A stretch of DNA of 53,580 nt from Acidobacteriota bacterium. GTDB taxonomy: Bacteria; Acidobacteriota; Blastocatellia; Pyrinomonadales; Pyrinomonadaceae. The position numbers and the translations under genes are program-made. The notes below the pieces were generated by a model, which was given only the letters and a program-made list of their open reading frames with translations, was not told where the DNA came from and did no database searches. Where the stretch lies: NCBI GenBank assembly GCA_040006435.1, contig JBDTWZ010000001.1, forward strand, positions 1-53,580, in the 5' to 3' direction. Within the stretch, counting starts at the first letter, position 1, and every line of letters begins with the position of its first letter. Shown here piece after piece: positions 1 to 53,580 of the stretch.

Positions 1-113
1 ACGACGCTCTGCTTGTTTCCTGAATCATAGAACATTCGCAGGTCCGGAAGGCGGGCTTGCCCCCGCTCATTCGTTGCGTGAGAATATGCTTCACGCAGAC
101 AAAGAGGAATGCC

Positions 114-1808
114 ATGGTAACCAACTTAATTTCTTATTCCCTCACGCCTGATTTGCAGGACGCCGTGCAAGCTGAGGTCGAATCCTGGAAAGCGGACGAC
201 AAGGTCGCGCGCATTTGGGCGCGGGACGCTTCTGTCTGGACCGGCAACGACGAAGAACAGTGGCTCGGATGGCTGGATATTGTCGATCAAGAGTTAGGTG
301 ATCTTAAGAAATACCGAGACCTTGCCGCGGAAATCGAGCAAGCCGGATTCACAGACATTCTACTGATGGGAATGGGCGGCTCATCGTTGTGCCCCGAAGT
401 CCTCGCGATGACGTTTGGCAAAACAAACTTTCACATTCTCGACTCGACCGTGCCGGCGCGGGTCAAAGCCGTCGAGGACAAACTCGATCTCCCGAAAACT
501 CTTTTCATCGTCGCAAGCAAATCGGGCTCGACACTCGAGCCGAATTGTTTCAAACAATATTTCTTTGAACGCGTTTCTCAGATTTCCGAGACGCCCGGAA
601 AACAATTCGTCGCCATCACCGATCCCGGTTCGAAGATGGAGCAGATCGCGAAGGCCGATGGATTTCGACACATCTTCTACGGAAATCCGGAGATCGGGGG
701 GCGATTTTCGGCCCTGTCGGCGTTTGGCCTTGCGGCGGCTGCCTCGATGGGTTTGGATGTTGAGATCCTCTTGCAACGAGCCTCGGAGATGATTTCCGAA
801 TGCCGCAACCTCGTGCCGCAGGAAAATCCCGGCGCACCGCTTGGACTGATTCTCGGCGTATGCCATCGACATGGAAAGGATAAGCTGACGATCTTTGTTT
901 CGCCGGCGCTTCACGATGTCGGAGCGTGGCTCGAACAATTGATCGCCGAATCCACCGGCAAGAACGGCGTCGCGATAATTCCGGTGGATCGAGAGCCGAT
1001 GATCGACGCGGAGAATTATCACAGTGACCGGGTGTTCGTACACCTCGGTATGAAAGACTCGGCCACCGATGAGCGAATTCACCAAGGGTTGGAAGATATC
1101 GAACGCGCGGGACACCCGATGATCCGCATCGAACTCGAATCGCTCTATCACATCTCACAGGAATTTTTCCGTTGGGAGTTTGCGACAGCCGTCGCCGGTT
1201 CGGTGATGAAGATCAATCCGTTCAATCAGCCGGATGTCGAATCGGCAAAGATCGAGGCGCGGAGGATCACCGATCAGTATGAAGAGACCGGCTCGCTTCC
1301 CGACGAAACTCCGTTTTTCGAAGAGAGTGGAATCGCGTTATTCAGCAATGATGCGAACGTCGCGGCACTGGACGTTATCGCCGGTGATACCCGTTCGCTT
1401 GCCGGATATCTAAAAGCTCACATCTCGCGTATCGAGGCAAACGACTATTTCGCATTGCTCGCTTACGTTGAAATGAATTCGGAGAATGAAACTCTGTTGC
1501 AGGCCCTGCGCGAAACCGTCCTCAATCAGACCCTCGCTGCAACCTGTCTCGGCTTCGGTCCCCGATTCTTGCACTCTACCGGTCAGGCGTACAAGGGTGG
1601 CGGGAACAACGGAGTCTTTTTACAGATAACTGCCGACGACGAAGCCGATCTTCCGGTGCCGAAACAACAATATTCTTTTGGCATTGTGAAGTCGGCGCAG
1701 GCACGCGGCGACTTTCAGGTACTGCTGGATCGAGGACGGCGGGCGCTTCGTGTGCATTTACCGCCTGATGTTCGGAGCGGATTGTCTCGTCTTCTCGAGT
1801 GTCTCTGA
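114..1808 (+). CDS. pgi: glucose-6-phosphate isomerase
   Basis: Long ORF with SIS/PGI motifs MGMGGSSLCPEV and SKSGSTLEP. The ATG at 114 is preceded by AGAGGA and is preferred over the TTG at 57 used by the ORF track. Confidence 0.9.
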   Translation: MVTNLISYSLTPDLQDAVQAEVESWKADDKVARIWARDASVWTGNDEEQWLGWLDIVDQELGDLKKYRDLAAEIEQAGFTDILLMGMGGSSLCPEVLAMTFGKTNFHILDSTVPARVKAVEDKLDLPKTLFIVASKSGSTLEPNCFKQYFFERVSQISETPGKQFVAITDPGSKMEQIAKADGFRHIFYGNPEIGGRFSALSAFGLAAAASMGLDVEILLQRASEMISECRNLVPQENPGAPLGLILGVCHRHGKDKLTIFVSPALHDVGAWLEQLIAESTGKNGVAIIPVDREPMIDAENYHSDRVFVHLGMKDSATDERIHQGLEDIERAGHPMIRIELESLYHISQEFFRWEFATAVAGSVMKINPFNQPDVESAKIEARRITDQYEETGSLPDETPFFEESGIALFSNDANVAALDVIAGDTRSLAGYLKAHISRIEANDYFALLAYVEMNSENETLLQALRETVLNQTLAATCLGFGPRFLHSTGQAYKGGGNNGVFLQITADDEADLPVPKQQYSFGIVKSAQARGDFQVLLDRGRRALRVHLPPDVRSGLSRLLECL

Positions 1809-1829
1809 TCCAAGCATAAAACTGTAGTT

Positions 1830-1884
1830 ATAAAGGAGATGAAGGGGATCTGCTGCATAACAAATCCCCCTCCATCTCCTTTAT
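1830..1884. terminator. hairpin between convergent pgi and radical-SAM genes (possible bidirectional terminator)
   Basis: Imperfect inverted repeat ATAAAGGAGATGAAGGGGAT / ATCCCCCTCCATCTCCTTTAT with a 14-nt loop, lying between the two stop codons. There is no clean T-run, so the terminator role is inferred. Confidence 0.5.
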
Positions 1885-1897
1885 CCCTGCCAGAACT

Positions 1898-3847
1898 CTA
1901 GACACCAACCGTTTCGTCGTCTTCGATCAAATACGGCGAAACTGACGCCTTATCGATATCTTCTTCGAGAACCTTTGCGATCACAGGCAGAGACAGCGAA
2001 CGCGTTTTCTGGATTCCCGGAACTTCCTTTCCCTTCGCATAGACGGCGTGACGGCCGTTTTCCTGATACCACTCGGAAAGTGATGCCGTCTTGTGCATCT
2101 CTTCGATGATCTGCCGCCAGCCAACGCCGGTGTTGTATGCGCAAAAGCTGATCTCGCCTTCCTGCGTTCCGTACGGAATTACGCACATCTCGGTGCGGCG
2201 GAAGTCGTAGTTAAAAAGATCCTGGAACCACATTCCTTCGACACATAGAACGCGCCAAACGTCATCGTCGGATTTCTCGACCTTCATTCGATCGTTTCGG
2301 TCCGAGTTCGATGTCGTCGACGATGGTTTGAAAAGATTGATGATCTGCGAGATCGGGAATCCATCCGGAGCTTTCGCCGCGTCGTAATTGCGCATGATCG
2401 CCATCCCGAGTTGGGCCATCGTCAGCTTTTTGCCCCGGGCAGTATCGGTGATCGTCGCGACGTCCTTCATGAACTGCTCGTAGTTGAAAAATTCGAACAG
2501 CGATTTCGTCAGGCCGCTCTTTTTGTTGACGACCATCAGCGTGAATATCCCGCAATTCGGATGGCAATTGCACGACGACCAACCCCACGGAGCATCGGCA
2601 CCTTGCAGCATGTCCATGACGGATGTAAACGCGGAATAGCTGGACAGCGGAAACCAATCGCGCATCGGCTCGAGCACACCATCAAGCTGTTCTTTCAGAT
2701 CGTGCGTCATTCCCGCAAGTGTGTATCGCTGTTTGATGCGGTCCTCATCCGAAATGTCCTCATCGCGTCCGGTGAACGATACGGGCTGGAACGCGATCGT
2801 TTGAACCTTGTCGATGTTCTCCGCGGCAAATTTCACGATGCTGCCAATCCCGTTGTTGTTCCAGGAATTTACGATGGTCGTAACGAGCGTCACCTTAACA
2901 CCGACCGACGCGAGATTCTCGATCGCCTTGAGCTTGACGTCGAACAGATTGCCGACGCCACGATGCTCGTTGTCTTTCTCGTTGGTTCCGTCGAACTGAA
3001 GATAAACGCCGTGCTGGCCCGCTTCTTTCGCTGCCTTGCAAAACTCGATGTCCTCGGCATAACGGATGCCGTTAGTCGCGGCGAGAATCCGGTAGAATCC
3101 GACCTTCTTCGCGTAAGCAACGGCGTCGAGAAAGTATGGCGAGAGCGTCGGCTCGCCGCCTGAGAACAAAATGATGATCTGACGTTTTGGCTTGAACGAG
3201 ACGGCTCGATCGAGGATCGCTTTCGTATCTTCGAACGTCGGTTCGTGAACGTATCCAACCTGGTTCGCGTCCATAAAGCACGGATTGCACATCATGTTGC
3301 AGCGGTTGGTCAGATCTACGGTGAGCACCGCTCCGCGGCCGAACTTAATATCGCTCGTCCCGTGATGATGAACGTGTTTGTCCTCAGCCGCTTTGAAATC
3401 ACGTCCATAAAAAAGCGATTCGATACGGTTAAGAAAAGCGGAGTCGGTCGCCAGTACGTCAACGAACTCGCCGTGCGTTGTGCATGTCTTTCGCATCAGC
3501 ACCTGGCCGTTTTCTTCGACGATCTGGGCCTTGATCTCGCCCGGATGCGAATCCATCAAAATGTTCAGCGGAATGTCGCCGGAGATCACGCCGTTGCGGA
3601 CAGACTTTACGCATGAAGGACACAAGCTGTCGGTCTCGCGAGGAAATCCCAGCGGAGGCGCCGTACGTTCGTACGATTTCAAGAGCGGCTCGGCGGCCCA
3701 TGCGGGCTGTATCGACTCGCCTTCAGGAATCGCCTTATTGAGAGCCTGAAACGCCTTCCAGCCAAGATCGGCCATCTTTGAAACGGCCTTCGAACCTGTC
3801 TTGCCGTTCCCCTTTCCTTCACCTCGTCTGAAATTATCGCTAAACAT
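1898..3847 (-). CDS. large radical SAM enzyme with N-terminal Zn-ribbon-like segment and Cys-rich C-terminal half (possible tetraether-lipid-synthase-like protein)
   Basis: CNMMCNPC (CxxxCxxC) cluster motif, FSGGEPT SAM motif, N-terminal CPSC...CTTHGEF segment and C-terminal SSCNCHPNCG / CVIPYG...FCAYN cysteines. Start set at ATG 3847 (alternative 3775). The ORF-track extension to 4207 overlaps the divergent MOSC gene and is rejected. Confidence 0.85.
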   Translation of the reverse strand: MFSDNFRRGEGKGNGKTGSKAVSKMADLGWKAFQALNKAIPEGESIQPAWAAEPLLKSYERTAPPLGFPRETDSLCPSCVKSVRNGVISGDIPLNILMDSHPGEIKAQIVEENGQVLMRKTCTTHGEFVDVLATDSAFLNRIESLFYGRDFKAAEDKHVHHHGTSDIKFGRGAVLTVDLTNRCNMMCNPCFMDANQVGYVHEPTFEDTKAILDRAVSFKPKRQIIILFSGGEPTLSPYFLDAVAYAKKVGFYRILAATNGIRYAEDIEFCKAAKEAGQHGVYLQFDGTNEKDNEHRGVGNLFDVKLKAIENLASVGVKVTLVTTIVNSWNNNGIGSIVKFAAENIDKVQTIAFQPVSFTGRDEDISDEDRIKQRYTLAGMTHDLKEQLDGVLEPMRDWFPLSSYSAFTSVMDMLQGADAPWGWSSCNCHPNCGIFTLMVVNKKSGLTKSLFEFFNYEQFMKDVATITDTARGKKLTMAQLGMAIMRNYDAAKAPDGFPISQIINLFKPSSTTSNSDRNDRMKVEKSDDDVWRVLCVEGMWFQDLFNYDFRRTEMCVIPYGTQEGEISFCAYNTGVGWRQIIEEMHKTASLSEWYQENGRHAVYAKGKEVPGIQKTRSLSLPVIAKVLEEDIDKASVSPYLIEDDETVGV

Positions 3848-3955
3848 AATATTTGTCGGAGTGGGACGCACGAATCCCGGCGAACATCTTAACAAATATC
3901 TACCTGTCCTGCCCAATCTTGTGGCCCGTGGGCAAAATCGATATATTCGCCAATT

Positions 3956-4597
3956 ATGAGAGTTGTAACAGTTTCGGTGGGACAGCCGCAAATTGTTCAG
4001 ACTGGAAGCGAAGGATTTGTCCTCACGTCTATATTCAAGCATCGGGTTGACGGACGCGTGAGAGTGAATGAACTGAATCTTGCAGGCGATGCCCAGGCCG
4101 ACCTCACAGTACATGGCGGATGGAGCAAAGCTGTCTACGTTTACCCCGGTGAGCATTACGAATATTGGCGGAACGGGCTGCCGGAAATGGAACTGGGCGA
4201 TTCTCAATTCGGAGAGAACCTGACAACCGAAGGCTTGCTCGAAACCGAAGTATTTATCGGAGACAAAATTCGTATTGGAACAGCGGAGTTTGTCGTCACC
4301 GAACCCCGCATGCCGTGCTACAAACTCGGCATACGTTTTCGTCGAAAGGATATTCTTCGCCGGTTTCTACAGAGTCGAAAAAGCGGATTCTATCTTGCCG
4401 TAACAAAGACGGGGGAGCTTGCGGCCGGCGACGATATCGAAATTCTATCTCGAGATAAAAACGAGGTAACGGTCACGGATATCGTCAGGGTGTGGGTCCA
4501 GGACAAGGACGATCGAGAGACGATGGCGCGCGCTTTAAATATTGATGCGTTTCCCGAAAGCTGGAAGGAACCGTTCCGCGACCGACTCGCGGGTTAG
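3956..4597 (+). CDS. MOSC domain-containing protein (YiiM-like)
   Basis: 213 aa with typical MOSC beta-barrel motifs (GDAQADLTVHGG, TEPRMPCYKLG). The ATG start is divergent from the radical-SAM gene. Confidence 0.85.
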   Translation: MRVVTVSVGQPQIVQTGSEGFVLTSIFKHRVDGRVRVNELNLAGDAQADLTVHGGWSKAVYVYPGEHYEYWRNGLPEMELGDSQFGENLTTEGLLETEVFIGDKIRIGTAEFVVTEPRMPCYKLGIRFRRKDILRRFLQSRKSGFYLAVTKTGELAAGDDIEILSRDKNEVTVTDIVRVWVQDKDDRETMARALNIDAFPESWKEPFRDRLAG

Positions 4598-4614
4598 ACG
4601 TCGCCCCGCGGAAG

Positions 4615-5994
4615 CTACTCGGTGAGACGGGCAACGGCAAAAACACTACCGGTGATCGACATGTTCGGGTTCTGCGTGTAACCGACGACAAGCAGCTTCC
4701 CGTCCGGTTGGAGAGTAACGTCGCTGGCTCCCGCATTTTGGCCGGCGGTGAATGAAAATGACGTTTGCTCCTCGAACGCTCCAGTTGCAGAGAACCGGGC
4801 AACCAAAAAACTTGGAGTCGTCTCCGAGCCGATCTCGCCGGCTATTCGGATCTTACCGTCCGGTGAAATTGCGATCGAATTTGCAATATCCGTAGCGCCG
4901 GGAGCGAAGTCGTTTACCACAACGCCGTCGCTTCCAAACGTGGTGTCCCGTCTGCCGTTCGGTCTAAAGCGCGCCATCCATACATCCGTGTCTGAACTCA
5001 CAACGTTGCCGCAAAGAAGTATGTTGCCGTCAGCCTGCAGCAATGCCTTACGAACGGTACCAGTCAAGCCAGAGCCAAACGCAACACGCACAAAGCCAGA
5101 ACGACCGAACGTCTTGTCCCAATTTCCCGTCTCTGTCAGGCGGGCAAAGAAAAACTCACTCGAGCCGGTTGGCGAGTCGAACGGCGGGACGTGGCCAACA
5201 AGGAGAATCTTCCCGTCGTTCATTGCTATCATTTCGATAAAATTCGTCGGCGAAAATTTGTTAAAGCCAATTCTGAGAACGCCGTTTGCTCCGAAGGTCG
5301 TGTCGCGGGTGCCGTCTGAATTGAGGCGATAGAGAAAATACCCGCCTTCGTCCGTGACAAGCGCAAGAATTTTCCCGTCACTCCTGACGGCGATCTGGAC
5401 AGGTCGCGCGGTGAAAAAACCGAAGCAACATGGACCGATGCTTACGTTCGAAGCAAAGACATTGTCTACTCCTCCATTCGCCGTAAGGCGGACTGTTTGA
5501 ACAGTGCTTGATCCGACAGGAAGCCTTGAAACTTGCGCGATGCGCAAGGTTGATCCATCCGCGTACATCAGTGCATCCGTAAAATTCGTGCGGGCGTCCG
5601 ATCGCCAATCGGTGTGCGTTCCGCCGGAGCCAAAGCCTGAATCGAGGGCCCCGCTCGGCGTCAGTCCGGCCCAGGCAACTCCGGGCAACTGCCCGTCAGG
5701 GCTGATGTTTGAGAACGATCCGACGACAAGTATCCGATTGTTCGGCTGAAGGAAAACTCTAAATGCTTGTGATCTGTAGGTGGTAGACGAATCCGGAAAA
5801 GAGACCGTAACCTTTCCGCTGCCATTGAACGTCGGGTCGAGATTGAATGCGGCGTGTACCGGCAGGAGCCACACAAAGTTGAGGAGCGATATTGTTATGG
5901 ACTTCGTGATCGCACTCCGAAGTCGTGATCGGCGTGTTGTTATCGCGGTTTCCACCTCCACAAAAGAGCAGGTACGGTCCTGGGTGAGAAGCAA
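4615..5994 (-). CDS. secreted beta-propeller repeat protein (delta-60-type repeats)
   Basis: Hydrophobic signal-like segment SITISLLNFVWLLPVHA, followed by degenerate repeats with D-x-x-FG-x-x-G motifs (DPTFNGSG, DSGFGSGG, DTTFGANG, DKTFGRSG, DTTFGSDG). Confidence 0.65.
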   Translation of the reverse strand: MLLTQDRTCSFVEVETAITTRRSRLRSAITKSITISLLNFVWLLPVHAAFNLDPTFNGSGKVTVSFPDSSTTYRSQAFRVFLQPNNRILVVGSFSNISPDGQLPGVAWAGLTPSGALDSGFGSGGTHTDWRSDARTNFTDALMYADGSTLRIAQVSRLPVGSSTVQTVRLTANGGVDNVFASNVSIGPCCFGFFTARPVQIAVRSDGKILALVTDEGGYFLYRLNSDGTRDTTFGANGVLRIGFNKFSPTNFIEMIAMNDGKILLVGHVPPFDSPTGSSEFFFARLTETGNWDKTFGRSGFVRVAFGSGLTGTVRKALLQADGNILLCGNVVSSDTDVWMARFRPNGRRDTTFGSDGVVVNDFAPGATDIANSIAISPDGKIRIAGEIGSETTPSFLVARFSATGAFEEQTSFSFTAGQNAGASDVTLQPDGKLLVVGYTQNPNMSITGSVFAVARLTE

Positions 5995-6035
5995 TACTAT
6001 TTCGATATCTTTTTCCGGGCTAGCCTATCACAACT

Positions 6036-7346
6036 TTACTCGAAGGCCTCCAAATATTTCACGCCAGAACCGGTGTTGAATAGCACGACAGTTTCACCAT
6101 CTTTAACCTCGGCTCGATCGATCAGTGTTAGTAAGGCGGGCAGGCACGCAGCACCCTCGGGAGCGGCAAAAACACCTTCGGTCGCACCGATCTCGCCGAC
6201 GGCTTTCACTAATTCTTCATCGCTCACAGCAATCGCGGTTCCACCCGATGCTCGGATAGCATCTAGGATCAAAAAATCGCCGATGGCTTTTGGAACTCGA
6301 AGGCCGGACGCGACGGTCGAAGCATTCTCGAATTCGTCAGCAAATCTGTCTCCTTTCTCGAACGCCCGCACTATCGGAGCGCAAGTTGCCGATTGGACCG
6401 TTACCATTCTTGGACGGCGCGAATCGATCCAGCCCATCTGCTCCATCTCGTCGAACGCTTTCCACATTCCGATCAAGCCGGTGCCGCCGCCGGTGGGATA
6501 AATGATCACGTCGGGTAAGTAGCGGGCTCTCTGATCGGGCACCACCCCGTCATCCGCTTCGCGGATGCCACCCCTCCTTAAACCAGGAGGGGAGCTATGT
6601 GCCAAACTCCCCTCCTGGTTTAAGGAGGGGTGGCCGAGGCTTTGCGAGGCCGGGGTGGTGCTGTAAGCGCCAAACTGTTCGAAGAGCTCATACCCCATCG
6701 TCTTCTTGCCTTCGACACGATACGGCTCTTTCAGCGTAGATACGTCAAACCAGCCTTCGGCCTCTTTTCTCTCGGCGACTATCTTTCCGCAATCCGTGAT
6801 CAAGCCGTCGACGAGAGTGACGTGCGCTCCCGTCTGCTCGCATTCGACGATGTTCGCTCGCGGAGTGTCGGATGGCATAAAGATAAATGCTTCCATTCCG
6901 GCTCGTGCGGCATACGCTGCCATCGCTCCCGCGGCGTTCCCCGCCGAAGGGACGGCGACCTTTTTCACGCCTAGCTCCTTTGCCATCGAGATCGCGGCCG
7001 TCATGCCGCGGGCTTTGAAGCTCTGCGTCGGGTTCTGGCCCTCGTCCTTGATGAACAGGTTTAGTTTGATCGGCAGTTTTTCCGCAAGTCGGCCGGCTTT
7101 TAGAAGCGGTGTCCAGCCTTCGCCAAAACTAATAATGTTGTCGGGGTTTTCAACCGGCAACACTTCGCGGTATCGCCACAATGACGATTCCCTCGACGCG
7201 AGTGCATCCGGCGTTATTGTCGCCGCAGCTTTTTCGAGGTCATATCGAACGAGCAGCGGCTTGCCGCATTCGACGCAGAGATTCTGCAGTTTATTCGCTT
7301 CGTGCCGCAGTCCGCAGAGCGCGCATTCGAGGTGTGTGACGTTCAT
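6036..7346 (-). CDS. thrC: threonine synthase carrying a 41-codon in-frame repeat insertion
   Basis: N-terminal Cys4 ribbon (CALCG...CVECG), PLP lysine motif TQSFKARG and glycine loop YPTGGGTGLIG. Start set at ATG 7346 (MNVTHLE), which removes the overlap with the upstream gene. Confidence 0.9.
   Translation of the reverse strand: MNVTHLECALCGLRHEANKLQNLCVECGKPLLVRYDLEKAAATITPDALASRESSLWRYREVLPVENPDNIISFGEGWTPLLKAGRLAEKLPIKLNLFIKDEGQNPTQSFKARGMTAAISMAKELGVKKVAVPSAGNAAGAMAAYAARAGMEAFIFMPSDTPRANIVECEQTGAHVTLVDGLITDCGKIVAERKEAEGWFDVSTLKEPYRVEGKKTMGYELFEQFGAYSTTPASQSLGHPSLNQEGSLAHSSPPGLRRGGIREADDGVVPDQRARYLPDVIIYPTGGGTGLIGMWKAFDEMEQMGWIDSRRPRMVTVQSATCAPIVRAFEKGDRFADEFENASTVASGLRVPKAIGDFLILDAIRASGGTAIAVSDEELVKAVGEIGATEGVFAAPEGAACLPALLTLIDRAEVKDGETVVLFNTGSGVKYLEAFE
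6539..6661. repeat. 123-bp nested palindromic element inside thrC
   Basis: Outer 11-bp inverted repeat GCACCACCCCG/CGGGGTGGTGC (6539-6549, 6651-6661). Inner perfect 27-bp inverted repeat (6568-6594, 6607-6633) with a 12-nt loop. Each inner arm contains its own 8-bp hairpin CCCCTCCT-TAAACC-AGGAGGGG. Confidence 0.9.
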
Positions 7347-7383
7347 AGACCGAATCAATATAGCTCGAGCAGCGAGCTCCGGG

Positions 7384-8064
7384 TCACTTCTTCCAAACAA
7401 ATTCTTTGAACAAATTGAAGGCGGCATTAAAGCCGAGTGAGAGGGTACCGCTTCGAACGCCATCTTTCCAATCGTATCGATCCGGGTACCACGTTTCGTA
7501 GGCGATGATGCTCGACGTGAATGTTCCGGCTAAGTTCGGGACGCCGATGACACGCTTACCATACCTATCACGCGCCGTGACGGGCGAGATGAGTACGTTC
7601 CGGATGCGGGCGGACACGCTTTTTTTCCGACTGCGATAGAAATGACTGTCCAATTTCATCGCTTCGTCGAGACCAAACTTCGTAGTTTGTTTGATCGCAT
7701 TCTTACCAAAGTTGGATGCGACGCGGCGCCCAAAACCTTCCCATTTCGTTCCCCACTCTGCCGGCGAATTACGCCAGGTAGAAATTCCCGCGGTCGCGAT
7801 CATTCTTCCAAGAGCGAACGGCCCAACGGTGCTGTTGATGAACCGCTTTTGGCGCGTAGCAGCGGTAGGTCGAACATAGTCAGTAGACGGCTTCACCGTG
7901 AATAGCCCGGGCTGAACCGTCGACCTTTGGAGTTCTTTATTCTGGTCTTTATCCGCAAGGTCGGTTGCGGTCGTTGGATCTGGTGTCGGCGTCGGTGTGG
8001 GGTCCTGCGCTAGTGTGACAGACGTCGCGAACAGAAGAGTCATTAGCAAAAAGTGCGGTTTCAT
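7384..8064 (-). CDS. hypothetical secreted protein
   Basis: Signal peptide MKPHFLLMTLLFATSVTLAQ followed by a PTPTPTPDP linker. No recognisable catalytic motif. Confidence 0.6.
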   Translation of the reverse strand: MKPHFLLMTLLFATSVTLAQDPTPTPTPDPTTATDLADKDQNKELQRSTVQPGLFTVKPSTDYVRPTAATRQKRFINSTVGPFALGRMIATAGISTWRNSPAEWGTKWEGFGRRVASNFGKNAIKQTTKFGLDEAMKLDSHFYRSRKKSVSARIRNVLISPVTARDRYGKRVIGVPNLAGTFTSSIIAYETWYPDRYDWKDGVRSGTLSLGFNAAFNLFKEFVWKK

Positions 8065-8092
8065 GAAATCCCTCCCTTGATTGATAGTCTAT

Positions 8093-8791
8093 CTAAGAGC
8101 TCTTTAGCATCGGCTTCAGCTCTTTATAAATATTCACCATCATGATCTTCGTACCCTCGGCGTTCGGGTGGATGCCATCGGCTTGATTCAATTCTCTCTT
8201 GAGCGCGATGTTCTCCAAAAGGAACGGCAGGTATGCGACCTTGTGCGTCGTCGCGAGATCTGGGAAAGCGTTCGAGTATTCCCTCTGGTAATCCGCGCCC
8301 ATCGTCGGCGGCGCGAGCATTCCGCACAAGAGCACAGCGACATTTTTCGCCTTCGCTTTGCGAATGATCCTATCGAGATTCGTTCTCATCTTCGCAACCG
8401 GAACACCCCGAAGCAGATCGTTTGCACCGAGCTCAAGAACAATGATCTGAACATTCTCCTGTTCGAGAATCCAATCGGCGCGCTCGAGACCGCCAAGGCT
8501 CGTGTCGCCTGAGACACCTGCATTCACAACCTCATAATTGTATCCGTCGGCATTCAAGCGTTCCTGCAAAAGATAGGGGTATGACTCGCGTTCGGTGAGG
8601 CCAAACCCCGCGGTCAGGCTGTCGCCGAACGCGACGATCTTTGGCCGATTCGCCGTCACCTCCGGCGTCTTCAAAGGTTTGTTTGATCCAACGCCGATCT
8701 CGGACGGACGCCCACCCGAGGAACACGCGGCCGCCAGTGACCAGAGAAATATGAAACTTAGAAATGCTGTGTTTCGAATAATATGATTCAT
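8093..8791 (-). CDS. tesA: SGNH/GDSL hydrolase, TesA-like arylesterase/thioesterase
   Basis: Blocks FGDSLTAG, GANDLL and DGIHPN, plus a signal peptide. It is divergent from an ABC ATPase and FtsX permease pair, as in the E. coli tesA-ybbA-ybbP arrangement. Confidence 0.8.
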   Translation of the reverse strand: MNHIIRNTAFLSFIFLWSLAAACSSGGRPSEIGVGSNKPLKTPEVTANRPKIVAFGDSLTAGFGLTERESYPYLLQERLNADGYNYEVVNAGVSGDTSLGGLERADWILEQENVQIIVLELGANDLLRGVPVAKMRTNLDRIIRKAKAKNVAVLLCGMLAPPTMGADYQREYSNAFPDLATTHKVAYLPFLLENIALKRELNQADGIHPNAEGTKIMMVNIYKELKPMLKSS

Positions 8792-8843
8792 GTGAAACTA
8801 AATAATATGCTACGCGATTTAGTAAGCTTTGGATGCAGATTCT

Positions 8844-8937
8844 TTGAGGTGTGAGGTATGAAGTATAAGCGGTGAACTAAAAAGAGCCCGGTCAAAGGTT
8901 CTTTCATCATTCACCATGCATACTTCACACTTCACCG
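8844..8937 (+). repeat. heptamer-periodic GTGA/TCAC hairpin element (copy 1), ending 6 nt before the ybbA ATG
   Basis: Left arm GAGGTGT GAGGTAT GAAGTAT AAGCGGT, core CCGGTCAAA, right arm TTCATCA TTCACCA TGCATAC TTCACAC TTCACCG. The arms are partly complementary (GTGTGAGGTATG against CATACTTCACAC). Confidence 0.65.
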
Positions 8938-8943
8938 TTTTTT

Positions 8944-9609
8944 ATGATCCAACTGAACTCAGTCACAAAAACCGTCCGCTCGGGGACGGAAAATCTCACT
9001 ATCTTGTCCGACGTTTCGCTCGACATTCCCGGAGGGCAGTTTGTCGCATTGACCGGGGCGTCCGGCAGCGGCAAATCGACTCTGCTCGGTTTGATCGCCG
9101 GTCTGGATGCACCAAGTTCCGGAACGATCCTGATCGACGGTGACGACATAACAAGTATAAGCGAGGACGGTCTGGCAGAGATCCGAAGCGCAAAGATCGG
9201 GTTCGTATTCCAGTCGTTTCATCTGATCCCCAGTCTTACGGCGCTGGAGAACGTTCTTATTCCAATGGAGATCAGGGGGCTCAGCGACGCCGGTGATCGG
9301 GCGTCCGAGCTTTTGCGAGATGTTGACCTGACCGATCGGGGCCATCATTATCCGGCGGAGCTTTCGGGCGGCGAGCAACAGCGTGTCGCGATAGCTCGTG
9401 CATTTGCGAACCGGCCAAAGATCCTTCTCGCGGACGAACCGACCGGTAATCTCGATTCGAAAAACGGCCGGCACATTTTTGAGTTAATGACCCAGCTTCA
9501 TACGGAGCGGGCCGTGACACTTGTTCTCGTAACGCACGATCACGGGTTGGCGGCTGAGGCACAGCGTCAGATCGTTTTGAAAGACGGACGGGTGATTAGC
9601 GATGAGTGA
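8944..9609 (+). CDS. ybbA: ABC transporter ATP-binding protein (LolD/YbbA-like)
   Basis: Walker [10 protein letters not shown], signature LSGGEQQR, Walker [10 protein letters not shown]. Symbol assigned by synteny with tesA and the FtsX permease. Confidence 0.85.
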
Positions 9610-9690
9610 CGAGGTATGAGCGTCGTCGCGAGAATCGCCGCCGGTCAAACTCTTTTCACTTTTCACTTTTCACTCGTCACTCATCACTCG
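9599..9690 (+). repeat. heptamer-periodic GTGA/TCAC hairpin element (copy 2), spanning the ybbA stop and ending 7 nt before the ybbP ATG
   Basis: Perfect 13-bp inverted repeat GATGAGTGACGAG (9601-9613) / CTCGTCACTCATC (9673-9685). Core CCGGTCAAA. Tandem 7-mers ACTTTTC ACTTTTC ACTCGTC ACTCATC ACTCG (9658-9690). Confidence 0.8.
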
Positions 9691-9697
9691 CTTTATT

Positions 9698-12223
9698 ATG
9701 CGCTTCATCCTCAACCTAACTCGCCGCGAAATCCGCTCATCATGGCGCCGACTGTTATTTTTCTTCCTGTGCATTGCACTCGGTGTCGGTTCCGTCGTCG
9801 CGTTGAGATCGTTGATCCAGAATCTAACCCGCGCCGTCGGAACGGACGCCCGTGCTCTCATGACGGCTGACATCGATATCAGCTCGACAAATAATTTCAC
9901 ACCAACCGAGATTTCGAAGATAGAGACCGCGGTAACAGAATCGGGGATCGTCGATGGCCGAAACGAAACCATCACGACATCGTCGATGGTCCGGCCTTCG
10001 GACCCCGCCAACTCAAACGTAAAACTTGTCGAGCTCAAGGGAATCGAACCGCCGTTCCCGCTGGTTGGCAGTTTTGAGCTCGACGACGGAACGCCCTTTG
10101 ATTTTTCATTGCTTGAAGACAACGGAGTGATCCTCGCGAAAATTCTGCTCGAGGATCTGAATGTAAAAGTGGGTGACCGGATCCGCATTGGAGAAGGTGA
10201 ATTTCAGATACGAGGGATATTCGACCAGGAGCCGGGCGGCACGAGCGGATTTCGCCTGGGAGGCCGCGTCTTTATCGAGAAGAAAGCCTTCGATGACGCG
10301 GGCATCACGAGAAACGCCAGCCGCGTGCGCCGCCGTATCTTGTATCGCTTGACCGACAATCCGACCGAGCTTGTTCGCCAGCTTCGCGAAGCCTTGAAGG
10401 GAACGACCGTAACAGTTGGGTCGTACCGCGAGACCCAGGAAAATCTGAGCGAACAATTTGAGAGGACGGAAAATTACCTTTCGCTGACCGGGCTGCTGAT
10501 CCTCGTCCTTGGCGGCGTCGGGGTATGGAACGTTGCTCGAGCGTTCGTTGAGCAAAAAAGAAAGTCCGTTGCAGTTCTGAAGTGTCTCGGTGCCGGCGGT
10601 GGGCGGATCATTACCGTTTATCTGTTGCAGATCCTCACTCTCGGCTTTGTCGGAAGCATATTCGGAGTTCTTTTTGCACAGCTCGCGTTGCTGTTCGTCC
10701 GATGGCGTTTTGTCGAGGCACTTCCGGAAAAGATGACTTATGCCATCAACCTCTCTACGGTGATTCAAGGCGTCACGCTTGGCGTACTGATCTCGCTGCT
10801 GTTCTCTGCTTTGCCTCTCCTGCAAGTTCGAAACATAAAACCGAAGCTTCTGCTTCGCGATGAAAACAACTCCTCCATCCGACGGCTCGACTTCACGAAA
10901 TGGCTCTTTGGCGCGGTCTCCCTGCTCGGGCTTCTTGGGGTGGCGGTTTGGCAGGCAGGCTCGGTGAAAGTCGGCGCGTTTTTCCTGGGTGGCCTGGCCG
11001 CTACCTCCGCCGTTCTCTATTTGACCGCTTTAGTCCTGACATGGCTGCTTCGCCGATTTCGTCGCGTCGGTCCGTTCGCCTTGTCGCAGGCCGTAAACTC
11101 GCTCTACCGGCCGGGCAACCAAACCCGCACGATCCTGCTCGCTGTCGGGCTCGGAGCATTCGTCGTCCTCGCGGTCCAGTCGCTGCAGGCAAACCTCGTC
11201 AGAGAATTCGACTTCACAAGAAACCGACATCTGCCAAGCTTATTCTTTGTCGATATTCAGAAAAGCCAGATCGAAGCTCTTGCTCAGCTTATCCAGTCAC
11301 ATATCGGCGAGAAGCCCGAAACCATCCCGACCATCCGGGCGCGGATTTCGCACGTAAACGGCGAGCCATTCGACTTTGCTCAGCGCGAAACGCGTCAGCA
11401 GCAAGGCCAGATCGGGCGCGAGTTTGCCGTAACCTATCGCGCCGAGATGGACACGAATGAGAGCGTTCTCAGCGGCAAATGGTGGAATGCGGATCCGGAT
11501 AATGTACCCGAAGTTTCGGTCGAAGAAGAGATGGCTGGCCGGTTAAAGGTCTCGCCGGGCGACTCGATGACGTTCGACATTTCCGGCCGCCGGGTCACAG
11601 CGCGGGTTGCGAACATCAGGAAGTTGGATCTGCGCAATACACGAACGGCGTTTGTCTTTGTCTTTCGTCCCGGCGCTCTGGAAAAAGCACCGCAGACATT
11701 TGCCGCGACAATACTCAAACGCTCGTCAGCGACCGACCGCCAGCGGCTTCAGCGCGATGTACTCGAAGCATATCCGAACGTGCAGATCTTCGACGTGGCA
11801 GATATCGTCGCGACCGTACAAAAGCTCGTCGGCAACTTTGTGCTTGCGATATCTTTTGTTGGCAGCTTTGTGATCTTGAGTGGGATCTTGATCCTCATCG
11901 GGTCGGTCGCACTCACGAAATCCCAGCGGATCTACGAGAACGCAATATTGAAAACACTCGGAGCAAAGCGTCCCACTTTGACGGCGATCCTTTTCGCTGA
12001 ATACGGGCTGCTAGGATTGCTCTCCGGACTGATCGGCGCCGGTTTCGCGACGGTCCTTTCCTACACCGTAAGCCGTTATCTCTTACAGATCGATTGGGAA
12101 TTCGACCCGTTCCTGGCCGTAGGCGGGGTACTCGTGACGCTAGTGATAGTGATGCTGGTCGGCGCTGCGGCGAACTTTGACGTGCTCTTCAGAAAGCCCC
12201 TTTCCACCCTGCGATCGCAGTGA
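9698..12223 (+). CDS. ybbP: ABC transporter permease, FtsX family (YbbP-like, duplicated FtsX domains)
   Basis: 841 aa with two blocks of hydrophobic helices separated by large soluble loops. Lies immediately downstream of the ATPase. Confidence 0.85.
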   Translation: MRFILNLTRREIRSSWRRLLFFFLCIALGVGSVVALRSLIQNLTRAVGTDARALMTADIDISSTNNFTPTEISKIETAVTESGIVDGRNETITTSSMVRPSDPANSNVKLVELKGIEPPFPLVGSFELDDGTPFDFSLLEDNGVILAKILLEDLNVKVGDRIRIGEGEFQIRGIFDQEPGGTSGFRLGGRVFIEKKAFDDAGITRNASRVRRRILYRLTDNPTELVRQLREALKGTTVTVGSYRETQENLSEQFERTENYLSLTGLLILVLGGVGVWNVARAFVEQKRKSVAVLKCLGAGGGRIITVYLLQILTLGFVGSIFGVLFAQLALLFVRWRFVEALPEKMTYAINLSTVIQGVTLGVLISLLFSALPLLQVRNIKPKLLLRDENNSSIRRLDFTKWLFGAVSLLGLLGVAVWQAGSVKVGAFFLGGLAATSAVLYLTALVLTWLLRRFRRVGPFALSQAVNSLYRPGNQTRTILLAVGLGAFVVLAVQSLQANLVREFDFTRNRHLPSLFFVDIQKSQIEALAQLIQSHIGEKPETIPTIRARISHVNGEPFDFAQRETRQQQGQIGREFAVTYRAEMDTNESVLSGKWWNADPDNVPEVSVEEEMAGRLKVSPGDSMTFDISGRRVTARVANIRKLDLRNTRTAFVFVFRPGALEKAPQTFAATILKRSSATDRQRLQRDVLEAYPNVQIFDVADIVATVQKLVGNFVLAISFVGSFVILSGILILIGSVALTKSQRIYENAILKTLGAKRPTLTAILFAEYGLLGLLSGLIGAGFATVLSYTVSRYLLQIDWEFDPFLAVGGVLVTLVIVMLVGAAANFDVLFRKPLSTLRSQ

Positions 12224-12225
12224 CG

Positions 12226-13581
12226 CTATTTCGCCTGCGGATCGAACGGATAGGCAGCCAGAACCGTTCGCAAATTTACCTGAGCAAGAAGTGTTTCTAT
12301 GTAGGCGCCGAACCGATGAAGGATCGGAACGATATCTTTTTTCTCTGAGGTCGCGAAGATCTCTTCTGCAAATCGCTCGATAGTTTCGCGGTCTTTGTGA
12401 AAAAGAAACGACAGCGTCCGTTCGAGGAACTCATGTAACTCGCTATTGACCGCTTCGAGCAGTTTCTTGTCCGGGTTCTGCTCGGCTGCCTGCACAACCT
12501 GCAAGGCCTTCCACAGGTTCTGACGCAACGCCAGCGATTGTTCGAGCTTCGTTTGGAAATTGGGAAAAAGATCCGACGGAAGTATCTGCGGATCGACCGC
12601 ACCGGCAAAGCCCGCCAGGATCTGACGGAAACTGTCGCTCAAGAGTTCGAGCGCGGTTTCGACCCGGGCGAATACGGATGGAACCGGACGGATGCCGACA
12701 AGCCCGGTCAGTTCCCGCGAAAATACTTTCTTCAACTCGAGGGCCGCGGTGTACGAAGCTCCGTCCAGGGAATCGAACATCGTGGCTTCTTCATTCGGAA
12801 ACCGAGAGAGCCGGTTGTTCATGTGAACGATCAGATCGAAAGTCAGCTCATAAACACGCGCGAAAATTATTAGAGACGGCTTTAATGGTTCATCGTGACG
12901 GAGCATTTTTCCGACCACACCCAATGAGCCGAGTATCGTTCCGAACTGGGGAAGAATGACCCGAAGATCGACTTCGTCCGCAAAGGGGATCGACTTCCCT
13001 GTAACAAGGCTCTTGAGCTTGTCGGGAAGAAAAGATTCGCCTGCTGAATGTGTCCGCGAAATAAGTTTTCGAAAGACATGTGACGACTCGAGCTTATCGA
13101 TCAGAGTCGAGCTCCACGCCCTCCAGTCAGCGAAATTTAGGCTCTTGTTGGCGGCGAGAACGCTTTCGTTCAGGACGATCGAATCACGAAGAACCAGCGC
13201 GAACTGATCCAATTCCGCAGTCGTGATCGACCCACCTGCCGATTGATCGCCGTCCGATGGCAGCGGTCCGGCGACCGCCTTTCGGAGCCTGAAGTTTAAC
13301 TTGGACGAATTGAGCAATGCCGCCCGGGTAAGGCGGCATTCACGTGCCCAGTTTCCCGCAGCGTCGGTCGGCCGGTTCTTGTCGGAAAAAACTTGATCAC
13401 CACGATATAAGAAGCTCTCGAGGCCAGCCAACCAGACGCCGAGCTCAAATGAAAGTTCATCCGGGTCGAAAACCGCGATGATCGCGGAGTCTTTGAATTC
13501 TTCTCGACTGTCGGAAAACAAGGTTGCAGGGTTGAAGAGAGGTGTTTGAGTAGAAGCTAATTCCAACTGAGATTTCCTCAC
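12226..13581 (-). CDS. hypothetical protein (helical, no recognisable motif)
   Basis: 451-aa ORF convergent with ybbP (2-nt gap). Composition is coding-like, and only shadow ORFs compete with it. Confidence 0.6.
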   Translation of the reverse strand: MRKSQLELASTQTPLFNPATLFSDSREEFKDSAIIAVFDPDELSFELGVWLAGLESFLYRGDQVFSDKNRPTDAAGNWARECRLTRAALLNSSKLNFRLRKAVAGPLPSDGDQSAGGSITTAELDQFALVLRDSIVLNESVLAANKSLNFADWRAWSSTLIDKLESSHVFRKLISRTHSAGESFLPDKLKSLVTGKSIPFADEVDLRVILPQFGTILGSLGVVGKMLRHDEPLKPSLIIFARVYELTFDLIVHMNNRLSRFPNEEATMFDSLDGASYTAALELKKVFSRELTGLVGIRPVPSVFARVETALELLSDSFRQILAGFAGAVDPQILPSDLFPNFQTKLEQSLALRQNLWKALQVVQAAEQNPDKKLLEAVNSELHEFLERTLSFLFHKDRETIERFAEEIFATSEKKDIVPILHRFGAYIETLLAQVNLRTVLAAYPFDPQAK

Positions 13582-13695
13582 TATTAGTTGAAGACTCGAG
13601 GCGGGCAGCGAACAACATCGCCATTTATTTTATACAATTAAACCCGGCGTCTTGGCAACAAAAACTTTGCCTGTCAGGCTTTAACGCCCCTGATC

Positions 13696-14310
13696 ATGAA
13701 TATTCCGCAGAAGAGCTTGGTACTGGCAACCGGAAACGCGGGAAAGATCCGTGAGCTGACTGAATTGTTTCGCGATCTGCCCTTTGAAGTGAAGACCCTT
13801 CGCGACTTCGAACCCACAACCGATGTCGACGAAACCGGCTCCACATTCCTCGAGAACGCCGAACTAAAGGCCAGCGGAATTGCACGTCAGACAAATCATT
13901 TATCACTTGCCGACGACTCGGGACTCGAAATCGAAGCTCTCGGAAACGCGCCCGGAGTGTATTCTGCCCGGTTCGGCGGCGAAGGAACTGGTTACGACGT
14001 GAAGATACCGAAGCTCTTGACCATGCTGGAAGAGGCATGGGCCGCGGGCCGACGGGCTCGTTTCGTCTGTGTTATGGCCCTCGCCGACAAGCACGGCCGG
14101 ATAATTTACGCCGCAGAAGGTATATGTAACGGTTCGATCGCCGACGCCCCGAGAGGCAAAAACGGTTTTGGATTTGACCCGATCTTTGTGCCAGACGGAT
14201 TCAGCCTAACGTTCGGCCAACTGCATGACGACGTCAAGAGATCGATAAGTCACCGAGCGAAAGCGGCTGAGCTTATTATTCGATATTTACTGGATTTTAT
14301 TGCGGTCTGA
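13696..14310 (+). CDS. rdgB: non-canonical purine NTP pyrophosphatase (RdgB/HAM1 family)
   Basis: N-terminal LATGNAGKIREL, plus SARF and FGFDPIF motifs typical of the family. Confidence 0.9.
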   Translation: MNIPQKSLVLATGNAGKIRELTELFRDLPFEVKTLRDFEPTTDVDETGSTFLENAELKASGIARQTNHLSLADDSGLEIEALGNAPGVYSARFGGEGTGYDVKIPKLLTMLEEAWAAGRRARFVCVMALADKHGRIIYAAEGICNGSIADAPRGKNGFGFDPIFVPDGFSLTFGQLHDDVKRSISHRAKAAELIIRYLLDFIAV

Positions 14311-14374
14311 CTTGACCAATCAATTTTTCGCCAGTAAAATTCGACACTTGATACCGTTTCTAGCTGAAACGTGA

Positions 14375-14451
14375 CGGGGCGTAGCACAGCCTGGTAGTGC
14401 GCACGGTTTGGGACCGTGAGGCCGCAAGTTCGAATCTTGCCGCCCCGACCA
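14375..14451 (+). tRNA. tRNA-Pro (anticodon TGG)
   Basis: Manual cloverleaf. Acceptor CGGGGCG/CGCCCCG, D stem GCAC/GTGC, anticodon stem CACGG/CCGTG with loop TTTGGGA, T arm GCAAG-TTCGAAT-CTTGC, discriminator A and encoded CCA. 77 nt. Confidence 0.93.
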
Positions 14452-14564
14452 TCACGCGGGTCGATCAACTGATCATTTCCATTCTGCTGCTGTTTCTTTG
14501 CAGACTTTTCTGTTCGCGAAAGAAGTATTTATAATCACAAATCACTCTGGAGGTTAATTAAAAT

Positions 14565-14849
14565 ATGGCTCGTATGACTCAATCGGAGATCGTCAATACA
14601 TTGGCGGATTCGTCGGGACTCAAAAAATCGGATGTTAAAGGCTTATTTGACACTATTGCCGACCTCGCGGCAAAGGAAGTTAGAGCAAACGGCGAATTTA
14701 CGCTGCCAGGATTTGGCAAGCTCGTAAAAGCAACGCGGAAGGCCCGCGAAGGCCGCAACCCTGCAACTGGGGCGGTGATACAAATCCCTGCCAAAACTAC
14801 GGTTAAGTTCCGTCTCGGCAAATCGATGAAAGACGCTGTAGGTAAATAA
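14565..14849 (+). CDS. hup: HU family DNA-binding protein
   Basis: 94 aa with the HU/IHF signature GFGKL...R.GRNP.TG..I.IPA. GGAGG lies upstream. Confidence 0.9.
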   Translation: MARMTQSEIVNTLADSSGLKKSDVKGLFDTIADLAAKEVRANGEFTLPGFGKLVKATRKAREGRNPATGAVIQIPAKTTVKFRLGKSMKDAVGK

Positions 14850-14874
14850 GACACAAAGAATTCGATTCGAATCC

Positions 14875-14905
14875 GACCGGCCAGCTCACACTCGCCGGTC
14901 TTTTC
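14875..14905 (+). terminator. rho-independent terminator of the HU gene
   Basis: Stem GACCGGC (14875-14881) / GCCGGTC (14894-14900) followed by TTTTC. Confidence 0.7.
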
Positions 14906-15136
14906 TTTACAAGCCGCCCGAAAAAACTTCGTGACAAATCTGCGTTTTGTCTGTTAAAATTTCCTTACAAAGTTGGTTAGCGTTCGGAATCCCTCATTAT
15001 TTGCAACGTTGAAATCGCTTTTTTCAACTAAACACCGTCGGAGATATGCAGATTTTACGGCATGTTTCAGGGATTCGGCCGTGTCAGCTGAAGTGATATT
15101 TATTAGGGGTAATTTATCGAGTAAGGAGAGTATAAA

Positions 15137-15385
15137 GTGGCAGCAGCTAAACTTATGACATTGCAGGACCGGATCCTGCAAATCGATCACATCCAGGCGC
15201 GCCGGTATTCGAAATTGACGGAGGATGCGATTGAGATCGCAACCCAGGGAATCATCCGGCACCTTCGTGCATGCGCACGTATGGAAGTTAATCCGGACGC
15301 TTCGGCAGTTCGCGAGATCATCGACGACGCTTTGAACGGCAGGCGTGTTTTCGCTGAAACGTCGAACGATCTTTTAGCCGCTTAA
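15137..15385 (+). CDS. small hypothetical protein
   Basis: GTG start 7 nt after AAGGAGAG, 82 codons, followed by a strong terminator. The overlapping antisense ORF 14954..15262 is rejected. Confidence 0.6.
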   Translation: MAAAKLMTLQDRILQIDHIQARRYSKLTEDAIEIATQGIIRHLRACARMEVNPDASAVREIIDDALNGRRVFAETSNDLLAA

Positions 15386-15416
15386 GAAGTATTTATATTT
15401 ACTTAGCAATACATAT

Positions 15417-15442
15417 GACCGCCTTCCGAGGCGGTCTTTTTT
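15417..15442 (+). terminator. rho-independent terminator
   Basis: GACCGCCT-TCCG-AGGCGGTC followed by TTTTTT. Confidence 0.8.
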
Positions 15443-15530
15443 GCGCCCGTAAAACGGGTGAGGTCGCGTTAGCCGGACGATTAGGGTCAGGGTGATCTCT
15501 AGCGATCTGGTAAAGAATCGATTTATAGGA

Positions 15531-17408
15531 CTATTCCGCTCGAAGGATTAGTTTGTAGATCGTGTACATGCCCACGACCTCGCCGCCATCCCGTACGTAC
15601 CATTTATCGAGATTGCTGAGATCGGTGTCCGCATCGTTCCTTACCACGGCGTAGGACAGCATGGGGTTTGCGGCGTTGACGGCGTTGAATGCGGACCTAT
15701 AGGCGGCGTAGCGCTCGACCTCAGAGTCGATCTCACCATAGGTCAGCGGCGTTGCTTCGCTGCTCAGACGATCGGTGTGTCTTCCCCAACCAAAGAGCGC
15801 GATCTTCGTGACGAAGTCATTTTTCAAAAGATAATCCAGAACCTCTTCATCGACATTTGAGTAATAAAGATATTGAAAGTAACGGTCCTTATTTTCCTGC
15901 CAGGACATCCCGGCAAATACATGCTGATGACGCGACCACAGAACGTTCTGCGGCGCGATGCTCGGCAAATCGTCCGACTGGATCATGTCGTACGCCAGCA
16001 CGGTGGAGCGATACGGATCGACATCCTCTAGTGACAACTCTTCGAGTCGTTTCGCGACTGGCAGCGCAATATCGCGCTCGACGTTCGCACCGTCCAGGAC
16101 GCGCACCGTGTAATGGCACTCGACAAATCCCCAGAGGATCGCGACGATGGCAAGCGATGCGCAGGCTAGTTTCGCCCGGGCACTTTCTATACTCAACCAT
16201 TGGCGAAGCAAAACTCCGATGGTCACGATCAGAGCGAGTGCCGCAACATAATTCCCGATGAACACCTGATAATGGATCGGCTGCAGCGAACGTCCAGTGA
16301 CGATCTGCTGATTGAAGATAATAAAAGGAACAAGAGCCAGCGAGAGTGCGAATAGAGTCGACCTGTCGCCCGGAGCGATCATCCTTTTCGTGACGCCGAC
16401 AGCAAGCAACAGCAGACATATCAAGCTTACATATTCGGGCATCCGCCACAGGTCCGGCACCCGCGTGTAAACCAAGAGTTGGACGTCGTCCATCGTCTCG
16501 GACCGTTTCGAAAGCAGCCAGGCGTACGGAATGACGGCGAGTGCACAGCCGACCCCGACGGCGATAAGGTTCTTTATATCCCGCCCAAAACTTTCCGGCC
16601 GAAATACAAGCCAGACAACGAAAAGACATCCGAGCCAGGCGGCCGCAGTCGTCCAGATGTAGAAATAAGAGAAGACGGTGTAGGCGAAGAGAAAGATCGC
16701 GGCGGTGAGAAATAAATAGCGCTGGAGAGCGGAACCGGTAGCGACCGGTTTTCCCGGTGATGGATCGATCGCCTTGACGGGCGACCCGGTCGCTACCGCT
16801 CCCGGTTCTGACTTCCGTTCTTCAACAAGGCGCCAGACCACCGCAAACAAACCGAACACTGCGGCCATTGCCATCGCCGGAATATATCGGCGAAATCCGG
16901 GAAAGTACGGATAAGAGAATCCATCGAAGAATATCTCGGGCATCGCACCTTCGCCCGCGGCCAGGGCTCCGCCTGCGAATACGACAAGCGAACCGGCCAT
17001 TCCGAACCAACTGCTCCCGGTGATCCGCGCGATCAGCCAAAACGCAGCAAGCGCCGCCAGAAAGCCCGCGGCGGCTCCGGACAAGGTCATCGCCCACGGC
17101 GTTCCGACACCAAGGATCCGCGCAGGGATCGCGATCGAGTATGGCGCGGCGAATTGGATGGAAAAAAGTGATTCGGGCTGCGGCGTCAAAGGCGATTCGT
17201 CGCGACCCGAATAAGGATCATTCTTCCGCGGACGGCCGTCGATCAACGCACGAACGTAAGAGGCATAAGCAACTTCGTCGATGTCGTTGTATGCGTAGTG
17301 CCCGTTCCACTCCGACCCGCGCAGATAGAACATGTTCAACTGCGGGTAGAGGCAAAAAATTGCAAGGAATACAGCGGCGACAATGCCGAAGCGCCAGCGA
17401 AGCTTCAT
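15531..17408 (-). CDS. large polytopic membrane protein of unknown function carrying an in-frame palindromic repeat
   Basis: 625 aa with at least 10 hydrophobic segments and a soluble C-terminal domain. No catalytic motif recognised. Confidence 0.75.
   Translation of the reverse strand: MKLRWRFGIVAAVFLAIFCLYPQLNMFYLRGSEWNGHYAYNDIDEVAYASYVRALIDGRPRKNDPYSGRDESPLTPQPESLFSIQFAAPYSIAIPARILGVGTPWAMTLSGAAAGFLAALAAFWLIARITGSSWFGMAGSLVVFAGGALAAGEGAMPEIFFDGFSYPYFPGFRRYIPAMAMAAVFGLFAVVWRLVEERKSEPGAVATGSPVKAIDPSPGKPVATGSALQRYLFLTAAIFLFAYTVFSYFYIWTTAAAWLGCLFVVWLVFRPESFGRDIKNLIAVGVGCALAVIPYAWLLSKRSETMDDVQLLVYTRVPDLWRMPEYVSLICLLLLAVGVTKRMIAPGDRSTLFALSLALVPFIIFNQQIVTGRSLQPIHYQVFIGNYVAALALIVTIGVLLRQWLSIESARAKLACASLAIVAILWGFVECHYTVRVLDGANVERDIALPVAKRLEELSLEDVDPYRSTVLAYDMIQSDDLPSIAPQNVLWSRHQHVFAGMSWQENKDRYFQYLYYSNVDEEVLDYLLKNDFVTKIALFGWGRHTDRLSSEATPLTYGEIDSEVERYAAYRSAFNAVNAANPMLSYAVVRNDADTDLSNLDKWYVRDGGEVVGMYTIYKLILRAE
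16729..16812. repeat. palindromic GTAGCGACC-type element inside the membrane-protein gene
   Basis: Perfect 12-bp inverted repeat GGTAGCGACCGG (16737-16748) / CCGGTCGCTACC (16786-16797) around an ATCGAT centre. The right half (16778-16812) is 33/35 identical to 20597-20631. Confidence 0.85.
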
Positions 17409-17470
17409 AAGATGAAAACCCTAAAGTAGCACATCACTCGAAGCTTGTCCCTCGTGTTAAAATCGACAGC

Positions 17471-18181
17471 ATGAAAACTTATTTCGCGTCCTGTCGTCTG
17501 GTGGCGCTCGTAGGGTGTCTGACCATAGTTCTGTGCCTCGGACTGGATCTCAAGACACACGCGCAGGATACGGAACCTAGACTTCTATCACAGCCGGGAT
17601 TTGTTCTGTCGGAAAAAGCCGTTGCAGCCGGCATCGACGGTGTATTCAACGTATCCCTCTCGATAGACAAGACTGGTAAGGTGAAAACGGTAACTCTTCA
17701 TGGCGGTCCCGCGTGGCCATGCAACACCTCACCATGGTCCGAGATCGAATCGGTACGTGACGCAGTGAAAAAACATCTCATGTCGATAGTCTTCGCACCT
17801 GCGACAAAGAACGGAAAACCGTATGACGTGGATGTAAGGCTGGACTTTGCTATCGGCGAAGCGTATAAGCGTGCGGTAGCGATCGAAGAGGCTGAAAAGG
17901 CTGCCGCCGCGGGAAAGCTGATCGTCGTCAAAGCCGGAGTGGTCAATGGAAAAGCGATTCGCTTAACGAAACCTCGGTACGCGGGCATTCGGGGCGTGGT
18001 GACGATTCAGGTTTTGATAGATGAAAGGGGGAACATTGCGAACGCAGGGGGAATGAGCGGGCATCCATTTCTAGTAAAGAGCGCTCGTGAAGCCGCTTGC
18101 GAATCTAAGTTTTCACCCACGATCATAGAAGGCAAGCCGGTTAAAGTTACCGGGATTATCACGTACAACTATGTTCCTTAG
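17471..18181 (+). CDS. secreted protein with two TonB-C-like domains
   Basis: Signal peptide. The C-terminal module GIRGVVTIQVLIDERGNI...GHPFL..SAREAA..SKF.P....GKPVKV matches the TonB C-terminal fold signature. An N-terminal degenerate copy is present. Confidence 0.7.
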   Translation: MKTYFASCRLVALVGCLTIVLCLGLDLKTHAQDTEPRLLSQPGFVLSEKAVAAGIDGVFNVSLSIDKTGKVKTVTLHGGPAWPCNTSPWSEIESVRDAVKKHLMSIVFAPATKNGKPYDVDVRLDFAIGEAYKRAVAIEEAEKAAAAGKLIVVKAGVVNGKAIRLTKPRYAGIRGVVTIQVLIDERGNIANAGGMSGHPFLVKSAREAACESKFSPTIIEGKPVKVTGIITYNYVP

Positions 18182-18255
18182 CAGCTTGTTCTAAGCTTGG
18201 AAACTTAGGTCGTCGCCGCTAACATTCGTTCCACCATCTAATAGGGAGAGATACT

Positions 18256-18840
18256 ATGAAACTCGGACTACTCTGCCTGCTGCTGTTGTTACCCTCCTTT
18301 GCTTTCTCGGGCGAGATCGAGGAACAAAACAAAGCTCTCGCACGTCGCTTCTACGAAGAAGTATGGTTCAAAAACAATCCTGCGGCGGTCGATGAAAGCT
18401 TCGCGCCGACCTACATCGCCCACGACATCGGAGATCGCAAGAACTCGATGGAGCCGGCGGACGAGCAGAAGAAGATCGCCCAGTTCTTTTGGGACCGCGG
18501 ATCGATGACCGGTACGATCGATTACCAGATCGCCGAGGGCGATCTGGTCGCGACGCGCTGGCAGTGGTATTTCAAACCGAACGTCTGGTGGATGAAGCTG
18601 CTCGGCGGCAGCGAGCAGCACATCCCGATCATAAACGTCATGCGCATTCGCGATGGCAAGATAGTCGAGATCTGGAACCACCGACACGACATCGACACGA
18701 TGCAGGCGAACTTCATTTTTGTGAAAGGGTTGGTCGCGGGGCTGATTCCATCTATCATACTTCTGGTTTTGATGTTCTTGATGTGGCGAAGATCACGGAG
18801 GAATAGGATTTTGAGTCCGCGTCCGACGCGAGAAGCTTGA
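18256..18840 (+). CDS. SnoaL-like (ester cyclase-type) protein with C-terminal membrane anchor
   Basis: Signal peptide, NKALARRFYEEVW motif typical of SnoaL-like folds, and a C-terminal hydrophobic helix LVAGLIPSIILLVLMFLMW. Confidence 0.6.
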   Translation: MKLGLLCLLLLLPSFAFSGEIEEQNKALARRFYEEVWFKNNPAAVDESFAPTYIAHDIGDRKNSMEPADEQKKIAQFFWDRGSMTGTIDYQIAEGDLVATRWQWYFKPNVWWMKLLGGSEQHIPIINVMRIRDGKIVEIWNHRHDIDTMQANFIFVKGLVAGLIPSIILLVLMFLMWRRSRRNRILSPRPTREA

Positions 18841-18843
18841 TAT

Positions 18844-19548
18844 ATGAAAATCACAGTCTCATTCACATGCCTGATGCTTTTGTCCGCGACCACCGCGCAA
18901 TTCGCCCCGGCCCAATCGACCTTTAACTCCATGGCAGATATCAAACAGACACCGCCAATTTCGATACCGGAAGCGGCCGTGAAAAGCGGCATCAGCGGTG
19001 AAGTGCGCGTTTCCGTTAAGGTCGATCGGGAAGGAAATGTCGCAAGCGTCGCCGGTGCGTACGGACCTGGATCTGTATGCCAGCAGGTTACGCGGGCGGA
19101 CGTTATCGCCTTGCGAGAGGCGGCTCGCGACGCAGCAAAGAATGCTAAGTTTGAGCCGGCGAGAAAAGACGGACGATTTGCCGAGGTTGGATGGGTGCGT
19201 TTTGATATTCCCGTTCGCTCGGCAGACGACGATGAAAAGGTCCTACGTTTCAGTGCCGCGGGCGGCAACGGTGCCGACGGATACGGCTTTCTAAAAACTA
19301 ACGGTATCAGTCTCCCTAAGCCTCCCTACCCGGCCGCCGCACGGGCACTCCGAGCGACCGGCGGTGTTTCTATCGAATTGCTGATCGACGAGAATGGTGA
19401 CGTATTCTCTGCCGCGCCCGTTAGTGGCCATCCCCTACTGCGATTCGCGGCGCGGGACGCGGCATGCGAGGCCAAGTTCAAGCCAACTTTACTCGGCGGC
19501 AAGCCGGTGAAGATCGCCGGCGTGATCACCTATTCCTTTCGCCCGTAA
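18844..19548 (+). CDS. secreted protein with two TonB-C-like domains (paralogue of 17471..18181)
   Basis: Same architecture as 17471..18181. The C-termini are near-identical in pattern (GHPLLRFAARDAACEAKFKPTLLGGKPVKIAGVITYSFRP against GHPFLVKSAREAACESKFSPTIIEGKPVKVTGIITYNYVP). Confidence 0.7.
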   Translation: MKITVSFTCLMLLSATTAQFAPAQSTFNSMADIKQTPPISIPEAAVKSGISGEVRVSVKVDREGNVASVAGAYGPGSVCQQVTRADVIALREAARDAAKNAKFEPARKDGRFAEVGWVRFDIPVRSADDDEKVLRFSAAGGNGADGYGFLKTNGISLPKPPYPAAARALRATGGVSIELLIDENGDVFSAAPVSGHPLLRFAARDAACEAKFKPTLLGGKPVKIAGVITYSFRP

Positions 19549-19649
19549 TCCTCCCGCTTATCGTTTGTAAATTGAAGTTACCGCGCGAAAGTATTATTTT
19601 TGATGAACATTTTGCGCGACTTAGCGCCTGATCAAAGACGGAGACCCTG

Positions 19650-21545
19650 GTGAAACCGACAAACATTAACGATCCCGAATATTTTCATAAGGTGGTGGAT
19701 TGCCAGTACGCATGTCCGGCCCACACACCGGTGCCGGAGTACATTCGCCTCATCGCCGAGGGAAAGTACACCGAGGCGTACATGATCAACTGGGACTCGA
19801 ATGTATTTCCCGGAATCCTCGGGCGTACATGCGATCGCCCGTGCGAACCGGCATGCCGGCGCGGCCGCATTGACGAAGAGCCGGTTGCGATCTGTCGTCT
19901 GAAGCGCGTTGCCGCGGATAATAAAGACGATGTCAAACATTTGATGCCGCAGGCGCCGTTCAAGCCGAACGGAAAAAAGGTGGCGCTGATCGGCGCCGGT
20001 CCTGCTTCCCTGACGGTCGCACGCGATCTGGCACCGCTCGGCTACGAGATCCATCTGTTCGACGAACAGTACAAGGGCGGCGGGTTTATGCTCAGCCAGA
20101 TCCCCGCGTTTCGTCTGCCCGAAACGGTGCTCGACGAAGAGGTAAACTACATTCTCGACCTCGGCATTCACACACACTTCAAACATTACGTCTCGTCGCT
20201 GAAAGAAGTCCTAGAGCAGGATTACGACGCCGTGTTTGTCGGCACGGGCGCACCGCGCGGACGCGAACTGAAGATCCCCGGCCGTGAAGAAGGCGCGGCG
20301 AACATTCACATCGGCATTAACTGGCTCGGCAGCGTCGCATTCGAACACACGAGCAAGATCGGCAAGAACGTCATCGTGCTCGGCGGCGGCAACACCGCGA
20401 TGGACTGCTGCCGCACCGCGCGCCGTGTCGGCGGCGAAGACGTCAAGGTCATCGTCCGCTCGCCGTTCGCCGAGATGAAGGCATCGCCGTGGGAAAAAGA
20501 AGACGCACAGCACGAGGACATCCCGATCATCGACAACCACGTACCGAAGTCATTCGTGATCGAATACGACGAAGATAACGACGCCGGGACGGATCTGTCA
20601 GAACCGCGAGCGGTAGCGACCGGGTCACCCGGTGGGAGTTCGACGCCTAAGGGCCGTCTCAAGGGCGTCATGTTCGAAAAGGTAGAAGCGAAGTACGACG
20701 CCGCCGGCAAACGTTCGCTCGTCCCGACCGGCGAGCCCGACGTGTTCTTCCCCGCCGACGATGTTCTCGTCGCAATTGGTCAGGAAAACTCGTTCCCCTG
20801 GATCGAGCGCAACATCGGTCTCGATTTCGACAAGTGGGAGATGCCGATCGTCGACAAGACGACATTTCAATCGACGCATCCGAAAGTTTTCTTCGGCGGC
20901 GACGCGGCGTTCGGTCCCGAGAATGTCATCACCGCCGTCGCTCACGGACACCAGGCGGCCGTCTCGATAGATCTGCTTTGCAACAAAAAGAATCTGCTGA
21001 CCGAGCGACTTCACCCGATGGTCAATCTCGTCTCGCAAAAGATGGGTATCCACGAATGGGCATACGACAGCGAGATCGACGAATACGACCGACTCGTCGT
21101 CCCGCAGGCGCCGAAAACAAAGACGCTCGTCAATCGAAAACAGGAAGTCGAGATGGGATTCGACCGGCTCGCCGGATTCAAGGAAGCGGAACGGTGCTTG
21201 AACTGCGATGTTCAGACCGTCTTCGACGCACCGAAATGCATCGAGTGCGACGCCTGCGTCGACATCTGCCCGACAGCCTGCATCACCTTCACCGCGAACG
21301 GCGACGAAGAAGATCTTCGCTCGCGAACAAAAGTTCCCGCCCTCACTCTCACACAGGACCTCTACGTCTCTGAGCCGCTTATCCAAACCAAACGGATCAT
21401 GGTCAAGGACGAAGACGTGTGCCTCCATTGCGGCCTCTGCGCCGAACGCTGCCCGACCGCCGCCTGGGACATGCAAAAATTCTGGTACGACGTGACGAAG
21501 GCCGGCGAGGTCAAGTACGGGTGTAATGGAAATGGTGGGGGGTAA
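19650..21545 (+). CDS. GltD-like FAD/NAD(P)-dependent oxidoreductase fused to a 2x[4Fe-4S] ferredoxin domain, with an in-frame repeat insertion
   Basis: N-terminal Fe-S segment CQYACPAHTP...CDRPCEPAC, dinucleotide folds VALIGAGPASL and VIVLGGGNTAMD, C-terminal CLNCD...CIECDACVDICP and CLHCGLCAERCP. GTG start after GGAGA. Confidence 0.85.
   Translation: MKPTNINDPEYFHKVVDCQYACPAHTPVPEYIRLIAEGKYTEAYMINWDSNVFPGILGRTCDRPCEPACRRGRIDEEPVAICRLKRVAADNKDDVKHLMPQAPFKPNGKKVALIGAGPASLTVARDLAPLGYEIHLFDEQYKGGGFMLSQIPAFRLPETVLDEEVNYILDLGIHTHFKHYVSSLKEVLEQDYDAVFVGTGAPRGRELKIPGREEGAANIHIGINWLGSVAFEHTSKIGKNVIVLGGGNTAMDCCRTARRVGGEDVKVIVRSPFAEMKASPWEKEDAQHEDIPIIDNHVPKSFVIEYDEDNDAGTDLSEPRAVATGSPGGSSTPKGRLKGVMFEKVEAKYDAAGKRSLVPTGEPDVFFPADDVLVAIGQENSFPWIERNIGLDFDKWEMPIVDKTTFQSTHPKVFFGGDAAFGPENVITAVAHGHQAAVSIDLLCNKKNLLTERLHPMVNLVSQKMGIHEWAYDSEIDEYDRLVVPQAPKTKTLVNRKQEVEMGFDRLAGFKEAERCLNCDVQTVFDAPKCIECDACVDICPTACITFTANGDEEDLRSRTKVPALTLTQDLYVSEPLIQTKRIMVKDEDVCLHCGLCAERCPTAAWDMQKFWYDVTKAGEVKYGCNGNGGG
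20597..20660 (+). repeat. GTAGCGACC-type repeat inside the GltD-like gene
   Basis: GTCAGAACCGCGAGCGGTAGCGACCGGGTCACCCG (20597-20631) matches the reverse complement of 16778-16812 at 33/35. It is followed by GACGCCTAAGGGCCGTC, which resembles the REP hairpin core. Confidence 0.8.
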
Positions 21546-21556
21546 GTAAGGATTTG

Positions 21557-22168
21557 ATGGAGAAGTTAGTTTCGACAAGTATCGTTGTTAGTTTCGCTAT
21601 TGCGATTGCGGCATCGGTAAGTTGTTCTTTCTTTTCATCTGAAAGCCTCGTTGGCGCTCAATCTAATAACCCTGTTACCGTTCCAACGCCGTCGCCAACC
21701 GAGTCTGAGGTTTCCCCACTTAGTTCGAATGATTTAGCGACGCTTAAGAAGTACGCGGAGGCGTATGAACCAAAATCGGGACGAGAGGTTATTCCGTCAC
21801 CGCCAATCCCCAATGACCGGATTTCCGAGATAATAGCAAAGGCATCAAAGTCGAACTCGCGCGATCACGAGGCGTTCATCATTCTGATTTTCCTCCGGCT
21901 TTCTAGGTTTCAGATCGAACACTTTAGACAACGTTACGAATTGGGGCGTGATAATCCCCTAACGCGCGAGTTCTATCGGCTCATTGGCGAAAACGATTAC
22001 GCGCGGCGGGAGATCATGCTGGCTTACTTAGCCGATAACTACGTAGAGAAGAATCCCGAGCTCCTAAACTACCCGCTGATTGATGCCGAGATGCAAAGAA
22101 TCGATATGGCAGGGAAAAAGATCGAGAACGAGTTGAACAGGATAAGACGAACGTCAACAGTACGGTGA
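21557..22168 (+). CDS. hypothetical exported protein
   Basis: Hydrophobic N-terminus. Visibly more AT-rich than the neighbouring genes and adjacent to the RAYT/REP locus. ATG 21557 is preferred over TTG 21554. Confidence 0.55.
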   Translation: MEKLVSTSIVVSFAIAIAASVSCSFFSSESLVGAQSNNPVTVPTPSPTESEVSPLSSNDLATLKKYAEAYEPKSGREVIPSPPIPNDRISEIIAKASKSNSRDHEAFIILIFLRLSRFQIEHFRQRYELGRDNPLTREFYRLIGENDYARREIMLAYLADNYVEKNPELLNYPLIDAEMQRIDMAGKKIENELNRIRRTSTVR

Positions 22169-22183
22169 TCTTAGCGATTGTCG

Positions 22184-22501
22184 CGGAGCGACCACATGCA
22201 TTTAGCCGTGGCCTTAAGGCCACGGCTTCCGACGACCCGTTCCTGCCGCATCAGCGGTAGTTGGTTCAATTGCCGCTAACGCGGCAAGAATTACTTGCAT
22301 CCTCCAACCGTGGCCTGAAGGCCACGGCTAAAGGCGTCTGCCCGCTACGCGGTCAGCTCGCCGGATCGAGGGTCGAGGCGACGCGGTCGGGTCGAGGCAA
22401 GGTGGGCGAGGCAAGGTCGTCGCGTAGCGACCGCATGCATTTAGCCGTGGCCTTAAGGCCACGGTTTTCCGACGACCCCGTTCCTGCCGCGTCAGCGGTA
22501 G
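22184..22501. repeat. cluster of three REP units (alternating orientation, BIME-like)
   Basis: Units of about 80 nt. Each has a GTAG-containing head (CGCGTAGCGACC), hairpin core GCCGTGGCC-loop-GGCCACGGC (cores at 22205-22226, 22308-27, 22444-64) and a second small hairpin CTGCCGC-NTCA-GCGGTAG. The middle unit is inverted. Confidence 0.9.
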
Positions 22502-22507
22502 GTGAAA

Positions 22508-22960
22508 TCAATCGAAAACATATTGCAGGTCGTACTCGATGCCATGCAGCCTGAGCAGCGAGATATATTCCTCTTCGAAGGTCTCGCCATTGTGATGCTC
22601 CCGCTGGTTCTCGATGTATCGAATTACGTCCGGAACTTGTGATTTACTTACGGAGAATATCCCGTAGCCGTCCTGCCAGCCGAAATAGCTCAGGTTCGAG
22701 AATTCGTCGTGAATCCACTTGGAAGAGCCACCTTTTAGCCACATTGGGATCTTGCACGGCGGAACGACCGGCTTCGCCATAACAAGTCCGTGAACGTGAT
22801 TCTCGATGCCTCCAACTCTTAAAGAGGTTACGTCGTGTTTCCGTGCGATTCCGCCGATATAGTTCCAAACACGTTCTTCGATCTCTTGGTAAATAAAGTT
22901 ACGCCGCTCTTTCGTACTAAAGACGATGTGGTAGAAGAGTTGGGAATACGTGTTTGCCAT
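22508..22960 (-). CDS. REP-associated tyrosine transposase (RAYT; IS200/IS605 TnpA Y1 family)
   Basis: 150 aa with HUH motif HVHGLV, catalytic-Tyr region WQDGYG, and N-terminal YHIVFSTKERR typical of Y1 transposases. REPs flank it on both sides in inverted orientation. Confidence 0.9.
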   Translation of the reverse strand: MANTYSQLFYHIVFSTKERRNFIYQEIEERVWNYIGGIARKHDVTSLRVGGIENHVHGLVMAKPVVPPCKIPMWLKGGSSKWIHDEFSNLSYFGWQDGYGIFSVSKSQVPDVIRYIENQREHHNGETFEEEYISLLRLHGIEYDLQYVFD

Positions 22961-22978
22961 CGTCGTAGATTCCGTTCA

Positions 22979-23050
22979 TCTACCGCTGAGGCGGCAATGT
23001 GACCGTGGCCTAAAGGGCCACGGCTAAATGCGTGCGGCCGCTACGCGGCT
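22979..23050. repeat. REP unit (inverted relative to 22419-22501)
   Basis: CTACCGCTGAGGCGGCA...CCGTGGCCTAAAGGGCCACGGCTAAATGCGTGCGGCCGCTACGCGG. This is the reverse complement of the REP consensus, including the GTAG head. Confidence 0.9.
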
Positions 23051-23273
23051 GCTACCACATTTCGAGTTTGGTCCGCGGCCATCTTAGAAAGGCATCGACA
23101 AACTCGTCTTTAATTTTTCTGAATTGTTCCGAAATGCATCAGCATCCGCACGCCGAGCGACATCGCCGGTCATCCATTCAGGTCACGAAAGCTCGCACGG
23201 ACAGATGCATGTAGGGGGTAATCGGCTCCCGCGCTTGGTTCCAAGGGCACTTTCGGTTAATCCTACGTAGAGC

Positions 23274-24710
23274 ATGGAACACATCGACGTCGTAATTGTT
23301 GGAGCTGGCCTCTCCGGTATCGGAGCGGCCTGTCAGCTCAGCATGGCATGCCCGCAGAAAAGTTTCGCGATCCTCGAGGGTCGCGAGTCGATGGGCGGGA
23401 CGTGGGACTTGTTTCGATATCCCGGCGTCCGTTCCGACTCGGACATGTACACGCTTGGCTACAGGTTTCGGCCATGGCGGGATGCGAAGGCGATCGCCGA
23501 CGGACCGTCTATTCTGAATTACATCCGCGACACCGCAGCGGAGTTTGGCGTCGACAAAGAGATCCGCTACGGCCATCGGGTAAAGAAAGCTTCGTGGTCG
23601 TCAAATGACGCTCTCTGGACCGTCGAAGCGGAAACAGCGATCGGTGTCACGGAATTTACCTGCAGCTTTCTTTACACCTGCACCGGCTATTACGATTACG
23701 AGAACGGCTACACGCCCGAGTGGCCCGGCGTCGAGAAATTCCTAGGGCAGATCGTTCACCCGCAGAAGTGGCCCGAAGATCTCGACTATGTAAACAAACG
23801 CATCATCGTGATCGGCAGCGGCGCCACCGCCGTCACGCTCGTACCCGCGATGGCCGAGATAGCTGACCATGTCACGATGCTTCAACGGTCGCCGACGTAC
23901 ATCATGACGCTGCCGGCCGAAGACCGCGTAGCGAATTTTCTCCGCCGACAACTTCCCGACCGCACCGCGTACGCACTGACCCGTTGGAAGAACGTAATGC
24001 TGCAGATGTTTTTCTACGTCTTGTCACGGAAGCGTCCCGAGACGATGAAGCGTTTCATCGCCAAAGGTGCGCGGCGCGAGCTCGGCGACGCGTACGAAGC
24101 GAAACATTTCACACCACCTTACAATCCCTGGGACCAGCGTTTGTGCCTCGTGCCGGATTCGAATTTGTTTCGGGTGATCCGCGAAGGGCGTTCATCGATG
24201 GTGACGGACGAGATCGAGAGCTTTACCGAGACGGGTTTGCTCCTAAAATCAGGTGCGCGGCTCGACGCGAATATCATCGTCACCGCGACGGGCCTCAATC
24301 TGAAATTGATGGCGGGGCTACAGCTGATCGTCGATGGTTCGCCCGTGGATATGTCGAAGACGATGGCTTACAAGGGAATGATGTACAGCGACGTGCCCAA
24401 TCTCGCATCGGCCTTTGGCTACACGAATGCATCGTGGACATTGAAGTGCGACCTCACCGCGGAGTATGTCTGCCGAATATTGAATCACATGGACCGCCAC
24501 GGCTTTGCACAGTGCACACCGCGGCTGACCGATCCGTCGGTAAAGCCGGAGCGTGTGTTGGACTTCACCTCGGGTTACGTCGAGCGGGCCCTTCACACAT
24601 TGCCGAGCCAGGGTTCGAAAACGCCCTGGCGTCTTCACCAAAACTACATCAAGGATCTTTCGATGCTGCGTTACGGGCGGATCGAAGACGGGACGATGGA
24701 GTTCAAGTAG
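23274..24710 (+). CDS. flavin-containing (Baeyer-Villiger-type) monooxygenase
   Basis: FAD fold VIVGAGLSGIGAA, the FxGxxxHxxxW-like region FRYPGVRSDS, and a second dinucleotide fold VIGSGATA. Confidence 0.85.
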   Translation: MEHIDVVIVGAGLSGIGAACQLSMACPQKSFAILEGRESMGGTWDLFRYPGVRSDSDMYTLGYRFRPWRDAKAIADGPSILNYIRDTAAEFGVDKEIRYGHRVKKASWSSNDALWTVEAETAIGVTEFTCSFLYTCTGYYDYENGYTPEWPGVEKFLGQIVHPQKWPEDLDYVNKRIIVIGSGATAVTLVPAMAEIADHVTMLQRSPTYIMTLPAEDRVANFLRRQLPDRTAYALTRWKNVMLQMFFYVLSRKRPETMKRFIAKGARRELGDAYEAKHFTPPYNPWDQRLCLVPDSNLFRVIREGRSSMVTDEIESFTETGLLLKSGARLDANIIVTATGLNLKLMAGLQLIVDGSPVDMSKTMAYKGMMYSDVPNLASAFGYTNASWTLKCDLTAEYVCRILNHMDRHGFAQCTPRLTDPSVKPERVLDFTSGYVERALHTLPSQGSKTPWRLHQNYIKDLSMLRYGRIEDGTMEFK

Positions 24711-24867
24711 GATCTGCCTCCGGTGCGTGATCATCATTTACAGTGCGTCTATTCCAGGGGCAAGATCCCGGCTTCGGCGGTGTGACATGTCAGATATCGC
24801 AAGTTCACTTTTCGGCGCCGACGCAGCATCTATGAAATAATATCGGTCTTACCGCACATGGAACGTT

Positions 24868-25212
24868 ATGAACTTTCAAGCGATTCAGGACTGGTTCTTT
24901 AGCCTCGGGGCGGAATACGGGGTGAATCCGCTTATTTTCGGAGCGATCTATGTCGGGGCGATCCCATTCTTCTCTCTATCGATCGGCTGGTTGATCCGAA
25001 ATTACCGGAAAGGCAAGTCGATCGTTGCTCCTGCACTAACGGCAATGTTCTTTTTTGTTTCGGCGTACATATATTTGATTTTCGCCGGCAAGAACGTACC
25101 GTGGTGGGTGTACGGCGTCGTGGTCGTGCTTCTCGCCGTTGGTGCCTATTCAACTATTGCGAAGATACGGCGTCGGATCGCCGAACCAAGCTCGGAGAAC
25201 GTCGATGCCTGA
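24868..25212 (+). CDS. small integral membrane protein
   Basis: 114 aa with three hydrophobic helices. Its stop overlaps the next start (ATGCCTGA), which implies translational coupling. Confidence 0.65.
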   Translation: MNFQAIQDWFFSLGAEYGVNPLIFGAIYVGAIPFFSLSIGWLIRNYRKGKSIVAPALTAMFFFVSAYIYLIFAGKNVPWWVYGVVVVLLAVGAYSTIAKIRRRIAEPSSENVDA

Positions 25213-26665
25213 GATCTACGACCTGATCGTTATCGGAGGAGGATCGGCGGGCCTTGTCGCCGCCGGCGGTGCCGCGATCCTTGGAGCGCGCGTCGCCCTC
25301 ATCGAAAAGAACCGTCTCGGCGGGGATTGTCTCTACACAGGATGCGTGCCCTCGAAGACCTTGATCAAGTCTGCAAAGTTCGCCCATCAGATCCGAAACG
25401 CGAACGCTTTCGGATTCGAAGCTCTCGTACCGCGATTCGCCGGAGACTCATTCTCATCGATAACAAAACGCGTACAGGACGTGATCGAGGTGATCGAACG
25501 TCATGACGCGCCCGAGGTTTTCGAAAAGATGGGCGTTGAGGTCATCTTTGGATCGCCACAATTTTTCAATTCGGCTGAGCTGAAAGTAACGCTCAATGCC
25601 GATGGCGAGACGCGAACGATGAAGGCAAAGCGATTTTGTATTTCGACAGGTTCGCGGCCATTCGTTCCTCCGATCAAAGGACTAAAAGAGACCGGCTTCA
25701 TCACGAACGAAGAAGTTTTCCAGCTAACCGATTTGCCAAAGCGCCTCGTCGTTCTTGGCGGCGGTCCGATCGGTATCGAACTTGGGCAGGCATTTGCGCG
25801 TCTCGGTTCGAGAGTCACGATCATCGAGATGGGCGACCGAATTCTCAGCAAAGAGGACGTAGAAGTTTCGGCGTTGATCGAGGATGTCTTATCCGACGAA
25901 GGGCTCGTGATCCATACCGGGACAAAGGCGATCGAGGCCCGCACATCCGATGCCGGCACAAAGATCGTCACAGTAGAAGCCGATGGTAAGAAAGAGGAAA
26001 TCGAGTGCGACGAGATACTCGCGGCAGTCGGACGCCGGCCAAATCTTGACGGGCTCGAACTGGAGAAAGCGGGCGTCGAGTTCGATGAAAAGAAGATCAC
26101 GACCAATGATTATCTTCAGACATCACAGAAGCACATCTTCGCCGCGGGTGACGTGACCGGACACTTCCAGTTTACGCACATGGCCGATCACGAGGCCCAG
26201 ATCGTAATTCAGAATGCATTCGTTCCGTGGCCGTTCAAGAAGAAAACAGATTTTCGCGTCGTACCGTGGGCGACCTTTACCGATCCTGAGGTTGGCCGCG
26301 TCGGCGTTATCGAAGCCGAAGCCCGTGAACAGTTTGGCGATAAAGTGAAAACTTATACGGTCCGGTTCAGCGAGAATGATCGCGCTCAGGCCGAAAGTGC
26401 GACCGGTGGATTTGCAAAGGTCGTCTCGGTCGACGGCAGGATCGCCGGCGCGACGATCGTCGGTAAAAGCGCCGGCGAGTTGATCCACGAATTTGTTTGG
26501 GCCGTAAAGCAAAACCTCAAGGTCGCCGATCTTAACCGGATCATTCGCGTCTATCCGACGCTCGCCAAGATCACGCAGGCGATCGGTACCGAATCGACGC
26601 TTGAGACTCTAAGCTCGCCGTTCGTGCGGAAATGGTTCGCGCGATACCTGCGTATATGGCGGTGA
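25205..26665 (+). CDS. class I pyridine nucleotide-disulfide oxidoreductase (mercuric reductase / dihydrolipoyl dehydrogenase-like)
   Basis: DLIVIGGGSAGL FAD fold, redox-active disulfide GGDCLYTGCVPSK, NAD fold LVVLGGGPIGIELG, and a C-terminal dimerisation domain. Start moved to ATG 25205. Confidence 0.85.
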   Translation: MPEIYDLIVIGGGSAGLVAAGGAAILGARVALIEKNRLGGDCLYTGCVPSKTLIKSAKFAHQIRNANAFGFEALVPRFAGDSFSSITKRVQDVIEVIERHDAPEVFEKMGVEVIFGSPQFFNSAELKVTLNADGETRTMKAKRFCISTGSRPFVPPIKGLKETGFITNEEVFQLTDLPKRLVVLGGGPIGIELGQAFARLGSRVTIIEMGDRILSKEDVEVSALIEDVLSDEGLVIHTGTKAIEARTSDAGTKIVTVEADGKKEEIECDEILAAVGRRPNLDGLELEKAGVEFDEKKITTNDYLQTSQKHIFAAGDVTGHFQFTHMADHEAQIVIQNAFVPWPFKKKTDFRVVPWATFTDPEVGRVGVIEAEAREQFGDKVKTYTVRFSENDRAQAESATGGFAKVVSVDGRIAGATIVGKSAGELIHEFVWAVKQNLKVADLNRIIRVYPTLAKITQAIGTESTLETLSSPFVRKWFARYLRIWR

Positions 26666-27396
26666 ATCGAACCCCACGCGCGGTCGACCCCGATCCGCTG
26701 CCGCATTTTCGTCCGGTCATCATCGTGATGGCAAAGGTGCCGCGGATAGGTGTCGTGAAGACTCGGCTCCAGCCGTTCCTGACAGGCGAACAATGCTCGA
26801 GTCTTGCTGAAGCGTTTTTGAAAGACACGGTGCGAATGGCGACGAGTATTTGCGCTGACGTGATCGTCGCGTTCTATCCGCCCGACGGGCGGAACGAGAT
26901 CGCACAAATTGTAGGAGCTGACATCACACTGATCCCACAGGATGGAGCAGGCCTTGGCGAACGGCTGGACGGTGCGGTGTCCGAAGCCGCGCATCTGGAA
27001 TTTAGTCCGATCGTCGTAATCGGCACCGATAGCCCGACGCTGCCGTACGAGTTTCTCATCGATGCGATGGCGGCATTCCGCGAACCCGATACGGACGTCG
27101 TTCTCGGCGGTACCGAGGATGGCGGATACTATTTGATCGCGCTGCGCCGGCCGACGCCGGGAATCTTCGATGATATCCGTTGGAGTTCCGAGCACGTCTA
27201 TCGAGATACATTAGCCCGAGCTCAAACGCTCGGGCTAACACGTATAGGCGAGCTTCAACGTTGGTACGATGTCGATAATCCGCCGGACCTTATCCGCTTG
27301 CGAAAAGAGTTCGCGACCGACGGCTCACTCAAATCCCGGTGCCCGAACATGCACGCGTGGCTCGGAGAAAATCTCCTTCCTTTGGACGCGAGTTAA
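26656..27396 (+). CDS. DUF2064-type glycosyltransferase (TIGR04282-like, arsenosugar/rSAM-selenodomain-associated transferase 1)
   Basis: Motifs VIIVMAKVPRIGVVKTRL, IGTDSP and DGGYYLIAL. The start overlaps the preceding stop, and the gene converges on the second transferase with a 4-nt overlap. Confidence 0.75.
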   Translation: MAVNRTPRAVDPDPLPHFRPVIIVMAKVPRIGVVKTRLQPFLTGEQCSSLAEAFLKDTVRMATSICADVIVAFYPPDGRNEIAQIVGADITLIPQDGAGLGERLDGAVSEAAHLEFSPIVVIGTDSPTLPYEFLIDAMAAFREPDTDVVLGGTEDGGYYLIALRRPTPGIFDDIRWSSEHVYRDTLARAQTLGLTRIGELQRWYDVDNPPDLIRLRKEFATDGSLKSRCPNMHAWLGENLLPLDAS

Positions 27397-28094
27397 CCGA
27401 GCCGTCGGGCGGACCGTACAGGTTGATAGAGTTTGACGAGACGGTCAGGACGCACACCGCACCAGAAGAGCACCTGAAGAAAGGACCAGCGAGCAAACAT
27501 CATCGGAAAGCTGCGCCCCTCGAACCTTCGCGATGATGTGACCACTTTCGCATCCAGCGTTTTGAATTTTCCCTCGCGGCGGATGCGGTAGAGCAGATCG
27601 AGATCTTCGAAAAGAGGGAGCGGTTTGAATCCTTCCACCCTTTCGTAAACTCCGCGACGGACAAAGATGCCCGAGTCGCCATACGCAAGACCGAGCCGAG
27701 CAAGCTTCGGGTAAAGCCAACTCATAAAGCGTGCTGGCCGGGACGTACCGTCGAAGACCACCGTAAAATTTCCGCCTACGACAGATGCGTCAAGCAGAGC
27801 ATTCGTAATCTGCTCGAGAGCGTCGGTGTCGGGAATCGTATCAGCGTGAACGAACCAGAGCACATCGCCCGCCGCAGCTTCTGCTCCGACTCGAAGCTGA
27901 GCTCCTCGTCCTTTTTTTGAACGCACGACCCGAGAGCCTTGCTTCAACGCGACATCTGCGGTTCCATCCGAACTCTCTCCATCCGCGACGATAATTTCCG
28001 CGTCGGGACAACACAGCCGCAGCGCCGCGATTGTCGAGTACAAGCTACGCTCTTCATTGAACGTCGGAATTATGATCGATACCGTGGGCACCAA
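27393..28094 (-). CDS. family-2 glycosyltransferase (TIGR04283-like, arsenosugar-associated transferase 2)
   Basis: VSIIIPTFNEE and IVADGESSDGT motifs. Start reassigned to TTG 28094 (or GTG 28091), 5-8 nt after AGGAG. This removes the 86-nt overlap with the upstream gene. Confidence 0.8.
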   Translation of the reverse strand: MVPTVSIIIPTFNEERSLYSTIAALRLCCPDAEIIVADGESSDGTADVALKQGSRVVRSKKGRGAQLRVGAEAAAGDVLWFVHADTIPDTDALEQITNALLDASVVGGNFTVVFDGTSRPARFMSWLYPKLARLGLAYGDSGIFVRRGVYERVEGFKPLPLFEDLDLLYRIRREGKFKTLDAKVVTSSRRFEGRSFPMMFARWSFLQVLFWCGVRPDRLVKLYQPVRSARRLG

Positions 28095-28110
28095 AATATC
28101 TCCTGCTTGT

Positions 28111-28923
28111 TCAATTATCGGAAGATCGCGTTGAACTTGAATTAAATGGAAGGGCGAGCATTGCCGGCAGACCGACATCAACTCGATTTTTGTCACCGGG
28201 AGCTCCGATCACGATCGAACCTTGCGGAACGTCGGTCCGCATCGTGCCGTGCAAACGGTCCCAGACCGTGAGCCCGCTCGACCAATTCGAGTCTGTTTCC
28301 AAAAGTTCAGTGGAATGATGGATGCCGTGCAGCCGCGGCGTCATGATCAAGCGGCTCAGCTTTTTCTCGACATCGAGCGGCAGCCTGAGATTGGAATGGT
28401 GGAAAAGCACCGATGGTAGAAGGAAAGCCTGCCAGGCTTTGAACGACGACGTTGAAACTCCGATGACAACGATCTGCGCCGATCTCCACGCGATCGAAAT
28501 CAATAACTCGCCAAAGTGAAACCGGAGAGCTGTCGATGCGTCGAGATCGCGGTCCGCGTGATGGACCACGTGAAATCGCCAAAGAAAAGAGACCTTATGC
28601 GTCAGGACGTGCCAGATGTAAAGCGTGTAATCAAGCAAGACGACCGCAGCCGCGGTTTCAAGCCATTGCGGCAGTGGCGCGAGATTCAAAATTCCGACCC
28701 GATGTTTCTTGACCCATCTCGTCAACCGATCCGTTACCGGCTTTTCAACCAAATAAAGTGAGCACGCAGCCAAGCCTGCGATAGCGAGATTTCTGCCGGT
28801 GCGCGTAGTTGTCGACTCCACAGGCTTTCGCAGCGGACGTCGTCTCTCCATCACGACCAGCACCGCAAGAGCACCAATAGCTGTAGGAACCGATAATGCC
28901 TTTATTAGTTTCGCGATGCCCAT
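28111..28923 (-). CDS. fatty acid hydroxylase / sterol desaturase superfamily membrane protein
   Basis: His boxes HVLTHK, HVVHH and HGIHH, with several transmembrane helices. Start at ATG 28923, 1 nt after the arsS stop. Confidence 0.8.
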   Translation of the reverse strand: MGIAKLIKALSVPTAIGALAVLVVMERRRPLRKPVESTTTRTGRNLAIAGLAACSLYLVEKPVTDRLTRWVKKHRVGILNLAPLPQWLETAAAVVLLDYTLYIWHVLTHKVSFLWRFHVVHHADRDLDASTALRFHFGELLISIAWRSAQIVVIGVSTSSFKAWQAFLLPSVLFHHSNLRLPLDVEKKLSRLIMTPRLHGIHHSTELLETDSNWSSGLTVWDRLHGTMRTDVPQGSIVIGAPGDKNRVDVGLPAMLALPFNSSSTRSSDN

Positions 28924-28924
28924 T

Positions 28925-29932
28925 CTACGCTCCCGCAACCGCACCGCCGCACGACGAACCTGCACCACCCGTGCAGCCGAAACAATGCTCGGCGATCGTC
29001 ACTTGTCTATTCTCGAGCGCCGACATCTCAAAATCGAAGATCGTCTGCGGCCTGCCGCTTTCGACGGGCAGATCGAGCATCTGATTGAAATCGCAATCGT
29101 ATAACTTTCCGTTCCAGTCGACACTGATCAGATTCCGGCACATCAATCCCGAAACCGTCGCCGGGTTAAAGGCCGCGACAAGCTTCCGCATGTAAGACTC
29201 GGCGTTGCCGGAGCGGTGAAGCCATTCGTCAAATCGGGCGATCGGCATGTTCGTGATCGTGTATAGGTTATCGAAGACGATCGCGTATCGAGCTCTCAGC
29301 TCATGTTTGAAATCGGCTTCGATCGCAGCTTGCGGCGGCGGGAGAAAAGCTCCGACGGGATTGTACACAAGGTCCAGCGTCAGATGTTCCTGACGACCGT
29401 AACCGACATCATTCAACCGTCGAAGAGCCGTGATCGACTTGTCGAATACACCGCGACCGCGCTGCGCGTCGGTCTGCTGCGCGAGAAAATACGGGAGACT
29501 CGAAACAAGAGCCACCTCGTTGCGTGCAAAAAACTCCGGAAGATCTTCGTGACCCGGTTCGTGCATGACCGTCAGGTTGTGTCGAACGATGACCTTCGCC
29601 CCGATCCGCCGAGCCGCATTGACGAGATATCGAAAATCCGGGATCAGCTCCGGTGCTCCGCCCGTGACGTCGAGCGTCGGGATCCGGTGTTTTTCCAATA
29701 CCTGCAAACATGCGTCGACGACCTCGCGTCCCATGATCTCGGTCCGCGTCGGGGACGCATCGACATGACAGTGCTTGCACGCCTGATTGCACAATTTCCC
29801 GACATTGATCTGCAGTGTGCTGATCTCGGTCGAGCGAAGGACGCCGGTGTCGAGGTGATCGGCAAACGACCTCGGAGACGGCGCGATGGGTCTTGTGCGT
29901 TCGCGTGTTATTTGAATCGTAGCAGGCGTCAT
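28925..29932 (-). CDS. arsS: arsenosugar biosynthesis radical SAM protein (Cys form)
   Basis: CNQACKHC radical-SAM motif and a C-terminal Cys-rich tail HCFGCTGGAGSSCGG, typical of the rSAM/Cys-rich (seleno)domain family. Lies in an operon with arsM. Confidence 0.85.
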   Translation of the reverse strand: MTPATIQITRERTRPIAPSPRSFADHLDTGVLRSTEISTLQINVGKLCNQACKHCHVDASPTRTEIMGREVVDACLQVLEKHRIPTLDVTGGAPELIPDFRYLVNAARRIGAKVIVRHNLTVMHEPGHEDLPEFFARNEVALVSSLPYFLAQQTDAQRGRGVFDKSITALRRLNDVGYGRQEHLTLDLVYNPVGAFLPPPQAAIEADFKHELRARYAIVFDNLYTITNMPIARFDEWLHRSGNAESYMRKLVAAFNPATVSGLMCRNLISVDWNGKLYDCDFNQMLDLPVESGRPQTIFDFEMSALENRQVTIAEHCFGCTGGAGSSCGGAVAGA

Positions 29933-30262
29933 TTACATCGAGACCTTGTCGTGTGCGTTGTGCGACTGAATTCCATGGATCAAGCTCGCACCGCCGCGGA
30001 TCGCAGATGCAAGATGCATCGCCTCGGTCATCTGCTCCATATTCGATCCGTTCTCGAGACTCGAATTCGTAAACGCCTCGATGCAGTACGGACACTGGAC
30101 CGTGACAGCGACGGCGAGCCCGATCAACGCCTTTTCCCGCCGAGAGAGCGCTCCTTCTTCCTGACAGGCCTGGTACCACGCCATGAATTTTTCGAACAAG
30201 TGGGGCTGGTATTTTCCGATGTCGCCAAAGCGCTCGAGGTCGTCTTCGTTGTAGTAGTGCAT
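29933..30262 (-). CDS. carboxymuconolactone decarboxylase/AhpD-like protein (arsenosugar-associated peroxidase-like)
   Basis: 109 aa with the CPYC redox motif. Positioned with no gap between arsM and arsS. Confidence 0.8.
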   Translation of the reverse strand: MHYYNEDDLERFGDIGKYQPHLFEKFMAWYQACQEEGALSRREKALIGLAVAVTVQCPYCIEAFTNSSLENGSNMEQMTEAMHLASAIRGGASLIHGIQSHNAHDKVSM

Positions 30263-30271
30263 ACGTGTGTA

Positions 30272-31426
30272 TCAGCAGCAGCCCGTGTCCGGGTCGCACG
30301 AGGCGGCACCCGAAAGATCGGTCACAGTGTAGTCCATGCCCTTGGTCTCGCGCGGATGACGTTTCGCGTTGCGGCGGCAGTCAAATTCAATTGCGTCTTC
30401 CGCGGAAATCGGTTCACGCGGCTCGATACCAATAATGTCGTTCGCGTACGGTTCGCGCGTGTAGATCTCAAACGTCTTTTCGCAAACCGCCATTCGCGCT
30501 CCGCGTTCGAGGACGTGTCCGTCGTCGTCGATCACCTTCTTCCACGGGCCATTGTAGATGATCGCCTGATTCCCTTCCCTGCATTCGCCCTGCTTGCCCT
30601 TATAGGCGACGATGGTCACCGATCGAAACTCGATCCCCTCGACAACCCGCCACGGATTTTCGTCGCGCTTGACGATCTGCATCCCGTAAAAGCCGGCCCG
30701 CTCAAACGCCTCGATGAACGCGTCTTCTCTGAACGCACCCGATATGCAGCCGGACCAAAGATCCGGATCGTTCTGGAGATGCTCGGGGACGTCCTCATCA
30801 GATACGATATCCGAGATCGCAACGCGGCCGCCACGCTTGAGCACGCGGAACATCTCGGCGAACATCTGCTCTTTGTCCGCCGGCTTTACCAGATTAAGAA
30901 CACAATTCGACAGGATCACATCCACGGATGCGTCGGCGACGAGCGGCCGTTCACTTTTTGACTTGTCGATAAACGCTTCGTAGTCGAAAAGGTCCGCGGT
31001 CGTCTGCAGCGGTGTGCGCGACAAATATTCTTCGACAAGTTTTAGATCTAGCCTGAGGTCCTGGATCCGTCCGTACCGAAATTCTACATTGGCATAACCG
31101 ATCGTATCCGCCAGCGCATCACGATATTTATTTGCGAGCGCGAGCATCTCAGTGTTCGTGTCCACGCCGATCACCCTTCCCTTTTCGCCTACGATCTGCG
31201 ATGCGATATAGCAGATCTTCCCGCCACCCGAGCCGAGATCGAGCACGGTATCCCCGGGCCTTACAAACTGTGACGGGTCACCACACCCGTAGTCCCGCTC
31301 GATGATCTCGTCGGGCAGGATCTTCAAAAACTTCGGGTCATATTCTACCGGGCAGCAAAGCGCCTCTTCTTTTAATTTCGCGGCCGCTCCGTATCTCTCG
31401 CGGACCGCGGTCTCGATCTCATGCAT
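30272..31426 (-). CDS. arsM: arsenite S-adenosylmethionine methyltransferase
   Basis: SAM motif VLDLGSGGG and the conserved As-binding cysteines (LCCP, YGCGDP, SNCVLNL, SGCISGA). Confidence 0.88.
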   Translation of the reverse strand: MHEIETAVRERYGAAAKLKEEALCCPVEYDPKFLKILPDEIIERDYGCGDPSQFVRPGDTVLDLGSGGGKICYIASQIVGEKGRVIGVDTNTEMLALANKYRDALADTIGYANVEFRYGRIQDLRLDLKLVEEYLSRTPLQTTADLFDYEAFIDKSKSERPLVADASVDVILSNCVLNLVKPADKEQMFAEMFRVLKRGGRVAISDIVSDEDVPEHLQNDPDLWSGCISGAFREDAFIEAFERAGFYGMQIVKRDENPWRVVEGIEFRSVTIVAYKGKQGECREGNQAIIYNGPWKKVIDDDGHVLERGARMAVCEKTFEIYTREPYANDIIGIEPREPISAEDAIEFDCRRNAKRHPRETKGMDYTVTDLSGAASCDPDTGCC

Positions 31427-31528
31427 GTGTCTATTATAGACGATGCACGATCGAACTCTTTTTATTCCCTGAGACTTCTCTTATAATAGCCCGTCGAACG
31501 TATCGATCATCCCTGTTATGACTTGTTT

Positions 31529-33499
31529 ATGAAGATCAACGACTTTGTAGTCCGCTTTGCGAATGTGAACGGTACCGGTTCGGCATCGGCCAACGCACTG
31601 TTTACAAAGGCAGTGTTTCGCATGGGCGTGCCGGTGACGCCGAAGAATATCTTTCCGTCGAATATCCAGGGGCTGCCGACGTGGTACGAGGTGCGTATTT
31701 CGGAAGGCGGACATCTCGGCCGCCGCGAGGGCGTCGATCTGATGATCGCGGTCAATCCGCAGTCGATGAAAAAGGATTACGCCGATGTTCGCGAGGGCGG
31801 CTATTTTCTTTACGACTCCTCGAAGCCCCTCGCACCCGGTTACGATCGGACCGACATCACCCATATCGGCATCCCGCTGATGACTCTCTGCAATGCAGAG
31901 TTTACCGACGCACGCCAGCGCCAGCTTTTCAAGAACATCGTCTATATCGGAGCCCTTGTCGCTCTGTTCGGGATCGAGTTTGAAATGCTCGAGCAGCTCG
32001 TCGGCGAACAGTTCCGCGGTAAGGAAAAATTGATCGAGCCTAACATCCGGGCGCTCAACATCGGGGTGAAATACACGCGGGAGAATTTCGAATGTCCGTT
32101 AGACATACGCGTCGAACGCCGCGACCTGCTCGGCGATAAAGTTCTTTACAGCGGCAATTCGGCGTGCGCACTCGGTGCGATCTATGCCGGAGCAACCGTC
32201 GCCGCGTGGTATCCGATCACACCTTCAACATCGGTCGTCGATGCGTTTGCCAAGTATGCCGCTAAGTACCGCGTCGACGCCGAGACGGGTATGAACAACT
32301 ACGCGATCGTGCAGGCCGAGGACGAACTCGCGGCGATCGGAATGGTAATGGGCGCGTGCTGGAACGGCGCACGTGCGTTCACCGCGACGAGCGGCCCGGG
32401 CATCTCTCTGATGAACGAGTTCCTCGGCCTCGGCTATTTTGCCGAGGTGCCGACGGTGCTAATAGACGTACAACGAACCGGCCCATCCACCGGCATGCCG
32501 ACGCGGACACAGCAATCCGACATTTTGCTCGCGGCGTATGCGTCGCACGGCGATACAAAACATCCGCTGTTGTTCCCAGCCTCGCCGAAGGAATGTTTCG
32601 AGATGACGGCCGACGCCTTCGATCTGACCGAGCGTCTTCAGACGCCGGTCATCGTCATGACGGATCTCGATCTCGGGATGAACGATCACATCACCGAGCC
32701 TCTTGTTTGGGATGACGCCCGTAAATTTGACCGCGGCAAGGTCCTTACAGCCAGACATCTTGAACGCCTCGGCGGTGCGGCACTGGCTGATATCGTCGAG
32801 GGGATGGAGAACGAAACCGACGGCGACGCGTTCGCGGGCAGCGCCATTGAACAGTTTCGCGGTAAATTTGGCCGCTATCTTGACATCGACGACGACGGTA
32901 TTCCGTACCGCACAGTTCCCGGCGTTCATCCGACGCGCGGGGCATATGTCACACGCGGCTCATCGCGTGACGAGTACGCAGTCTACACCGAGGACGGCGA
33001 CGTCTATCGTCGCAACATGGACCGCCTCGCCCGCAAGTGGGACACGGCGAAGGAGCTGGTGCCGCAGCCGGAATTTTATGGCGACGCGGGGACGGGGCGA
33101 CACGGAGAAGGGGAGAAAGGGAGAAAGGGAGAGGGGCCGACCTCTGACTCGTCACTCGTCACTCGTCCCTCATCACTAAAAAATGACGCCGTCATTTTTT
33201 TCGGAACCTCCACATACGCAGCGATCGAGGCATTGGAGCTATTAGCCGATGAGGGAATCCGACTCGACGCGATGCGAGCCCGTGGATTCCCTTTTGGAAA
33301 GTCGTTTCGTGATTTCATCGACTCACACGACCGCGTCTTCGTCATCGAACAAAACCGCGATGCGCAGTTTCGCAGCCTGATGATGATCGAATTAGGAGTC
33401 GACGCATCAAAGCTTGTTTCGGTCCTAAACTACGACGGGATGCCGATCACGGCGGACAACATCTTCATACAGATTAATTCATTTTCTCAGGACCAATGA
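31529..33499 (+). CDS. korA: 2-oxoacid:ferredoxin oxidoreductase, fused gamma-alpha subunit, with an in-frame repeat insertion
   Basis: N-terminal gamma-like VNGTGSASANALF...PSNIQGLPTWYEVR, and alpha domain with TGPSTGMPTRTQQSD. ATG 31529 preferred over TTG 31523. No beta-subunit gene follows. Confidence 0.85.
   Translation: MKINDFVVRFANVNGTGSASANALFTKAVFRMGVPVTPKNIFPSNIQGLPTWYEVRISEGGHLGRREGVDLMIAVNPQSMKKDYADVREGGYFLYDSSKPLAPGYDRTDITHIGIPLMTLCNAEFTDARQRQLFKNIVYIGALVALFGIEFEMLEQLVGEQFRGKEKLIEPNIRALNIGVKYTRENFECPLDIRVERRDLLGDKVLYSGNSACALGAIYAGATVAAWYPITPSTSVVDAFAKYAAKYRVDAETGMNNYAIVQAEDELAAIGMVMGACWNGARAFTATSGPGISLMNEFLGLGYFAEVPTVLIDVQRTGPSTGMPTRTQQSDILLAAYASHGDTKHPLLFPASPKECFEMTADAFDLTERLQTPVIVMTDLDLGMNDHITEPLVWDDARKFDRGKVLTARHLERLGGAALADIVEGMENETDGDAFAGSAIEQFRGKFGRYLDIDDDGIPYRTVPGVHPTRGAYVTRGSSRDEYAVYTEDGDVYRRNMDRLARKWDTAKELVPQPEFYGDAGTGRHGEGEKGRKGEGPTSDSSLVTRPSSLKNDAVIFFGTSTYAAIEALELLADEGIRLDAMRARGFPFGKSFRDFIDSHDRVFVIEQNRDAQFRSLMMIELGVDASKLVSVLNYDGMPITADNIFIQINSFSQDQ
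33104..33200 (+). repeat. composite periodic repeat inside korA (purine octamers, ACTCGTC heptamers, 11-bp palindrome)
   Basis: GGAGAAGG GGAGAAAG GGAGAAAG GGAGAGGG (33104-33135). ACTCGTC x3 plus CCTCATC ACT (33147-33177), shared with 9672-9688. AAAAAATGACG-C-CGTCATTTTTT (33178-33200). Confidence 0.8.
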
Positions 33500-33569
33500 G
33501 ACCCACGCTGAAGTCAAGGCACGCATCTGACGGAGGCGCGAGGAGCGTCTTGTCTCGTTCCGCATAACC

Positions 33570-34400
33570 TCACGATGTTTGGCGGAATGAATGTGATAGT
33601 ACCCGGGCCATGTTTAGATTTTCAGTTTCGGAAAGATCAGATACAACGAACACGGCCCGCCTATCCTGAGCAAAGCTTGCGACCTGCAATCCATCTTCGA
33701 ACTCGCTGGTGATCGGGCCAGGTACGCCGTCTCGGGATTCCGCGACGACATCAGTCTTGTCGAAAAAAACTGACACTATGTTGCGGCCGTTCCTGACAAC
33801 GACGTGGGTAAATTCCTTTCCCCGGAATTCACAGTCGTGGACGCTCAACATCTCCATCGAATCGGAATATTTTTCTTTTAGCGGAGCGAGTATCTTGTCA
33901 CTATAAACTGCCTTTTCGGGATAGTCCGTCTCCGACATGCGTTCCCACCTGGCGAGCTTTTCCAGTGCGCAGTCCTTGTGGTTTCCTGAAGCAAAGTGCA
34001 CCAGCTCAGCTACGCCATTTGAAAGCGGGTCGTTCCCGTTCGGCCCGCCGAACCCTAGGCTGCTCAGATAATACGAGCCAAATCCGAAGGCGATCAGTAG
34101 AGATGCAACAATCGGGATCAGCACTCGGCGGCTTGTCGATAATTTTGTCCAGAGGCCGGCACCAAGTGCATCTTCCCTCAGACGATTTTTCAATCCCGTA
34201 GCGAAAGAAGGATCGATCCGAAACTCGGCGGCGTTCACGGCAGCCGACGACACGCGTCTGCGCAGCGCACGACGCGATGCAAAGTCTGTTCGGCAATCCG
34301 AACAGTGTTCGAGGTGATGATTTACCTGATGATGGGTTTCCACCAAAAGCTCGTCACTCAGGTACGATTCTGAAATTTCTCGAAATTCCCGGCACTTCAT
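33570..34400 (-). CDS. anti-sigma factor (zf-HC2, single-pass membrane)
   Basis: MKCREF...HLEHCSDC zinc-finger motif, one transmembrane helix and a periplasmic C-terminal domain. Start at ATG 34400, 13 nt after the sigma-factor stop. Confidence 0.8.
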   Translation of the reverse strand: MKCREFREISESYLSDELLVETHHQVNHHLEHCSDCRTDFASRRALRRRVSSAAVNAAEFRIDPSFATGLKNRLREDALGAGLWTKLSTSRRVLIPIVASLLIAFGFGSYYLSSLGFGGPNGNDPLSNGVAELVHFASGNHKDCALEKLARWERMSETDYPEKAVYSDKILAPLKEKYSDSMEMLSVHDCEFRGKEFTHVVVRNGRNIVSVFFDKTDVVAESRDGVPGPITSEFEDGLQVASFAQDRRAVFVVSDLSETENLNMARVLSHSFRQTS

Positions 34401-34413
34401 TACATCTACCTCT

Positions 34414-34983
34414 CTATCGGGCCCCAGCCCTTTCCTGATCTCCAAATCCATGTCGGCTCGCGTAATCCGCCAGTTCGATCCTCAACACGCGACGGCCACG
34501 CGATAGCCGAGACATAACAGTTCCCATCGGAATATCCATTATCGACGAGATCTCCTTGTAAGAGAGTTCTTCCACATCGGCTAAAACCAATACAATCCGG
34601 TAAATTTCGGGGAGACGCCCGATCGCCGCAATGACCTCTTCGTCGGCGATCTCCTGTGGTATCTGAGGTTCAAAGGGAATGGTGTGCGCGATCTCATCGT
34701 CCACGTCTTGGACCAGTTTCAATCTAAGCACCTTTTGAAGCCGACGGACATTTTGCACGTAAAGGATTCGCGTCAGCCATGCCTTGCAGTTCGTGCCCAT
34801 CTGATACGAGTGAAAGGATCTCATCGCCTGGAACATAGTCTCCTGCACGAGGTCCTCCGCCTCGTCGCGGTTACGCGCCAACCACATTGCTGTCCGGAAA
34901 AGGTCAGGAAGCAACGGCATGGCTTCGGATTCGAAGTGCCGCCATTTGTCCTCTCTATTTTCGAGCCACTTTATTCCAAGCAT
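34414..34983 (-). CDS. ECF-type RNA polymerase sigma-70 family factor
   Basis: Region 2 DLVQETMFQAMRSF and region 4 LSYKEISSIMDIPMGTVMSRLSRGR. Confidence 0.85.
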   Translation of the reverse strand: MLGIKWLENREDKWRHFESEAMPLLPDLFRTAMWLARNRDEAEDLVQETMFQAMRSFHSYQMGTNCKAWLTRILYVQNVRRLQKVLRLKLVQDVDDEIAHTIPFEPQIPQEIADEEVIAAIGRLPEIYRIVLVLADVEELSYKEISSIMDIPMGTVMSRLSRGRRVLRIELADYASRHGFGDQERAGAR

Positions 34984-35274
34984 TCGTTAACGAACCCAGA
35001 TTTACGATCTCTGATAATACGATTTACTTCTTATTCTAATTTATTCCGAACATCGAAACTTTTTTCCCTTCGGGAATATTCTCGATCGAAACGCCCATTC
35101 TGTATAAAAGGGAGTACGCGCCTCCGTGGGTTGGAATGAACGATGTGCTTTGAGCAACGAAACCCTATCCACGGCGGGAATTTTTACCTCGCATCTTCGG
35201 GTTGGGTTTGCGGACCAATATTTGTGGGCAACGAACCCGATATTCCGAGGTAATTTCTATTAGAGGAGGATTAG

Positions 35275-35745
35275 ATGAAATCAAGAATAGTGGCAGGGGT
35301 GGTCGCCGGCATTATCGCCGGTGTGGTCTTTGGGATGATGATGACGATGATGTCGGCTCCAACACCCGAAGGGGGTTCGATGCCGATGATGGGCATGGTT
35401 GCGATGGTCGTGGGCTCGACAAGCCTGGTCGTCGGCTGGCTCTATCATCTGTTCAATAGTGTGGTGATCGGCGCGATCTTTGGCGGAGCGTTAGGTGGCC
35501 GAGCCGGGAGCTATGGCTCGGGTATCGGGCTTGGTGCGGTCTATGGATTTGTGTGGTGGATACTGGGAGGATTGATCCTGATGCCGATGATGCTCGGCAT
35601 GCCTATGTTCGCACCGCTGATGATGGCCCCGATGCGCATGATCGCGATGGCGAGCCTGGTCGGTCATCTCATCTTCGGAGTTATCCTCGGCGGCGCATAT
35701 GTAATGCTGTTTCGTCGCAGTTCCGACGCATCCCCGGCGGATTAA
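35275..35745 (+). CDS. Met-rich integral membrane protein
   Basis: AGAGGAGGA lies 5 nt upstream. 156 aa with four hydrophobic helices and loops rich in Met (MMMTMMS, MPMMGM, MPMFAPLMMAPMRM). Confidence 0.75.
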   Translation: MKSRIVAGVVAGIIAGVVFGMMMTMMSAPTPEGGSMPMMGMVAMVVGSTSLVVGWLYHLFNSVVIGAIFGGALGGRAGSYGSGIGLGAVYGFVWWILGGLILMPMMLGMPMFAPLMMAPMRMIAMASLVGHLIFGVILGGAYVMLFRRSSDASPAD

Positions 35746-35989
35746 CTAAATAGATCGCCAGGCAATTAGGTTTGGCGGGAATCCGATAGCCATTTAATTC
35801 GAAACCGGCACGCTGCTCACGAGCGCGCCGGTTGGAGCGCGCTCTCGTCGCTCCTGGATTCGCCAATTTGCGACCGACGAGCCTCCGAAAAGACGATCAC
35901 CACGGACAATTTGCGGCTGCTGCCAGACAATCATTTTTGATTGACGGTTGGTTCTCGTTTAATGTGAAGAAGGCACTTTCTTCAACGGC

Positions 35990-37087
35990 TTGAATGCGGG
36001 AACAATCGACCAAGAGATTATGACCGATCTGGTAGACAAAGAAATTGGCAGCTACAAGCTAGTTGAGATGATCGGTAAGGGTGGGCAGGGCCGTGTCTAC
36101 CGCGCCGTGGACCTATCAAATGACAGAGCGGCCGCGGTCAAGGTATTCACATTCCAGGGCAGTGACCGGCGCGAAAAGCTAGCCCGCTTCAAATACGAAG
36201 CCCACCTTGCATCTGCACTTGACCACCCGAACATATGCACCGTCTACGAGCTGTTCGAGGATGCTGATCACACATACATGGTGATGGAACATGTGGACGG
36301 CAAGAACCTGTTTGAACTCGCGTTTGCGCGGCCGCTGGCAGTGACGAGCGCTCTGAGCATCGCGATCCAGGTCACGGACGCGTTGACCGCCGCCCACGCG
36401 GCAGGCATAATTCACCGCGACATCAAGCCGAGAAACGTGATCGTCGAGGACAGCGGACGCGCTGTACTTTTGGATTTCGGGTTGGCCAAGCTTATCGAAG
36501 AGGGAGGCGCCGAAAGCGAGCAATTATCTCGGGAAACTTTCTTTGCGGATATCGAAGAGGATATTTTTGAAACGCAGGAGGGCTTCCCTATGGGAACGCC
36601 TTCCTCAAGTCCGCCGGAGATGGCGCTTGGCAGACCTAGCGATCATCGCGGCGACGTCTTCTCGACCGGGGTTCTCCTTTACCTCTCGTTGACGGGAAAG
36701 TATCCGTTCCTCGGTAAGACAAAGCGGGAAGTTCGCAAGCAAATAATCGAGGACGATCCGACGCCGATCAACGCCGCGCGCCGAGCGATCGAGGCTGTTT
36801 CTCCCGAACTGATCGCGGTCGTTGAACGCTCCATCAGCAAAGATCCCGAGAATCGATTTCAGAATATGTCCGAGATGCGCGATGCTCTTCGAAGCATCCT
36901 TTATTCGGAACTTGGCGAGACGAGCGGTGTGGGTAATCTCGAAACGACAATTTTTCCTGGGGTGGCGACCAGACCGGTCCATGCTCCTCTGATTTCCACT
37001 AGAGATCGAAAAAAGGCTGTGATGATAGGAATTGCAGGGCTGATTCTCTTGCTTTTGCTCCTCGCGGCGCTCTATTTCCTGTTTTGA
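35990..37087 (+). CDS. Ser/Thr protein kinase with C-terminal membrane anchor
   Basis: GKGGQGRVY...AVK, HRDIKPRN and DFGLAK motifs, with a C-terminal helix IGIAGLILLLLLLAALYFLF. The true start may be ATG 36020. Confidence 0.85.
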   Translation: MNAGTIDQEIMTDLVDKEIGSYKLVEMIGKGGQGRVYRAVDLSNDRAAAVKVFTFQGSDRREKLARFKYEAHLASALDHPNICTVYELFEDADHTYMVMEHVDGKNLFELAFARPLAVTSALSIAIQVTDALTAAHAAGIIHRDIKPRNVIVEDSGRAVLLDFGLAKLIEEGGAESEQLSRETFFADIEEDIFETQEGFPMGTPSSSPPEMALGRPSDHRGDVFSTGVLLYLSLTGKYPFLGKTKREVRKQIIEDDPTPINAARRAIEAVSPELIAVVERSISKDPENRFQNMSEMRDALRSILYSELGETSGVGNLETTIFPGVATRPVHAPLISTRDRKKAVMIGIAGLILLLLLLAALYFLF

Positions 37088-37099
37088 GGATTAAAACCG

Positions 37100-38536
37100 A
37101 TGAGTTCTCTTCGTATGAAAAAAGATCATTCACAAGCCAGTTTTCTTCTAAATGTTTCGACATATTTTGACCGAGCGGCTCTTCTGACCGGACATCCCGA
37201 AGATCTGCTGAAGCAGATCAAGACGTGCAACAGCATGTATCATTTTCGTTTCCCTGTCCGCACGACGCGCGGCTTCGAGGTCATCGACGGATGGCGTGCG
37301 GAACACAGCCACCACAAGTTGCCGACAAAGGGCGGCATACGTTTTTCGGAAGACGCCAATGAAGACGAGGTCGCGGCATTGGCCGCATTGATGACCTATA
37401 AATGCGCCGTAGTCGATGTACCTTTCGGCGGCGCCAAGGGAGCGATCCGCATCGACCCGTCAAAATATACGGTTGGCGAGTTGGAAAATATTACCCGCCG
37501 GTACACGCACGAACTTGTTCGAAAGAACTTTATTGGACCGGGTATCGACGTGCCCGCTCCGGACTACGGTACGGGTGCCCGTGAAATGGCGTGGATCGCT
37601 GACACTTATGCGGCGTTTCACCCGGGCGAGCTCGATGCGCTCGGCTGCGTCACCGGGAAATCGGTTTCACAGGGCGGAATTCGCGGACGTCTGGAGGCAA
37701 CAGGACGCGGTGTATTTTTTGCTCTTCGCGAAGCCTGCGCCCGGGCCGCCGACATGAAAGATCTTGGCCTCACGGCCGGCATCGAAGGCAAAAGGATCGT
37801 TGTCCAGGGACTCGGAAATGTCGGTTATCATGCGGCGCTTTTCTGCCAGACGGGCGGCGGCGTGATCGTCGGTATCGCAGAATACGAGGGCTCGATCCAC
37901 AAGGCGAGCGGCATCGAGATCCAGGATCTCATGCGGCACCGGAAAGAAAACGGTTCGATCCTCGATTATCCCGGCGCGACAAATCTGAAGAATCGCGCCG
38001 ATGGACTGGAGATCGATTGCGATATCCTTATTCCAGCCGCGCTTGAAAATCAGATAACGGCCGAGAACGCGCCGCGGATCAAGGCCCGGATCATCGCCGA
38101 AGGAGCCAACGGCCCGACAACCGCCGAGGCCGAAGCGATCTTGTTGCAGAAGGGCGTTCTAATTCTTCCGGACATCTACGCCAATGCCGGCGGCGTGACC
38201 GTCTCGTTTTTCGAATGGTTAAAGAATCTTTCTCACGTGCGGTTTGGAAGAATAGGAAAGCGTTTTGACCAGGCTTCGTTCGGAGCCGTCGTGGCCGCCG
38301 TCGAAGATATAACCGGCAAGTCGATGTCGGACCTGCAGCGAAGCGTGATCGTCCGTGGGGCCGACGAGATTGACCTCGTAAATTCAGGGCTCGAGGAAAC
38401 AATGAGTACCTCTTACGACGAGATACGCGAAATATGGAAAGCGGCTCCGGAGATTGGCGATCTCAGGACAGCAGCATTCGTGAGCGCGATAAACAAGATC
38501 GCAGTTTCTTACGGGGAACTGGGCATATTTCCTTAG
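37100..38536 (+). CDS. gdh: Glu/Leu/Phe/Val dehydrogenase family (glutamate dehydrogenase)
   Basis: KGGIRF and FGGAKG catalytic motifs, Rossmann fold VVQGLGNVG, and GAGGA upstream. Confidence 0.88.
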
Positions 38537-38558
38537 GATTGATTCGGGACTAATTCGG

Positions 38559-39914
38559 ATGGACAATATACTCAATTATTTTCGGCTCGGCAGTGAACGA
38601 GAAGATGTCGAAAAGGTTATTGAGAATGTCGATAGCGGCGTGGAATTCAAGGGCACTAATCTCTGGATCCTCGTCTTTGCGATCTTCATAGCCTCGCTCG
38701 GCCTTAATGTTAACTCGACGGCCGTGGTGATCGGTGCGATGCTCGTGTCTCCGCTTATGGGCCCCATCATCGGGCTCGGAATGGGGATGGCGATCAACGA
38801 TCTCGCCCTACTTCGAAAGGCTCTGTTCAGCTACGCATTCGCAGCGGTTGTCGGTCTTGCGACCTCGACAGTTTTTTTCTCGCTTTCGCCGCTTACCGAT
38901 GCTTCGTCCGAGATCCTCGCCCGGACATCGCCTAACATATACGACGTATTGATCGCGCTCTTCGGTGGGTTTGCGGGTATTCTCGCCGTTGCGAGCAGGA
39001 AAAAAGCGAACGTCATCCCCGGCGTTGCTATCGCCACCGCCCTGATGCCTCCGCTCTGCACCGCGGGATTTGGTCTCGCAAACTGGAACTTCACTTTTTT
39101 TGGCGGTGCGATGTATTTGTTTGTCATCAACACCGTTTTCATAGCCCTCGCCACGCTAGTCACGGCCCGCTTTTTGAAATTCCCATATAAGCACCTTCCG
39201 GAGGAGAGAGACGAAGTGATCGCCAACCGGATAGTCTGGGGTGTCGTATTAATTACGCTGCTGCCGAGCATTTATTTTGGTTATGACATTGTTCAGCAAA
39301 ATCGTTTCCGCAATCGGGCCAATCAGTTTGTTGATAACGAGGCGGTGTTTCAAAACGACTACCTTCTCAAGAAAAATATCGATCCGAAAAAGCATCAGAT
39401 CACACTCACATATGGCGGTGAGTTTATTAACGAAACGGAGATCGAAGCTCTGCGAAGCAAGATGTCCAGATACAAACTTGATTCCGCCAAGCTCGAGATA
39501 CTTCAGGGCTTCGCATATCTGAACGACACCAAGGACTCAGACACCACCAACCAATCTGATCAGTTGACCGCTGTGCTAAATGAGAAAGAAAAGCTGATAC
39601 GGGATCTGCAGAGCCAGGTTGATGCGGCCCGTTCCGCGGAAAAGCAGGGACAACAGATACTTGCAGAACTCAGGGTACAATATCCGGAGATCGAGTCCGC
39701 TATTATCCAACCGGCCGCCGATCTGGGCGTGAGTGAGCCCCGCAAGATCTGGATCGCAATAATTCGATCGAATAAGATCATCGGCGACAAGGATCGCAAG
39801 ACAATGGGAGACTGGTTAAAGGTGAGAATCAACACCGACGCCATAAGCATGTATTTCGACGAAACGCCCGGTAAACCTCCGGACGTTTCGCAAATTAAAA
39901 AATCTGACGAGTAA
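38559..39914 (+). CDS. DUF389-type hydrophobic-domain protein with soluble C-terminal extension
   Basis: The N-terminal half matches the DUF389 pattern (NSTAVVIGAMLVSPLMGPI.G). The C-terminal part, about 200 aa, is polar and coiled-coil-like. Confidence 0.7.
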   Translation: MDNILNYFRLGSEREDVEKVIENVDSGVEFKGTNLWILVFAIFIASLGLNVNSTAVVIGAMLVSPLMGPIIGLGMGMAINDLALLRKALFSYAFAAVVGLATSTVFFSLSPLTDASSEILARTSPNIYDVLIALFGGFAGILAVASRKKANVIPGVAIATALMPPLCTAGFGLANWNFTFFGGAMYLFVINTVFIALATLVTARFLKFPYKHLPEERDEVIANRIVWGVVLITLLPSIYFGYDIVQQNRFRNRANQFVDNEAVFQNDYLLKKNIDPKKHQITLTYGGEFINETEIEALRSKMSRYKLDSAKLEILQGFAYLNDTKDSDTTNQSDQLTAVLNEKEKLIRDLQSQVDAARSAEKQGQQILAELRVQYPEIESAIIQPAADLGVSEPRKIWIAIIRSNKIIGDKDRKTMGDWLKVRINTDAISMYFDETPGKPPDVSQIKKSDE

Positions 39915-39928
39915 ACAAGGACTTTATT

Positions 39929-41710
39929 TTGAACATCGAGATCATTCTGGTTTTCGCGGTCGCTATCGGCGCCGTCATTCTATTCGCAACCGAAAAGCTT
40001 TCGGTTGACCTGATAGCTTTGCTCATAATGGCTTCGTTGCTGAGCCTTGGCATCATCAAATCGGACGAAGCGATCGCCGGGTTTAGCAACAAGGCGACCG
40101 TCACGGTCGCGGCGATGTTTGTCCTGAGCGCGGGGCTCTTTAAAACCGGAGCCGTTAGCTATCTGGCCAAGCTGACGACGATTGTTTTTAAGAAGAACTA
40201 TTGGCTCGGTTTGATCACGGTCATGGTCTCGGTCGCCTTTTTCTCGGCGTTTATCAACAACACTCCGGTCGTTGCGGTATTCATTCCGATCCTTCTCGGT
40301 GTCGCGAGGGAAATAAAGGCAAGCGCCTCAAAGCTGCTGATGCCGATGTCATTTGCTTCGATGTTCGGCGGTGTCTGCACACTGATCGGAACGTCGACCA
40401 ACATCCTTGTCAGTTCGATCGCTGAAGAAAGAGGACAGCCGGCATTCTCGATGTTTGAGATCGCGCCGCTCGGGTTGATCATGTTCACGGTCGGTATGCT
40501 CTACATGCTCCTAGTCGGGATACGATTGATTCCCGATCGCCGCCATGAAGGAGACCTTATCGAATCGTTCGATCTCCAGGAATATATAACCGAGGTTGTT
40601 TTGTTGGAGAACGCCTCCTCGGTCGGTCACGCGATCAAAGACGCGCCGATCGTCAAAGACCTTGATATTGCGATCATTGATATCCAGCGGGGAGACGAGA
40701 TGATCTCAGTGCCGTCGCCCGACTTTGTCTTGCGCGAGGGTGATGTTCTGCGAGTTCGCTGTGACCTTGAAAAGTTTAATAAGATTCAGGAGCGAAGCGG
40801 CGTTTTATTCAAGTCTCAGTTCAAATGGCACGACTCTGACGTCGAAACGACCGACGCAAAATTAGTGGAAGTTGTTGTCGTGTTCAATTCCAACCTTGTC
40901 GGAAAATCGCTCGCGGAATTACGGTTTCGGGAAACATTCGGGGCGATCGTTTTGGCCCTTCGGCATCGCGGCAAATTGATGCGCGACAAGATTGCCGATA
41001 CCAGGTTGAGTGCCGGCGACACGCTGCTATTAGAGGTCAAATCCGAGCGGATCAACGTACTGCGCCAGGATCCGTCCTTTGTCATTATTTCAGACACGGA
41101 CCAGGTCGTGTATCGCAGAAGCAGGCTTATTCCTGCACTCGTGATCGTCGCCGGTGTGATCGTAACCGCAACGCTCGGGGTAGCTCCGATCGTCGTCAGC
41201 TCGGTGATCGGAGCAATACTCCTCATACTGGTCGGCTGCATAAAAATGGAAGAGGTGTATCAGGCCATCGAATGGCGGATCATCTTTTTGCTTGCAGGTG
41301 TATTAACTCTCGAAGCCGCGATGGAGAATAGCGGAGCAGCTCCTTTGATCTCATCGACAATTATTTCCGTCGTAAGCAGTTGGGGCGGGTTGGTCGCGCT
41401 TCTATCTGCATTTTATTTGATGACTTTTGTTTTCACGGAAATGATGTCAAATAACGCGACTGCCGCGCTTTTGACACCGATCGCGATCGCCACGGCAAAC
41501 ACCCTTCATGTAAGCCCTCGCCCCTTTTTAGTTGCTGTAATGTTTGCCGCCTCGGCAAGTTTCATGACGCCCGTCGGTTATCAAACTAACACTTTGATCT
41601 ACGGGCCGGGACGATACAGATTTGCGGATTTTCTGCGCGTAGGAACTCCGCTTAATTTGTTATTTTGGATCCTCGCAACCATTTTCATTCCGTATTTTTG
41701 GAGTTTCTAA
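39929..41710 (+). CDS. SLC13/DASS family permease with central TrkA-C (RCK_C) domains
   Basis: Two transporter halves flank two soluble repeats (GHAIKD...GDVLRVRC, GKSLAEL...GDTLLLEV). TTG start. Confidence 0.8.
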   Translation: MNIEIILVFAVAIGAVILFATEKLSVDLIALLIMASLLSLGIIKSDEAIAGFSNKATVTVAAMFVLSAGLFKTGAVSYLAKLTTIVFKKNYWLGLITVMVSVAFFSAFINNTPVVAVFIPILLGVAREIKASASKLLMPMSFASMFGGVCTLIGTSTNILVSSIAEERGQPAFSMFEIAPLGLIMFTVGMLYMLLVGIRLIPDRRHEGDLIESFDLQEYITEVVLLENASSVGHAIKDAPIVKDLDIAIIDIQRGDEMISVPSPDFVLREGDVLRVRCDLEKFNKIQERSGVLFKSQFKWHDSDVETTDAKLVEVVVVFNSNLVGKSLAELRFRETFGAIVLALRHRGKLMRDKIADTRLSAGDTLLLEVKSERINVLRQDPSFVIISDTDQVVYRRSRLIPALVIVAGVIVTATLGVAPIVVSSVIGAILLILVGCIKMEEVYQAIEWRIIFLLAGVLTLEAAMENSGAAPLISSTIISVVSSWGGLVALLSAFYLMTFVFTEMMSNNATAALLTPIAIATANTLHVSPRPFLVAVMFAASASFMTPVGYQTNTLIYGPGRYRFADFLRVGTPLNLLFWILATIFIPYFWSF

Positions 41711-41758
41711 AAGGGCGAACCCATTTATCCGGTCAGAGCTTCGGGCTTTGACCGGTCG

Positions 41759-43345
41759 TCAGTCGGTCGCCGGCTCCAATCCGGTGGCGATCCTTTCGAG
41801 GGCGTGATCTACTTCGGTTACAAGTTCTTCGTAAACCGCGTCAGAGATAAAACCGCTGCTGAGCATTCCCGTTAGAGCGGCGCGTTGGGCGTTCAGCCCT
41901 TCACGGCGCGCGTCTTCGTGCTCCTCGCGCTGCAGCTCTGGATGTTCCTTGAGCAATGCGTTCTGTTGTGCAAGAGCATCTTCAACCTGCTTTTGCAGTT
42001 CCGGTTCATACTTCTGCCATATCGTCAGCGAAAATAAATTATCGCGAAACATCTCTTCAACGCGGCGAAAGGCGGCTTGCGCGGCGACAAGGCGGCCGTG
42101 ACGTCGTTCGTATTCGAGTTCGAGCTCGGGCGCCACCCCGATCCCGAGTCGCCTCAGCAAAAACTGCATCGTTGTTCCCTGCGCTAAGAGCGTGAACAGA
42201 ACGACCCCGAACGTCATGACGCGCAGGAGATCGCGATCTGCAAGGGCAAGTGGCAGGCTCAGGGCGAGGGCTAGACTTATCGCGCCGCGCAGGCCACCCC
42301 AGAACAGCACGTGCCGATACGCAAGCGGAAGCTTATCTGCCATGCGAAAGTTCGTAAGGGCGGTAAGGCCATAGACGACCACGGCCCGACTGAGCAGAAC
42401 AGCTCCTAACGCAATGAGTATAGGGACAAGGTTCGCGCCGATCTCCCGAAGGTTCACGTCCAGGCCGATCAACAGGAAGACGAGCGAATTCGCGACGAAC
42501 GCCAGGAATTCCCAGAAGTTGAAGAGGACGATTCGCGTCGTCGGCGACATCCCTTTTAAACCGATGTTTCCCGTCACGATTCCTGCCGCGACGACCGCGA
42601 GCACGCCAGAAACGTGAAATCTTTCGGCGACGAGGTATGTGCCGAAAGCGAGGACCGTCGTCAGCATTGTCTCGATAAGATAGTCATCCACGCGGGCGAT
42701 GACCTGCGCGATGATCCATCCCAGACCCACGCCCACGAGCAGCCCGCCAGCCGAAACGCGAATGAAATCGACCGCCGCTGTAAGAAAGTCGAACGATTCA
42801 CCCGTGTCGCCCGTGACCGATGCTGCGGAGGCAACGGCCGCGACGACCAGCAGTTTGAAAACTACAATCGCCGTTCCGTCGTTAAAGAGGCTCTCGCTCT
42901 CAACAAGCGTCGTGAGCCGTTTTGGTGCTCCCAAGGCTTTGAACAGCGAAACGACTGCCACCGGATCGGTCGCAGCGATGAGCGCTCCGAAAACCAAACC
43001 ACTCGACAAAGAGATTCCGACACCCCACGAGACCAACACGCCGACGACAACTGTCGTGAACAGGACGCCCGGAATCGCGAGCCCGACAATCGGACGCCAG
43101 TTTTGGCGCAAGCTTTTAAACTCGAGATGAAACGCTGCTTCGAAAACGAGGGGCGGGATAAATATCGAGAGGATAAGGCCCGGTGTGAGCTCGATCTCGA
43201 TCGGCTGCTGAAACGTGATCAGCAATCCGACGACGACAAGTGCCACGGTGTACGGGATCCTCAGACGCCTGACCGCAAGCGCGACGAGGGAAACGATCAG
43301 CAGCAGCTCGATGATGAGAGTTTCGGTCGCTAAGAATTGTTCCAT
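41759..43345 (-). CDS. Na+/H+ antiporter (CPA1/NhaP-type) with cytoplasmic C-terminal domain
   Basis: About 11 transmembrane segments, the conserved ATDPVAV motif, and a helical C-terminal tail. Confidence 0.85.
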   Translation of the reverse strand: MEQFLATETLIIELLLIVSLVALAVRRLRIPYTVALVVVGLLITFQQPIEIELTPGLILSIFIPPLVFEAAFHLEFKSLRQNWRPIVGLAIPGVLFTTVVVGVLVSWGVGISLSSGLVFGALIAATDPVAVVSLFKALGAPKRLTTLVESESLFNDGTAIVVFKLLVVAAVASAASVTGDTGESFDFLTAAVDFIRVSAGGLLVGVGLGWIIAQVIARVDDYLIETMLTTVLAFGTYLVAERFHVSGVLAVVAAGIVTGNIGLKGMSPTTRIVLFNFWEFLAFVANSLVFLLIGLDVNLREIGANLVPILIALGAVLLSRAVVVYGLTALTNFRMADKLPLAYRHVLFWGGLRGAISLALALSLPLALADRDLLRVMTFGVVLFTLLAQGTTMQFLLRRLGIGVAPELELEYERRHGRLVAAQAAFRRVEEMFRDNLFSLTIWQKYEPELQKQVEDALAQQNALLKEHPELQREEHEDARREGLNAQRAALTGMLSSGFISDAVYEELVTEVDHALERIATGLEPATD

Positions 43346-43877
43346 ATCAATTTGGCAGCGGACCTTGGATCATCGCCAACAGTCAGGCTTAGAATGACTA
43401 ATCCGTTTTATTTACCTTGAATCGATTTGATTGTTACATTATTGCACGATAGTTTTCGTCACTGTAAACAGGAATAAGTTCGCCCTTGACGATGTGATTG
43501 CTGGATCGTTTCCGCTGGCATCGGAGCACTCTGCAGCGTGTGTGATGACCGGTGCGAAAGGATTCCCACAGCGCGGCCCGCCGCTCCAAAGCGCGGTGAT
43601 TCCTTGCAGACGGCTCGCCCTAATTGCAGCATCCGTATGGGTTATCGTCGCCACTGATTTGCATTAATGATGAGGTTGTGTCATACTTATTAATGTCGGA
43701 ACACAACATGATCCGGTCGAACGCGGTCAACGCGTGATATAAACATCGCCTCTTGGCTCTTGCGCCGCTGAGTACCTCGTTCGCTTTTTTCAACGATCCC
43801 GGCTTCCGACAATCCCAAAAAGAAATCGTAAACCCGGGCGTCCGGCGCAGGGCGTCCTACAAACATAAGGAGTGTAA

Positions 43878-44189
43878 ATGTTTTTAAGTATTAGAAAGTT
43901 CTCGAATGTTAAATCGCATGACGAAGTTATCAAGAAAGTGAGGGAGGAACTGTTTCCGACCCTAAAGAAACTTCCTGGCTTCGTGAATTATTATGCGACC
44001 AAGTTTGAGGACGGCGACCTTGGTGCGATCAGCATGTTCAACACTAAGGCTGAGGCTGATAAAGCGGCAGACACTGCGACGGACTGGATCAAACAGAATC
44101 TGGCGACGCATCTGCCGAGTGAACCGATGGTCCTTCGCGGCGACGTACTGTTCAGTACCGCTGACAAGACTATTGGAGCTTCCGCATAG
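43878..44189 (+). CDS. ABM-fold (antibiotic biosynthesis monooxygenase-like) small protein
   Basis: AAGGAG upstream. 103 aa with a ferredoxin-like beta-alpha-beta pattern. A hairpin follows. Confidence 0.6.
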   Translation: MFLSIRKFSNVKSHDEVIKKVREELFPTLKKLPGFVNYYATKFEDGDLGAISMFNTKAEADKAADTATDWIKQNLATHLPSEPMVLRGDVLFSTADKTIGASA

Positions 44190-44211
44190 ACTGCGTTGAG
44201 GCTCGACGTTT

Positions 44212-44245
44212 GGGCGCGTGTGGCATGCCATGCGCGCCCCTTTTT
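44212..44245 (+). terminator. rho-independent terminator
   Basis: GGGCGCG (44212-18) ... CGCGCCC (44233-39) followed by CTTTTTATTT. Confidence 0.7.
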
Positions 44246-44303
44246 ATTTAAAAGTTCGGAGTCCGCGCTGTAATACCCGCTGTTCGTGAGGACCTGGATC
44301 CCG

Positions 44304-44876
44304 CTATTTCCGTAGCTTCCGCATCGTTATCGTCGTTAGCGGTTTCTTATTCGACATAATTCGACTGTACGCGACCCAATAACCCGCCGCCCGATAACGA
44401 ATCAACTTATAAATGCCGCCGTCCTTTTTCGTCACCACCTTTACATCGGGGCCGAAGATGTCCTCAAATTTCGGAACGTCCGCATCTCCATTTGAATAGC
44501 TCAGAGCTACGGTGCGAACCTTTCCCCGCGCATCGAGTCCGATCTGTGCGGACTCGTTCTCCGAGAACAAATAGTACATTCCGGTTTCGTCTCCCGAATC
44601 GGGCTTTCCAAGCTTGTCCTTTACTTCGTCGCTCGTCATTCCAAGCGAGATGCCTTTCAGCTCCGTTACAAAAGGAGTCAACGGGGTCGGTGTCGGCATC
44701 GGTGTCGGCTTCGGTGTCGCCATCGGCGTCGGTGCTGGCGTCGCGGTCGGCGTCGGCTTAGACATCGTATCCTGGCCGAACGCCGTCGTCCCGATGATAA
44801 GTAATGTAGCCGCAAGTAATGCCGCTCTGGCTGTAAAGCTTGAAATTATTTTCCTGAAATCCTGTTTCTCTCTCAT
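44304..44876 (-). CDS. exported protein with Pro/Thr linker and BamE/SmpA-like domain
   Basis: Signal-anchor, TPTATPAPTPMATPKPTPMPTPTP linker, and a GMTSDEVKDKLGKPD motif. Confidence 0.65.
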   Translation of the reverse strand: MREKQDFRKIISSFTARAALLAATLLIIGTTAFGQDTMSKPTPTATPAPTPMATPKPTPMPTPTPLTPFVTELKGISLGMTSDEVKDKLGKPDSGDETGMYYLFSENESAQIGLDARGKVRTVALSYSNGDADVPKFEDIFGPDVKVVTKKDGGIYKLIRYRAAGYWVAYSRIMSNKKPLTTITMRKLRK

Positions 44877-45063
44877 AGAATTATCCTCTTCCGCTTACCT
44901 AAGCCCTATAGATCCGGTTCTCGGAAACGCCTACTGGTTCGCAACGACATGTGGAGATAGGATACACCGTAATCCGTCATGGCGTGATGCAAACGACTCC
45001 GTCACGACCGCAAAGCTCTCCAAAACAACGTTCCGCACTTCCATCAAAATATTGAATGTTACA

Positions 45064-46308
45064 ATGTCAGCGAACATGCCCAAACACGTCGGCATCGCAT
45101 TTGTCACGGGACGCAAGCACTTTCAAAATGTGCTTCGCTCGTATGTCAACAACTGGCTCGAACATGGCTTGATCGACGATAAGAGCGTCCGCTTACATCT
45201 TTTCGTCGTTTACGACGTTAGTTATTCCAACACTGAACCAAGCGACTACAAGAACATTCCCGCGGAATTGAGGGAGATGGTCGAGTCGATCAATTTTTAC
45301 GGCCGCGAGGCTTTGGACGATGAGCGCCGGACGTTGATCCACGAAGGAGTTATCGACGACGCGGAAGGCGATCTTCTCTTCGGCGAAGGTTACGCGAAAA
45401 AGAGAAATGCGGCTCTTTATTTCGCGAGCAAGAACGGGATGGACCGTCTTCTATTCATCGACGATGACGAGTATCCGATAGCGGTCTTAAGAAACAAGGC
45501 AAACAATCTAATCTGGATGGGTCAAAGCATCCTCGGCCCACATCTGAAATTCGGCGAGAACGCCGACATTACCCACGGTCATCACTGCGGATACATTTCG
45601 CCGATACCCCGCTTAGAGTTCAACCGTACCCTTACCGAAAACGATTTCCGCGACTTCATCGATGCGACCAGCAACGACATCGTCACGTGGGCGAAGGTCA
45701 AGGAAACGATTATCGGCAACAACGGCGTGACCTATGCCGATGGAGAAATTATCGATCGACAAATAACGTCCGAGGTTCTCGAGACGACGGGGATGAAGTT
45801 CATTTCCGGTGCGAATCTTTGCTTTAATCTCAAGCGGCTTCATAGCCTTCCGGTTTTCTACAATCCGCCCGGAGCCCGCGGCGAAGACGCGTTCATGAGT
45901 ACGACGCTTACCGATCACAAGGTCGTAAAAGTTCCCTGCTACACATTTCACGACGCGTTTCTGGAGTACAAAAATATTTTGAATGGAGTGCTGCCCGTCG
46001 AACTTAGCGGCGTCGACGCTCACTCGCCGGCGGTTCGCCAGCGATTCATACGAGCGGCAATAGGATGGATTCGTTATAAGCCGCTGCTTACGTTAATAAC
46101 TCAACCGGAAAAGTACGATTCGATAATCGAAGAAATGACGCGAAAGCTGGACTCCGCAATTCCGAAGCTCTGCAGGTATTTCGATACCCCGCAGTTTGAA
46201 GGTGTTCAGACCGAAATGCGGCGATACCATCGCAACGTACGTCGGCATCATCGCACCTTCGAAGCCACTCGCACAGCATGGGCCAAGGTTACAAAAGCGC
46301 TACTTTAG
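45064..46308 (+). CDS. GT-A-like (DxD) protein of unknown specificity
   Basis: LFIDDDEYP (DxD-like) and ARGEDAF motifs. Start set to ATG 45064, because the upstream part of the ORF is antisense to the preceding gene. AT-richer than its surroundings. Confidence 0.6.
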   Translation: MSANMPKHVGIAFVTGRKHFQNVLRSYVNNWLEHGLIDDKSVRLHLFVVYDVSYSNTEPSDYKNIPAELREMVESINFYGREALDDERRTLIHEGVIDDAEGDLLFGEGYAKKRNAALYFASKNGMDRLLFIDDDEYPIAVLRNKANNLIWMGQSILGPHLKFGENADITHGHHCGYISPIPRLEFNRTLTENDFRDFIDATSNDIVTWAKVKETIIGNNGVTYADGEIIDRQITSEVLETTGMKFISGANLCFNLKRLHSLPVFYNPPGARGEDAFMSTTLTDHKVVKVPCYTFHDAFLEYKNILNGVLPVELSGVDAHSPAVRQRFIRAAIGWIRYKPLLTLITQPEKYDSIIEEMTRKLDSAIPKLCRYFDTPQFEGVQTEMRRYHRNVRRHHRTFEATRTAWAKVTKALL

Positions 46309-46317
46309 ATCTCATCC

Positions 46318-47637
46318 TCAGTGTGCTTTTGCCGATACCTTTTTGACCATTCCTCCGATGACATCGCAAAAGCGATCCAGCTCGCTTAATTTCGTAAAAA
46401 TATTTGGTGTGATGCGGATACCCGAAAACTCATCGTGGACGGTGGGCGTCGCGATTATCTTGTGTTTCGCGATCAGCTCTGTGGCGATCTTTACCGGATC
46501 GGCGCCCCGCATATTAAAGTTTGCGATCGCGCAATATTGAGCCGGATCGAACGATGTGTTGAAGCTGATCCCATCCAGCCCCTTCAGCCGGTCCATCCAA
46601 TAACGCGAAAGATATCGGAGCCGCTCTTCTTTGCGTTTGGCACCGATGGCTTCGTGAAACAACAACGCCTCGCCGATCGAGAATCGCGTTGCCGACGAGT
46701 GTGTCCCGATCTCTTCGAACTTGCGGATATCGTTCTTGCCCTTATCGACCGACGCCATCAACGGCCAGACGTTGGAGATCTTGTCCTTGCGGACATACAG
46801 CAGGCCCGCCCCTTTCGGAGCATAGAGCCATTTATGAAGCGAGCTTCCGAGGTAGTCGCATTGCAGATCGTCGCGTTTAAAATTGAGCTGGGCAAAGGAA
46901 TGTGCTCCGTCGACGATCGTCTCGATCCCGCGCGCCCGAGCCATGTCGCAGATCTTCCGAACAGGCATTATTTGACCCGTCAGATAGGTCATGTGCGAGA
47001 TCAGAATGACCTTCGTTTTCGATGTGATCGCGGCCTCGATGGCATTGACGATCTCGTCCGTATTTTCGGGTGCGAGCGGGATCTTCACCAATTTTAGCGA
47101 CGGGCCCTCGCGCGCTTCCCGCTGTCTGAGAGCGGTCAGCATCCGCGGATAATCCTGCGTCGTGGTGAGCACTTCGTCACCGGACCTTAGATCGATACCG
47201 AACAACAATATCTGCAGCGATTCTGAAGCGTTTCGCGTGATGGCGATCTCATCCGGGTCGCAGCCAAACAACCGGGCGAGACCGGAGCGGATCGTTTCGG
47301 CCTGTGGAAGGAGCGTTTGCCACATCGTGTATGATGTCGCGTCTTCGTTGTACTTGTATCGGAAAAACGCCTCGGTGACCATGCGGGGGCTGGGGCTCGT
47401 CCATCCGCTGTTGAGGTTGAGATTTGTCCGCGAGATGGCGAACGCCTCGGCGATTACGTTCCAGTAGTCTTCATTCGTCGCGGCTTCAGCCGGAGAGAGA
47501 TAATCCACCACGCGGCCCGCTTCCAACACAGTTTCGTACAGCGATGAAACGGTTCTGGACAACAGCGCCATTAGCCCGAGACCCTTTCCGGCAGACGCGA
47601 GAAGCTTGCCGCGGCTCAATTTTATTGCTGTATCCAT
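46318..47637 (-). CDS. class V aminotransferase-fold PLP-dependent enzyme (isopenicillin-N-epimerase/cysteine-desulfurase-like)
   Basis: PLP-lysine motif SSLHKWLYAP and DGAHS. The N-terminus SRGKLLASAGKGLGLMALL looks signal/Tat-like. Confidence 0.8.
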   Translation of the reverse strand: MDTAIKLSRGKLLASAGKGLGLMALLSRTVSSLYETVLEAGRVVDYLSPAEAATNEDYWNVIAEAFAISRTNLNLNSGWTSPSPRMVTEAFFRYKYNEDATSYTMWQTLLPQAETIRSGLARLFGCDPDEIAITRNASESLQILLFGIDLRSGDEVLTTTQDYPRMLTALRQREAREGPSLKLVKIPLAPENTDEIVNAIEAAITSKTKVILISHMTYLTGQIMPVRKICDMARARGIETIVDGAHSFAQLNFKRDDLQCDYLGSSLHKWLYAPKGAGLLYVRKDKISNVWPLMASVDKGKNDIRKFEEIGTHSSATRFSIGEALLFHEAIGAKRKEERLRYLSRYWMDRLKGLDGISFNTSFDPAQYCAIANFNMRGADPVKIATELIAKHKIIATPTVHDEFSGIRITPNIFTKLSELDRFCDVIGGMVKKVSAKAH

Positions 47638-47640
47638 TTC

Positions 47641-47691
47641 GCAGTGTGATGAAGTAAAGCTGGGAACGCCTTCGCTTTTTTACTCACGCAC
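47641..47691 (-). repeat. GTGA/TCAC hairpin element (copy 3), ending 6 nt before the aminotransferase ATG
   Basis: Read on the minus strand: GGTGCGTGAGTAAAAAAGC...TTTACTTCATCACAC-TGCGAA-ATG. It shares GTG.GTGAG.TA and TACTTCA(T)CACAC with copy 1. The arms are only imperfectly complementary. Confidence 0.5.
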
Positions 47692-47758
47692 CTATCTTCA
47701 AGTGGTGATCCGCATCCAAACTCGGTAGCCATCATCATTTCTGTCTCAATATTCAAGG

Positions 47759-47791
47759 TTGATAATACGTTTCGCCGAGCCGTATTATCAA
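47759..47791. repeat. perfect 11-bp inverted repeat in intergenic region
   Basis: TTGATAATACG - 11 nt - CGTATTATCAA. No T-run on either side. Confidence 0.8.
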
Positions 47792-47951
47792 AGGGTCGAT
47801 GTTAATCGCTAGTTGAGCTTCCGCGAGTGGCTAAAGACTTTTGCAGTGCGTGGACGGCCGGTGATGTGGGGCGTTGGACGTATCTTTTAGGAAGTAAGCC
47901 ATCTAGCCTTTGGCGAACTCAATTCAAATTTCTGGTTTGATGTAAATACCC

Positions 47952-48521
47952 ATGCATAAAATTACAACCACACTTTTTGTTTTCCTTATTTCGGCCTTTT
48001 GCGGCGTCTCAACTTTTGCCCAGGGTCCGACGCTTGAAAACAAAAACTCCTTGATTTCACAGTTTCGTAAATTGACCGGCGCCGACAAAGTTAATTTGAC
48101 TCTAAATGTTTCGACGGATATTCGTGACGATTTCAAATCGCTATTGGCGGAGGAAAAAGACCTCACTGACGCGCAAAAACAGGAACTCACAAAATATATT
48201 GACGAGGCGAATGAGCGAATCGACAAAATAGCAAAGAGTGTTTTTGCCGACGAGCAAGCGATGACGAAGCTATCGGAGGAAGTCATTTTCCAAATTTATG
48301 ACAAGACGTTCACGGAGAACGAACTGAAAGAGCTGATCGCTTTCTACCAGACGCCCACGGGACAAAAGGCCGCGGCGTTTTTGCCGAGTTTGTCGAAGCA
48401 AGTTGAAGAGTCGTTTCGTCAATCAACTCTCGCACTGTTGCAGACTTTAGTCAGTCCGAAAATCGAAGCGGAACAGGCCCAGTTCCGACAAAAGCTGAAA
48501 GAGTTGAAAACCAAGAAATAG
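47952..48521 (+). CDS. DUF2059-like periplasmic protein
   Basis: Signal peptide and a LIAFYQTPTGQKA motif. Confidence 0.65.
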   Translation: MHKITTTLFVFLISAFCGVSTFAQGPTLENKNSLISQFRKLTGADKVNLTLNVSTDIRDDFKSLLAEEKDLTDAQKQELTKYIDEANERIDKIAKSVFADEQAMTKLSEEVIFQIYDKTFTENELKELIAFYQTPTGQKAAAFLPSLSKQVEESFRQSTLALLQTLVSPKIEAEQAQFRQKLKELKTKK

Positions 48522-48625
48522 CACTAAGCGTCACGAGAGCTCCAACGACTTAACGAGCCCCTTGCGAGACCGGGCCTTTCAATCACCGTCGCGTCGGGCG
48601 TCCTCACTTACGCGGGAGAGATAAC

Positions 48626-49039
48626 ATGCCGCCGTTAGTAATGCTCGCTTCGATCATTGTTCTGCTTGCCGGGCTGTACCTGGTCGTTCTAGCTGTTGTT
48701 GCGTTTGTCTCGCCCGAGCGGGCAAAGAGCTTTCTCTCCAGCTTCGCCGGTTCGGCAAATGCCCACTATCTCGAATTAATGTTGCGCTTCGTAACCGGAG
48801 CGGCGTTCGTCATATACGCGCCGGAGATGAAGTTCCCCGTTATCTTCTTTGTATTCGGTTGGGTCCTTATCGTGACGACGATCGTTCTGGTAGTGCTTCC
48901 CTGGCGACTGCATCATCGATTCGCGTCGTGGTCGGTTCCGATGGCGACACGCAGGATGCCGCTCCTTGCACTCGGGTCTCTCGCGGGTGGAGCGTTTGTG
49001 CTCCTGTCTGCCTTTCTCGGGGCTATATCTGAAAGGTAG
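48626..49039 (+). CDS. small integral membrane protein
   Basis: 137 aa with four hydrophobic helices. Confidence 0.6.
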   Translation: MPPLVMLASIIVLLAGLYLVVLAVVAFVSPERAKSFLSSFAGSANAHYLELMLRFVTGAAFVIYAPEMKFPVIFFVFGWVLIVTTIVLVVLPWRLHHRFASWSVPMATRRMPLLALGSLAGGAFVLLSAFLGAISER

Positions 49040-49088
49040 GGTCGATCTAAGATTCAAACGCCGACGAATCCCTGGCGTTCATTCCCGC

Positions 49089-49757
49089 TCAAATAACTTC
49101 CATGATTTCATCGAGCGGTTTTCGTTTGATGTCCGGTACTTTTGCGTCGTCAGCCGGACAACCTACCGGGATCAAAACAAAAGGCACTTCGTTCTTTGGC
49201 CGGCCGAGAATTTCCTGTAGAAACTTCATCGGGCTCGGCGTGTGCGTCAGCGTTGCGAGACCCATGTTATGAAGCGCGGCGAGCAGCATTCCGACCGCGA
49301 TGCCGACTGATTCCTGCGAATAATAGGTCGGCTCCGTGTCGCCGTCCTCGGCAACGGTCGTGATGCGAAACACGACTATCAAATACGGCGCGATCTCGAG
49401 AAAAGGCTTGTGCTCATCCGTCCCGAGCACCGCAAGCCTCCGCAGCCACTTCTCGCTCATACGGCCGTGATAGCTTTCGTATTCTTCTTTCTCCGCAGCC
49501 TCGCGGATTTTCCGCTTTACTTCAGCATCCCGGACGACGACAAACCGCCATGGCTGCATATTCGCACCCGATGGCGCCGTTCCGGCGGTCGCTATCGCTC
49601 GTTCGATCAAATCAAACGGCACGTCGCGGTCCGAGTAATCACGGACCGTGCGGCGGCTGTTCAGCAGATCGAAAAACTCGGTCGCGCGTGCTGCCTGCTC
49701 ACTATCCGCTACTTCGTGAAATTTAAGCGGAATGAAGATCGGTTCGGGTAAGTTCAT
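49089..49757 (-). CDS. nitroreductase-superfamily flavoprotein, iodotyrosine-deiodinase-like
   Basis: RRTVRDYS...TAGTAPSGANMQPWRFVVV FMN-binding core, EKEEYESYHGRM lid segment, and a C-terminus VPDIKRKPLDEIMEVI very close to the animal IYD C-terminus as I remember it. Confidence 0.75.
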   Translation of the reverse strand: MNLPEPIFIPLKFHEVADSEQAARATEFFDLLNSRRTVRDYSDRDVPFDLIERAIATAGTAPSGANMQPWRFVVVRDAEVKRKIREAAEKEEYESYHGRMSEKWLRRLAVLGTDEHKPFLEIAPYLIVVFRITTVAEDGDTEPTYYSQESVGIAVGMLLAALHNMGLATLTHTPSPMKFLQEILGRPKNEVPFVLIPVGCPADDAKVPDIKRKPLDEIMEVI

Positions 49758-49897
49758 ACTTCGGTATCTTTACAAACATCTGGCACTCGATATTATTATC
49801 TATCGATGCAATCGGCAATCGATGTGTTCGGCTGGAACTGCCACGCCAATCGGGGCATAATACCCCCACAACAAACAACCAGAAAAGGAGTGAGAAA

Positions 49898-50929
49898 ATG
49901 TCCACTGCACAACAGACTGAACCCGAGTTTCCGCCCCACGTGCAACTCGTACAGATGGTCAACGGCACTTGGATCGCGAAGATCATCTATGCGGCGGCGA
50001 AGCTCGGCCTTGCCGATCACCTTGCCGACGGTCCTAAGACGGCCGACGAATTGGCCGGGCCGACCGGGACGCACGCACAGTCGCTCCATCGTCTGATGCG
50101 GACGCTCGCGAGCCTCGGCGTTCTGACGTCGGTCGATGATCGAACCTATTCGCTCACGCCGATGGGAGAGGCGTTGAAGACCGGCGCTCCGGGTTCCGCC
50201 CGGTCCATCGCCCTCTCTTTCGGCAGCCCCGCGTTCGTGCTCGCGTTCGAAGAGATCATGCATTCTCTGAAGACTGGTGAGACTGGATTCGAAAAGGCAT
50301 TCGGAATGCCGGTCTTCGACTACTTCGCCCAGCATACGGATGAGGCGTCGTTGTTCAGCGAGACAATGGTCGGCCTCAACGGCGGTGAGGCTCTTGCGGT
50401 CGCGGAGGCATACGATTTCTCAGGCGTCGGCAGCGTGGTCGATGTCGGTGGAGCCACGGGCGGCATGCTCTCCGCAATACTCACTCGTCATGCCGGTCCG
50501 CGAGGCATATTGTTCGATATGGCACACGTCGTGGCCGATGCTCCGGCGCTCCTGGAAAAGAACGGCGTCGCGGATCGAGTCACGATCGAGAGCGGTAGTT
50601 TCTTTGAAAGCGTTCCGGCCGGCCACGACGCGTACGTGCTGTCGCACATCATCCACGACTGGGACGAAGAAAAGTGTCTTACCATCCTCGGCAACATTCG
50701 CAAAGCCATGAAGCCGGACGGCAAGTTGCTGATCGTCGAGATGGTCCTTCCGCCGGGCGACACTCCGCATCCGGGCAAGATCCTCGACATCGTGATGCTC
50801 GTCTGTCCCGGCGGCCAGGAACGAACTCCGGATGAATACGACGCGCTGCTCTCCAAGGCCGGCTTCCGCATGACCCGAGTTGTTCCTACCGATTCAGCGG
50901 TGAGTATCGTTGAGGCGATGATCGCGTAG
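49898..50929 (+). CDS. class I SAM-dependent O-methyltransferase (family 2, with N-terminal dimerisation/winged-helix domain)
   Basis: SAM motif VVDVGGATGG, the HIIHDW motif typical of plant/bacterial OMT family 2, and AAAGGAG upstream. Confidence 0.85.
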   Translation: MSTAQQTEPEFPPHVQLVQMVNGTWIAKIIYAAAKLGLADHLADGPKTADELAGPTGTHAQSLHRLMRTLASLGVLTSVDDRTYSLTPMGEALKTGAPGSARSIALSFGSPAFVLAFEEIMHSLKTGETGFEKAFGMPVFDYFAQHTDEASLFSETMVGLNGGEALAVAEAYDFSGVGSVVDVGGATGGMLSAILTRHAGPRGILFDMAHVVADAPALLEKNGVADRVTIESGSFFESVPAGHDAYVLSHIIHDWDEEKCLTILGNIRKAMKPDGKLLIVEMVLPPGDTPHPGKILDIVMLVCPGGQERTPDEYDALLSKAGFRMTRVVPTDSAVSIVEAMIA

Positions 50930-51012
50930 CAATGAGTGGTCGGTCGCGGCCAACAAAGATGCGGCAGTTGATCTCCGAGGCCAAGTGCCCGGGGAGCCAC
51001 GGCTACCGGCTG

Positions 51013-51207
51013 TTTAAATTGCCCCAACCTTTAGGTCGGGGTCACATGAGCGCTAAGCTCCGGCTTTAGCCGAAATATAAACAAAGCTTCCTTTTTGGCT
51101 ATAGGCGAATTCAGCTAAAGCTAAAGGGATTTTTTTTTCGATCGCATTCGGCTAAAGCCGGGTTCCGGACTCTTCTTACCCCGACCTAAAGGTCGGGGCA
51201 ATTTAAA
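51013..51207. mobile_element. 195-bp MITE-like palindromic element
   Basis: 30-bp terminal inverted repeats TTTAAATTGCCCCAACCTTTAGGTCGGGGT / ACCCCGACCTAAAGGTCGGGGCAATTTAAA (1 mismatch). Internal inverted repeat CCGGCTTTAGCCGAA (51060-74) / TTCGGCTAAAGCCGG (51147-61). No ORF. Confidence 0.8.
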
Positions 51208-51274
51208 TGATCCGGGGAAGGTTCTAATCTTGGAATCTGGGCGCCTTCCCCGCCTCGGCGGTAAGAGCCTCAAC

Positions 51275-51937
51275 CTAATCCAACACACCCAACTCATCAA
51301 GCGCTGTGAGCAGCTCCGACGGATCGCGATAGACGCGATAAGCGCCGGCGCTCGTTAATTCATCCTCGCCATAGCCGCCACTCAGAAGCCCGACGCTGAG
51401 CATCCCGGCACGACGCGCCGCGAGGATGTCCCAGACCGCATCGCCGACGACATAACAATCGAGAGGCGATGCGCCCAGGCGCTGCTGACACGCCAGAAAA
51501 AGATCCGGCGCCGGTTTCGCTCGAACGACGATGCCGCGATCGACGACTACGACATCGTCCCCGACACCGAGCGCCTCGAGCGACTTATCGATCTCCGGTC
51601 TTCTGCCGGAAGTCGCGATGCCGTACGTCACACCGTTCTGTTTCAAAAACTGAAGAAGCTCGACCGCACCGGGCAGCGGCCTCCGCGTCGGAGCAAGCTC
51701 TGTAAAGATCTCTCCATGTCGCCGCTGCAATGATTCCGTCTCGTCTTGTGTGAGCTTACGTTCAAGCTCGCGTGCAACGGCACGTGCAAACAACCCGCCG
51801 CTCATCCCGATCCGCCGGTGTATCCGCCATCCGTCGATCGCCATCCCAGCCTCTTCAAACGCCCGCTGCCACGAGAAAACGTGAGCATAAACCGTATCGA
51901 TCAATGTCCCGTCGAGATCGAAAATAAGTGCGTGCAT
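51275..51937 (-). CDS. HAD-superfamily hydrolase (phosphoglycolate phosphatase / beta-phosphoglucomutase-like)
   Basis: Motif I FDLDGTLIDT, motif II ATSG, motif III/IV VGDAVWD. Confidence 0.85.
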   Translation of the reverse strand: MHALIFDLDGTLIDTVYAHVFSWQRAFEEAGMAIDGWRIHRRIGMSGGLFARAVARELERKLTQDETESLQRRHGEIFTELAPTRRPLPGAVELLQFLKQNGVTYGIATSGRRPEIDKSLEALGVGDDVVVVDRGIVVRAKPAPDLFLACQQRLGASPLDCYVVGDAVWDILAARRAGMLSVGLLSGGYGEDELTSAGAYRVYRDPSELLTALDELGVLD

Positions 51938-52003
51938 GAATGAAGTTTAGCAGACGCGTACCCGCAAATCGGCGAGATGCCGACAAGGCACGCCGCGTCG
52001 GGC

Positions 52004-52175
52004 CGCGTAGCGGCCGCTCGCATTTAGCCGTGGCCTTCAGGCCACGGATGAAGGTCAACAAATCTTGCCGCGTCAGCGGCAATTGAGAATTCGTGCGGTC
52101 GCTACGCGACGCAATTGATTTTTCCGACTACCCGTGGCCTAAGGGCCACGGCTAAACTCGATTGACCGCGACGGG
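52004..52175. repeat. REP doublet of the same family as at 22.2-23.0 kb
   Basis: CCGCGTAGCGGCCGCTCGCATTTAGCCGTGGCCTTCAGGCCACGG...CTTGCCGCGTCAGCGGCAA, then an inverted, partly rearranged unit with core CCGTGGCCTAAGGGCCACGGCTAAA (52132-52155). Confidence 0.85.
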
Positions 52176-52260
52176 GGCAAAGAATTTGTAGGCCGTCGGC
52201 GTGAGCTCAGTCAAGATTGAAGCAGTGCGTGCATTTCACGAGATGGGTTAAAATATCTCC

Positions 52261-52476
52261 ATGTCAGTCGTAACAGATATAGAAAAACAAGCTCTCAACC
52301 TTCCCGAACAGGAAAGGGCGAAACTTGCGGATCGTTTGATCGCGTCGTTGCCACCCGACTTTGCTTCCGAGAAAGAGTTGGAAGAGGCCGAAAAACGCCG
52401 GCGTGAGTTAGACGAAGACCCCAGCAAGGCAATCACGCTTGAAAGGCTCGATGAAATGATCGCAATCGGCTGGTAA
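52261..52476 (+). CDS. putative addiction-module antitoxin component (TIGR02574-like)
   Basis: 71 aa with a LPEQERAKLADRLIASL...EEAEKRRRELDED pattern typical of this small helical antitoxin family. Confidence 0.65.
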   Translation: MSVVTDIEKQALNLPEQERAKLADRLIASLPPDFASEKELEEAEKRRRELDEDPSKAITLERLDEMIAIGW

Positions 52477-52601
52477 CTCGGCTGCCGTGTTAATAAACCG
52501 ACACCCAAAGCGACTTATCTCGACCCTCACCTCACCAAATGCCGATGGTGGCGGATAGTATTTACAGTTAGATTAGTCGTGCAAGTCCCTCGGACAAACA
52601 C

Positions 52602-52841
52602 ATGACAGATTTTGAGGTCGTCAGCGAGATAACTGACATCGAAACAATAGCTACCGGCACGGGCGTTCGGTATCGAGCGAGGCTTCGGAAACAATACGGC
52701 GGTGGTCGGTGTTGAAAATTGAAAGGAACAGCCTATGTCCGCCTGGCCAGTGATAGAATACGGTTAGCAGAAGTTCACTGGTACGAGGCACACGGTATCG
52801 GCAAGAAGGAATATAAGCTGAAAGTGCCGTTTTTGGACTGA
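52602..52841 (+). pseudogene. small conserved hypothetical gene interrupted by an in-frame TGA at 52713-52715
   Basis: A single 79-codon frame runs ATG 52602 to TGA 52839 with one internal TGA (codon 38). The downstream half ends in EVHWYEAHGIGKKEYKLK. A 1-nt gap separates it from the next ORF. Confidence 0.55.
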
Positions 52842-52842
52842 T

Positions 52843-53085
52843 ATGAAAGGAAGACATTTGGCACTCTGTCTGAACAACGATGGATATAAGGCGTCGCTCG
52901 AGGTGGGCAAAGTTTACCCCGTAATAAAGGATAGGACGGCAGAAAAGGAAGGGTATTTACGCGTGATCGATGAGAGTGGCGACGACTATGCCTTTGCCGC
53001 AGATCGTTTTCATATAGTTGAGGTTCCTCTGAAGGTGAAGAGGACACTCGCCGCACATGCGGACGTATTTGCGAGTTTAGCTTAA
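52843..53085 (+). CDS. small conserved hypothetical protein (partner of the interrupted upstream ORF)
   Basis: 80 aa. The motif GYKASLEVGKVYPV...GYLRVIDESGDDYAFAADRF recurs, to my memory, in small two-gene cassettes of cyanobacteria and soil bacteria. Confidence 0.6.
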   Translation: MKGRHLALCLNNDGYKASLEVGKVYPVIKDRTAEKEGYLRVIDESGDDYAFAADRFHIVEVPLKVKRTLAAHADVFASLA

Positions 53086-53238
53086 TGCACCAAACCGCGA
53101 ATGCCCAGTTCCCCAGCTTGATAATATCGAACCCGCCACTAACCGTAAGCACTGATCTCGGTGCTTAATTGCGATGACATGCGGAGGATGGCGCACAATA
53201 TTTGATTGGAAAAAGAGTAATGTCAGAATCGAAACGCA

Positions 53239-53493
53239 ATGACTGAATTAGTTTGGGCAATCCCTCTACCAGTTATCGTATTTCTATGGTCGCTCAATGA
53301 GTTCATGCGAGGGCGCCTTACCCAGATTATTAGTGGCGCCCTAGCGTTGCTCATATTGGGATTTATTCTCACAGCCTTCATTTTGTCCGGATGGGTTTAT
53401 GGTCTAATCGCCCTGATCGGGTCGTTTGTGCTAGGAGCGGTATTTCATTACCACGCAGGATTGATAGCCAGTACATTTATCAAATATCAATGA
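53239..53493 (+). CDS. small integral membrane protein
   Basis: 84 aa with three hydrophobic helices. The stop overlaps the next ATG (ATGA). Confidence 0.5.
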   Translation: MTELVWAIPLPVIVFLWSLNEFMRGRLTQIISGALALLILGFILTAFILSGWVYGLIALIGSFVLGAVFHYHAGLIASTFIKYQ

Positions 53494-53580
53494 CTTACGT
53501 ACGATCTACATTTCGACATCCGGCACTGCCGAAGAACGATCTCGGCTATACCGTCGATTATTACGAGGGCTCGCTGAGCA
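53490..53580 (+). CDS. 5-prime fragment of a CDS running off the window (possibly a 2-oxoacid:ferredoxin oxidoreductase beta subunit)
   Basis: ATG 53490 is coupled by ATGA overlap and the frame stays open to the window end. Peptide MTYVRSTFRHPALPKNDLGYTVDYYEGSLS. The functional guess rests only on remembered N-termini of beta subunits and cannot be verified from 30 codons. Confidence 0.3.
   Translation, partial: MTYVRSTFRHPALPKNDLGYTVDYYEGSLS

Follow-up and report, generated by a model that had tools for sequence, protein, structure and literature searches.

A 35-nt sequence is shared by two unrelated genes

How do two unrelated genes on opposite strands come to share 35 nearly identical nucleotides and to translate them into nearly the same peptide? 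The question arises in a window of 53,580 nt (the whole stretch of DNA that was analysed) from a Pyrinomonadaceae genome. One of the genes (19650..21545, plus strand) encodes a GltD/NfnB/SudA-like Fe-S flavoprotein of 631 aa with Pfam matches to Fer4_20, Pyr_redox_2 and Fer4_7 and a C-terminal 2x[4Fe-4S] domain. The other (15531..17408, minus strand) encodes a conserved membrane protein of 625 aa, for which a Pfam search gave no match and our search found relatives only in Pyrinomonadaceae-like genomes. Comparison of the window sequence with itself showed that positions 20597-20631 (+) and 16778-16812 (-) are identical at 33 of 35 nucleotides. No match with three or fewer mismatches was obtained in 100 dinucleotide-preserving shuffles, indicating that the pair is not random. 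The first-pass annotation had reported this pair, its common frame and sense, and the absence of stop codons from four of its six frames. All of this was reproduced: both 35-mers lie in the same phase of long ORFs and are read as SEPRAVATGSP in the GltD-like protein and SEPGAVATGSP in the membrane protein, and four open frames were again counted.

The 35-mer belongs to a dispersed, mostly extragenic family

An exact-pattern scan matched at least 119 genome stretches. Among the matches listed, all stretches came from metagenome-assembled genomes labelled Pyrinomonadaceae, Blastocatellia or ‘Chloracidobacterium’, and they carried 155 exact copies, or 241 when up to five mismatches were allowed. 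Single assemblies contributed at least five loci. By an approximate, ORF-based classification, 108 of the 155 listed copies (about 70%) lie outside open stretches of at least 150 codons, compared with 18% of random positions (82% inside); the remaining 30% include copies just upstream of start codons, and only 13 of the 155 lie deep inside ORFs. The family is therefore dispersed, multi-copy and mainly extragenic, as are REP/REPIN repeats. It had been suggested that the idea of a mobile repeat would fall if the two window copies were the only ones and had no intergenic relatives; the census rules this out, even though no intergenic copy of the family lies within the window itself. In a scan of 2.9 million viral contigs only four matches were found, so carriage by phages is at most minor.

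Gene conversion was rejected as the source of the match, since the two host genes resemble each other nowhere beyond the 35-mer and the family itself is widespread. An assembly artefact was rejected as well, because inserts of the same kind are present in many independent assemblies.

The common frame carries no significance by itself: three further frames are open, and among intragenic copies elsewhere all four are in use. SEPGAVATG is the commonest intragenic frame (19 of 47 by a loose criterion, among the matches listed), but this preference was not significant after the tandem copies of a single locus (L091) were discounted. In the opposite orientation the unit is read as PVATAPGSD. In-frame insertion into unrelated, intact genes, as known for RPEs, was observed for the two window genes and for Pfam-confirmed hosts elsewhere, namely SucD, a beta-lactamase-fold protein, a DUF512 radical-SAM protein and the GlcD-GlcE junction. 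In another genome, a copy in an unrelated context (L115) is identical at 36 of 36 nucleotides.

The unit is a tagged hairpin that usually occurs in convergent pairs

The consensus of the unit, tGTCAGAA-CCGGgaGC-GGTA-GCgaCCGG-gtc, consists of a tGTCAGAA tag followed by an 8-bp stem with a GGTA loop, and the centre of the stem is a tandem G.A/A.G mismatch. The short imperfect palindrome CCGGgaGC-GGTA-GCgaCCGG is a stem-loop of the kind found in REP/REPIN repeats. Covariation was observed within the stem: among the matches listed, a G at position 21 is accompanied by a C at position 8 in 24 of 28 cases, and a G at position 22 by a C at position 7 in 13 of 19. Stems with G-T wobbles also occur. 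The predicted folding energy is -12.4 kcal/mol (RNA) or -6.9 kcal/mol (DNA) for the consensus unit and -17.7 kcal/mol for perfect-stem variants. The copy in the GltD-like gene has an additional C.C mismatch, and a different fold is predicted for it. In the 5′ tag, (T)GTCAGAA, the bases AGAA stand between TGTC and the stem, and GTAG occurs only in the loop and stem; a survey of REPs (PMC3733652) gives TGTC as a degenerate CGTC tag.

Convergent pairs account for 76 of 98 neighbouring copies among the matches listed, most of them 59-163 nt long. These dimers, typically 60-160 nt with variable spacers, correspond to the convergent dimers of REP/REPIN repeats; examples are the pair in the window's membrane-protein gene and L200:9765-9854. 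Arms measure 27-31 nt, reaching about 44 nt in some sub-families, and enclose variable interiors. Solo and tandem same-orientation units were found as well (L091, L057, L058, L064). Direct repeats flanking the copies were as long as in the random control, with a maximum of 2 nt, and thus gave no sign of a target-site duplication. An Rfam scan of the window at gathering thresholds and an E-value scan of seven full-dimer loci identified no family, returning only sub-threshold miRNA-hairpin noise.

Insertion into the GltD-like flavoprotein gene

The GltD-like gene carries a solo REP-like unit at 20596..20626 (+), translated L-SEPRAVATGS. It is composed of the tag TGTCAGAA (20596-20603), the left half-stem CCGCGAGC (20604-20611), the GGTA loop (20612-20615) and the right half-stem GCGACCGG (20616-20623) followed by the tail GTC; similarity to the family spans only 20595-20631, ending as the variant GGGTCACCCG. 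The unit is part of a composite in-frame insert of 29 codons, YDEDNDAGTDLSEPRAVATGSPGGSSTPK, at 20565..20651 (+), where the empty site reads VIE-DG-[KR]L. The insert starts with a head, YDED, that is common to close relatives, continues with DAGTD, a remnant of another repeat, and with the REP unit, and ends with a tail, PGGSSTPK, that is found in relatives as TP(R)KGRL. The REP unit accounts for only about 12 of the 29 residues, and the remainder is older composite insert material. The extent of the insertion guessed in the first-pass annotation was nearly right; the actual residues are YDEDNDAGTDLSEPRAVATGSPGGSSTP(K).

Orthologue alignments showed that the segment was inserted and is not part of the ancestral protein. 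VIE-DG-KL, the empty site, is present in every distant relative and in 51 of the 120 orthologues; the other 69 carry inserts there that draw on many different repeat families and reach 77 aa. This is the protein's only internal indel site. Sibling units stand in register in L202, L203, L204 and L200. Filled and empty alleles interleave in a neighbour-joining order, and the alignments indicate that the empty-site alleles are ancestral. A metagenome scan for GltD-like relatives yielded almost only empty-site proteins, which serve as an empty-site reference and are uninformative on insert turnover. One further protein, P0007, reads SEPRAVAIGD-LSVPP...

An AlphaFold2 model calculated from a 49-sequence alignment had a mean pLDDT of 48.8, and only its secondary structure was used. 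In this low-confidence model the insert is coil and belongs to a turn that joins two beta strands in the NAD(P)H-binding domain, and alignments to PDB homologues are lost exactly at the insert. Because the structure model is poor, the predicted location in a surface loop is based on secondary structure and homologue alignments.

Insertion into the membrane-protein gene

The membrane-protein gene holds a dimer on the minus strand. Its left unit, GTCAGAACCGGGAGCGGTAGCGACCGGGTCGCCCG (16778..16812), is intact and provides the shared peptide; its right, inverted unit, CCGGGAAAACCGGTCGCTACCGGTTCCG (16730..16757), has decayed and is translated GKPVATGSA, while orthologues keep the complete right arm, PVATA[PSRH]GSD. 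The dimer occupies a hypervariable loop of residues about 197-231 (16716..16820, -) between two predicted hydrophobic helices. This loop is the sole internal indel region of the protein in 120 orthologues, and in other genomes it is occupied by different inverted-repeat families, among them AECGMRNAE...SAFRIPHSA. In the syntenic sister genome, L200, a complete dimer of the 35-mer family is intergenic, between the same two genes, and both hotspots hold different repeats.

Relation to the REPs of the neighbouring RAYT gene

A RAYT gene (22508-22960; Y1_Tnp, E=2.9e-26) lies 2 kb from the repeat in the GltD-like gene, and intergenic RAYT-associated REP arrays are found at 22180-22500, 23004-23051 and 52002-52180. 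Like the 35-mer family, these arrays, which belong to the same genome, are built of small hairpins rich in G+C and contain the 9-mer GTAGCGACC. This 9-mer occurs five times in the window (0.29 expected), three times in the 35-mer family, including the decayed inverted half-copy at 16730-16757, and twice in the intergenic REP clusters, at 22424 and 52097. The first-pass annotation had proposed that the head of the repeat is the head of the RAYT-associated REPs. Identity does exist, as GTAGCGACC(G) is contained in their unit GTCGCGTAGCGACCGC, but it covers only 9-10 nt and corresponds to the loop and 3′ half-stem. The arrays have stems and tags of their own, are clustered at the Y1 transposase gene and, unlike the 35-mer family, are absent from the coding hotspots of the window.

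A second proposed link, in which GACGCCTAAGGGCCGTC (20642-20658) echoes the REP hairpin, did not hold. Its 11-nt core, GCCTAAGGGCC, does recur in a REP at 52137, but GACGCCTAAGGGCCGTC lies outside the region of family similarity and derives from a one-codon deletion in the older shared tail. At this place close orthologues read ACGCCT-CGT-AAGGGCCGC (TPRKGRL) and lack a hairpin, which indicates that the palindrome in the window arose through loss of one Arg codon.

To look for a cognate transposase, the window RAYT was compared by tblastn with 122 loci, and flanking sequences were inspected. The Y1_Tnp genes of the window, of L200 (two), L111, L020, L108 and L203 all lack the 35-mer family in their flanks; the set CCGTGGCCTTAAGGCCACGG / GTCGCGTAGCGRCCGC / TGCCGCGTCAGCGGCA surrounds the RAYT genes of the window, of L200 (two), of L111 and of L020. 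The unit thus shows neither full-length similarity to a RAYT-flanking unit nor occurrence next to a RAYT gene. With its own tag and stem, the 35-mer family appears by sequence to be distinct from the REPs flanking the window RAYT, although the two may be related at the level of a distant superfamily. Of the suggestion that a diverged REP had been fixed inside a coding region, the in-frame fixation of a REP-type dispersed repeat stands, but not its descent from the RAYT-associated REPs.

Origin of the repeat

The 35-mer is probably a unit of a small, non-autonomous, hairpin-forming dispersed family of REP-like repeats that is specific to Pyrinomonadaceae/Blastocatellia and usually forms head-to-head dimers like those of REPINs. 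Four other explanations were considered. That it is a diverged member of the REP family of the window RAYT, and mobilised by that enzyme, might be expected from the proximity of the RAYT gene and from a small hairpin with the same loop and 3′ half-stem, G(G)TA-GCGAC. Considering the brevity of the identity, the lack of the TGTCAGAA tag, of the left half-stem and of the dimer architecture in the RAYT-flanking arrays, the consistently different flanks of five RAYT genes and the origin of the GACGCCTAAGGGCCGTC hairpin as a by-product of a codon deletion, we regard this as improbable. It is somewhat easier to imagine, but still unlikely, that the dimers are classical TIR-type MITEs or ‘TIRYT’ TIR repeats whose arms of about 30 nt are transposase-binding termini and not independent hairpins. 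The arms do bracket variable interiors, and Di Nocera et al. (PMC3733652) describe TIR-flanked tyrosine transposases as a distinct Acidobacteria group, along with moderately abundant TIR families. Against it, the inverted arms come without the target-site duplication of classical MITEs, covariation within a single arm shows that each arm is a hairpin by itself, solo and tandem same-orientation units exist, and no transposase gene with these arms was present in the DNA examined.

Two functional readings carry far less weight. The shared peptide could be an ancestral or convergently selected protein motif, such as a linker or module, with the DNA identity being secondary; the same frame in both genes and the prevalence of SEPGAVATG would fit. 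This is hardly credible given empty ancestral alleles, mostly non-coding copies, occupation of all four open frames, a nucleotide-identical copy in an unrelated context (L115) and unrelated repeat families in the same loops of relatives. Retention of the intragenic hairpins for an action in cis, as sites for mRNA stability, translation pausing or protein binding, is suggested by the G-T wobble pairs and by REPs elsewhere that can serve as RNA elements, as mentioned in PMC3733652. It is highly improbable in view of the disrupted hairpin of the GltD copy, the decaying right arm in the membrane-protein gene, the loss or replacement of the unit at the site in relatives and the lack of an Rfam match.

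Comparison with known repeats

The REP-like assignment accords with many properties that the 35-mer family shares with REP/REPIN repeats (PMC3733652, PMC3116915): an 8-bp stem, a 4-nt loop and an unpaired tag conserved at one end, sub-families set apart by compensatory stem changes, a predominance of head-to-head dimers with spacers of 20-100 nt, no target-site duplication and a mostly extragenic location, with a minority of units, dimers and clusters that lie inside genes and encode 10-80 aa. The TGTC of the tag resembles the degenerate CGTC tag; for CGTC REPs, PMC3733652 gives stems of 8-9 bp, loops of 4-5 nt and no dedicated transposase. The family differs in the host phylum (Acidobacteria appear in that 2013 survey solely for TIR-flanked transposases), in the tag TGTCAGAA with four unpaired bases from TGTC to the stem, in the conserved tandem G.A mismatch, in the non-terminal GTAG and in that no RAYT was found flanked by the family.

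With RPEs (PMC10969869) and Coxiella QMITEs (PMC5896051) the family has in common that palindromic repeats have entered unrelated housekeeping genes in frame; as in RPE-like insertions, open frames are used, the host gene is not destroyed and the loops are presumed to be exposed. In contrast, RPEs are about 100-150 bp long with conserved interiors and their hosts are obligate intracellular Proteobacteria, whereas the present units measure about 31 nt, dimer spacers vary, intragenic copies are a minority and a given loop has served many families in different orthologues. Insertions of REPs and RPEs within genes are already on record elsewhere (PMC3733652, PMC10969869), and the two window genes are a new example of this known phenomenon, not a new type of system.

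Insertion-tolerant loops and their meaning

To judge from its distribution, the family would spread by a single-strand, hairpin-dependent process resembling that of RAYT/IS200-IS605 elements, without duplication. Because four of six frames are open, a copy landing in frame in a tolerant, exposed loop survives as a flexible peptide rich in Gly, Ala, Ser, Pro and Thr; it would afterwards decay, receive nested insertions or be converted. The inserts would be neutral or nearly neutral passengers and no functional modules. In the window, the flavoprotein holds a solo unit at a beta-turn and the membrane protein a dimer, now decaying, in the loop between two helices; across relatives, both sites have repeatedly been filled by different repeat families or by in-register sibling sub-families. 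Selection alone may be an incomplete account of a single insert-accumulating site per protein. A tentative and rather doubtful proposal is that the two loops are preferred, reusable ‘landing pads’ that acquire hairpin repeats of several sibling families, shed them seamlessly and exchange them in register, either through peel-and-paste-like single-strand transposition or through conversion between repeat copies.

The repeats represent a REP/REPIN-like family not described before in a poorly studied soil phylum; we found no literature linking Pyrinomonadaceae or Blastocatellia to REPs or MITEs. They matter for annotation because they give rise to spurious ‘hypothetical proteins’ (...RSLPLPVLT...) and length-variable orthologues, and they cause breaks in the assembly and binning of metagenome-assembled genomes. 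For protein evolution, the single-site hotspots with their dozens of natural inserts map the loops of an NfnB/GltD-type flavoprotein that tolerate insertion. They would also offer a handle on the mechanism of REP mobility, provided that targeting or seamless excision underlies them. Selfish DNA is translated as part of the proteins of these organisms, and at least four genes of the 53-kb window contain some. Should the two loops indeed be reusable landing pads, Pyrinomonadaceae would amount to a natural system in which in-frame insertion mutagenesis recurs, and their coding loops would be long-lived archives of extinct REP families.

The repeat in its two host genes

The 35-mer GTCAGAACCGCGAGCGGTAGCGACCGGGTCACCCG at 20597-20631 (+) agrees with the reverse complement of 16778-16812 at 33 of 35 positions, and no match with three or fewer mismatches was obtained in 100 dinucleotide-preserving shuffles. 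Both hosts read the repeat in the same sense and frame and in the same phase of their long ORFs, as SEPRAVATGSP in the GltD-like gene and SEPGAVATGSP in the membrane gene. Four of the six frames of the 35-mer are free of stop codons. As the match, the shuffle control, the shared phase and the open frames all checked out, the observation made in the first-pass annotation, including its hand translation, is confirmed. The first host, ORF 19650-21545 (+), is a GltD/NfnB/SudA-type Fe-S flavoprotein of 631 aa with Pfam domains Fer4_20, Pyr_redox_2 and Fer4_7. The second, 15531-17408 (-), encodes a hydrophobic membrane protein of 625 aa for which no Pfam family was found. A decayed inverted half-copy, read as KPVATGSA, lies within it at 16730-16757 (-).

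A dispersed REP-like family

A census of copies, called for in the first-pass annotation, was carried out as an exact-pattern scan with CAGAACCGNNAGCGGTAGCGACCGG on one genome per species. At least 119 stretches carry the pattern, with at least 155 exact copies and at least 241 copies with up to five mismatches in the stretches listed. Among the matches listed, all source MAG labels are Pyrinomonadaceae, Blastocatellia, 'Chloracidobacterium' or Acidobacteriota, in agreement with the taxonomy from names on orthologous proteins. The exact pattern was also present in 4 of 2.9 million IMG/VR viral contigs (L205-L208), which may stem from prophage regions or from Pyrinomonadaceae DNA placed in the wrong bin.

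The units have the consensus tGTCAGAA-CCGGgaGC-GGTA-GCgaCCGG-gtc, with a conserved tandem G.A/A.G mismatch at the stem centre. Among the matches listed, a change from C to G at position 21 goes with C at position 8 in 24 of 28 cases, and G at position 22 goes with C at position 7 in 13 of 19. Because of this covariation within the unit, G-T wobbles in the stems and variants with perfect 8-bp stems (e.g. CCGCTCGC-GGTA-GCGAGCGG), one unit alone is a hairpin. Convergent pairs account for 76 of 98 neighbouring copies among the matches listed, with an overall length of mostly 59-163 nt. The flanks of the copies showed no target-site duplication beyond chance, and the repeat had no match in Rfam. 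Given the hairpin unit, the convergent pairing and these two negative results, we assign the element as a REP-like unit, typically found in head-to-head dimers whose spacer varies. REPs and REPINs have been described with this architecture (PMC3733652, PMC3116915).

Of the 155 copies among the matches listed, 108 are not within a stop-free stretch of 150 or more codons; of random positions in these loci, 82% are. A further 22 copies are close to the 5′ end of one of these stretches and probably precede the start codon by a short distance, 12 are close to 3′ ends, and 13 lie deep inside, in 9 ORFs. The family is a dispersed hairpin repeat, mostly extragenic and dimer-forming, without target-site duplication. 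Hosts confirmed as genuine by Pfam domains to either side of the copy are a succinyl-CoA synthetase alpha (L119), a beta-lactamase-fold protein (L047), a DUF512 radical-SAM protein (L043) and GlcD-GlcE junctions in L091, with four tandem units and one inverted, and L004. In these last two Pyrinomonadaceae genomes (L091 6769-7078, L004 ~357), tandem and inverted units fill the junction of the GlcD-like and GlcE-like FAD-binding proteins to give a single 890-codon stop-free reading frame, which may represent a repeat-mediated gene fusion. All four open frames are in use (SEPGAVATG, VRTGSGSDRV, PVATAPGSD, RSLPLPVLT), so it is unremarkable that the two window copies are read in one and the same frame.

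Relation to the RAYT-associated hairpins

The Y1 (IS200-like) transposase gene of the window, RAYT (22508-22960 (-), E=2.9e-26), is bracketed by arrays of small hairpins, GTCGCGTAGCGRCCGC, CCGTGGCCTTAAGGCCACGG and TGCCGCGTCAGCGGCA, at 22180-22500 and 23004-23051, and 22180-23051 looks like a classical REPtron. The GTCGCGTAGCGRCCGC hairpin carries a compensatory Y/R change, and a second array of the same types, at 52002-52180, has no transposase. The sister genome GCA_041745575.1 (L200) has two Y1 genes with the same flanks as RAYT. From a head and a core resembling these RAYT-associated REPs, the first-pass annotation had suggested that the coding repeat is a diverged REP. The two have a 9-mer in common, consisting of loop and 3′ half-stem, and homology at the superfamily level is possible. 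Membership in the same family did not hold up, as the TGTCAGAA family was not found beside the Y1 genes of the window, L200 (both genes), L111, L020, L108 and L203.

Insertion hotspots in both host proteins

In an alignment of 120 GltD-like orthologues (81-93% identity), the sole internal indel site follows residue 305. It is empty in 51 orthologues (...PKSFVIE-DG-[KR]L-KGVMFEKV...) and in all distant metagenome relatives, and is filled in 69 by 13-77 additional residues at the same exact point. By this comparison, proposed as a check in the first-pass annotation, the repeat segment is an insertion and not ancestral protein sequence. Filled and empty alleles are interleaved in a neighbour-joining ordering that leaves out the hotspot columns. 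The inserts are recognisable as translated repeats of many families (SEPGAVATG, LSVPPAVAGGS, DAETRGRGDAE/AETRPVGRVS, SPPYKGGVAAASADGVVL, NPQSEIRNP, WSVVGGQWS...TTDHR, VPPSGGS...PPEGGTQ, ADTPVRMAD...DKSVRAP, TDKSHESH), many of them with the two arms of an inverted pair present.

The AlphaFold2 model of the GltD-like protein is poor (mean pLDDT 48.8); in it, strand 297-306 is followed by a low-confidence coil, residues 308-333, and then by strand 335-349. When the protein is aligned to solved structures of NfnA, NfnI-L, GltD and related chains, the alignments are interrupted at ~293-332 and pick up again at ...GR[LV]...; at this point the solved homologues have a DGG turn. Together with family knowledge, this is consistent with an insert in an exposed beta-turn of the NAD(P)H-binding domain.

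In a BLAST search of the 96-nt GltD insert region against ~1.7 Mb of collected loci, family similarity was confined to 20595-20631. In a DNA alignment of the window, L200, L202, L203, L204 and L201, the window unit stands in register with the sibling units TGTCAGTACCACCTGCGGTAGCGGGTGGGTC (LSVPPAVAGGS; L202-L204) and GGAAACCCGACCGGTAGGGAGGGTGTC (AETRPVGRVS; L200). All three have the GGTA loop and the tandem G.A centre, and the stem changes are partly compensatory. The insert head (IE-Y-D/E-D/E) and tail (T-P-(R)-K-G-R-L) are common to these relatives. Window GACGCCTAAGGGCCGTC is the counterpart of ACGCCT-CGT-AAGGGCCGC in L203, which has an additional CGT; the palindrome therefore arose through loss of one Arg codon, and the echo of the REP hairpin that had been seen in it is coincidental. 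L201 also has the tGTCAGAA family at this site, with different flanks, and empty alleles otherwise abound in its clade, which suggests a separate event. In an unrelated context, L115 7870-7925 (CAVYWT010000001.1) has a unit identical to the window GltD copy (36/36), directly adjoined by the sibling-family unit GTCAGTACCGCCTGCGGTAGCGGGC, read SVPPAVAG; protein P0007 has the same two-family adjacency (SEPRAVAIGDLSVPPALAGGS).

In the membrane protein, the sole internal variable region among 120 orthologues is residues 196-231. Relatives have SEPGAVATG...PVATA[PSRH]GSD dimers there (7 and 10 of 120) or different inverted pairs, e.g. AECGMRNAE...SAFRIPHSA. The window dimer is inherited and decaying, since its left boundary, ERK-SEPGAVATG, is that of the orthologue P0122, in which the right arm is intact.

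The window and L200 show synteny, with 93% identity between their GltD-like proteins. Both hotspots of L200 hold repeats that differ from those of the window and recur in other loci, and a complete 90-nt tGTCAGAA-family dimer is intergenic between the two host genes. In the window this interval has three genes (TonB_C, SnoaL-like, TonB_C; 17471-19548), which are missing from L200 9704-10000, with the dimer in their place. L200 may have lost them, as in L202-L204 the GltD-like gene is preceded by SnoaL, alone or together with TonB_C.

Other repeats in the window

ORF 6036-7463 (-) encodes a PLP-dependent enzyme (Pfam PALP, split in two stretches) with an in-frame insert of ~50 residues, AYSTTPASQSLGHPSLNQEGSLAHSSPPGLRRGGIREADDGVVPDQRARY, at 6540-6670. 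It contains a perfect 28-nt inverted repeat (6567-6594/6607-6634) and is another palindromic repeat dimer translated in a gene. A third in-frame repeat insert is probably GDAGTGRHGEGEKGRKGEGPTSDSSLVTRPSSL (33090-33185) in ORF 31523-33499 (+), a 2-oxoacid:ferredoxin oxidoreductase alpha/gamma-like protein (POR and POR_N). It is encoded in part by the heptamers ACTCGTC/ACTCATC, which are also intergenic at 9644-9689. Another palindromic repeat type, an intergenic 38-nt inverted repeat pair with 89% complementarity (TTTAAATTGCCCCAACCTTTAGGTCGGGGTCACATGAG / ...), lies at 51013-51207.

Mechanism and precedents

Each window copy was inserted in frame at the single permissive site of its host protein, and the sites in both proteins have been used repeatedly by many repeat families. 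The tGTCAGAA family would have spread by a RAYT/IS200-IS605-type mechanism that works on a single strand and depends on the hairpin. The peptides translated from the copies would be neutral, and decay, nested insertion or conversion may account for the turnover of units. Our literature search found no report of such intragenic repeats in this phylum. Intragenic REP units, dimers and clusters coding 20-82 residues are known from Opitutus, Thauera and Rickettsia (PMC3733652), and in-frame insertions of Rickettsia palindromic elements have already been described (PMC3733652, PMC10969869); the window case is therefore a new example of a known phenomenon. What goes beyond the textbook picture is that the sites behave as hotspots and that sibling units have replaced one another in register.

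Follow-up and report, generated by a model that had tools for sequence, protein, structure and literature searches.

The korA gene at 31523..33499 on the plus strand of the window (the whole 53.6-kb stretch of DNA analysed) is an ORF encoding a fused gamma+alpha subunit of 2-oxoacid:ferredoxin oxidoreductase, and its translation includes GRHGEGEKGRKGEGPTSDSSLVTRPSSLKNDAVIFFG. The product has the domains PF01558 and PF01855; of its 8000 homologues, those with a name are from Pyrinomonadaceae, and its best match in PDB is 6n2n_A (E = 1.6e-56). No match to korB was found in the window by tblastn.

Direct reading of korA identified a periodic repeat where the original prediction had placed it (33090-33200), comprising, in this order, an 8-nt array, the heptamer array (ACTCGTC)3 CCTCATC ACT and a perfect 11-bp palindrome. 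The predicted purine block does show 8-nt periodicity, but the array is longer than described: eight units of the form GGNGANNN, found by reading and TRF at 33080..33143 (plus strand) and encoding GDAGTGRHGEGEKGRKGEGP. The periodicity begins at 33080 with GGCGACGC GGGGACGG GGCGACAC, positions 33104-33135 read GGAGAAGG GGAGAAAG GGAGAAAG GGAGAGGG and positions 33137-33146 read CCGACCTCTG; TRF finds a period of 16 at 33080-33129 and one of 8 at 33104-33132. Four parts in series had been proposed, and these blocks are present, but the supposed core is largely the eighth 8-nt unit, GCCGACCT. The heptamer array at 33147..33177 (plus strand, reading and TRF), encoding DSSLVTRPSSL, was read exactly as predicted, with three perfect ACTCGTC heptamers followed by CCTCATC and ACT; TRF assigns to it period 7 and 4.4 copies, three of them perfect, which makes at least three head-to-tail 7-nt units. 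The ACTCRTC orientation is free of stop codons in all frames, while its complement gives TGA every third unit. In the window the heptamer dimer, with at most two mismatches allowed, has six matches (0.72 in shuffles) and the 8-mer dimer has four (0.16 in shuffles); no second copy of the purine block was found in these 53.6 kb.

The terminal palindrome at 33178..33200 (plus strand) has 11-bp arms and a 1-nt loop, reads AAAAAATGACG-C-CGTCATTTTTT and spans the codons K-N-D-A-V-I-F-F. Its right half had been described as encoding a conserved AVIFFG; the orthologue alignment supports the conservation of VIFFG but not that of the A. The palindrome was also thought to be beyond chance, which agrees with three distinct perfect inverted repeats with arms of at least 11 bp in the window against 0.13 in shuffles, but it is not unique, the others being in REP elements (22204-22227) and within a gene (18524-18548). 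It is identical in L001, the closest relative (96% amino acid identity), and recurs with arms of 10 and a loop of 3 in L200 and with arms of 9 and a loop of 3 in L124; in the other 67 of the 71 alleles scored the arms do not exceed 5, so that the palindrome is common to only four alleles. It rests on codons that complement each other, AAA AAT GAC / GTC ATT TTT (K-N-D / V-I-F), and is probably their by-product; for this reason and because so few alleles share it, it is not part of a mobile element. As RNA it forms a hairpin of -6.9 kcal/mol, whose stem, drawn with a 3-nt loop, has two G-C pairs. The scan for terminators and promoters called no terminator-like site at 33178-33205 and nothing at the insert, and the metagenome scan yielded no matches to the palindrome plus its flank.

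The insert borders and the short form of the site were defined from 120 proteins and 87 DNA loci. Between PE and VIFFG the KorA protein of the window has 39 amino acids, and the short form in orthologues, FYQExNxSK(N/D)G, has 11, which bears out the prediction of an in-frame insertion. Many loci have the 33-nt form, among them the most divergent of the set (65-67% identity), and insert-free orthologues include close relatives. Inserted alleles measure 45-156 nt. Over Pyrinomonadaceae, the korA site holds from 0 to 41 extra residues, always in frame, most of them translated heptamer arrays or REP-like hairpins; no frameshifted or out-of-frame allele was found among the 87 korA loci, the frame being continuous in all of them. 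The insert loop lies between FY and GVIFFG, right before the first strand aligned with the C-terminal domain of 6N2N, and aligns to 'FY[KNMEVEGVEGEAD]VGIITWGS' of 6n2n; we infer that it is surface-exposed. The AlphaFold2 model, built on a 52-sequence alignment, was unusable for judging loop exposure (mean pLDDT 51; 37-40 in the insert blocks, 63-83 in the following domain, and low in domain I too).

According to the original prediction, the same segment should not recur in orthologues outside the lineage and the periodic blocks should have further copies; other copies of both block types do exist, and orthologues apart from L001 have other inserts at the korA site. The 8-nt array type occupies this site in L001, L002 and L126. 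L001 has four ACTCATC units and ACC in place of the heptamer array of the window, at equal length and thus with no copy-number difference; three units differ at the same position, and the perfect heptamer tract comprises 4.3 units in L001 versus three in the window. The korA gene of L002 keeps the 8-mer block and has (AAATCCA)5 in place of the ACTCRTC heptamers. In other alleles the site is filled by long near-perfect hairpins of dispersed families with copies elsewhere (L153, -68; L171, -66; L173, -75; L198, -66 kcal/mol), and in the hairpin alleles L124 and L125 the left arms are, by reading, broken at the very unit that would otherwise contain an in-frame TGA. Arrays are strongly concentrated at the site: 13 of the 30 period-7 arrays in 0.914 Mb of korA-centred loci fall in it, that is, in 0.52% of the bases (p = 2e-22), a count that includes alleles partly related by descent. 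This census was made by TRF, a census of perfect arrays having been dropped as too strict (only three period-7 arrays). The 13 arrays represent 11 distinct sequences and, by reading, at least five unit families. In the neighbour-joining tree of the 120 orthologues the insert types are scattered; the sequences are so close that the tree is not robust enough, and counting independent gains from it was rejected.

The heptamer block had also been predicted at 9672-9688, and ACTCGTCACTCATCACT is indeed found there. It is the end of an intergenic inverted-array hairpin at 9598..9688 (plus strand; GATGAGTGACGAG ... (CTTTTCA)x3 CTCGTCA CTCATCA), which overlaps an ABC ATPase gene at its stop codon, stops 10 nt short of the ATG of a permease gene and folds as RNA at -36.2 kcal/mol (z = -3.4). 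A second intergenic hairpin of the heptamer type, at 8851..8935 (plus strand), separates a GDSL lipase gene from the ABC ATPase gene. Dispersal within the source genome, covered over 53.6 kb, rests on these two intergenic elements. The spacers orthologous to the first hairpin in L207 and L208 have different 8-mer inverted arrays (z = -12.3 and -4.9, respectively), and the L208 spacer orthologous to the second has grown to arms of about 12 heptamers each (-102.7 kcal/mol, z = -10.3). Hence, in the orthologous spacers of the window, L207 and L208 the hairpin is retained while the units of both arms differ, and copy numbers differ strongly between sister genomes.

Period 7 is the commonest array period in the TRF census, and ACTCRTC arrays lie mainly between genes, in many cases close upstream of a start codon. 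The trimer (ACTCRTC)3 occurs at more than 120 loci of many phyla; many of these loci are in Pyrinomonadaceae, and others belong to Chloroflexota, Planctomycetota and Bacteroidota. The loops of the heptamer hairpins are variable, and no conserved, SDR-like core was found in them. The G-rich 8-mer units of the korA array also occur in a sister genome (L208), where the ABC ATPase gene has them at its 3' end, and its orthologues have them as peptide tails. An identical 32-nt heptamer array with the same internal variant unit was found in korA (L002) and thrC (L208) of one sister genome. In the window itself, thrC has a 50-aa in-frame hairpin repeat insert, and a membrane protein gene likewise contains an in-frame hairpin repeat. 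Thus, the proposal that the insert belongs to a dispersed family holds for both periodic blocks, which are dispersed classes, but the four-part composite is no dispersed unit: it is confined to the korA genes of the window and L001, and none of its 16-mers recurs elsewhere in 0.91 Mb of related DNA. For this comparison 16-mers on an unbiased locus set replaced 13-mer sharing, which was near chance expectation and biased by the choice of loci. A link between the insert and the Y1_Tnp transposase gene (22508..22960, minus strand) was also considered and rejected, since the GCCGTGGCCTTAAGGCCACGGC-type REPs that flank this gene, and those that flank its counterpart in L001, bear no relation to the insert.

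We compared the insert with the rest of korA in the window and L001. Only one of 22 four-fold sites differs in the insert, as opposed to 93 of 310 elsewhere in korA (p = 0.007), while amino acids differ at six of 40 positions in the insert and at 21 of 617 in the rest (p = 0.004). The 8-nt array has only two differences in 64 nt, and no mismatch-free run in the gene is longer than that at 33055-33126. As silent sites are conserved and amino acids changed, the comparison indicates that the insert is maintained at the DNA level, and it supports the prediction of repeat DNA rather than ordinary low-complexity protein sequence. In old inserts of the GTRDLG type silent sites are not conserved.

Folding of the window insert as RNA gives -41.9 kcal/mol (z = 0.00 against 200 shuffles), and the candidate imperfect palindrome forming a stem-loop was rejected, the purine 8-mers and the ACTCRTC heptamers being non-complementary. 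Other korA alleles do form such a stem-loop, for example L124 (-43.1 kcal/mol). The window's sole canonical G-quadruplex motif, (G3+ N1-7)x4, is GGGGAGAAAGGGAGAAAGGGAGAGGGG at 33110..33136 on the plus (sense) strand, where four runs of at least three G are spaced by 1-7 nt. With G-quadruplexes allowed, ViennaRNA includes one in the minimum-energy structure (-44.3 versus -41.9 kcal/mol), and quadruplex formation at this position is predicted from the model. The motif is conserved in both L001 and L126 and is probably a side effect of the G-rich 8-mers; enrichment was rejected, one motif in the window against 0.45 in shuffles not being significant. An Rfam search of 32000-34000 at a permissive threshold found nothing at the insert and a sub-threshold archaeal snoRNA match elsewhere in korA.

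On balance, the insert is probably a resident, repeat-built linker of two short-unit arrays in a permissive loop of KorA, remodelled at the DNA level. The loop, which would tolerate almost any peptide, holds eight G-rich 8-mers followed by about 4.4 ACTCRTC heptamers, arrays of the same kind as those that form both arms of the long intergenic hairpins in this lineage. The arrays would stay in place and be remodelled in DNA, likely by replication slippage within an array and likely also by copying from, or conversion by, arrays at other loci, so that unit type and copy number would change between sister genomes. Within a gene, selection would demand only a total length divisible by three and the lack of stop codons. 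The latter demand would act as an orientation filter, because ACTCRTC is open in all frames and its complement contains TGA; the filter may account for the loss of arm complementarity, and with it of the hairpin, in the coding copy. Slippage and conversion would be the process behind the family-wide variability of the site, and the peptide would be a passive linker. The low silent divergence goes beyond slippage within arrays alone and needs either conversion between loci or selection on the nucleic acid.

Transposition of a mobile palindromic element (RPE, intragenic REP or MITE-like) in frame into korA, with the site as its preferred target, appears unlikely. The alleles with hairpins of dispersed families, the in-frame hairpin repeats in thrC and the membrane protein gene, the Y1 transposase with its flanking REPs and the 32-mer shared by korA and thrC of one genome would all fit such an element. 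However, the halves of the window insert are non-complementary and fold no better than shuffles, neither terminal inverted repeats nor target duplications were seen at the insert, the composite is absent elsewhere in the related DNA, and the REPs next to the Y1 transposase gene differ in sequence from the insert. Moreover, the orthologous intergenic sites retain an array as its units change, which argues for evolution in place and against insertion and excision.

The function could also reside in nucleic-acid structure, with a G-quadruplex and a hairpin at the domain boundary slowing translation or attenuating korA transcription, so that any structured repeat could fill the site. The very stable hairpins of other alleles and the array enrichment of the site agree with this, but the window insert has a fold z of 0, its palindrome is weak, and many orthologues, close ones included, lack the insert. 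The G-quadruplex motif, although the only one in the window and conserved in two relatives, is within chance at one per window. The conservation of silent sites under a changing peptide and the long mismatch-free run are likewise expected for a structural role, but silent sites are not conserved in the old GTRDLG-type inserts; neither a terminator-like site nor an Rfam match was found at the insert. We consider this reading quite improbable. Least probable by far is a phase-variable contingency tract, in which gain or loss of 7- or 8-nt units would shift the frame and switch korA off and on. Although the unit lengths are not multiples of three and perfect tracts of three (window) and 4.3 (L001) units lie within the ORF, these tracts are short, the window and L001 are equal in length, none of the 87 loci has an out-of-frame allele, and the host gene encodes a core metabolic enzyme and not a surface or restriction protein.

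As a resident linker built of repeats, the insert belongs with known kinds of repeat DNA, namely repeats inserted in frame (RPE and intragenic REPs, for example) and heptanucleotide arrays. Rickettsia RPE are dispersed repeats inserted into housekeeping genes without breaking the reading frame (Ogata et al. 2000, as summarised in PMC10969869), and intragenic GTAG/CGTC REPs are likewise in frame within genes (Di Nocera et al. 2013, PMC3733652). As in these systems, the frame is intact and several genes per genome are affected, here korA, thrC and the membrane protein gene within 53.6 kb; in contrast to them, the window insert consists of two tandem short-unit arrays and is neither a fixed-length palindromic unit nor a hairpin, and one codon position is refilled by many repeat families across a bacterial family. 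Tandem 7-nt units also make up the heptanucleotide long simple-sequence repeats (Mrazek et al. 2007) and the cyanobacterial STRR (Mazel et al. 1990), both as cited in PMC4679880 and PMC4692102, and the TAACTGA repeats of Beggiatoaceae are tolerated inside ORFs only in the orientation that is free of stops (MacGregor 2015, PMC4679880). The arrays described here share with them the tandem 7-nt units, the mostly intergenic location and the stop-free orientation inside the ORF, but are usually inverted pairs forming very stable hairpins, have intergrading 7- and 8-nt units, and occur in Acidobacteriota, with the korA array well inside a conserved enzyme gene and not at its end. GGGNATC heptamer repeats of Xanthomonas and Nostoc form G-quadruplexes and are under-represented in ORFs (Rehm et al. 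2015, PMC4692102). The G-rich short-unit array of korA similarly supplies the four G-tracts required for a quadruplex, but its unit is 8 nt long and lies on the coding strand within an ORF, and its quadruplex is predicted by an energy model. In Nostoc, small dispersed repeats are reportedly embedded in heptamer arrays, with hairpin potential and recent copying between loci, in work that Elhai and co-workers are said to have published in Genome Research in 2008. The tie to tandem heptamers, the hairpin potential and signs of recent copying between loci recur here, whereas a conserved 21-27-nt core was not found and the hairpin loops are variable.

In-frame repeat DNA in essential genes has so far been discussed mainly for Rickettsia and some REP-rich bacteria; the present arrays of 7- and 8-nt units extend it to free-living Acidobacteriota. 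One loop of a central metabolic enzyme appears as a family-wide variable cassette, probably under DNA-level rather than protein-level rules, and offers a tractable case for the origin, persistence and movement of heptanucleotide arrays, their reshaping by coding constraints and any effects on expression. In practice, segments of this kind make proteins look more divergent and more variable in length in annotations and alignments.

A broader and rather doubtful possibility is that particular loops of housekeeping enzymes in Pyrinomonadaceae (korA FY|GVIFFG; thrC before LPDVIIYPTGGG) are landing pads on which short-unit arrays and hairpin repeats settle, through an undescribed copy-and-paste or templated-repair process that would move whole arrays between loci or through selection on mRNA structure at domain boundaries. 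If true, free-living soil bacteria would have their own counterpart to the RPE of Rickettsia, with a target that is defined and used again and again. The first of these mechanisms is suggested by the 32-nt array that korA and thrC of one genome have in common, variant unit included.

The korA insert lies in an ORF (31523..33499, plus strand) encoding a fused gamma and alpha subunit of 2-oxoacid:ferredoxin oxidoreductase (PF01558 and PF01855; 6n2n_A, E = 1.6e-56), whose named homologues belong to Pyrinomonadaceae (Acidobacteriota, Blastocatellia). Direct reading of the plus strand matched the original prediction exactly: four purine 8-mers (33104-33135), CCGACCTCTG (33137-33146), a heptamer array of three ACTCGTC units, CCTCATC and ACT (33147-33177), and the palindrome AAAAAATGACG-C-CGTCATTTTTT (33178-33200). 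The 8-nt periodicity is present but starts earlier than had been noted, at 33080 (GGCGACGC GGGGACGG GGCGACAC ...), and the supposedly separate core is mostly an eighth 8-mer unit, GCCGACCT. In the AVIFFG strand described as conserved, VIFFG is conserved in the orthologue alignment, but the A is not. The heptamer dimer has six matches in the window versus 0.72 in shuffles, and the 8-mer dimer four versus 0.16. Perfect inverted repeats with arms of at least 11 bp number three versus 0.13 expected, the other two being a REP element and an intragenic site; hence the palindrome does exceed chance expectation and is unusual, yet it is not unique in the window.

For the orthologue comparison, 120 proteins were aligned and the DNA of 87 loci was extracted. 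The spacing from ...PQPE to VIFFGTS is 39 residues in the window versus 11 (FYQExNxSK(N/D)G, 33 nt) in many relatives, including the most distant recovered (65-67% identity), in agreement with the proposed insertion. The family profile pairs the loop with FY[KNMEVEGVEGEAD]VGIITWGS in 6n2n, the Magnetococcus enzyme, directly ahead of the first strand of the C-terminal fold (domain II); structure prediction was uninformative on the loop (mean pLDDT 51). The number of extra residues at the site ranges from 0 to 41 in Pyrinomonadaceae, the frame is continuous in 87/87 loci, and the inserted peptides are translated repeat DNA: SSLVTRHSSL is encoded by (ACTCGTC)n, IQNPKSKIQN by (AAATCCA)n, SSFIPHPSSF by (CATCCTT)n, RISNIES...FDIRNSK by inverted ATTCGAA arrays, and ADTPVRM...ADKSVRAP by long REP-like hairpins (-55 to -75 kcal/mol). 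Near residue 420 KorA has another variable loop, which carries repeat-like peptides in some orthologues, not in the window.

Period 7 was the commonest among arrays found by TRF in 0.914 Mb of korA-centred loci (30/90), and 13 of these 30 fall within the korA site, which comprises 0.52% of the bases (binomial p = 2e-22); this is a measure of concentration, not a count of independent events, since the alleles are in part related through common descent. The 13 arrays come from 12 loci and represent 11 distinct sequences and, by reading, at least five unit families. Arrays of ACTCRTC, AAATCCA and CATCCTT contain no stop codon in any frame, and their complements have TGA once per three units. In two hairpin alleles (L124 and L125) the left arm appears, by reading, to be broken at the unit where an in-frame TGA would fall. 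The halves of the window insert are unrelated, and it folds no better than shuffled sequences (z = 0.00).

The closest relative of the window korA (L001; 96% amino acid and 91.1% nucleotide identity) carries an insert of identical length, in which ACTCATC replaces ACTCGTC, one shared position being changed in three units. The divergence of the insert is the reverse of the normal coding pattern: differences affect 1/22 four-fold sites versus 93/310 in the rest of korA (Fisher p = 0.007) and 1/40 versus 136/617 codons synonymously (p = 0.001), but 6/40 versus 21/617 amino acids (p = 0.004). The longest mismatch-free run of the whole gene is 33055-33126. The same pattern was seen in L123/L125 and in pairs with REP-like inserts; pairwise comparison of one apparently old insert type showed no silent-site conservation. 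This reversal indicates that the insert is maintained as DNA, not as protein. In a further relative (L002, 91% amino acid identity) five 8-mer units are kept, (AAATCCA)5 replaces ACTCRTC, and the palindrome is absent. Its AAATCCA array, with the variant third unit AATCTAA, shares 32 identical nt with the in-frame thrC array of the same genome, which speaks for an exchange between loci by copying or conversion; against the thrC array of a sister genome the L002 array has one base difference.

Both block types also occur at other loci, as expected of members of dispersed repeat classes. (ACTCRTC)3 was found at at least 120 loci of the species-representative genome collection, the matches listed including many Pyrinomonadaceae and other Acidobacteriota as well as Chloroflexota, Planctomycetota, Bacteroidota and others. 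Among these matches the usual setting is intergenic, with (GAYGAGT)n and (ACTCRTC)n as first and second arm around a short, variable loop, and the whole often ends a few bases upstream of an ATG; a minority lie in long open frames, AlaRS-like, MurB-like and Gfo/Idh/MocA-like from the translated flanks. The window has two such intergenic hairpins, at 9598-9688 (-36.2 kcal/mol, z = -3.4) and at 8851-8935, upstream of an ABC ATPase gene (8944-9609). In two sister genomes the ATPase-permease spacer has inverted arrays of other units (GTGAGAAR / YTTCTCAC) folding at -91.9 kcal/mol (z = -12.3) and -58.5 kcal/mol (z = -4.9), and in one the spacer upstream of the ATPase has grown to about 12 heptamers per arm (-102.7 kcal/mol, z = -10.3). 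Since orthologous spacers have different units in both arms and still fold, the hairpin stays at its site while both the kind of unit and the copy number vary. In a sister locus (L208) the 3' end of the ATPase gene carries the G-rich 8-mers of korA again, as GACACGGAGAATGGGAGACACGGTGACGCGGAGAAAG, and most of 120 ATPase orthologues have 8-mer-derived tails (GRHGDAE, GRRGDAE or GEGEK). These tails are translated arrays, because the stop codon position varies within the array after the gene. Among close orthologues (P0122-P0240) the C-terminus lies at 221 to 279 aa; the window stop, TGA, falls within the hairpin's left arm. Replacing one T by G converts GTGAGAAA to GGGAGAAA, with loss of TGA, and it is plausible from the unit sequences that the korA purine block derives from GTGAGAAA-type units in this way.

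Rickettsia RPEs and intragenic GTAG/CGTC REPs are known examples of in-frame palindromic repeats (PMC10969869, PMC3733652, PMC3184786). The window insert is likewise in frame but, unlike them, lacks a palindromic unit; it counts as a heptanucleotide array, by its tandem 7-nt units and their recurrence at other loci. According to PMC4679880 (citing Mrazek 2007), such arrays are the commonest long simple repeats in bacteria, with polymerase slippage as their proposed source. TAACTGA is reported inside ORFs only in the stop-free orientation (PMC4679880). RAYT-linked REP, terminator and phase-variable tract readings of the insert were rejected, the last in view of the continuous frame. A minor alternative is a structural role of the palindrome or G-tracts. 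Quadruplex formation is documented for G-rich heptamer repeats that favour four units (PMC4692102), and GGGGAGAAAGGGAGAAAGGGAGAGGGG (33110-33136) is the window's only canonical G-quadruplex motif, a motif kept in L001 and L126; one versus 0.45 expected per window is within chance. Arms of at least 9 bp occur only in the window, L001, L200 and L124 among 71 alleles scored (at most 5 bp in the other 67). These four all read (L/F/P)KND(G/A)VIFF, the palindrome codons are reverse-complementary in pairs (AAA/TTT, AAT/ATT, GAC/GTC), the RNA hairpin is weak (-6.9 kcal/mol), and the terminator scan called no terminator-like site at the palindrome. We treat both features as by-products. On balance we lean towards a resident repeat linker, maintained at the DNA level and shaped by coding constraints; the observation behind the original prediction is confirmed and its interpretation partly supported. 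A full-text literature search returned no description of resident intergenic hairpins built from inverted 7/8-nt arrays in Acidobacteriota, or of one enzyme loop refilled with varied arrays and hairpins across a family.

Other genes of the window also contain repeats. The threonine synthase gene thrC (6036..7463) has a 50-aa in-frame insert (6519-6668, minus strand; ...GHPSLNQEGSLAHSSPPGLRRGG...), encoded by a hairpin element whose 28-nt arms (6567-6594 / 6607-6634) are perfectly complementary; PDB 2zsj aligns only to residues 95-265 and 316-469. Two sister loci (L207 and L208) have an in-frame (AATCCAA)n array at this site instead. Just upstream of it, at about 7500-7530 in L208 (genome ERZ25039476), the frame seems shifted (GAGCTTGTTCGAACAG, where the window has GAGCTCTTCGAACAG and L207 has GAGCTCTTTGAACAG) and the called gene has only 318 aa, which reflects either an error of the long-read assembly or a real frameshift beside the array. 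In a predicted membrane protein of 625 aa without a Pfam match (15531..17408) there is an in-frame inverted repeat (16730-16804, minus strand; 27-nt arms, 81% complementary) encoding SEPGAVATGSPVKAIDPSPGKPVATGS; this EPGAVATG-type repeat also occurs in the korA inserts of L127 and L183.

A Y1 transposase gene (IS200-like, PF01797; 22508-22960, minus strand) adjoins three REP copies (GCATGCATTTAGCCGTGGCCTTAAGGCCACGGC...; 22182-22466), one a 24-bp perfect palindrome, with more near 52.0-52.2 kb (52003-52176); the homologous gene of L001 has the same REPs on both sides in inverted orientation. The arrangement resembles a RAYT/REPIN system and has no relation to the heptamer arrays. No korB adjoins korA: downstream lie anti-sigma factor and ECF sigma factor genes on the other strand, and tblastn with the L123 korB gave no match in the 53.6-kb window; in L123 korB (16606-17622) lies 4.6 kb downstream of korA, with five unrelated genes between. 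Within ORF 18256..18840 (plus strand) lies an inverted repeat with perfect 11-bp arms around a 3-nt loop (ACCAGATCGCC-GAG-GGCGATCTGGT, 18524-18548). Finally, an 18-nt inverted repeat at 1830-1884 (94% complementary; ATAAAGGAGATGAAGGGG / CCCCTCCATCTCCTTTAT) sits between the convergent ORFs 57..1808 (plus) and 1898..4207 (minus), the position expected of a bidirectional terminator, and its arms look like decayed heptamer units.
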